DNA from: Sulfurimonas sp.
GTDB taxonomy: Bacteria > Campylobacterota > Campylobacteria > Campylobacterales > Sulfurimonadaceae
NCBI GenBank assembly: GCA_021161305.1
Contig: JAGHAW010000188.1
Span: 1 to 32,771, forward strand
DNA length: 32,771 bases
Direction of reading: 5' to 3'
Shown here: one piece after another, positions 1-32,771 of the stretch
How the letters are laid out: each line of letters starts with the position of its first letter
Position numbering within the stretch: position 1 is the stretch's first letter
Notes under the pieces: model-generated
What the model was told of the DNA's origin: nothing
What the model saw: the letters and a program-made list of their open reading frames with translations, nothing else
Database searches by the model: none
Position numbers and translations under genes: made by a program

Positions 1-1113
1 ATTGAAACAAAACTCTTAGGTCTTCGCAGTCGTATCAAAAATAAACAAAAAGAACCTGATATGTCAAAACCGGAGAATAAAATTAAAAAATTTATAGCTC
101 TTTTACTGTGGACTGTTTTAGCTCTTATAGCCGGTGCAGATTTTTTATGGTTCTTTGTTCCACCTGAAGATTTTTTTGTTTATCTAGCTGATTTTAACAA
201 TCATTGGGTAGTTTTTGGTACTGTTCTGGGTATAGCAGCTTTTTTGATTTATGACATTATTTTCTTAAAAGAAGATTTTTGTATATATGTTTGTCCCTAC
301 TCTCGTATTCAGTCAGTTTTATATGATGAGCATACAGTTATGGCTCTCTATGATATGCATAGAGGTGGAAATATTTATGACAAAGATACAAAACTATATT
401 CCAAACAAAAAGAGATTGTAGCTGCTCAGCCACATGCTGAGTGTACGGCTTGTGAAAGCTGTGTAACTGTTTGTCCGACTCATATAGATATTCGTAAAGG
501 TCTTCAGTTAGACTGTATAAACTGTTTAGAGTGTGTTGATGCTTGTACAACCGTTATGGGTAAACTGGGTAAACCTTCACTTGTAACTTGGTCAAGTGAT
601 TATGAAATTGTTGATCAAAAAGGTAAGACAAAATATTTCCGTTCTAAAACTTTGGGATATATGGTACTGCTGTTGGGATTAATGATGATGCTTGCATATA
701 TGAGTACAACAAAAGAAAATATGCTACTTAATATCAACAAAGAGACTCGTCTATATTCTACCAAGGTTATGTTAGATGGAAAAATTAGAGTAGATAATGC
801 TTATAAATTCCTTCTTCAAAATACTCAAAATGAAGAGATGAAATTTTTCTTTGAAATCATTCCTCCAAAAGGCATGGAAGGTAAAATCATTATTGCTAAA
901 CCAAGTAAAGAATTTACAGTAGTTCCAGGAGTTAAAAAGAAAAAAATTGTTGTTCTGAGAACTACTGAACTTTTAGTAGATGATGATAGAAAAGATACAA
1001 TTATTCCTATCACGATTAGAGCTTATGCTTTAGGTCATGAAGATAAAATTGTGGTTTTTAGAAACACTACTTTTATCTTTCCAAAAGCGACTATATTAAA
1101 AAAAGCCAAATAG
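1..1113 (+). CDS. ccoG: Cytochrome c oxidase (cbb3) accessory protein CcoG/FixG/RdxA, 5'-truncated by the window edge
   Basis: Frame is open from base 1 (IETKLLGLRSRIK...). FCIYVCPY, CTACESCVTVCP and CINCLECVDAC 4Fe-4S motifs, TM helices and a C-terminal Ig-like region. Confidence 0.93.
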   Translation: METKLLGLRSRIKNKQKEPDMSKPENKIKKFIALLLWTVLALIAGADFLWFFVPPEDFFVYLADFNNHWVVFGTVLGIAAFLIYDIIFLKEDFCIYVCPYSRIQSVLYDEHTVMALYDMHRGGNIYDKDTKLYSKQKEIVAAQPHAECTACESCVTVCPTHIDIRKGLQLDCINCLECVDACTTVMGKLGKPSLVTWSSDYEIVDQKGKTKYFRSKTLGYMVLLLGLMMMLAYMSTTKENMLLNINKETRLYSTKVMLDGKIRVDNAYKFLLQNTQNEEMKFFFEIIPPKGMEGKIIIAKPSKEFTVVPGVKKKKIVVLRTTELLVDDDRKDTIIPITIRAYALGHEDKIVVFRNTTFIFPKATILKKAK

Positions 1114-1116
1114 TTA

Positions 1117-1138
1117 AAGCCTAGCACTTGTTGGGCTT
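1117..1138 (+). terminator. Hairpin after ccoG, possible intrinsic terminator
   Basis: AAGCCTAGCA-CT-TGTTGGGCTT stem with G-U pairs just after the stop; the U-tract is weak. Confidence 0.5.
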
Positions 1139-1198
1139 CTAATCAACCCTTAAAACATAATAGGATAGACTTCAAAGATTATATTTTTGGAGTCTATT

Positions 1199-4100
1199 TT
1201 GTTAAAAAAAATTATATTTTATATTTTTCTTCTCTACACTTTTTTTGGATTTGTCGTTCTACCATATATTTTAAAGTCACAAATAGTTGAAATAGTTCAA
1301 AAAGAAACCAATAGTAAAATCAGTGTAGAGAGCGTCTATTTTAATCCTTTTATATTTAACTTGAAAATTTCAGGAGTTGAGTTAAACTCTCTAAAAGATG
1401 AGCATCTCTTATCTTTGAAGTCTGTAAGTTTGGATGTTGAGGTTTACTCTCTTTTTAACTTTGCTATTCATTTGAAAAAAATTATTTTAGAAAAACCAAA
1501 AATTTCTTTAGTTTATAATAAAAATAAAACATTAAATCTAGCCTCCATAGTTAAACCTAGCAGTGAAACACCAAAAGATGAAAATGCACCCAAAAGTGAA
1601 CTTCCTAGAATTATTTTGGATAGAGTTGCTATTGTTGAGGGTATTATAAATTATGAAGATTATACACAGAAGAGTAAGTTTGATTTTTCATTTCACGATA
1701 TAGGTTTTGAGTTAAGAGATATTGACACTAACGATTTTAATACCAGCAGTGCCAATTTAAGATTCTACTCTACTCTGGGTGATGGTGGATTTGTTGATTT
1801 AAAAAGTGAAGTGTTAGGCTTTAAACCTCTTATAGTTCAAGGTAGTTTAGATTTTGAGGCAAGTAAGTTATATACTCAGTGGAGATATTTAAAAGATAGT
1901 CTAAATCTTGAAGTTGCAGATGGAAAGATAGCTTTTTCTACAAAGTATTATGTTAATTTAGATGATTTAAACGCTACAACTATAGATAACCTTACTCTCT
2001 CTTTGGAAGGTTTGAGGGTTAAGCCAAAAAATGCATATAAGGATGTTTTAAATCTTGATTCTTTAAGAGTAGAAGATGTGACAATCAAACCTATGCTTCA
2101 AGATGTGCATGTAAAAAATATAGCTTTAGAATCTCTTCATATTAAAGCAAAAAGAGATTTAAAAGGTCAAATAGATTGGCTGGAGTATATTAAAAGCAGT
2201 AGTGAAACAGTTGATGAAAATATTACCATATCGGATGAGAATCCTGTCTCAGAGCCATGGCATGTGAAAGTAGATGATATTGCACTACAAAAGATAAAAG
2301 TTGATTTTTATGATAGAGGAGTAGTTCCCTCTGTAGATACCAGTGTTAATGAGCTTAATTTATATCTGCAAAATGTTACTTTAGCCGGAGAGGAACCACT
2401 GCTTTATCAGATTAACATGAAGCTTAATGATAAGTTAAGTTGTTCCTCAAGTGGCGATATTATACATAAAGAGTTAGCACTAAATTCATACTCTAAATGT
2501 AGTGGATTGAACCTTGTTCATTATAGACCGTACATAGATGAGGCAGCTAAAAAAGCACTGAAAGTTTATGACTTAAATCTTAAAAGTGCTGAAGTTGCTT
2601 TTGATGCCAATGTTAGCTTGTCGGATGAAAAAGAGCAGATAGTTGTTGATGTAAGTGAAGCTAATTTGAATCTTGCTAACTTTGTGCTAAATAAAAAAAG
2701 CACAAAAGAGAATCTGCTTAATTTTAGTAGTTTTGATGTGAATAGTGTTAGCCTAAATACAAAAACAAAAGATGTTTTAGTTGAAAAAGTAGCACTTAAG
2801 GGTTTAGATATTAGAACTAAACGACTAAAAGATGCAACTCTGAATGTTCAAGACTTGGTAGTTCCATATAGCAAGAAAAGTGTAAAAAAAATTAAAACTA
2901 AAAAAGAGGATGAGTATAAGATTCTTCTAAAACATTTTGCACTTAAATCAGCAAAGATTAGTTTTGATGATAGAGTTTTAATCCCAAGTGTTAAAAGTAA
3001 GATTGATAAAATTGATTTTAATGCTTACAATATAAATTCAAAAGAAAAAAGCTGGTTGAATTACGATTTTTCACTTAGAGTTAATGGTTCAGGATATACA
3101 AAAGCGAAAGGTAATCTTAGACATACGCCACTAAAACAAAAAGGTTCGTTTGAGTTACAAAGAGTATCTTTAAGGGAACTTACTCCATATATACAGCAAA
3201 GTGCATTCGTGGCTGTTGATGATGGCTATTTAAGTCTTAAAAGTAAAATAAATTATGCTCCGTCTAAAAAGAGTCCAGATTTGAGGGTTGGGGGTTCACT
3301 CAAGCTTGAAGAGTTTTTTCTAAGTGATTCCAGAGACAAAACACCTCTTTTGTCTTTTAGTGAGGTCGGTCTGAAATCTTTTACTTTTGAGATGTTTCCA
3401 AATCGACTCTTTATAAAAGAGATAGATATTAATTCATTTTATGTTAATGCAGTTATAGATGAGAACAAAACGATGAATCTTGCCTCTTTGACTAAGCCGA
3501 CAAAAGAGGACGAAATAGTTAAAAAAGAGGATGATAATTCCAGTGAAACAGCAGAAAAATTCCCAATAAAAATTATGAAGTTAAATGTTGCTCTAGGAAG
3601 TGCAAATTTTGCCGACAACTCTCTGCCTATAAAATTTCAGACAAATATACATGACCTTAACGGAGTAGTCTATGCAATCTCCAACGAAGAGGGAGAGACC
3701 AGTTTTATAGATATAGTAGGTGAGGTTGATAAGTATGGCTCAACGAAGTTAAAAGGCAGCATTAACTCAGGAAATCCAAAAGCATACACTGATCTCGATT
3801 TTAGTTTTAGAAATTTAGAGCTTAATTCTGTTAGTGGTTATAGTGCATCTTTTGCAGGGCATGAGATAGACGCAGGAAAGCTTTATCTGAATCTTGGTTA
3901 TGATATTATAGATTCGGAGTTGGTAGGCAAAAACAGTATCATCATCAAAAACATAGAACTAGGTAAAGAGTTTGAAGATGAAAATATCACCTCTCTTCCT
4001 CTAGGTTTTGTTATAGCACTTTTAGAAGATAGTGATGGAATAATAGATATAGATATGCCGGTAGAGGGGAATGTTGATGAACCTGACTTCAAGTATGGTG

Positions 4101-4744
4101 CTTTAGTTTGGAAAACTTTTGGCAATCTAATACTAAAGGCGGTAACTTCTCCTTTTAAATTTTTAGGTTCTATGATGGGTGTTGATGGCGAAGAGTTGGA
4201 GTATGTTGATTTTGAATCTGGATTGGCAAATATCCTTCCTCCAGAGAAAGAGAAACTGGATATTATTGCTAAGATGATGATTAAAAGACCTAAAATATCT
4301 CTCTTGCTTGGTGGTAGATATGATGAGATTAGTGATAAAAAAGCACTTCAAAAAGAGAAATTGATAACTTTGGTTGTTCAAAAGAGTGGAATTAAAAATA
4401 GAGAGAAACATAAAAGTGCTATGACAACAGAGTTGCTCGAAGAGATATATGAAGAGTTAAGAGATGATAAAAAGATACAAAAGATTAGAAAGAAACTTAA
4501 AAAAGAGTATAAAAAGGAAGAGCTTGAGAGAGCCTATTTCAGTTTATTGATCAAAGAGTGTATAAACATACAGCCTCTAACTATTGATGAGTTAAAAACT
4601 TTAGGAGCTACAAGAGCAGCTAAGCTGAAATCTTATCTTGTTGAGGTAAAAGCTGTTGAAAGCTCAAGAGTTAGTGTTAGTGAAGTTGTTGCTGTTGATG
4701 AGCATGATGAAAAATGGGTAAAAACTAAACTTAATGTTAAATAG
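1199..4744 (+). CDS. DUF748 repeat (AsmA-like) envelope protein with a C-terminal OmpA-like segment
   Basis: N-terminal TM followed by 'VYFNPF'; repeated beta-rich units; 'LPLGFVIALLEDSDGIIDIDMPVEGNVDEPDF' motif. TTG at 1199 preferred because GGAG (1189-1192) precedes it; the ORF track starts at 1187. Confidence 0.85.
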   Translation: MLKKIIFYIFLLYTFFGFVVLPYILKSQIVEIVQKETNSKISVESVYFNPFIFNLKISGVELNSLKDEHLLSLKSVSLDVEVYSLFNFAIHLKKIILEKPKISLVYNKNKTLNLASIVKPSSETPKDENAPKSELPRIILDRVAIVEGIINYEDYTQKSKFDFSFHDIGFELRDIDTNDFNTSSANLRFYSTLGDGGFVDLKSEVLGFKPLIVQGSLDFEASKLYTQWRYLKDSLNLEVADGKIAFSTKYYVNLDDLNATTIDNLTLSLEGLRVKPKNAYKDVLNLDSLRVEDVTIKPMLQDVHVKNIALESLHIKAKRDLKGQIDWLEYIKSSSETVDENITISDENPVSEPWHVKVDDIALQKIKVDFYDRGVVPSVDTSVNELNLYLQNVTLAGEEPLLYQINMKLNDKLSCSSSGDIIHKELALNSYSKCSGLNLVHYRPYIDEAAKKALKVYDLNLKSAEVAFDANVSLSDEKEQIVVDVSEANLNLANFVLNKKSTKENLLNFSSFDVNSVSLNTKTKDVLVEKVALKGLDIRTKRLKDATLNVQDLVVPYSKKSVKKIKTKKEDEYKILLKHFALKSAKISFDDRVLIPSVKSKIDKIDFNAYNINSKEKSWLNYDFSLRVNGSGYTKAKGNLRHTPLKQKGSFELQRVSLRELTPYIQQSAFVAVDDGYLSLKSKINYAPSKKSPDLRVGGSLKLEEFFLSDSRDKTPLLSFSEVGLKSFTFEMFPNRLFIKEIDINSFYVNAVIDENKTMNLASLTKPTKEDEIVKKEDDNSSETAEKFPIKIMKLNVALGSANFADNSLPIKFQTNIHDLNGVVYAISNEEGETSFIDIVGEVDKYGSTKLKGSINSGNPKAYTDLDFSFRNLELNSVSGYSASFAGHEIDAGKLYLNLGYDIIDSELVGKNSIIIKNIELGKEFEDENITSLPLGFVIALLEDSDGIIDIDMPVEGNVDEPDFKYGALVWKTFGNLILKAVTSPFKFLGSMMGVDGEELEYVDFESGLANILPPEKEKLDIIAKMMIKRPKISLLLGGRYDEISDKKALQKEKLITLVVQKSGIKNREKHKSAMTTELLEEIYEELRDDKKIQKIRKKLKKEYKKEELERAYFSLLIKECINIQPLTIDELKTLGATRAAKLKSYLVEVKAVESSRVSVSEVVAVDEHDEKWVKTKLNVK

Positions 4745-4746
4745 TC

Positions 4747-5157
4747 TTATTTTTCAATATATTTGTTATAACTAGAATCTAGCTTGATGCCATTTAATTC
4801 TAGCCGTTTTTTATAAAAAAGAATATTTGGGCGTCCTTTTTGCCAGAAGAAAGCACCTATGACATTTTCGTTGTCAAGGTGGGAGTATCTTGTTCCAAAA
4901 AGAAGTTTTTCTCTGCACTTAGAGGGAATATTTTTAAGAGTGGATAGGATGATGATATCTGCTTCTTCACACTCCTTAACAATTTTTATATTACCAGGAA
5001 AAAGTTGAAGTGATTTTACTTCTTTGTGTATATATATTACAGGTTCTGTTTTTTTTGTAATACTTTTAGTAATCATATTAAAAATAGATGACGCTTTTTG
5101 AGAGTTCTCAGCATTAACAGTGCTAATAATTAAAAAAAACAGAATAATCTTTTTCAA
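4747..5157 (-). CDS. Small secreted/periplasmic protein coupled to the TonB receptor gene (possibly YfiR/HmsC-like)
   Basis: Signal peptide MKKIILFFLIISTVNA; two Cys; C-terminal 'GRPNILFYKKRLELNGIKLDS'; 4-nt overlap with the receptor stop codon. Confidence 0.6.
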   Translation of the reverse strand: MKKIILFFLIISTVNAENSQKASSIFNMITKSITKKTEPVIYIHKEVKSLQLFPGNIKIVKECEEADIIILSTLKNIPSKCREKLLFGTRYSHLDNENVIGAFFWQKGRPNILFYKKRLELNGIKLDSSYNKYIEK

Positions 5158-7040
5158 AATAGGTACTCCATTCCAAACATAAATCTTTGCTCAACAACTG
5201 GAACTTCTATGGTGTCTGACGGGGAACCAGTTACTAGGTTTATTTGATTTACATAGATATGTTTTTGACCGGAATTAAAAATATTATCACCCTTGAGATT
5301 TAAATGAAAATCTTTTGAAACAGCATATTTAACAGCCGCAGAGTAGTCATATCCAGTTGATACACCACTATAATTATCATGAATAACAAGCTCATTAAAT
5401 ATATCAAATTTCCATATGCTATTTAACATTCTCGCTGTATAGTTGTAATGGTTTAGATTGCTATTTCCATATGGAGATTCTATGCTTGTGTAGTTAGCCT
5501 GTAGTTCCAGTTTATCTTTTTGGTTAAAAAATAGAGTAAACTCTACTCCAGCTGAATAACCAACTATATCTGTATCGCTATTTTGCATTTTAAAATTTTT
5601 ATCTAAAATTGGCGTATTTTCATTAACACCATATCCAAGAATCACTTTTGAAAGGGTTGTTTTAGTTTCATAACTTATCTCTTGAAAAATTGAGGTATAT
5701 ATTTCTGAATCTAGTTGGGGATTACCATATTGTGAAGCGAGACTCATGTATGCTTCAGATGCAAATTCTTGACGAGATAAAAATGTTTTAGCCACCCACT
5801 CTTTTTCAGAGTATATATAACCCGCTCTAAGTTGAAGCGTATTTGGGTCATTAACACTGCCATCGCGTTTATATATTTGATCCATAACAGATAAGCTAAT
5901 TAAGTGAGTATCACCCAAAGCAATTAAATCCTGCAAGAAAAATGAGTATATATCTTCTCTGGAATAAGCTTGATTTTTAGGTGGAGTAGGTATGTTAAAC
6001 TCTACATCTGTAAGATCAAAGTGCTTGTATCTATACTGGATTCCGACTGAGACAGTGTGTATATCTAAGCACCACTCTTTTTTTAAAGTAGTAGTAAACG
6101 CTTCTTCTTCCAAGGTTCTATCTAGAGAGTTTATAAAGCCTATAGAGGGAATAAGTATTGGTGTTAATGGATTGTACTTAAGTGAAAAGTCATTTTGTGT
6201 CTTAATATATGAGAGATTTAGTGTTAGTGAATCATTCAAAAATTTAGAGTGTGTTGCAAAATTTATAAATGATGATTTTCCAGAAGCACTTTTTGGTACA
6301 TTGCCTACTAGTGGACCAAGAAAAAAGTCTCCTATTATCTGTTGTGCATGAAATTCAAGGCGATGGTTTTCTCCCTCAAGTGATCCATAAAAGCGATTAG
6401 TTTGTTTGTTTCGCTTTAGAGTCTCTTCTTTATGTTCATACTCTTTTGTTTTATCATCAGAACGATTTGCATAGACAAAGTATGAGAAGGAATCCTCTTT
6501 ATTTGTATAGTAAATATTCTCTTTATTATGACCATAACTTCCTAGTGTTGTCTTAACTCGTCCACCCTCGTCATGCTCGGCTGTTTTGCTATATAAGCGA
6601 ATCACAATAGTAGCCGGTTCAACTCCGAAGTCAAAAGATGGGAAACCTTCATAAATCTCAATGTGGTCTATAAAATCCATCTCCATATTTCCAAAAAGAA
6701 TCAATCCACTACCAGTAACAGCAGTAAGCAGTTCATTTTCATTTAGATAGACACGAACGCTCTTGGAGTAGTAACCTATGGGGTCCTGGTTTAAAGTGTC
6801 AGGTTGAGCCATACGGTTTTCGATATAAGGGAAGAAACGAAGAGATTTCAGTACATCTTTAAGTGTTTCTACCTGCATTCTTTCCAAATCATCACGAGTG
6901 TAGATGATGAGATTTCCAGCACTCTCACTCTTTGTTTTTTTAGAAAGCTCAGATGCCTCTTCATACTCTTGTAAAAGGGAATCTATACCTTGTGCATATA
7001 AAATAGAGAGAGAAAAAAGTATTGAAAAGAGAACTCTCAT
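5154..7040 (-). CDS. TonB-dependent receptor-like outer membrane protein
   Basis: Signal peptide; plug-like 'NLIIYTRDDLERMQVETLKDVLK' and 'IDHIEIYEG'; C-terminal 'NIFN...RFMFGMEYLF' ending in Phe. Confidence 0.85.
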   Translation of the reverse strand: MRVLFSILFSLSILYAQGIDSLLQEYEEASELSKKTKSESAGNLIIYTRDDLERMQVETLKDVLKSLRFFPYIENRMAQPDTLNQDPIGYYSKSVRVYLNENELLTAVTGSGLILFGNMEMDFIDHIEIYEGFPSFDFGVEPATIVIRLYSKTAEHDEGGRVKTTLGSYGHNKENIYYTNKEDSFSYFVYANRSDDKTKEYEHKEETLKRNKQTNRFYGSLEGENHRLEFHAQQIIGDFFLGPLVGNVPKSASGKSSFINFATHSKFLNDSLTLNLSYIKTQNDFSLKYNPLTPILIPSIGFINSLDRTLEEEAFTTTLKKEWCLDIHTVSVGIQYRYKHFDLTDVEFNIPTPPKNQAYSREDIYSFFLQDLIALGDTHLISLSVMDQIYKRDGSVNDPNTLQLRAGYIYSEKEWVAKTFLSRQEFASEAYMSLASQYGNPQLDSEIYTSIFQEISYETKTTLSKVILGYGVNENTPILDKNFKMQNSDTDIVGYSAGVEFTLFFNQKDKLELQANYTSIESPYGNSNLNHYNYTARMLNSIWKFDIFNELVIHDNYSGVSTGYDYSAAVKYAVSKDFHLNLKGDNIFNSGQKHIYVNQINLVTGSPSDTIEVPVVEQRFMFGMEYLF

Positions 7041-7056
7041 AAACTACCCTTCCATA

Positions 7057-7086
7057 ATTATCATTACATATTATCTAACTATTATC
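7057..7086 (-). promoter_or_regulatory. Three GATAAT hexamers upstream of the TonB receptor (Fur-like)
   Basis: ATTATC at 7057-7062, 7070-7075 and 7081-7086 on +, i.e. GATAAT on -. Confidence 0.35.
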
Positions 7087-7171
7087 GTCCCATTTCCCTT
7101 AAATAGTGATTAATTTATATCAACAAAATAGAATAGAATATAAATTTTTTAATAAAACTATTTAGTAAAAA

Positions 7172-7181
7172 ATTATATAAT
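7172..7181. promoter_or_regulatory. Palindromic ATTATATAAT giving TATAAT on both strands between divergent genes
   Basis: Read directly from the sequence; lies between the - strand receptor gene and the + strand gene at 7212. Confidence 0.45.
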
Positions 7182-7211
7182 AGAAATTAAATTTATTTTT
7201 AGGAGTTAAAA

Positions 7212-7682
7212 TTGATGTCTCATTTTCCAAATACATTGAACTCTTTTTGGCTCTGGCGAGAAGTTTCATCAAAGCTTGGCGTTTCCAATCCTCTCTATAA
7301 GTATTGGAAGGAGACACCAAATCTGAAACTAAATAACAAGTATGTTTTTGTGCAAAAAGATAGACTTCCAATAAAATATGAGTATGTTGAGCCTATTTTA
7401 ACTGACCTCTCTGGTCATCTGCCTATAAAATTCGCTTCTGATAGACTGCATGCTAATGAACACATATTTTCATATGAGAAGATGAAGCTGTATAAAGAGT
7501 TTGAGTATAAATATGTTGAAGATGTAAAGTTTGTAAATATAAAGAAATTTTTTAGAGAAAATGGTATCAAAGTCTCTAAAAACTCAATCATACAACTTGG
7601 CAAAATAAAGGACTTGGATTTGAATATAAGCTCTACATTTTATAATCTGAAAAATGATTACGGGATTGTGGTATACGACTGA
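7212..7682 (+). CDS. Hypothetical soluble protein, probably of a Campylobacterota-conserved family
   Basis: AGGAG RBS at 7201-7205; start TTG 7212 or ATG 7215; no TM segments; stop overlaps the next start. Confidence 0.75.
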   Translation: MMSHFPNTLNSFWLWREVSSKLGVSNPLYKYWKETPNLKLNNKYVFVQKDRLPIKYEYVEPILTDLSGHLPIKFASDRLHANEHIFSYEKMKLYKEFEYKYVEDVKFVNIKKFFRENGIKVSKNSIIQLGKIKDLDLNISSTFYNLKNDYGIVVYD

Positions 7683-8728
7683 TGAATCTATTTTTTATTG
7701 AATTTCGTGATCCACTTTTTGGCATTATTATCTTTTTTGTTCTTATCTTTGTGATTACATTTTTTTCATATTGGTGGAGTACTTTTAGAAAAAATAAGGA
7801 TTATAGACATTTAGATAGATTTTTGAGACAGTTTCGCTCCCTTCCATCTCAAAAAGAGTTAAAGGTGCTAATCAAAAGTGGGGAATTATCAGAAAAATCT
7901 TGGCTCCTTTTGGCACAATCCTACTCTAAAAATGGTAATTATGAGAAAAGTATAGAGATTTATAATGAAATCTTAAAAGTAGGGAGCAAGCAAAACTACC
8001 GAGACACTCTTTTTTTGCTTGGTCGTACATATTTTAAAGCTGGTTTTTTAGAACGAGCAAAACAGATTTTTTTAGAGATACTTAAAAATAATCCTAGAAC
8101 ACCACAGGCACTTGATTACCTGCTTTTGGTTTATGAACATATGAGAGAGTATGCTCTTGCGCTAGAGGTGTCAGAGTCATTAGATGAGTTAAACAGAGAT
8201 ATAACAAATGATGTAGCTTATCTTAAATCTTTGTCAATTTTAAATGATGTTAAAACTTCTAATGATGTTAAGGCTACTTCGTTGCTTAAGATATATAGAG
8301 CAAACCATCAACTTACATATATGGTGTTTGAGTATCTTTTTCGTGTAGATCCAAAACTTGCTTGGAACAATTTTGACAGCTCAAAAAGTGAACTTTTAAC
8401 AGATATTTTATGGCAAGTAAACCCAAAAGATTTGGATTTGGATATAATAACACAAAATGGCTATTTAAGGGAACTATACACAGCTCGAGGTGATATTGAG
8501 TTGGCAAGCAAAAGTTCTGTTTTTGAGTTTGATGTTCTTATAAATCTCAAAAACAGAGCCAATGCAACCTTGAGTTTTGAGTATATTTGTGATAATTGCA
8601 AACAAGTTTATCCATTTGCATTTAGTCGCTGTTCGCATTGTCACTCTATTGATACCAGTAGGGTTGAATTTAGTCTTAGTAAAGATTATCATAGGGATTT
8701 TAGTGAAGAAAATAACTCTTTTCAGTGA
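7682..8728 (+). CDS. LapB/YciM-like protein (N-terminal TM, TPR repeats, C-terminal rubredoxin-like CxxC..CxxC)
   Basis: TM 'GIIIFFVLIFVITFFSYWW'; TPR 'LGRTYFKAGFLERAKQIF'; 'YICDNC...RCSHCHS'. Confidence 0.8.
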   Translation: MNLFFIEFRDPLFGIIIFFVLIFVITFFSYWWSTFRKNKDYRHLDRFLRQFRSLPSQKELKVLIKSGELSEKSWLLLAQSYSKNGNYEKSIEIYNEILKVGSKQNYRDTLFLLGRTYFKAGFLERAKQIFLEILKNNPRTPQALDYLLLVYEHMREYALALEVSESLDELNRDITNDVAYLKSLSILNDVKTSNDVKATSLLKIYRANHQLTYMVFEYLFRVDPKLAWNNFDSSKSELLTDILWQVNPKDLDLDIITQNGYLRELYTARGDIELASKSSVFEFDVLINLKNRANATLSFEYICDNCKQVYPFAFSRCSHCHSIDTSRVEFSLSKDYHRDFSEENNSFQ

Positions 8729-9131
8729 TGGAAGTGCTTTAGGTAACCCAGGACCCGGTGGTTATGGTACGATTTTACTCTATGGTAAAACGGAAAAAAT
8801 CATTAGTGGTGGTGAAAGATATACTACCAACAACAGAATGGAGTTAAGAGGTGCTATAGAGGGCTTAAAAGCTCTTAAAGAAGCATGTGAAGTAGAGATA
8901 ATTTCCGATTCGTCTTATGTTGTAAAAGGTATAAATGAGTGGTTAATTTCTTGGATAAAAAGAGATTTCAAGAAGGTTAAAAATATAGATTTGTGGAAAG
9001 AATATATAGAAGTATCGCAAAAGCATAAAGTAGTGGCGACTTGGGTTCGAGGACATGATGGGCATATAGAAAATGAACGCTGTGATGAACTGGCTCGCAA
9101 TGAAGCAGAGGAACAAAAAAAATTATTGTAA
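8703..9131 (+). CDS. rnhA: Ribonuclease HI
   Basis: FSDGSALGNPGPGG, TTNNRMEL, SDSSYV, WVRGHDGHIENERCD. True start is GTG 8703 with AGGGA upstream; the ORF-track extension to 8577 overlaps the previous gene. Confidence 0.97.
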   Translation: MKKITLFSDGSALGNPGPGGYGTILLYGKTEKIISGGERYTTNNRMELRGAIEGLKALKEACEVEIISDSSYVVKGINEWLISWIKRDFKKVKNIDLWKEYIEVSQKHKVVATWVRGHDGHIENERCDELARNEAEEQKKLL

Positions 9132-9135
9132 GGAG

Positions 9136-9404
9136 AAGCTCCTAATCATAAAATAACCCCAATTTCAGAAGCTTAAAAAAAGGGCTAATGTGAGGCAAAA
9201 ATCTGCAGTTGCACATATTGTGCTTCAAAGATTTTTAACGAAGCAGTAGCTCTTTTTTTAAACTTCCCTTCGGGCGATAAGTAAATAGCCCTATTGCGTC
9301 GTTAGATTTATTTGGATTAGACAAACTAGTCCTGCATAAATCTGCCTAGCACTAGAGCTATTTACTTATCGCTGAAGTTGGGGTTATTTTATGATTAGGA
9401 GCTT
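9136..9404. mobile_element. MITE-like palindromic element with 33-bp terminal inverted repeats and two internal hairpin arms
   Basis: 9136-9168 AAGCTCCTAATCATAAAATAACCCCAATTTCAG matches the reverse complement of 9372-9404 with 1 mismatch. Internal arms at 9168-9266 and 9274-9372. AGCT at 9137-9140 and 9400-9403 is a possible target-site duplication. No ORF inside. Confidence 0.75.
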
Positions 9405-9408
9405 GTTT

Positions 9409-10089
9409 ATGACTAAAGATATAAAATTTTTAGAAGAGAGTTTAGGATATAAATTCAGAGATAAAAAGCTCATTATCGAAGCGCTGACACATAAAAGTTA
9501 CAAACAGCCCTACGATAATGAGCGTCTGGAATTTTTAGGTGATGCTGTTTTGGATTTGATAGTTGGTGAGTTTTTATATAAAAAATTTCCAAAATCTGCG
9601 GAGGGAAATTTATCTAAAATTAGAGCTTCTCTTGTTAATGAGAGTGGATTTGATAAATTGGCACGTTATCTTAAGCTTGGAGATTTTATCTATCTCTCTA
9701 ATGCTGAAGAAAATAATGGTGGTAGAGAGAAATCTTCTCTTCTTTCAAACGCTTTTGAAGCCGTTATGGGTGCTATTTATCTTGAATCTGGTCTAAAAAT
9801 TGTTAATGATATTGCTGTAAAACTTATAGAAGACAATTATCAGGAAATATCTCTTGACTCTCTGTTTAGAGATTTTAAAACTACTTTGCAGGAACTTACA
9901 CAGGCTAGATGTGGAATGACACCAGAGTATAAGGTAGTAGCTAGTCGTGGACCTGACCATCTAAAAGAGTTTGAGGTAGCTGTTTTTATAGAAGATAAAG
10001 AGTTTGCAAGAGCCGTTGGAAAAAGTAAAAAAATTGCACAGCAAGAGGCTGCTGAGTTAGCTATTGATGTATTACAAAGGAAGAAGTAG
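9409..10089 (+). CDS. rnc: Ribonuclease III
   Basis: ALTHKS, NERLEFLGDAVL, NAFEAVMGAIYL, and dsRBD 'DFKTTLQELTQ...GKSKKIAQQEAA'. ATG 9409 with AGGAG at 9397-9401. Confidence 0.98.
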   Translation: MTKDIKFLEESLGYKFRDKKLIIEALTHKSYKQPYDNERLEFLGDAVLDLIVGEFLYKKFPKSAEGNLSKIRASLVNESGFDKLARYLKLGDFIYLSNAEENNGGREKSSLLSNAFEAVMGAIYLESGLKIVNDIAVKLIEDNYQEISLDSLFRDFKTTLQELTQARCGMTPEYKVVASRGPDHLKEFEVAVFIEDKEFARAVGKSKKIAQQEAAELAIDVLQRKK

Positions 10090-11162
10090 TGAATAGTTTT
10101 GGTCAGAAGTTAAGGTTTAGCACTTTTGGTGAATCTCATGGAACGGCTCTTGGTTGTTTGCTTGATGGTGTTCCGGCTGGATTAGAAATAGATGAAAAGT
10201 TTATACAGAGTGAACTAGATCGTAGAAAACCAGGGAAAAGTGAGTTTGAGACAGCAAGAAAAGAGGCTGATAAAGTAGAGATACTTAGTGGTGTTTTTGA
10301 AGGTAAAAGCACCGGTACTCCCATTGCCATGATTATCTATAATACAAATCAAAAATCAAAAGATTATACAAATATAAAAGATGTTTTTCGTCCGGGACAT
10401 GCTGATTTTACATATTTTCATAAGTATGGCATTAGAGATTATCGTGGTGGTGGTAGAAGCTCTGCAAGAGAGACGGCAGCCAGAGTTGCCGCTGGTGCTA
10501 TTGCAAAACTGATGCTCAACACTCTCGATATTTCTGTTTATAGTGGTATTAGTGAAATTGCAGGCATCAAGTCTGAAACTTATGATTATTCATATGCTAA
10601 AAAGAGTATTATCTACGCTCTTGATGCCAATAAAGAGGAGGCTCAAAAAGAGGCTGTTTTAAAGGCTAAGAAGAGTCATGATTCTGTTGGTGGAGTCTCA
10701 AGAGTTTTAATAAAAGGAACGCCGGTAGGCTTGGGACAACCACTCTACTATAAACTTGATGCAATTCTAGCAGATGCTATGATGGGGATAAATGCTGTTA
10801 AAGCTGTTGAGATTGGTGATGGAATTTTAAGTGCATCTGCATTAGGTTCACAAAATAATGATGAGATAAGAGCAGATGGTTTTGAATCAAATCACTCGGG
10901 TGGAATCTTAGGTGGTATCAGTAACGGTGAAGATATAGTAATGAATGTATATTTTAAACCTACACCATCTATATTTAAAGAGCAACATACTGTGACAACT
11001 AAAAATGCAGAGGTTGATTTTGCTTTAAAAGGAAGACATGACCCATGTGTAGCAATCCGAGGAACAGTTGTTTGTGAATCTATGGCTGCTTTGGTTATAG
11101 CAGATATGTTGCTCCTAAATATGGGTTCAAATATGGATGGATTTAGTAAATATTATAGTTGA
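10089..11162 (+). CDS. aroC: Chorismate synthase
   Basis: TFGESHG, RPGHAD, RGGGRSSARETAARVAAG, GRHDPC. Confidence 0.98.
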   Translation: MNSFGQKLRFSTFGESHGTALGCLLDGVPAGLEIDEKFIQSELDRRKPGKSEFETARKEADKVEILSGVFEGKSTGTPIAMIIYNTNQKSKDYTNIKDVFRPGHADFTYFHKYGIRDYRGGGRSSARETAARVAAGAIAKLMLNTLDISVYSGISEIAGIKSETYDYSYAKKSIIYALDANKEEAQKEAVLKAKKSHDSVGGVSRVLIKGTPVGLGQPLYYKLDAILADAMMGINAVKAVEIGDGILSASALGSQNNDEIRADGFESNHSGGILGGISNGEDIVMNVYFKPTPSIFKEQHTVTTKNAEVDFALKGRHDPCVAIRGTVVCESMAALVIADMLLLNMGSNMDGFSKYYS

Positions 11163-11164
11163 TT

Positions 11165-11173
11165 TGTTATAAT
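11165..11173 (+). promoter_or_regulatory. Extended -10 promoter (TGnTATAAT)
   Basis: TGTTATAAT about 24 nt upstream of the lipoprotein start, with AAGGAG RBS in between. Confidence 0.6.
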
Positions 11174-11196
11174 ATTAGTATCTTAAAGGAGTTTAA

Positions 11197-11379
11197 ATGT
11201 TTAAAAATATGAAAGCGTTGGTTATCGCATTTATTGCTATTACACTTATGTTTGGTTGTAAGGGACCACCTCGACCTGGGCTTCATAGAGCACCTCCACC
11301 TGCACATACGGGGATGTCAGCTGATGAAAAGGCTCAAAGAGCATCTGAGAGAGCTTTAGATAAACTTGATAACGAGTAG
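11197..11379 (+). CDS. Small proline-rich putative lipoprotein
   Basis: AAGGAG RBS; basic N-terminus and hydrophobic stretch ending in a lipobox-like MFGC; own -10 element. Confidence 0.7.
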   Translation: MFKNMKALVIAFIAITLMFGCKGPPRPGLHRAPPPAHTGMSADEKAQRASERALDKLDNE

Positions 11380-11381
11380 GT

Positions 11382-11651
11382 TTAAAGAACCATCTTAATA
11401 TTTTGATGCTTTTTTAGAGCCTCGAAGATGAAATTTCTTTCATCTTCGTTTTGTATAACTAAATCCAGATTCATACTGATATATTTGCCCTTTTTACTGG
11501 CATTTGAGTGAGTTAGATTGTGTTCTCTTTCAAGTATGACATCATGGATGGCTTTTTGTATAGCCTCTTTTTCATAACCTATAAGCTTATAAGACCAAGA
11601 ACATGGATATTCAAGCTCTAGTTTCTTTTTACTATCGTTTATAATCTCCAT
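11382..11651 (-). CDS. DUF493/HP0495 (YbeD-like) family protein
   Basis: '[13 protein letters not shown]', '[14 protein letters not shown]', C-terminal 'IKMVL'. Confidence 0.88.
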
Positions 11652-12102
11652 TAATTCCCCCTGATTTTTCTTCTAGTTGAATCTTGTGCAGTATCATACC
11701 TTTATCTATCGCTTTTACCATATCGTAAATTGTTAAAAGTCCTATGCTAACACCTGTTAGTGCTTCCATCTCAACACCGGTTTGTCCTGTTAGTTTTGTG
11801 GTAACTGTTAGTTTAAAACCGGGAAGTTCAGGCAGTTCTTCAACATCACAGTTAATTCCACTTAGAGTTAAGGGGTGGCACATAGGGATAAGTGTACTTG
11901 TTTGCTTAACACCCATGATAGCGGCAATAACAGCTGTTTGAAGTACTGGACCTTTTTTGTTAGCTTCACCTACTATATTGTTATAAGCTTCACTACTCAT
12001 CTCTATGCTTCCGCTAGCTATCGCAATTCTTGTTGTTGGGTTTTTATCTGAAACATCAACCATCTTTGGTCTCTGATTGTCATCTAAGTGTGTTAGGTTC
12101 AT
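11632..12102 (-). CDS. moaC: Cyclic pyranopterin monophosphate synthase
   Basis: [42 protein letters not shown]. Confidence 0.97.
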
Positions 12103-12117
12103 AATCTACTTCTTTAT

Positions 12118-12708
12118 TTATTTTTTTGTATTATAGCCAATAAGTGTTAGTGCTTCTTGATACTCATGAGGATGATTTAGATTTAGAAATGGTTTTTCAT
12201 CACTAAAATCTACAAATGAAGTTTTTGAGGAGTTAAGTAAAAATCCTAGTTTATGATTCTCTGTTTTTAGCATATGGGTAAATCTATTTTCAAGTGAGCG
12301 GTGATATATACCACACATCGGTTGCATTTTATCCCTCAATTTAGCAATAGTTGCATCTAAGTGTGGATTATCAGCTTCTATAATTTTATTTACTGTTTTT
12401 TTATCTATAAAAGGAGTATCTACGCTGATAGCAAAAAAACTATCATCTTTTAACTCTCTGAAAATTGAAATAAAACCTGCTGTTGGGGCAAAAACTTTAT
12501 CGGTCGGTAGATCTTCTATAAAGTTTGCAGAAAAATTAAACTTTTCTCTATTTTTGCATGAGATGTAAACAGTTTTAAAAATCTTACTGAGATGAGAGAG
12601 TTGAAACTCTGTGAGTGTATTGAATCTTCCAAAAGGAAGAAGAGATTTATCTTCTCCCATTCTAGAACTTTTGCCACCTGCAAAGATGACGCAAGGAATA
12701 TTTAACAT
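12118..12708 (-). CDS. mobA: Molybdenum cofactor guanylyltransferase
   Basis: [27 protein letters not shown]; adjacent to moaC. Confidence 0.93.
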
Positions 12709-13791
12709 CTAGTTTTTAGTCAGTTTAGCTTCTATTCTTCTGTTTTGAGCACGACCCTCAGCAGTATCGTTTGTCTCAATAGGGTTAGCTTCACCCATAC
12801 CTGTTGCACTAACTCTATTCTCAGAGACACCTCTCTCGATTATCATATCTTTTACAGTATTTGCTCTGTTTTGTGATAATTTTTGATTGCTTGATTCGCG
12901 ACCAACACTATCTGTGTAACCAACTATTTCAGCACTATAGTGAGGAGTTGCTTTTAAGAAATCAACAAATCTCTGAATATTAGCGTGAGATTGCTCATCA
13001 ACATCATAAGAAGCATTTTCAAAGTTGATATGCAGATTTACTTCTGTTATACAGCCATCGGCATCAACTTTTGTAACCTCTTTTGGAGTATTTGGACACT
13101 TGTCAATAGAGTTTAAAACACCATCGTTATCGTCATCTCCATCTATAAAACAACCCTCAGCATTAACACTTTTACCTGCCTCAGTTGTAGGACACTTATC
13201 AACAGAGTTTAAAATACCGTCATTATCATCATCGCCATCAATTGGAGCTACTGCTGCAACCGGTGCAGTTTCGGCAGGAGAACCACCAAACGCATAGTTT
13301 AAACCAGCTAAAAGAGCCAGATTGCTGTCATATCTACCATCATTATGTTTTATCATATGTACAGCTTCAAGTTTTAAAGCTAAGGCATCTGTAAATGGAA
13401 CTTTTGCACCAAGTCCAATATTCATAAAAGGAGAGTTGTCATTTTGAGATTTGCTTGTGCTTAGACTCTCGTAACCAACACCAAATTTAGCGATAGGAAT
13501 CATACCAAAAATTTTATCATGTTCATGTACTGCATTTAGAGCCACACGATAGATATTTGTGCTACCAGTGTAACCATTTTCATAGTCTGCGTTAGTGTAA
13601 AGAACAGAAAGCTCAGGACTTGCAATAGCATTAAAACCATTGTACTGAAACTCTGCACCAACAAGAACTTGGTCTTTGATGTTTATATTGCCTTCAGCAA
13701 TGTTGTAACCTATAACAGGTGTGATTTCGTAATCATGTGCTACTAGAGCAGAACTTAGCATTAATGCCGGAATTAAAAGTAACTTTTTCAT
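12709..13791 (-). CDS. OmpA/OprF family outer membrane protein (CadF-like) with thrombospondin type-3 repeats
   Basis: Signal peptide; beta-barrel region; two 'DGDDDNDGxLNSxDKCP' repeats; OmpA C-domain 'GYTDSVG...NQKLSQNRA...GRAQNRRIEA'. Confidence 0.92.
   Translation of the reverse strand: MKKLLLIPALMLSSALVAHDYEITPVIGYNIAEGNINIKDQVLVGAEFQYNGFNAIASPELSVLYTNADYENGYTGSTNIYRVALNAVHEHDKIFGMIPIAKFGVGYESLSTSKSQNDNSPFMNIGLGAKVPFTDALALKLEAVHMIKHNDGRYDSNLALLAGLNYAFGGSPAETAPVAAVAPIDGDDDNDGILNSVDKCPTTEAGKSVNAEGCFIDGDDDNDGVLNSIDKCPNTPKEVTKVDADGCITEVNLHINFENASYDVDEQSHANIQRFVDFLKATPHYSAEIVGYTDSVGRESSNQKLSQNRANTVKDMIIERGVSENRVSATGMGEANPIETNDTAEGRAQNRRIEAKLTKN
13088..13239 (-). repeat. Intragenic duplication encoding two TSP3-like Ca-binding repeats
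   Basis: DGDDDNDGILNSVDKCPTT versus DGDDDNDGVLNSIDKCPNT. Confidence 0.8.
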
Positions 13792-13821
13792 TTTTTTCCT
13801 TTGTTGTGTTGTGTTTAAATT

Positions 13822-15081
13822 TTATCTTGGATCTGTAATATAGCCTGCTATAGCAGAGATTGCTGCAACAGCAGAGTTTGCTAAATAGACTTTAGAGCTT
13901 CTTGAACCCATGCGACCAACGAAATTACGGTTAGTAGTTGAAACGGCTACTTCACCATCTCCAAGTATCCCCATATATCCACCTAAACATGCTCCACAAG
14001 TAGGGTTACTTACAACTCCACCGGCATCTATAATAGCATCAATATACCCAAGTCTAAACGCCTCTTTTAAGATTTTTTGAGTTCCTGGTGTTACGATAAG
14101 GCGAACATCTTCGTGAACCCTTTTGCCTTTTAAAATCTCTGCTGCAATTTTTAAGTCACCTAAACGACCATTTGTACAGCTTCCGATAAAAGATTGGTCT
14201 ATTTTGATATTATCTTTTACAGCTTGAGTTATAGAGTGACCATTTGACGGTAAAAATGGGTAAGCTATAACCGGTTCAAGATTTGCAACATCTATCTCTA
14301 AAGTTTGCACATAAACTGCATCTTTATCAGAGTAGTGAATACGAGGCTCTCTTGCTAAATCTTTATCTGCTAAAAAATCTTTTGTAACATCATCATAAGC
14401 TATTATTCCACTCTTTGCACCAGCTTCTATAGCCATATTACACATGCTAAATCTATCGTCCATATTTAAGTAGGCGATTGTACTACCAACAAACTCTAAA
14501 GTTTTGTATAAAGCACCATCAACACCTAATATACGAACAATCTCTAAGATAATATCTTTACCCGTTGTATGTTCTTTAGGTTTTCCACTTAAAACAACCT
14601 TGATAGATTCAGGAACTTTAAACCAGTTTCCCCCACTTATCATGGCAAAGGCTAAATCAGTTGAACCCATACCAGTTGAAAATGCACTCAAGGCACCGTG
14701 AGTACAAGTGTGAGAATCAGCACCGATAATAACATCACCGGGGACTACAAGACCTTTTTCAGGAAGTAAGGCGTGCTCTATCCCCATATCTTTCTCATCA
14801 AAAAAGTTCTTTAACTTATGTTTTTTAGCAAAATCACGACTGATTCTAGCTTGATTCGCAGAAGCTATATCTTTTGCAGGGATAAAGTGGTCAAGAACTA
14901 TAGAAAATCCATCTGGATTAGCAAGTTTCTCTGCCCCACTATCTTCAAAAGCTTTGATAGAGATAGGAGTTGTAATATCATTTCCGATAACTAAGTCGAT
15001 ATTTGAGCGAACAATCTCACCTGCAAAAACTTTTCTGCCAACATGCTCTGAAAATATTTTTTCTGTTATAGTTTGAGCCAT
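13822..15081 (-). CDS. leuC: 3-isopropylmalate dehydratase large subunit (short type-2 LeuC/HacA form)
   Basis: QTITEKIF, DHFIP, GADSHTCTHGA, FIGSCTNGR, CGACLG, STTNRNFVGRMG; 419 aa. Confidence 0.92.
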   Translation of the reverse strand: MAQTITEKIFSEHVGRKVFAGEIVRSNIDLVIGNDITTPISIKAFEDSGAEKLANPDGFSIVLDHFIPAKDIASANQARISRDFAKKHKLKNFFDEKDMGIEHALLPEKGLVVPGDVIIGADSHTCTHGALSAFSTGMGSTDLAFAMISGGNWFKVPESIKVVLSGKPKEHTTGKDIILEIVRILGVDGALYKTLEFVGSTIAYLNMDDRFSMCNMAIEAGAKSGIIAYDDVTKDFLADKDLAREPRIHYSDKDAVYVQTLEIDVANLEPVIAYPFLPSNGHSITQAVKDNIKIDQSFIGSCTNGRLGDLKIAAEILKGKRVHEDVRLIVTPGTQKILKEAFRLGYIDAIIDAGGVVSNPTCGACLGGYMGILGDGEVAVSTTNRNFVGRMGSRSSKVYLANSAVAAISAIAGYITDPR

Positions 15082-15111
15082 TTTGTGAACCTTCTAATTT
15101 ATAATTTCGCG

Positions 15112-15120
15112 ATTATACCA
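15112..15120 (-). promoter_or_regulatory. Extended -10 promoter for the leuC-ompA-mobA-moaC run
   Basis: ATTATACCA on + reads TGGTATAAT on -, about 30 nt upstream of the leuC ATG. Confidence 0.65.
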
Positions 15121-15304
15121 TTTAAGATTTAAAATTATGACACTCTTTTTTAATTACCAAAAACTTCTTTTAGTAAATCTGTAATTTGAGCAGCTGTATT
15201 TGTTCGAATCTCTCCCTCTTTAATTTAGGTTATGCAAGAAGTCTAATATTTGAATAGATTTTCCATATATGAGGTTAATAAGTATTTTTTAGTGAGTATA
15301 ATAG

Positions 15305-15370
15305 CAGAGTGACGATTTAATATCAGATCAAGCTTTATATGTGGCTAAAAATACAGGGAGAAACTGTATA
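15305..15370 (+). pseudogene. Relic of a GGDEF (diguanylate cyclase) domain C-terminus
   Basis: Translates QSDDLISDQALYVAKNTGRNCI, matching ADxALYxAKxxGRN; in-frame TAG at 15302-15304 and no start codon. Confidence 0.75.
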
Positions 15371-15401
15371 AATAAAGGTTTTTACTCCTTAGGTATGAAA
15401 A

Positions 15402-15905
15402 TTAAATCTCATACTTTAGAGCTTTTTTTGTAAACTCTGTTGAGCAGAAAAATATTGCAATAAAAACAGGGTTCATTTTTACACTATCATCTTCAATACT
15501 CTCAAAAACTTTAAAATTAAATCCTCCCCCATCATTTTGATTTTGTGGAGTTACTATAAACTCGATAGGAGCAAGGGTTCTAACCATATTTATGATAGCT
15601 TTTCTCTTTTTATCACTCTTCTCAGCCAAGATATTAAAGTCAGGTTCTTGGGAATTTCTATGAGATAGTAAAACTTCTTCTAAAACCATTAGTTTATCTT
15701 TAAATACCACTTTGTTCCATCTTATCGTTGTATTATTAGAGCTAATTTTACACTCTTTATAGATTAGAGGATTTGGTTTCTTAGTTTTCATTGCTTCGAT
15801 TAGAGCTAAAAGAAAATTAACTCCACCAACATTTTCGGCAGCTTTTTTCATAAATAGATGAATCAGAGCCTTTATATCATTACTTTGTTTATTAAAATTA
15901 CACAT
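15402..15905 (-). CDS. Hypothetical protein divergent from nifS
   Basis: 167-aa ORF with AAGG RBS and TATAAT at 15925-15930 on -; no motif recognised. Confidence 0.75.
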   Translation of the reverse strand: MCNFNKQSNDIKALIHLFMKKAAENVGGVNFLLALIEAMKTKKPNPLIYKECKISSNNTTIRWNKVVFKDKLMVLEEVLLSHRNSQEPDFNILAEKSDKKRKAIINMVRTLAPIEFIVTPQNQNDGGGFNFKVFESIEDDSVKMNPVFIAIFFCSTEFTKKALKYEI

Positions 15906-16020
15906 TATTTTACCTTTAAATGGAATTATACCTTAAAGGTACCCTTAAATAAAATAGTAAGTCAGTTTCACTTAAGCATATCGTAATAACAAAGCTATTA
16001 TTATGTCAAAAGTAAAAGAG

Positions 16021-16033
16021 GACAAAAATTGTC
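16021..16033. promoter_or_regulatory. Palindromic operator candidate GACAA-AAA-TTGTC upstream of nifS
   Basis: Perfect 5-3-5 inverted repeat ending 35 nt before the nifS start. Confidence 0.45.
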
Positions 16034-16055
16034 TTAATTAAATTATTATCTATAA

Positions 16056-17276
<1,221 letters not shown>

Positions 17277-17279
17277 CAC

Positions 17280-17372
17280 TCTCGTTCCCATGCTCCAGCG
17301 TGGTAACGGATAGATAAACTAAAGTATGCATTCCCACGCAAAGCATGGGAACGAGACAACTTGGGAACGAGA
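17280..17372. repeat. REP-like inverted doublet (REPIN-like) plus a partial third copy
   Basis: TCTCGTTCCCATGCTCCAGCGTGGTAACG (17280-17308), inverted GCATTCCCACGCAAAGCATGGGAACGAGA (17328-17356), and extra TGGGAACGAGA (17362-17372). Confidence 0.75.
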
Positions 17373-17522
17373 ACGCACTAGTGCGTTGGGCTCTCTGCCG
17401 AAGAGAACGCAGCGTTCAGAAAAAAATTTAGTTTTTTTCTAAGTCGTGCTTTAGCACAGAAGCGTAGCAAAAGGAATTACTTCCTTTTGCGTTATATTAA
17501 AATGAAGGTTTCCTTCATTTTA
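17372..17522. repeat. Chain of short palindromes/hairpins
   Basis: AACGCACTAGTGCGTT; GAACGC-A-GCGTTC; AGAAAAAAA-N5-TTTTTTTCT; GTGCT-TT-AGCAC; GCAAAAGGAA-N4-TTCCTTTTGC; TAAAATGAAGG-N3-CCTTCATTTTA. Confidence 0.8.
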
Positions 17523-17547
17523 TGAAATAAAATTAAGGAATATAAAT

Positions 17548-18528
17548 ATGGCAAAAGATGATTTACTAGGGGCTTCTTTGTGGGATGCCTACTCAAATAA
17601 AGTAACAACGCTTATGAATAACCCTCAGCATCAAGGTGAGATTTTTCAAGCTGAGGCTGAAAAAAGGGGACATAAACTTATTGTTGCTGATTTTGGTGCA
17701 GAATCTTGTGGTGACGCAGTTCGTCTCTACTGGGAGATTGACCCGAAAACAGACATAATTGTAAACTCAAAATTTAAAAGTTTTGGTTGTGGTACGGCTA
17801 TAGCATCAAGTGATGTTATGACTGAGCTTTGTATCGGTAAAACAGTAGCAGAAGCTGTAAAAATTACAAATATTGATGTTGAACTTGCTCTTCGTGATAA
17901 TCCTGATACTCCAGCAGTCCCACCTCAAAAGATGCACTGTTCGGTTATGGCTTATGATGTTATCAAAAAAGCTGCAGGACTTTATATGGGTGTTGATTCG
18001 GAGAGTTTTGAAGAAGAGATTATAGTTTGCGAGTGTGCTAGAGTTAGCTTGGGAACTGTTAAAGAAGTTATCAGACTTAATAATTTAAAAACAGTTGAGC
18101 AGATAACAGACTATACAAAAGCTGGTGGTTTTTGTAAATCTTGTATTAGACCAGGTGGGCATGAAGCAAGAGAGTACTATTTAGTAGATATTTTAGCAGA
18201 TACTCGTAAAGAGATGGATGAGGAAAAGATGAAAGCTGCCGCTGATGCTAGTGCAAGTGGTGAAGCTAAATTTGAAAATATGACTTTAGTTCAGCAAATC
18301 AAGGCAGTTGATGCAGTAATAGATGAAAATGTTCGCCAATTCCTAATCATGGATGGTGGAAATATGGAAGTTATCGACATTAAAAAAGGTGATGATTACG
18401 TTGATATTTATATTCGATATATGGGAGCATGTAGTGGTTGTGCTTCTTCATCAACAAGTACTCTTTATGCGATAGAATCAACTCTGAAAGATAAACTTTC
18501 TAAAAATATTCGCGTTCTTCCTATTTAA
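17548..18528 (+). CDS. nifU: Fe-S scaffold protein NifU (IscU + BFD-like 2Fe-2S + Nfu domains)
   Basis: SCGD, FGCGTAIASS, KMHCS; CECARV...GGFCKSC; DGG...GACSGC. Confidence 0.96.
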   Translation: MAKDDLLGASLWDAYSNKVTTLMNNPQHQGEIFQAEAEKRGHKLIVADFGAESCGDAVRLYWEIDPKTDIIVNSKFKSFGCGTAIASSDVMTELCIGKTVAEAVKITNIDVELALRDNPDTPAVPPQKMHCSVMAYDVIKKAAGLYMGVDSESFEEEIIVCECARVSLGTVKEVIRLNNLKTVEQITDYTKAGGFCKSCIRPGGHEAREYYLVDILADTRKEMDEEKMKAAADASASGEAKFENMTLVQQIKAVDAVIDENVRQFLIMDGGNMEVIDIKKGDDYVDIYIRYMGACSGCASSSTSTLYAIESTLKDKLSKNIRVLPI

Positions 18529-18564
18529 TATTTTCACATGCCAACTACTGGCATGTGAAAATAT
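18528..18564 (+). terminator. Perfect 16-bp hairpin after nifU
   Basis: ATATTTTCACATGCCA-ACTAC-TGGCATGTGAAAATAT. Confidence 0.7.
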
Positions 18565-18645
18565 ATCTACCTATATAATTTCTGTTTAGTTTTTAATATT
18601 ATATTTTGCATATATATAATAAAATGCAGGCACTAAGGTGTAGAT

Positions 18646-19896
18646 ATGGAACATACATATATTGGACGACAACCAATAATCGGTACGGATGGTGAGCTTT
18701 ATGCTTATGAAGTTCTATACAGAGACAAGAATAAGACAAGTACTATAAGTGATGGTCGTTATGCTAGTGCCTCTGTTATTAGCAGTATTTTAAATAAATT
18801 TGGTACTAGAACGCTGCTTGGGCATCATATGGCATTTGTTAAAATAGATAGAAAATTTCTTATGCAGGATTTGATTTTTTCTATTCCAAATGAATTTTTT
18901 ATTTTTTCAATACTTGATGATGTTGAGATAGATGAAAGAGTTATAGAAAGGGTTGAGCAACTCGTTGACAAGGGCTATAAGCTTGCTATAAATGATACAG
19001 TACTTGATAGTAAAAAGATTGAAAATCTCACTCCCATACTTAGTAAACTCTCTTTTGTTAAGATTAATTTTGATAAAGGTGTTAGTGTTGAATGTGAAAG
19101 TTTTATTACTCGCATAAAAGCAAATGGCACAAAAATAGTAGCTACAATAATAGAAAATAGTTCAGAGTATGATTTAGCCAAAAAGTTAGGATGTGAACTT
19201 TTTCAGGGTTACTTCTTTGCTGAACCTCGCATAATTGAAAATGCCAAGCTTGATTCCGATCGTTTGAGTATTATTAAGCTTACTGATTTACTTATGAGAG
19301 ATACGAATATAGATGAAATTACATTAGAATTTGAAAACAATCATGCTATTACTGTTCAGCTACTACAATTTATTAACTCTGGGTATTTCCATTTTAGAAA
19401 TAGAATCTCTTCTATTCATCATATCTTGATGCTTATGGGAAGACATCCTCTTGCACAGTGGTTAATGTTAATGATTTATTCTAAGTCCGTTTCTAAGAGT
19501 AAAGATAATTCTCCTCTTATGCTAATGGTAAAAAGTAGAACAGAATTGATGCAGAGTCTTATAAAAGCAGTTGAACCGGATGTCGGAAGCAATACATTGG
19601 GTGAGGCCTATTTTGTTGGAGTACTTTCACTTATTGATACCCTTTTTGGTGTAGAGTTAAGCAGAGTCTTAGAACATCTGCATATCTCTGATGATGTTCA
19701 AAATGCACTACTTAAAGATGAGGGTATTTTGGGTGAGTTATACGCTTTAGTTCGAGATGTTGAGGGCTTTAATACTGAAGCTATAACAATATTTGCAACT
19801 AAGCACAACTTAAATCATGAAACTATTCATGATATAATGATGCATAGTATAAAAGAGGTAAATAGTTTTGAAGATGCTACTGCTTTAGAGGAGTAA
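18646..19896 (+). CDS. EAL-like plus HDOD domain protein (YuxH/PdeH-like)
   Basis: YIGRQPI, YEVLYR, LFQGYFFAEP; HDOD-like 'LLQFINS', 'EAYFVGVLSLIDTLF'. Confidence 0.9.
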   Translation: MEHTYIGRQPIIGTDGELYAYEVLYRDKNKTSTISDGRYASASVISSILNKFGTRTLLGHHMAFVKIDRKFLMQDLIFSIPNEFFIFSILDDVEIDERVIERVEQLVDKGYKLAINDTVLDSKKIENLTPILSKLSFVKINFDKGVSVECESFITRIKANGTKIVATIIENSSEYDLAKKLGCELFQGYFFAEPRIIENAKLDSDRLSIIKLTDLLMRDTNIDEITLEFENNHAITVQLLQFINSGYFHFRNRISSIHHILMLMGRHPLAQWLMLMIYSKSVSKSKDNSPLMLMVKSRTELMQSLIKAVEPDVGSNTLGEAYFVGVLSLIDTLFGVELSRVLEHLHISDDVQNALLKDEGILGELYALVRDVEGFNTEAITIFATKHNLNHETIHDIMMHSIKEVNSFEDATALEE

Positions 19897-19900
19897 GTAC

Positions 19901-21295
19901 CTATCCTTCTCTATTTGCAGTCATAGCATTTGCGATTCTAAGCATAGTCTCGTCTTTGCCTAAAATAGCCATCACACTGTCAAGTCCTGGACCTGACATC
20001 TTCCCTAAGAGTGCAACACGAAGAGGTTGTCCGATTTTACCAAAACCTATCTCCATCTCATTTACAACTTCTTCCATTAGTTTATGATAATCACTTGGAA
20101 GGTGTAGCTCTTGGCTCGCAGAAACTTTAGCTCCAAAAGCATTTAAAACTTCAATGGCATTCCCCTTAAAAGCTTTTTTAACAGCTTTTTCATCATAAGA
20201 AGTTGGTGTTGTAAGTATCTCTTTTATGAGGGAAGCTAGCTCTTTTAAAGTTTTTGCACGCTCTTTTAACTCATCTAAAAGTATCTCTTTTTTATCATGA
20301 GAAGTTAAAACTAAATCATACTGGGTTAAAAGTTCTGCTAAATCTGAATTAGAAGAGTTTTTAATGTAGTGAGCACTTAACCAATCAAGTTTTTCAGTAT
20401 TGTAGATAGATGCTGATCTGTTTATATCTTTAGGATTGAAAAGATTTATCATCTCATCCATAGAGAAAATTTCTTGGTCACCATAACTCCAGCCTAAACG
20501 AACTAAAAAGTTTAGAAGTGCAGCAGGAGTATAACCCATCTCTTTATAAGCCATAACATCAGTAGCCCCATCTCTTTTGCTTAGTTTTTTACCTGCAGAG
20601 TTATGAATCATAGGAACATGGTAAAACTTAGGCAGGTCAAACCCTAAAGCTTCATAGACGGCTATCTGTTTTGGTGTGTTTGAGAGGTGATCATCCCCAC
20701 GAATAACTTCGTTTATACCCATCAGGTAGTCGTCAATAGCTACTACAAAGTTATAGGTTGGTGCACCGTCTGCTCTTGCGATTACAAAATCATCCAAAAT
20801 ATCTTGGGCTTGAAAAGAGACATCACCCTTTACACCATCACGAACTAAAATCTCTCCAGTCAGAGGTGCTTTGATTCGTATAACCGGCTCTATACCCTCT
20901 GGCGGAGTTCCATCAAAATCACGATATTTTCCATTGTATTTAGTTCGTTCTTTGTTTGCCATTTGAGTCTCACGAAGTTGGGTAAGTTCTTCTTTTGACA
21001 TGTAACATTTGTATGCTTTGCCCTCGTCTAAAAGTTGCTTGATATATTTTGCATAGATCTCATCTCTCTTAGATTGGTAAGTTATCTCGCCATCATGTTT
21101 TAATCCCAACCACTCAAATGCTTCAAGTATAGCCCTTGTAGCTTCTTCAGAATTTCTTGCTTTATCAGTATCTTCTATGCGAAGAACAAATTTACCACCA
21201 TTCTTCTTAGCCCAAAGGTAAGAAAAAAGAGCAGTTCTTAAACCGCCAATATGAAGATAGCCAGTAGGAGATGGAGCAAAACGAGTAACAACCAT
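19901..21295 (-). CDS. gltX: Glutamate--tRNA ligase
   Basis: TRFAPSPTGYLHIGG, LRIEDTD, IRGDDHLSNT, KLSKR; anticodon-binding domain present. Confidence 0.98.
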   Translation of the reverse strand: MVVTRFAPSPTGYLHIGGLRTALFSYLWAKKNGGKFVLRIEDTDKARNSEEATRAILEAFEWLGLKHDGEITYQSKRDEIYAKYIKQLLDEGKAYKCYMSKEELTQLRETQMANKERTKYNGKYRDFDGTPPEGIEPVIRIKAPLTGEILVRDGVKGDVSFQAQDILDDFVIARADGAPTYNFVVAIDDYLMGINEVIRGDDHLSNTPKQIAVYEALGFDLPKFYHVPMIHNSAGKKLSKRDGATDVMAYKEMGYTPAALLNFLVRLGWSYGDQEIFSMDEMINLFNPKDINRSASIYNTEKLDWLSAHYIKNSSNSDLAELLTQYDLVLTSHDKKEILLDELKERAKTLKELASLIKEILTTPTSYDEKAVKKAFKGNAIEVLNAFGAKVSASQELHLPSDYHKLMEEVVNEMEIGFGKIGQPLRVALLGKMSGPGLDSVMAILGKDETMLRIANAMTANREG

Positions 21296-21400
21296 GAAAA
21301 AGCCTTTTGTTTTAGTAATGGAATTTTATACAAATGTTGGTTAAAAAGGAGTAAAATATCTTTTTTAATTTTACAAATTGAATATGATTAGGAATTTTAT

Positions 21401-22237
21401 ATGTATAAAATATTTTTAACTCTTGTTTTTGTTCTCTCTTTAAGTGCTGAGATGGTGGATGGTGTGGCTATTGTTATAAAAGGTAATGCTATTACTCTTT
21501 ATGATATTAAAAAAGAGATGCAAATTTCTAAAGTTAGTGCTACTAGAGCTTCTGATAACTTGATAAGAAAGAAGTTGGAAATTTTGGAGATAAAAGAGAG
21601 AAAGATAAGTGTTAGCAGTGGTGAAGTTTATGATGACCTTAAAAAAACAGCAACTCGAAACAATATGAGTCTTAGTAATTTTTATAAGGCTGTTAGAAAT
21701 TCTAGTGGTTTAAGTTCAACAGAATTAAAGGCTAAAGTAAAAGATAGGCTGCTTTCTCAAAAGTTATATGCTGCTATTGCGTACTCTTCTCTCTCTGAAC
21801 CAAATGAGAATGAGATTGAAGAGTATTTTGAGCTTCACAAAGATAGTTTTGCTCATCCGAGTTCTTTTGATGTTGTTTTATATGTTTCACAAGACAAAGC
21901 AAGACTTCAGGAAAAGATACATAACCCAATGTTTTACTCTCCGGATATAAAGACAAATGAGCAGGTTTTACCATACGATAGAATCTCTCCGGAGTTAGCT
22001 AAACTTTTAGAGAGAACGCCACTAAACAGTTTTACAGCAGTTATTCCTAATGGAAAAGGTGGCTATATGAGCTTTTATATAAAAGAGATTGCTTCAGCCC
22101 AAGAGATGGGTATAGAGAGTGTAAAAAATCAGATAATAAATTTAATAATGTCAGATAAAAGAGAGCAGGTTTTGGGTGATTACTTTGCTAGATTAAGACA
22201 CAATGCTGATATAAAAACGATAAGAGAAGTTGAGTAA
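21401..22237 (+). CDS. SurA-like periplasmic chaperone/PPIase
   Basis: Signal peptide; 'VDGVAIVIKGNAITLYDI' SurA N-terminal motif; C-terminal 'YFARLRHNADIK'. Confidence 0.82.
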   Translation: MYKIFLTLVFVLSLSAEMVDGVAIVIKGNAITLYDIKKEMQISKVSATRASDNLIRKKLEILEIKERKISVSSGEVYDDLKKTATRNNMSLSNFYKAVRNSSGLSSTELKAKVKDRLLSQKLYAAIAYSSLSEPNENEIEEYFELHKDSFAHPSSFDVVLYVSQDKARLQEKIHNPMFYSPDIKTNEQVLPYDRISPELAKLLERTPLNSFTAVIPNGKGGYMSFYIKEIASAQEMGIESVKNQIINLIMSDKREQVLGDYFARLRHNADIKTIREVE

Positions 22238-22673
22238 AATGCTAAGTGATAAAATTTTCATAAATATTGCCTTAGAGTTGGCAACTGCTTCAAAATGTGT
22301 GTCTAAACAAGTTGGTGCTGTTATTGTTAAAGATGGAAGAATTTTAAGCACAGGATATAATGGTACTCCGGCAGGATATGTAAACTGTTGTGATTATTGG
22401 GAGGGTAAATATACCCCAGAGCATCATGAATGGTCAAAGACTTACGAGATACATGCCGAGATGAATGCAATAATCTGGGCAGCAAGAGAGGGAATCTCCA
22501 TAGATGGTGCTACGATATATGTAACTTTAGAACCATGTAGTGAGTGTAGTAAAAATCTTATTGCAAGTGGTATTAAAAGAATTGTATATGCAAAAGAGTA
22601 TGAACATACTCATTCCGATACAATTTCAAAGTTTATTAAAGATAATGGAGTGATTATAGAAAAGCTTATATGA
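22230..22673 (+). CDS. dCMP deaminase (ComEB-like)
   Basis: SKC..KQVGAVIVKDGRILSTGYNG, HAEMNAI, PCSECSK; the start may be ATG 22239. Confidence 0.93.
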   Translation: MSKMLSDKIFINIALELATASKCVSKQVGAVIVKDGRILSTGYNGTPAGYVNCCDYWEGKYTPEHHEWSKTYEIHAEMNAIIWAAREGISIDGATIYVTLEPCSECSKNLIASGIKRIVYAKEYEHTHSDTISKFIKDNGVIIEKLI

Positions 22674-22700
22674 AAATGGTTTTTTTTCGCTGTTTTATAC

Positions 22701-22706
22701 TATAAT
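22701..22706 (+). promoter_or_regulatory. -10 element upstream of the GAF pair
   Basis: TATAAT 30 nt before ATG 22736, with AAGG RBS in between. Confidence 0.5.
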
Positions 22707-22735
22707 TGTTTCATATAAAGATAAAGGCTTGGTTT

Positions 22736-23236
22736 ATGCAAAATAAAAATACATATGCAAAATTATCTGAATTTGGAAGAGAACTTCTAAATAAGAAATC
22801 TTTACCGGAAGGTCTGCCTCATATTTCTAAGTATGTAAAAAATGTTATAGGTGCAGACAGATGTTCAATCTTTATCTACGACCATGATAAAAAAGAACTT
22901 TGGACTACACTAGCAGATAAAGTAGAGAAAATTGTTATACCCTCAAATAAAGGGATAGTTGGACATACCTTAGAGGCACGAAAACCAGTTATTGCAAATG
23001 ATGTATATTCAAATCCATATTTTTTATCAGAGATAGATACAGAGACTGGATACCAAACAAAAAATATTGTAACGGCACCGATATTCAACTCTAAAAGAGA
23101 GATAATAGGAATAATGGAGCTTTTAAATAAAGATGCTGGATTTAATAATGAAGATGTTAAGTTTATGATCTTTTTCTCACACTATGTTAGTGGTTTTTTA
23201 GAGTTGATAAATTTATATGCAGAGCAAGACAGATGA
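22736..23236 (+). CDS. Stand-alone GAF domain protein 1
   Basis: ADRCSIF, GIVG, IDTETGYQTKNIVTAPI, LLNKDAGFNNED; ATG 22736 preferred over TTG 22706. Confidence 0.9.
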   Translation: MQNKNTYAKLSEFGRELLNKKSLPEGLPHISKYVKNVIGADRCSIFIYDHDKKELWTTLADKVEKIVIPSNKGIVGHTLEARKPVIANDVYSNPYFLSEIDTETGYQTKNIVTAPIFNSKREIIGIMELLNKDAGFNNEDVKFMIFFSHYVSGFLELINLYAEQDR

Positions 23237-23718
23237 AAAGATCACATCAAATAGCAGAGTTTGGACGGAAGTTAATGTCACTTGGAAAGGTGGAAAATAT
23301 TCTTGAACTTGTCTCAAGCGAAGCGAAACAACTTCTAAATGCAGATAGATGCTCCATTTTTATAGTTGATGTAGAAGATAAGATGCTTTGGACAAAACTT
23401 AGTGATGGTATAGGTCGTATTGTTATTTCTCTTGATTCTGGAATTGTTGGGGATACCTATATGAAGAGTAAACCTCAACTTGTAAATTCACCCTATGATG
23501 ACCCCAGATTTTTACCAAATATAGATAAAAAAAGTGGTTATGTAACTCAAAATATAATCACAACCCCAATATATAACTCAAAAAGAGAAGTTATTGGGGT
23601 TATTCAACTTCTAAACAAGAGTCGTGGCAATTTTGATGATAAAGATTTACAAGATTTAGCTTTCTTAGCAAACTATGTAAGTGGTTCTTTAGAACTTATT
23701 TTAATGAGTGGGAATTAA
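23233..23718 (+). CDS. Stand-alone GAF domain protein 2
   Basis: ADRCSIF, GIVG, YDDPRF..IDKKSGYVTQNIITTPI, LLNKSRGNFDDKD; ATGA overlap with GAF1. Confidence 0.9.
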   Translation: MKRSHQIAEFGRKLMSLGKVENILELVSSEAKQLLNADRCSIFIVDVEDKMLWTKLSDGIGRIVISLDSGIVGDTYMKSKPQLVNSPYDDPRFLPNIDKKSGYVTQNIITTPIYNSKREVIGVIQLLNKSRGNFDDKDLQDLAFLANYVSGSLELILMSGN

Positions 23719-23720
23719 AG

Positions 23721-24344
23721 ATGATTTATGAGCTTTCAAACCCTCTTACTAAGACACTCATAACACATTTGAGAGATCAAAGAAGCGATGCTATTCGTTT
23801 TAGACATGCTATTGTAGAAGTAACAAAGCAACTGGTTTATGAAGCTTTAAAAGAGATACCTTTGGTACAAAAAAGCATAACAACTTGGAAAGGCAGAAGA
23901 GATTTTAGTGCGATTGATGAAAAAAATATAGTAGTTGCAACAGTTTTAAGAGCTGGAATGCCTATGCTAGATAGTGTAATAGAACTTTTGCCTGAGTCAT
24001 CAGCAGGATTTTTGGCAATGAAGAGAGATGAAACTACACACAGAAGTGTACTTTACTATGACAGGCTTCCTGATTGCAAGGGTAAAACAGTACTTTTGGT
24101 AGATCCCATGGTTGCAACAGGCTACTCAATGGTTGACGCGATAAAGGTTATTAAAACAAAAGAACCGCAAAAGATTGTTACTCTCAATATTATAGCTTCA
24201 CCAGAGGGCTTGGGTGTAGTTAATTCTACTTATCCTGAGGTTGATATTTATATAGCACAAATCGATGAAAAACTAAATGATGATAAGTTTATCATTCCTG
24301 GTTTGGGTGATGCAGGTGACCGTTCTTATAACACTGTAGAGTAA
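23721..24344 (+). CDS. upp: Uracil phosphoribosyltransferase
   Basis: VLRAG, PRPP-binding LLVDPMVATGYS, IIPGLGDAGDR. Confidence 0.96.
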   Translation: MIYELSNPLTKTLITHLRDQRSDAIRFRHAIVEVTKQLVYEALKEIPLVQKSITTWKGRRDFSAIDEKNIVVATVLRAGMPMLDSVIELLPESSAGFLAMKRDETTHRSVLYYDRLPDCKGKTVLLVDPMVATGYSMVDAIKVIKTKEPQKIVTLNIIASPEGLGVVNSTYPEVDIYIAQIDEKLNDDKFIIPGLGDAGDRSYNTVE

Positions 24345-24346
24345 AA

Positions 24347-25237
24347 ATGCTTGTAGATTTAAAAAATAAAAAATCTTTTGAGATAATTGAGTGGTTTGAA
24401 AAAAGAACTTTTGATGATGGAGAGACTATTGAGATAGAGTTTTTAGAATCTGATATTGAAAGATTTGGTTATAAAGCTTTTGTTGATTTGGCTCAGCTTT
24501 TTTTTATGAAAATGCTTACTCCAGTTACTCTAAAAGAATCTGTCATCTTAAGATTTAAAAAACTAAACTTAGACTCTTCTTTTCATAAAAGTAAAAATTC
24601 TAATGAAAAATATGGTGTTGATAGTGAGTTTTTTCTTCTGGATAAAACGGCACAATTCACTTTTCTCTATCACTACCGAGAAGCATTGAAATTTATAAAT
24701 ATCCAAGGTAGAAAGAGGATTTTAAATCTTGGTATAAACAAAGGTGATGAGTTTAGAGTTATAAAAGAGATGCTTGGGTGTGATGAGTTTGTGGCAAAAG
24801 AGTTTGTGGGAGTTGATTATTCACAATCGGCTATAGAGTATGCCACGGGGCAATTTTCACATACTAAAAGCAGCTTTATATGTCACGATATTAACAAACT
24901 TCAAGAGTTGAACTTGGGAAGATTCGATTTGATTATTTCCATAGGAACTCTGCAAAGTTCAAATATAAAATTTAATGAAATGTTTATGAATTTATATCAA
25001 AATTATTTGGAACAAAATGGAGCAATAATACTTGGTTTTCCAAATTGCAGATGGATTGACGGGGAGATGATATATGGTGCAAAAGCTCCTAACTATGCTT
25101 TTGCTGAGATGAGTTTAGTTCTAAAGGATATACATTTTTGTAAAAAGTATCTTCAACAAAAAAAGTATAGAGTGACTATTACAGGAAAAGATTATCTATT
25201 TTTAACTGCAAGAAAAATTATAACATCCACTTTTTAA
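24347..25237 (+). CDS. Class I SAM-dependent methyltransferase
   Basis: ILNLGINKGDE, GVDYS, FDLIISIG. Confidence 0.8.
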   Translation: MLVDLKNKKSFEIIEWFEKRTFDDGETIEIEFLESDIERFGYKAFVDLAQLFFMKMLTPVTLKESVILRFKKLNLDSSFHKSKNSNEKYGVDSEFFLLDKTAQFTFLYHYREALKFINIQGRKRILNLGINKGDEFRVIKEMLGCDEFVAKEFVGVDYSQSAIEYATGQFSHTKSSFICHDINKLQELNLGRFDLIISIGTLQSSNIKFNEMFMNLYQNYLEQNGAIILGFPNCRWIDGEMIYGAKAPNYAFAEMSLVLKDIHFCKKYLQQKKYRVTITGKDYLFLTARKIITSTF

Positions 25238-27017
25238 GCCAAACGCTTAAAGCGTAGAGTCCCCAGACATGATGTTTAAAACTTCCTTTTGAGGCTTGTT
25301 GTATATATTCGTCAAGTTCGGCTCTTTTAAATATTCCAGTCTGCTCATTTACCTCTTTTATCAACTCTATTTTTTTACTATTAATTAGATATTCCATATA
25401 TGGATTTGAAAAGCCTTTTTTCTTTCTTGTTAAAATTTCTTGACTTAGATGGGGTTTCATTATCTCTTTTAGAAGTGATTTTGTAACGCCATCTTCATAT
25501 CTTAAGTGCGGAGCAATCTGGAAGATTTTTTCTGCTAACTTATGGTCTAAAAATGGTGTTCGCGATTCTATAGAGTGAGCCATACTTACACGGTCGAGTT
25601 TAGTTAAAAAATGCTCGGCTTGAAAGAGGTTTAAGTCTATATAGCTATACCAGATACTCTCATCGCTGTGAGATGAGGATTCAAATCTATCTCTGTACGG
25701 TTTTAGATATTTTAACGATTCGTTGTCTTTTACATTTCTTCTCATTAGGTTGTTTTTTTGAAGGTCTGTAAATTTATCGCCAGAGGTGCGAAAGAGCAGA
25801 GTATCATCAAAGATTCGTTTATACCACTCCCACTCACGATTCATAGAGAAGTTTGAATGAAAGTATCTTTTTAGCCAGTTTTTGTGGACTAAGTTTGAAG
25901 CCTGCTCAATGTCAAGATATTCAAAATATTGTCTATAACCTAAAAATAGCTCATCACTTCCCTCTCCACTAAGAACTACTTTGTATCCATCTTTTTTGAT
26001 TTTATCAAAAAGCAGATAGAGAGGAATTGCTGCTGGGTCATTTAGTGGTTCATCAAGAGTATCAAGAACATTCTCAGATGCCAAGATAAAATCATCTTGG
26101 TCTATCTCAACTTGAGTGTTTTTCAGACCTAAAAACTCAGCACTTTTTTTTGCATTTTCCCGCTCATCATATTTTGCAAACTCTTTATAGCCCAAAGTGT
26201 AAGTGGGTAGATTTATTCCCTGTTTTAGTGCATAAACATTTAGAGTTGCACTGTCAATGCCTCCTGAGAGAAGTGATGCCATGGGTACATCAGCATTTAG
26301 ACGCATATTTATAGACTCTTCTAGTAGTTCCTCAAGAGAGTGAATAGCTTCATTTCTATTTGTGATGATATTTGGTTTGGTATCTAGCAGGTCAAAGTAT
26401 CTTTTTACGCTAACTTGTGAATCTTTAAATATCAGATATTCCCCAGCAGAGAGTTTGTTTATCCCTCTAAAAAATGTATGTGGAGGAGTTGGAGCTAAAA
26501 AAGAGAGGTAACTCATAAGAGCATCATTGTTTAACTCTCGTTTGTTTAAAAATAGAGTAAGTGCTTTTATCTCGGAGCTAAAAATAAAACTACTGCCATC
26601 TAGATAAAAGAGTGGTTTTTTACCAAGTCTGTCACGAAAGAGGTAGAGAGTATCAGAATCTACTATGGCAATAGCAAACATTCCACGAAGATGTTGCACA
26701 AAATCAATTCCCCATTTCAGGTAAGAAGCAATAATAACTTCAGAATCACTGTTTGTTTTAAAATCGAAATTTAGCTCTTCTCTTAACTCTTTGAAATTGT
26801 AAATCTCTCCATTAAATGAGAGTAGAATCTTATTATATTTAAGAGGTTGATGTGAACGCTCATGAGTATCCTGTATGCTAAGTCGCTGATGTGCGAAAAA
26901 TAGATTCTCACTCTGAGTGATACCACAATAATCAGGACCTCTATGGGCAAGAAGTGATAAGGCTTTTTTTGCTTTTGTCTCGTCATACTCTCCGATAATT
27001 CCAAAAATACCACACAT
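25218..27017 (-). CDS. asnB: Asparagine synthase (glutamine-hydrolysing) family amidotransferase
   Basis: MCGI N-terminal Cys, HRGPD, FNGEIYN, RDRLGKKPL, LLSGGIDS, LSGEGSDELF, RTPFLD. Confidence 0.93.
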   Translation of the reverse strand: MCGIFGIIGEYDETKAKKALSLLAHRGPDYCGITQSENLFFAHQRLSIQDTHERSHQPLKYNKILLSFNGEIYNFKELREELNFDFKTNSDSEVIIASYLKWGIDFVQHLRGMFAIAIVDSDTLYLFRDRLGKKPLFYLDGSSFIFSSEIKALTLFLNKRELNNDALMSYLSFLAPTPPHTFFRGINKLSAGEYLIFKDSQVSVKRYFDLLDTKPNIITNRNEAIHSLEELLEESINMRLNADVPMASLLSGGIDSATLNVYALKQGINLPTYTLGYKEFAKYDERENAKKSAEFLGLKNTQVEIDQDDFILASENVLDTLDEPLNDPAAIPLYLLFDKIKKDGYKVVLSGEGSDELFLGYRQYFEYLDIEQASNLVHKNWLKRYFHSNFSMNREWEWYKRIFDDTLLFRTSGDKFTDLQKNNLMRRNVKDNESLKYLKPYRDRFESSSHSDESIWYSYIDLNLFQAEHFLTKLDRVSMAHSIESRTPFLDHKLAEKIFQIAPHLRYEDGVTKSLLKEIMKPHLSQEILTRKKKGFSNPYMEYLINSKKIELIKEVNEQTGIFKRAELDEYIQQASKGSFKHHVWGLYALSVWLKKWML

Positions 27018-27598
27018 TATCTAAAGAATCCTACCGTAATGTCATCTTCAAGGTATCCATCTTTGAATTCTACTTTTGTAATACCTAAATTTTTTGCAAT
27101 TTTTTTTAGTTGGCATGTGGAAATATAGTTATATGTTTCACTATCTCTCTGCCCATGAAGAATATTAAATATAAAACCCTTTTCACAGGACATAAAACAG
27201 TTTCTTATAAATTGATGAGTTTCAAAATTCTCTAGTACATTCATAGCACCACTGCATATATAATAATCGGCTTGTGGAAGCTCATCTTTGCAAATATCTG
27301 CAATGATAATCTCACAGCCTGTTCTGTCTGAAGCTATGGAGTACATATCTATGAGGGAATCTATACCGATATACTCTTTTGGAAATTTTTTCTTTTTTTG
27401 CATATAGGTGTAGAGGTCACCAAAACCACATCCGGCATCTACGATAGAAAAAGGACTTAAATCTTTTGGTAACATCTCTAAAAGAATATCAAACCTAATC
27501 TCTTGATTTTCTTTAGAAGCCCAGTTTACCCCTTTGGCAGTTGTTCCATGTACCTCTATGGCAGAAGTATAAAATTTTTCACTATCTATGCGTGGCAT
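27017..27598 (-). CDS. Class I SAM-dependent methyltransferase
   Basis: VDAGCGFGDL, YIGID, DYYICSGAMN. Start ATG 27598 with AAGGGA RBS; the longer ORF-track start overlaps panE. Confidence 0.88.
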   Translation of the reverse strand: MPRIDSEKFYTSAIEVHGTTAKGVNWASKENQEIRFDILLEMLPKDLSPFSIVDAGCGFGDLYTYMQKKKKFPKEYIGIDSLIDMYSIASDRTGCEIIIADICKDELPQADYYICSGAMNVLENFETHQFIRNCFMSCEKGFIFNILHGQRDSETYNYISTCQLKKIAKNLGITKVEFKDGYLEDDITVGFFR

Positions 27599-27617
27599 GA
27601 CTTCCCTTTTTGTAATC

Positions 27618-27631
27618 GTATTATATAATAC
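27618..27631. promoter_or_regulatory. Bidirectional promoter candidate
   Basis: Perfect palindrome GTATTATATAATAC with TATAAT on both strands, in a 54-bp divergent spacer. Confidence 0.6.
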
Positions 27632-27652
27632 TTCTAATAAAAGGTGGTAGAT

Positions 27653-28531
27653 ATGAGAGTAGCAGTTGTAGGTCTTGGTGGAGTTGGTGGTTATATTGGG
27701 GCGTCTTTGGCTAAAACTTCTAATGAGGTTGTCGGTTTTGCAAGAGGTAAACATCTTGATGAGATAAAAAAGAGTGGTCTTAAAATTGTTGAAGATAGTA
27801 GTTCTTGGTATGTGAAAATTGATGCAAGAGAGTTGAGTGAGGCTGATGGCTATTTTGATGTAGTGCTGTTTTGTGTAAAGAGTTATGATTTAAAAAGTTC
27901 TTATGAGGCTATATCTCAGCATATAGATTCAAATAGTGTTCTAATAAGCTTTTCTAACGGTGTATCAAATGGAGATGAACTTAGAAAACTAACTGATTCT
28001 CATGTTCTTGATGGTTGTATTTATATACTTTCTCACATTGAAAAAGCTGGAGTTATTCGTAAAAAAGGTAAAGTCTTTGCAGCTGTTTTTGGTGGGGAAG
28101 CAGACTCAACTAAGCTGCTTTCTCAGATTTTTGATGAGGCAAAACTTCGCACAAAAACTCCGGATGATATAAAAACCGCTATTTGGAAAAAGTTTATTTT
28201 TATCTCTGCTTTTGCAACACTGACGAGTTATTATGATAAAAGTATAGGCTATATCTATGAAAATCATTTTAATGAAGCAGAGACTCTTTTAAAAGAGATA
28301 GCTTCAGTTGCCAGAGCCAAAGGTATTGAGATATTTGATGAGGTAGAAAAAGCTTTGGATGTTGCTTCTAAAGTGCCTTACGATTCTTCAACTTCAATGT
28401 ATTTGGATTTTCAAAATAAAAAACAAACAGAACTAGAAACTCTATGTGGATATATTGTTAAAGAGGCAAAAATCGGTGAAGTTCAAACTCCACTGATGAG
28501 TAAAATCTATATCAAATTACAAACTATTTAA
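27653..28531 (+). CDS. panE: Ketopantoate reductase (PanE/ApbA family)
   Basis: VAVVGLGGVGG, FCVKSYD, NG, WKKF, SSTSMYLD, TELE. Confidence 0.88.
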   Translation: MRVAVVGLGGVGGYIGASLAKTSNEVVGFARGKHLDEIKKSGLKIVEDSSSWYVKIDARELSEADGYFDVVLFCVKSYDLKSSYEAISQHIDSNSVLISFSNGVSNGDELRKLTDSHVLDGCIYILSHIEKAGVIRKKGKVFAAVFGGEADSTKLLSQIFDEAKLRTKTPDDIKTAIWKKFIFISAFATLTSYYDKSIGYIYENHFNEAETLLKEIASVARAKGIEIFDEVEKALDVASKVPYDSSTSMYLDFQNKKQTELETLCGYIVKEAKIGEVQTPLMSKIYIKLQTI

Positions 28532-28885
28532 AATGCACGGAATATTGCCTGAATTTTTATTTTTATAAAATTTATCTAATTCGTTATTAACTTCTTGGGT
28601 AAATGTTTTAACACTTTGGTTTAGTCTGTTTTGGGCTGAATCGACAAGTTTTTGTTGAGTTTGCTCAACTTCTTTAAACTGATTCATAGTCTTTATAAAA
28701 AACTCTTTATCGTCTGTAAGCAGAACTATATCTTCTTTTGCAATCCATTTTCTTTGAGCCTTACCATCTTTGTTAAACTCAAAAATCACACTGTCACTAT
28801 TTTTTGAGGCTATATACTTAGGCACTTGAAAACCCATAAAACATTTGAGAGGATGGGTTAAATCTCTTTTAATTACATAATACAT
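28517..28885 (-). CDS. Hypothetical protein with a C-terminal coiled coil; possibly leaderless
   Basis: 122-aa ORF; TATAAT at -12..-7 relative to the ATG; no SD sequence. Confidence 0.7.
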   Translation of the reverse strand: MYYVIKRDLTHPLKCFMGFQVPKYIASKNSDSVIFEFNKDGKAQRKWIAKEDIVLLTDDKEFFIKTMNQFKEVEQTQQKLVDSAQNRLNQSVKTFTQEVNNELDKFYKNKNSGNIPCILNSL

Positions 28886-28908
28886 TTTAGAATTATATAG
28901 TAATTTTT

Positions 28909-28929
28909 ATAAGTAATAAGTAATAAGTA
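28909..28929. repeat. Tandem heptamer (ATAAGTA)x3
   Basis: Read directly from the intergenic region upstream of the peroxidase. Confidence 0.75.
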
Positions 28930-28946
28930 AAGATACTATTTGTTAG

Positions 28947-28963
28947 AAGATAATTAATATCTT
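28947..28963. promoter_or_regulatory. Fur/PerR-like palindrome upstream of the peroxidase
   Basis: AAGATA-ATTAA-TATCTT, containing GATAAT-T-AATATC; TATAAT follows at 28980-28985. Confidence 0.45.
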
Positions 28964-29011
28964 TTAAGCTTCTAGTAGATATAATTCTTTTATCAATAAA
29001 AAGGCAGAAGA

Positions 29012-30025
29012 ATGAAAACTTTAATCTGTGTAGCATTAGCTACAGCGACGCTTAGTGCAGCAAGTTTGGTAGAGACAGCAAAAGAAGCAGGTCTTAAACC
29101 TATCCCTAGTTCAAAAGTTGAACTTATGAAACTAATCGACAATCCAAAGAACCATATTACTGATGAAAAAGTAGAACTTGGTAAAAAACTATATTTTGAT
29201 CCAAGACTATCAAAAAGTGGTCTTATTAGTTGTAATACATGCCATAACTTGGCTGAAGGTGGAGATGATGGTGTAGGTGCAGCGATAGGTCATAAGTGGA
29301 CAGCTAATCCTCATCACTTAAACTCACCGACTGTTTACAATGCAGTCTTTTTTGATGCTCAGTTTTGGGATGGTAGAGATCCAGACTTAGAAGCTCAAGC
29401 ACAGGGTCCTATGCAAGCTGCTCCAGAGATGTCAGCTACAAAAGAACATGTTCAAACAGTAGTAACATCAATGCCTCCATATGTAGCAGAGTTTAAAAAA
29501 GCTTATGGAAAAGATGTAAAGATAACTTTTGAAAAAATCGCTGATACTATCGGTCTGTTTGAGAGAACTTTAGTCACTCCATCTGTTTTTGATGACTACT
29601 TAAATGGCGATGATAAAGCTATGACTTCTGCTCAAAAAGAGGGTCTTAAAACTTTTATAGATAAAGGTTGTGCATCTTGTCATAATGGTATAGCTCTTGG
29701 TCAAAGCATGAACGCTTTTAATATTACAGGAACATATAAGTACCAAAATGTAGGTGACTTTAAAGGTGATGCAAACGGTATGGTAAAAGTATCAACTCTT
29801 AGAAATGTTACTCAAACTGCACCATATTTTCATAATGGTAAAATTTGGAGTCTAAAAGAGGCTATTGTTGAGATGGGTCGTATCCAACTTGGATCTAAAA
29901 TCACAGATAAAGAAGCTGCTTCTATAGAAGAGTTCTTAAAAGCACTTGATGGCAGAAAAACAGATATAATTGTTCCACAGCTTCCAGTTTCTACAGATAA
30001 AACTCCAAAACCAGATTTAAACTAA
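29012..30025 (+). CDS. Di-haem cytochrome c peroxidase
   Basis: Signal peptide; LGKKLYFDPRLS, CNTCH, NSPTVYN, QFWDGR, CASCH, LRNVTQTAPYFHNG. Confidence 0.96.
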   Translation: MKTLICVALATATLSAASLVETAKEAGLKPIPSSKVELMKLIDNPKNHITDEKVELGKKLYFDPRLSKSGLISCNTCHNLAEGGDDGVGAAIGHKWTANPHHLNSPTVYNAVFFDAQFWDGRDPDLEAQAQGPMQAAPEMSATKEHVQTVVTSMPPYVAEFKKAYGKDVKITFEKIADTIGLFERTLVTPSVFDDYLNGDDKAMTSAQKEGLKTFIDKGCASCHNGIALGQSMNAFNITGTYKYQNVGDFKGDANGMVKVSTLRNVTQTAPYFHNGKIWSLKEAIVEMGRIQLGSKITDKEAASIEEFLKALDGRKTDIIVPQLPVSTDKTPKPDLN

Positions 30026-30034
30026 AAGATTTAG

Positions 30035-30385
30035 CTATTTTAAAATAGCTGGGTCTTTTTCACTTATAACACCATCTGGTGTTGTAAGCAGTAGTTCTAT
30101 TTCACAACTCAAATACTCCGAAGTTGTTAGTGGAGTAAAGTTTTTATCTTCAAAAGCTGATTTTTTAGCATTTCTTACTATATCTTCAAGCAGAGAGTCT
30201 GAAGCAGATATAGTTTTAGATGAACCTCTTAGTTCATTGTTTATATAAAGATTTACCGTTGTTACAATTTTTTCATTTAAAAGCGGATGTTGGTTTAAAA
30301 GAGCATTTTTGTCTATGGTTCTTTGTGCCTCAAAAACTTCAGCAATGGAATCACGAGCAAGTTGCAGTAAAACAGAACGAGACAT
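30035..30385 (-). CDS. Short AMMECR1-domain protein
   Basis: 'LLQLARDSI', 'ELRG', 'NAKKSAFEDKNFTPLT..E...EIELL'; GGAG RBS. Confidence 0.75.
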   Translation of the reverse strand: MSRSVLLQLARDSIAEVFEAQRTIDKNALLNQHPLLNEKIVTTVNLYINNELRGSSKTISASDSLLEDIVRNAKKSAFEDKNFTPLTTSEYLSCEIELLLTTPDGVISEKDPAILK

Positions 30386-30410
30386 CTATAACTCCTTTTC
30401 GATTTACTTA

Positions 30411-31580
30411 TTATACCAAAGTTTCTTTTTTTTCTTTTTTCAGCTTATAGTTGTTTATAAGTTTTATGGTAATCATCACACTGATAACCTGAATAAGTGC
30501 AGCCAAAATAAAAGCGTAGTAGTGAAGCGTGTCGATAGAGTTTGCACTAAAGGCGAGTGTTGCCATTGCGATAAGTAGCGTCAGAGGCATAGAGTGACTA
30601 AGCCCCATCAGGATAGAGTCTATAACCCCTAGTGTTTTTATAAAAACAAGAGAGGCAACTACTCTCATAACTATCATGACCATAGCTATTAAAAAAGCTT
30701 TATATATCAGACCATCCATTGAGAGGGCATTTAGATCAAATGAACTTCCAATATGAATAAAAAATATAGGGATTAAAAAACCGAATCCGTAAGATGCCAA
30801 TTTTTCTGGCAGTTCATGTTTATGCTCAAAAAATGTAGGTATAAAGATACCAGCTAAAAATGCTCCAAAGGCAAGTTCAAGTTCTAAGTAGAGCATTGCT
30901 CCAACAAGTAGAAAAAAGATACCCATCGAGAGTCTTATATCTTGTTCTTTGTTGTCTTCGTGTGGCATAAGAAGAAGTGAAACTTTTGGAAACCACCAAA
31001 ATAGTAGTTGGATAGCCCTAAAAAGAAGAAGCATGAAAACTAAAAATAACATAAGAGCAAAGATGGTTTTTAGCAGATTTAGACCAAAGCCTGAACTAAG
31101 TGCTGCTGATGTAAGTGTTAAAAAGCCGATACTTACAACTTCTCCAATACCACCAGCTGTCATAGAAATCTCAAGCCATGGAGTTTTTCCATACTCTTTT
31201 GCCAGAGCTGCCACAAGACCAACGGAGATAAGAGGTAGAAGTACCATAAAGATTTTCCCAAGTTCAAAATAGAGAGAAAAACTAATGGAACACATATATA
31301 AAAAGATTAGGTAAAATACAACTCGTTTCATCAATGTTTTTGGAGTTTTAAGAACTTTTTTGAGGTTAATCTCAGTTCCTGCGATAAACATCAAGTAGAG
31401 AAAACCAAGTTCTGCAACTATTCCAAAAAGATGTTCTTCATGTAAAAAACCGATATATCCAAGAATAGAACCCAAGATAATCTCTATGGGGGTAGTAGGC
31501 AGTTTTAGTAGTTTTGCAAAAAATGGGGAAAATATAATGATAAGAGAGATTGTAATGATTAAAACAACATTATCACTCAT
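30411..31580 (-). CDS. Cation:proton antiporter (CPA2, Na+/H+ type)
   Basis: Many TM helices; 'EIILGSILG', 'ELGFLYLMFIAGTEI', 'FGAFLAG', 'FLIPIFFIHIG'. Confidence 0.9.
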   Translation of the reverse strand: MSDNVVLIITISLIIIFSPFFAKLLKLPTTPIEIILGSILGYIGFLHEEHLFGIVAELGFLYLMFIAGTEINLKKVLKTPKTLMKRVVFYLIFLYMCSISFSLYFELGKIFMVLLPLISVGLVAALAKEYGKTPWLEISMTAGGIGEVVSIGFLTLTSAALSSGFGLNLLKTIFALMLFLVFMLLLFRAIQLLFWWFPKVSLLLMPHEDNKEQDIRLSMGIFFLLVGAMLYLELELAFGAFLAGIFIPTFFEHKHELPEKLASYGFGFLIPIFFIHIGSSFDLNALSMDGLIYKAFLIAMVMIVMRVVASLVFIKTLGVIDSILMGLSHSMPLTLLIAMATLAFSANSIDTLHYYAFILAALIQVISVMITIKLINNYKLKKEKKETLV

Positions 31581-31589
31581 GTGAATTTC

Positions 31590-32438
31590 CTAGTTTTTTA
31601 CTTGTTTTGCTACTGTTAGATTTAGAGATTGTAGCATATCTAAATCTTTACTCATAACTCTACCTTTTGTTGTCAGGTAATTTCCTATGACTATGGAGTT
31701 TGCTCCGTAAGAAAAAATCTCGCTCTGTCTATCTCCAAACATCAACTCTCTTCCACCTGCAACCATAATCCTCTGGGCATTTGGCAATCTCTCTCTTGTT
31801 AGTTTTATTAGTTTTAATGCTTCATCTGCAGTAAGAGGATTTGGTTCTAATTCCAGTGCTTCATTATGATGATAGAAGTTGATTGGTACTGATGCAGGAT
31901 TTAGAGATGAGATAGAGTTTAGCATAGAGATTCTATCTTCTTGAGATTCTCCAAGTCCAAAAATCCCACCGGTTAAAAGAGAGAGTCCAGCTTCATTTAC
32001 ATTTTGGCAAGTCTTATATCTTTGGCTCCATGGATGTGTTGTACAGATTTGAGGGTAAAAAGCTTCTGATGTTTCCAAGTTGTGATTATATGCTTTTATA
32101 CCAGAAGCTTTTAAAGTTAGAAGTTGCTCAAGTGTTGCCGTACCGTTACACGCTATAAGTCTAAGTTGTGGAACTTCTTTTGTTAAAATCTCTGCAATAG
32201 AACAGACAAAGTTAAGAATTTTCTCATCAATTCCTTTGTTGGATGTTACCAAACAAAAACCCAAAGCACCGCTCTCTTTTGCTGCAATAGCCTCTTTTAA
32301 AATCTCATCCATAGGTTTTTGTTTATATCGCTCTATATCAGCCTTATATCTTACGCTTTGAGAACAAAATTTACAATCTTCATTACATGTTCCACTGTTT
32401 ATATTACAGATAGAACATAAAAAAATCTCTTTATTCAT
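31590..32438 (-). CDS. bioB: Biotin synthase (radical SAM)
   Basis: SGTCNEDCKFCSQS, YNHNLETS, GGIFGLGES, SVPINF, AGGRE, GNYLTTKG. Confidence 0.96.
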   Translation of the reverse strand: MNKEIFLCSICNINSGTCNEDCKFCSQSVRYKADIERYKQKPMDEILKEAIAAKESGALGFCLVTSNKGIDEKILNFVCSIAEILTKEVPQLRLIACNGTATLEQLLTLKASGIKAYNHNLETSEAFYPQICTTHPWSQRYKTCQNVNEAGLSLLTGGIFGLGESQEDRISMLNSISSLNPASVPINFYHHNEALELEPNPLTADEALKLIKLTRERLPNAQRIMVAGGRELMFGDRQSEIFSYGANSIVIGNYLTTKGRVMSKDLDMLQSLNLTVAKQVKN

Positions 32439-32771
32439 CTATTTTTCTCTTTTGTATTGAAATTTTTTGCTCTTAAATTTAGTTTCGTCTTCTTTTTTTG
32501 TGTAGTGGGTAACTAAAAATTTATTTTCTAAAACTTCTAGCATTGCACACTCAGATATAGGTTTTTTTCTGGCACAAATCTCACCGGAGTTTAAAAATAG
32601 TGTACCATTTTGAAGCTCACAATCAAAATAGTGCGTATGTCCGTAGATAAGTACATCTGCATCCGGTGCCATATAAAATGGCTGGTGCATTAGTTTAAAT
32701 TTTAACCCTGCAAGTTTAAAGTAGTAAGGCTCTTGAACAAGATTGTACTCATCATGATGCTCCATTAGGTG
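32439..32771 (-). CDS. YfcE-family metallophosphoesterase, 5'-truncated by the window edge
   Basis: LMH, IYGHTH, FLNSGE; the frame stays open to the window end. Confidence 0.85.
   Translation of the reverse strand, partial: HLMEHHDEYNLVQEPYYFKLAGLKFKLMHQPFYMAPDADVLIYGHTHYFDCELQNGTLFLNSGEICARKKPISECAMLEVLENKFLVTHYTKKEDETKFKSKKFQYKREK

What the first reader, a model, noticed from the sequence alone, without database searches (positions are those of the whole stretch)
9168..9372. Twin structured motif on opposite strands with fully compensatory stems
Seen: arm 1 (+, 9189-9245) reads TGT GAGGC [AAAAATCT] GCAG TT GCACA-TAT-TGTGC TT CAA [AGATTTTT] AACGAA GCA. Arm 2 (read on -, 9351->9295) reads TGC TAGGC [AGATTTAT] GCAG GACTAG-TTTGT-CTAATC CAA [ATAAATCT] AACGAC GCA. 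The unpaired parts (AGGC, GCAG, CAA, AACGA.GCA) are conserved. The 8-bp stems differ at 4 of 8 positions with every change compensated, and the apical hairpins are unrelated in sequence. Each motif sits on its own 20-24-bp basal stem (9168-9187/9247-9266; 9274-9297/9349-9372), and the arms are joined by CC-TTCG-GG (9267-9274). Inference: this is within-element covariation, so selection acts on a folded single-stranded structure with defined internal loops, one copy per strand. That would suit left/right recognition ends for an ssDNA-acting transposase or nuclease, or a structured RNA made in either orientation. I cannot assign it to a named family. It is the best candidate here for an undescribed system.
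Basis: partly seen in the sequence, partly recalled or inferred. Interest (0 to 1): 0.85.

Follow-up and report, generated by a model that had tools for sequence, protein, structure and literature searches.

The report
Folded MITE core swapping transposase ends
This is a 270-base gene-less repeat whose twin-armed core recurs in two bacterial phyla while its ends match different insertion sequences (IS630 and IS5), so it likely hitch-hikes on several kinds of transposase and keeps a core that is predicted to fold as a single strand, for a purpose still untested.

Summary
None of 29 orthologous rnhA junctions carries it. It is a dispersed family: 17 closed copies in this genome, 67 of 119 genus genomes, full copies in Pseudoalteromonas, Photobacterium, Vibrio and Azotobacter. 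Length (69 of 84 at 263-272 bp) and tip-to-motif distance (54-57 nt) stay fixed, while the ends fall into unrelated classes matching real IS630 and IS5 elements, with matching target duplications. The ISs examined lack the core. Stems covary and favour G·T over A·C 120:3 on each arm's own strand. Best reading: a MITE, this copy likely moved by an IS630 transposase, whose selected single-strand core has changed ends repeatedly. Its function is unknown; I lean to ssDNA recognition. No RAYT link, transcription-strand bias or Rfam match. ERIC shares an end sequence but fails the model. New variant of a known kind.

The parts
9137..9403 (.). Whole non-autonomous element (MITE), about 267 bp, predicted to fold into a Y: outer stalk, two arms, junction hairpin
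   Evidence: none of 29 orthologous rnhA junctions has it
9136..9168 (+). Left terminal inverted repeat / outer stalk; IS630-type end
   Evidence: 23 matches in a 32-column alignment to the 3' end of IS630 element L258, subfamily copies 22-24 of 29 to its two ends; L258 is IS630
9372..9404 (-). Right terminal inverted repeat / outer stalk
   Evidence: 33 nt, 97% complementary
9168..9266 (+). Arm 1 hairpin: basal stem plus the loop module (GA-G-GC facing AA-C-GAA), 8-bp stem and apical hairpin; predicted to fold on the + strand
   Evidence: model R3 hit 9183-9252, E 1e-11 (this arm was in the training set)
9266..9274 (.). Junction mini-hairpin CCCTTCGGG
   Evidence: 46 of 100 junctions have this sequence and 96 of 100 fit C-T-N-Y-G in the loop
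9274..9372 (-). Arm 2 hairpin with the same module, predicted to fold on the - strand
   Evidence: model R3 hit 9288-9357, E 9.5e-16 (in the training set)
9397..9401 (+). AGGAG, Shine-Dalgarno-like tract inside the right repeat, 7 nt before the likely rnc start (ATG 9409); inferred to supply rnc's ribosome site
   Evidence: sequence; function inferred
8703..9131 (+). rnhA, RNase HI, upstream flank (start codon inferred); not part of the element
   Evidence: Pfam RNase_H E 9e-41
9409..10089 (+). rnc, RNase III, downstream flank; not part of the element
   Evidence: Pfam Ribonuclease III and dsrm

Best explanation
The stretch is one copy of a dispersed, gene-less ~270-bp element with IS-type ends, likely moved in trans by an IS630-family transposase, whose two-armed core is predicted to fold as a single strand, is shared with copies bearing IS5-type and other ends, and is likely read as single-stranded DNA by a protein not yet identified. 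Shown: insertion at this site, many dispersed copies, ends that match autonomous IS630 and IS5 elements, 2-, 3- or 4-bp target duplications by end class, fixed geometry, covariation and strand-specific wobble pairs. Inferred (about 0.9): ordinary DDE transposition by the IS whose ends a copy wears. Inferred (about 0.8): the core is kept by selection on its fold and has captured new ends more than once, probably when an IS end lands beside it and fold-back copying makes both ends alike. Inferred (about 0.5): the fold acts on DNA exposed at replication forks or in a cruciform; the inverted twin arms put one module on whichever strand is exposed, about 55 nt from the transposon tip, and binding there raises copying or survival of the element.
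For: Insertion: 28 of 29 relatives have rnhA-rnc gaps of -11 to 53 nt, 1 has no rnc beside it, none has the motif. Empty orthologous sites with 84-89% flank identity hold one TA (L070) or one TTAA (L067). Ends: exact or near matches to the repeats of IS5 elements L228, L229, L232, L234, L235, L238 and IS630 elements L258, L261, L263, L272, L280, L281; 7 of 7 transposases sent pass the IS5 or IS630 cut-off, and the L272 fragment matches IS630 below the cut-off. Duplications: 4 bp in 13 of 22 IS5a-ended copies (cross-pair control 0.18), 3 bp in 10 of 13 TACCAA-ended copies (0.42), TA on both sides in 35 of 72 AG-ended copies. Core not taken from these ISs: among 53 transposase and 30 RAYT loci only L270, a separate full element, matches. 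Geometry: 69 of 84 copies 263-272 bp; tip-to-AGGC 54-56 in every class with a working anchor, with 51-75 allowed, and 57 in five one-armed rods. Fold: 91.5% of cells paired against 71.9% shuffled, covariation 0.59 against 0.25 and at most 0.19 when slid, on arms collected by a sequence-only profile; G·T:A·C 120:3. End capture: IS5-ended cores rejected as one clade, p-AU 0.0095. DNA lean: no transcription-strand bias (6:5); 30 of 84 copies lie between divergent genes; apical loop CNNG in 97 of 107 and junction reading C-RNA-G on one strand, both resembling stable DNA loops (recalled).
Against: No binding protein or activity was found. DDE transposases act on duplex DNA, so a single-strand step must be assumed. 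The junction also reads as an RNA UNCG-type tetraloop, and 12% wobble pairs suit RNA equally well. This copy lacks the TA duplication (flanks GA and TG). No IS630 transposase was found in this 81% complete genome, and presence of the core does not track IS630 or DDE_Tnp_1 hits across 119 genomes (p 0.82 and 1.0). IS5b-ended copies show a 4-bp duplication in only 3 of 10 (control 0.24), and the TA count for AG-ended copies is close to its control (0.39). The tree has long branches, composition bias and an unsettled bootstrap. The orientation test has only 11 informative cases.
Confidence: 0.6

Rival explanations
1. A MITE whose core is selected as RNA: in a transcript of either orientation one module folds and makes the insertion harmless (blocks Rho, shapes RNase III or RNase E cutting, supplies a ribosome site), so copies that keep it survive.
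For: 43 of 84 copies lie between co-directional genes and several end 0-4 nt before a start codon; the right repeat here carries AGGAG before rnc; junction reads cUUCGg or cUACGg in 70 of 100; MITE RNAs such as ERIC and Correia alter mRNA decay (PMC10969869 and PMC3184786, sections read).
Against: One-armed copies show no sense-strand bias (6:5; ERIC 3:3); 30 of 84 lie between divergent genes; it does not explain the fixed tip-to-module distance.
Confidence: 0.25
2. The core is a REP-like substrate of an HUH (RAYT) nuclease that cuts or spreads it as single-stranded DNA, and the IS ends are a second vehicle.
For: The GC/AA two-by-two loop resembles the AA-GC bulge needed by the E. coli TnpA-REP (PMC8266576, passages); many arms read GTAG or GCAG before the apical hairpin; this genome has two RAYT-like genes.
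Against: None of 30 RAYT loci carries the motif; no co-occurrence (34 of 67 against 28 of 52, p 0.85); the two RAYT-like genes here are bounded by other inverted repeats; target duplications follow the DDE end class.
Confidence: 0.07
3. The core has no function: it is an old MITE interior whose stems are kept paired by palindrome self-correction, and its loops are merely inherited.
For: Both ends of a copy stay nearly perfectly complementary, and some palindromes run on into the flanks, as arm-to-arm copying would give; invariance of the loop letters in the cross-phylum sets was partly imposed by my search patterns.
Against: Self-correction is strand-symmetric and does not predict G·T:A·C of 120:3; AG-C and AACG stay invariant among 42 arms collected by a sequence-only profile while stems turn over; length and tip distance survive changes of end.
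Confidence: 0.08

Closest known systems
IS630-mobilised bacterial MITEs (RUP; ERIC, listed as MITEEc1_IS630)
   Same: Non-coding, intergenic, multicopy, terminal inverted repeats, TA at the ends, stable fold (PMC2229807, first third read; PMC11602168, passages). The E. coli ERIC end matches the TATACCC end class at 17 of 20 letters, and the 6 best matches among all tips are of that class.
   Different: About 270 bp, Y-shaped, two arms folding on opposite strands; the same core also carries IS5-type ends with 4-bp duplications. ERIC is a 127-bp single rod, shows the loop letters in register in only 3 of 10 copies and at 62-nt rather than ~41-nt spacing, and is not found by models R1 or R3.
Type II MITEs (similarity to the IS confined to the terminal repeats)
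   Same: Matches the definition in PMC10969869 (parts 1-2 of 6 read): only the ends match the ISs.
   Different: The papers read describe the interior as decayed IS sequence; here one interior is conserved in structure across end classes, IS families and two phyla.
bcr1 of the Bacillus cereus group
   Same: Cruciform-like fold with two independent stem-loops kept by compensatory changes (PMC3184786, passages).
   Different: bcr1 has 5-bp direct repeats and is described only from Bacillus; no sequence comparison was run; no exchange of IS ends appears in what I read.
E. coli REP / BIME and TnpA-REP
   Same: An AA-GC mismatch loop in a strand-specific hairpin, inverted doublets (PMC8266576, passages).
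   Different: REPs are 29-37 nt and lack IS-type terminal repeats; no RAYT link here.

Membership tests
MITE | Short, no transposase gene | tested here: met
   267 bp; no ORF of 80 aa or more inside, the rnc ORF call overlaps only its last 14 nt
MITE | Terminal inverted repeats like those of an autonomous IS | tested here: met
MITE | Multicopy, with filled and empty orthologous sites | tested here: met
MITE | Target-site duplication (family level) | tested here: met
   4 bp 13 of 22, 3 bp 10 of 13; single TA or TTAA at empty sites
MITE | Target-site duplication at this copy | tested here: not met
   flanks read GA and TG; decay after insertion is inferred
IS630-mobilised MITE | Moved by an IS630 transposase | not testable with these tools
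   End similarity only; no IS630 hit in this incomplete genome
ERIC | About 127 bp single rod with the ERIC consensus | tested here: not met
   267-bp Y; no model hit to 10 E. coli ERIC loci or to the E. coli chromosome
ERIC | ERIC-type terminal sequence | tested here: inconclusive
   Met by the TATACCC class of the family, not by this copy
REP / REPIN | Flanks a RAYT gene or co-occurs with one | tested here: not met
REP / REPIN | Cleaved by TnpA-REP as single-stranded DNA | not testable with these tools
   needs an in vitro assay
Rfam structured RNA families | Score above a family's gathering threshold | tested here: not met
   window and 27 further loci: only rRNA and tRNA hits, none on the element
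bcr1 | Sequence homology and 5-bp direct repeat | not tested
   no bcr1 sequence was held; duplications here are 2-4 bp

The most novel reading that the evidence does not exclude
A selfish single-strand-folding core, widespread in bacteria, that is itself the evolving unit: it serially captures the ends of unrelated insertion-sequence families, holds its loop module a fixed ~55 nt from the transposon tip as a ruler for an unidentified host or mobile protein, and has ERIC as a shrunken one-armed relative.
Probability: 0.35. Interest if true: 0.85.

Novelty: new variant of a known kind. Interest (0 to 1): 0.68.

Why it matters
Bacterial MITE interiors are usually treated as decayed IS sequence. 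Here one interior is conserved in fold and geometry across IS630- and IS5-type ends and two phyla, which points to a selected function and a binding partner nobody has named. It gives a defined ~60-nt module and a fixed spacing to mutate, and occurs in cultured strains (Pseudoalteromonas, Azotobacter), so the old question of why ERIC-like repeats keep their structure becomes directly testable. Locally, the copy puts a long stem over the likely ribosome site of the RNase III gene.

Tried and rejected
Rfam: nothing at gathering level; weak E-value hits were long-hairpin miRNA models and chance. Viral contigs: one pattern gave 0 hits, two looser ones gave 240 loci of which 0 passed a pairing filter. 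Plasmid and phage BLAST: no match for the window copy or L612 in plasmids, none for L665 in phages. Autonomous form with the core: not found; 0 of 43 flanking ORFs (43 of 62 sent; one weak IstB/DnaC-like hit) and 0 of 29 ORFs beside hits without terminal repeats (29 of 52 sent) were transposases. Sequencing runs: no RNA holder listed; four DNA runs laid as contigs gave no clean empty allele. Promoter and terminator scan: at chance level. RAYT partner: rejected. Model R2 had a structure one column out of register and was never used. The AG-class anchor and several end labels were faulty; I use instead, where a few labels may still be wrong. The first tree may have mixed orientations. ERIC showed no leading/lagging bias by eye (4:6, positions, origin and terminus recalled). 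Literature: ten full-text searches found no description of this family or of a MITE core shared between IS families; subscription papers (original ERIC, SonMITE, Chunjie and bcr1 papers) and ISfinder could not be searched, and no supplements were read, so single subfamilies may already be listed there.

Full report
Observation. The stretch folds far better than shuffles on both strands and with RNA or DNA energies (z -10 to -16; 0 of 200 shuffles as good). With it each strand is predicted to fold into a Y: a 33-bp stalk, two arms of about 100 nt and a junction hairpin. The flanks are rnhA and rnc. The host is likely a Sulfurimonas: most named records with the same subfamilies carry that name.

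It is an insertion and a dispersed family. Of the 30 best rnhA loci among 116 matching genomes, the 29 from relatives have no motif; 28 have rnc within -11 to 53 nt. This genome gave 34 arm hits at 23 places, all between ordinary genes; 17 are closed by terminal repeats, the rest are at contig edges or broken. A covariance model of the arm (R1) hits 67 of 119 genomes of the genus and 11 of 150 drawn from the phylum, in 7 families, 3 of the hits weak. Of 49 elements from other genomes, 14 had both flanks mapping to one contig here; 7 showed a gap of 4 nt or less, and the closest pairs keep a single TA (L070) or TTAA (L067).

The fold is under selection, one arm per strand. On 42 arms collected with a sequence-only profile, 91.5% of cells pair (shuffled 71.9), covariation is 0.59 (shuffled 0.25, slid at most 0.19), and the inner helix is 98% paired; these sequences are related, so the shuffle counts are not probabilities. 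In 126 distinct 8-bp stems read on the motif strand there are 120 G·T and 3 A·C pairs; basal stems give 106:32 and the outer stalk 128:93. Split by arm it is 37:0 and 28:1, on opposite strands; where arm 2 lacks the strict motif it still folds better on the bottom strand in 67 of 67.

Constant geometry, unrelated ends. A pattern scan gave 117 loci in named Sulfurimonas, Sulfurospirillum, Arcobacter and other Campylobacterota records; of 149 arm hits, 38 were at edges and 6 had no terminal repeat, and 84 elements were delimited, 69 of them 263-272 bp. Their ends fall into at least eight dissimilar classes. I pulled 30 DDE_Tnp_1 and 30 DDE_3 loci from the genus. Two end classes match the repeats of IS5 elements of 1.23-1.28 kb, and others match IS630 elements. 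The window's subfamily matches IS630 element L258 at 22-24 of 29 letters, the window copy at 23 of 32 columns. Duplications follow the end: 4 bp in 13 of 22 (control 0.18) for one IS5 class, 3 bp in 10 of 13 (0.42) for the TACCAA class, TA on both sides in 35 of 72 AG-ended copies. Against this, the second IS5 class gave 3 of 10 (control 0.24), and the window copy has GA and TG. The tip-to-AGGC distance is 54-56 nt in each class with a working anchor. The ISs do not contain the core: of 53 transposase and 30 RAYT loci only L270, a separate full element, matched. That IS630 duplicates TA and IS5 four bases is recalled knowledge.

Breadth. One metagenome scan (about 4,900 stretches estimated, chance matches included) returned 121 loci; 62 had a paired inner stem and 50 were closed by inverted repeats, 243-299 bp, in DNA of 29-70% GC, 40 of them with a second arm by a loose pattern (L619 and L620 are one element). 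The pattern fixed the loop and junction letters, so their invariance in alignments A2 and A3 is by construction, and inner-stem pairing was a filter; the length, outer stalk, second arm and basal covariation were not. Flanking proteins name Pseudoalteromonas, Thiogranum and a gammaproteobacterium for 3 of 10 looked up, the rest unnamed. Full, unannotated copies lie in Pseudoalteromonas shioyasakiensis, Photobacterium DA100, Vibrio campbellii and Azotobacter chroococcum. P. shioyasakiensis also has five 160-bp one-armed rods with the module 57 nt from the tip. In a tree of 90 dereplicated cores the 15 IS5-ended ones fall in two places and are rejected as one clade (p-AU 0.0095); one group sits beside IS630-ended cores with which it shares a variant arm 2. 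Long branches, composition bias and some doubtful labels weaken the tree.

How it likely works. Movement is best explained as ordinary borrowed DDE transposition, for this copy by an IS630 enzyme; none was found in this 81% complete assembly, and presence of the core does not track transposase hits across genomes, a weak test in fragmented assemblies. New ends are likely gained when an IS end comes to lie beside the core and fold-back copying evens the two ends; this is inference. Why the core is kept is open. I commit to recognition of the folded DNA strand, at about even odds within that step. Hints: no bias to the transcribed strand among one-armed copies (6:5 of 37 examined, 11 informative), 30 of 84 copies between divergent genes, apical CNNG loops in 97 of 107, and a junction that reads C-RNA-G on one strand, like stable DNA loops as I recall them. 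The junction equally reads as an RNA UNCG-type loop, so an RNA role that softens the insertion stays the main rival. A RAYT substrate was tested and not supported, though the GC/AA loop resembles the REP bulge.

Known relatives. It meets the MITE definition at family level. ERIC shares an end (17 of 20) and, in 3 of 10 E. coli copies, the loop letters in register, but fails both models: a possible relative, not a member. Papers seen: PMC2229807 (first third), PMC10969869 (parts 1-2 of 6), PMC3184786 (section 4 and passages), and passages of PMC3733652, PMC8266576, PMC11602168, PMC6006769 and PMC2759123. None describes this family or one core under several IS families' ends; ten searches are listed under Tried and rejected, and subscription papers, supplements and ISfinder were not seen. 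Earlier notes of this scan mention one likely member and other MITE cores shared across phyla; they are unchecked leads.

Verdict. Real, mobile, a MITE by class, with a conserved single-strand core that has changed transposase ends. New variant of a known kind; interest 0.68.

Noticed in passing
window 9397-9409: The right repeat holds AGGAG 7 nt before the rnc start; in an rnhA-rnc transcript it would be locked in the 33-bp stalk, a possible RNase III target in RNase III's own message. The five sister copies aligned also end a few bases before an ATG.
   Followed up: partly
L108 1394-2254 and L109 1083-1924 (G000 C180, C212): Two RAYT-like Y1 genes each bounded by one 25-31-nt inverted repeat starting GGGTCAG, like the TIRtrons of PMC3733652.
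   Followed up: partly
L305 about 1500-1586 (G055): A lone arm with the full module directly upstream of tRNA-Thr(GGT) in the tuf tRNA cluster, the only model hit in that genome; possibly a domesticated copy.
   Followed up: no
G000 C125 about 2788: Chimeric remnant: a TACCAA-class tip joined to the inner stalk typical of IS5-ended copies.
   Followed up: partly
L328 1790-2810 (G214 C14): Two degenerate core pieces flank a HEPN plus nucleotidyltransferase gene pair.
   Followed up: partly
L136, L013, L026, L065, L095, L118, L328: Small extra hairpins inserted inside arms, several with the same CCC-N3-GGG motif as the junction.
   Followed up: no
G000 C284 6248-6590 and beyond: The palindrome runs on for more than 70 nt outside the element near a contig end; fold-back copying or an assembly artefact.
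   Followed up: no
L261, L286 (G156): IS630 loci with perfect inverted repeats of about 99 nt or more some 740 bp apart.
   Followed up: no
L165, L154: Internally deleted one-armed derivatives that keep both ends, an ERIC-like layout.
   Followed up: partly
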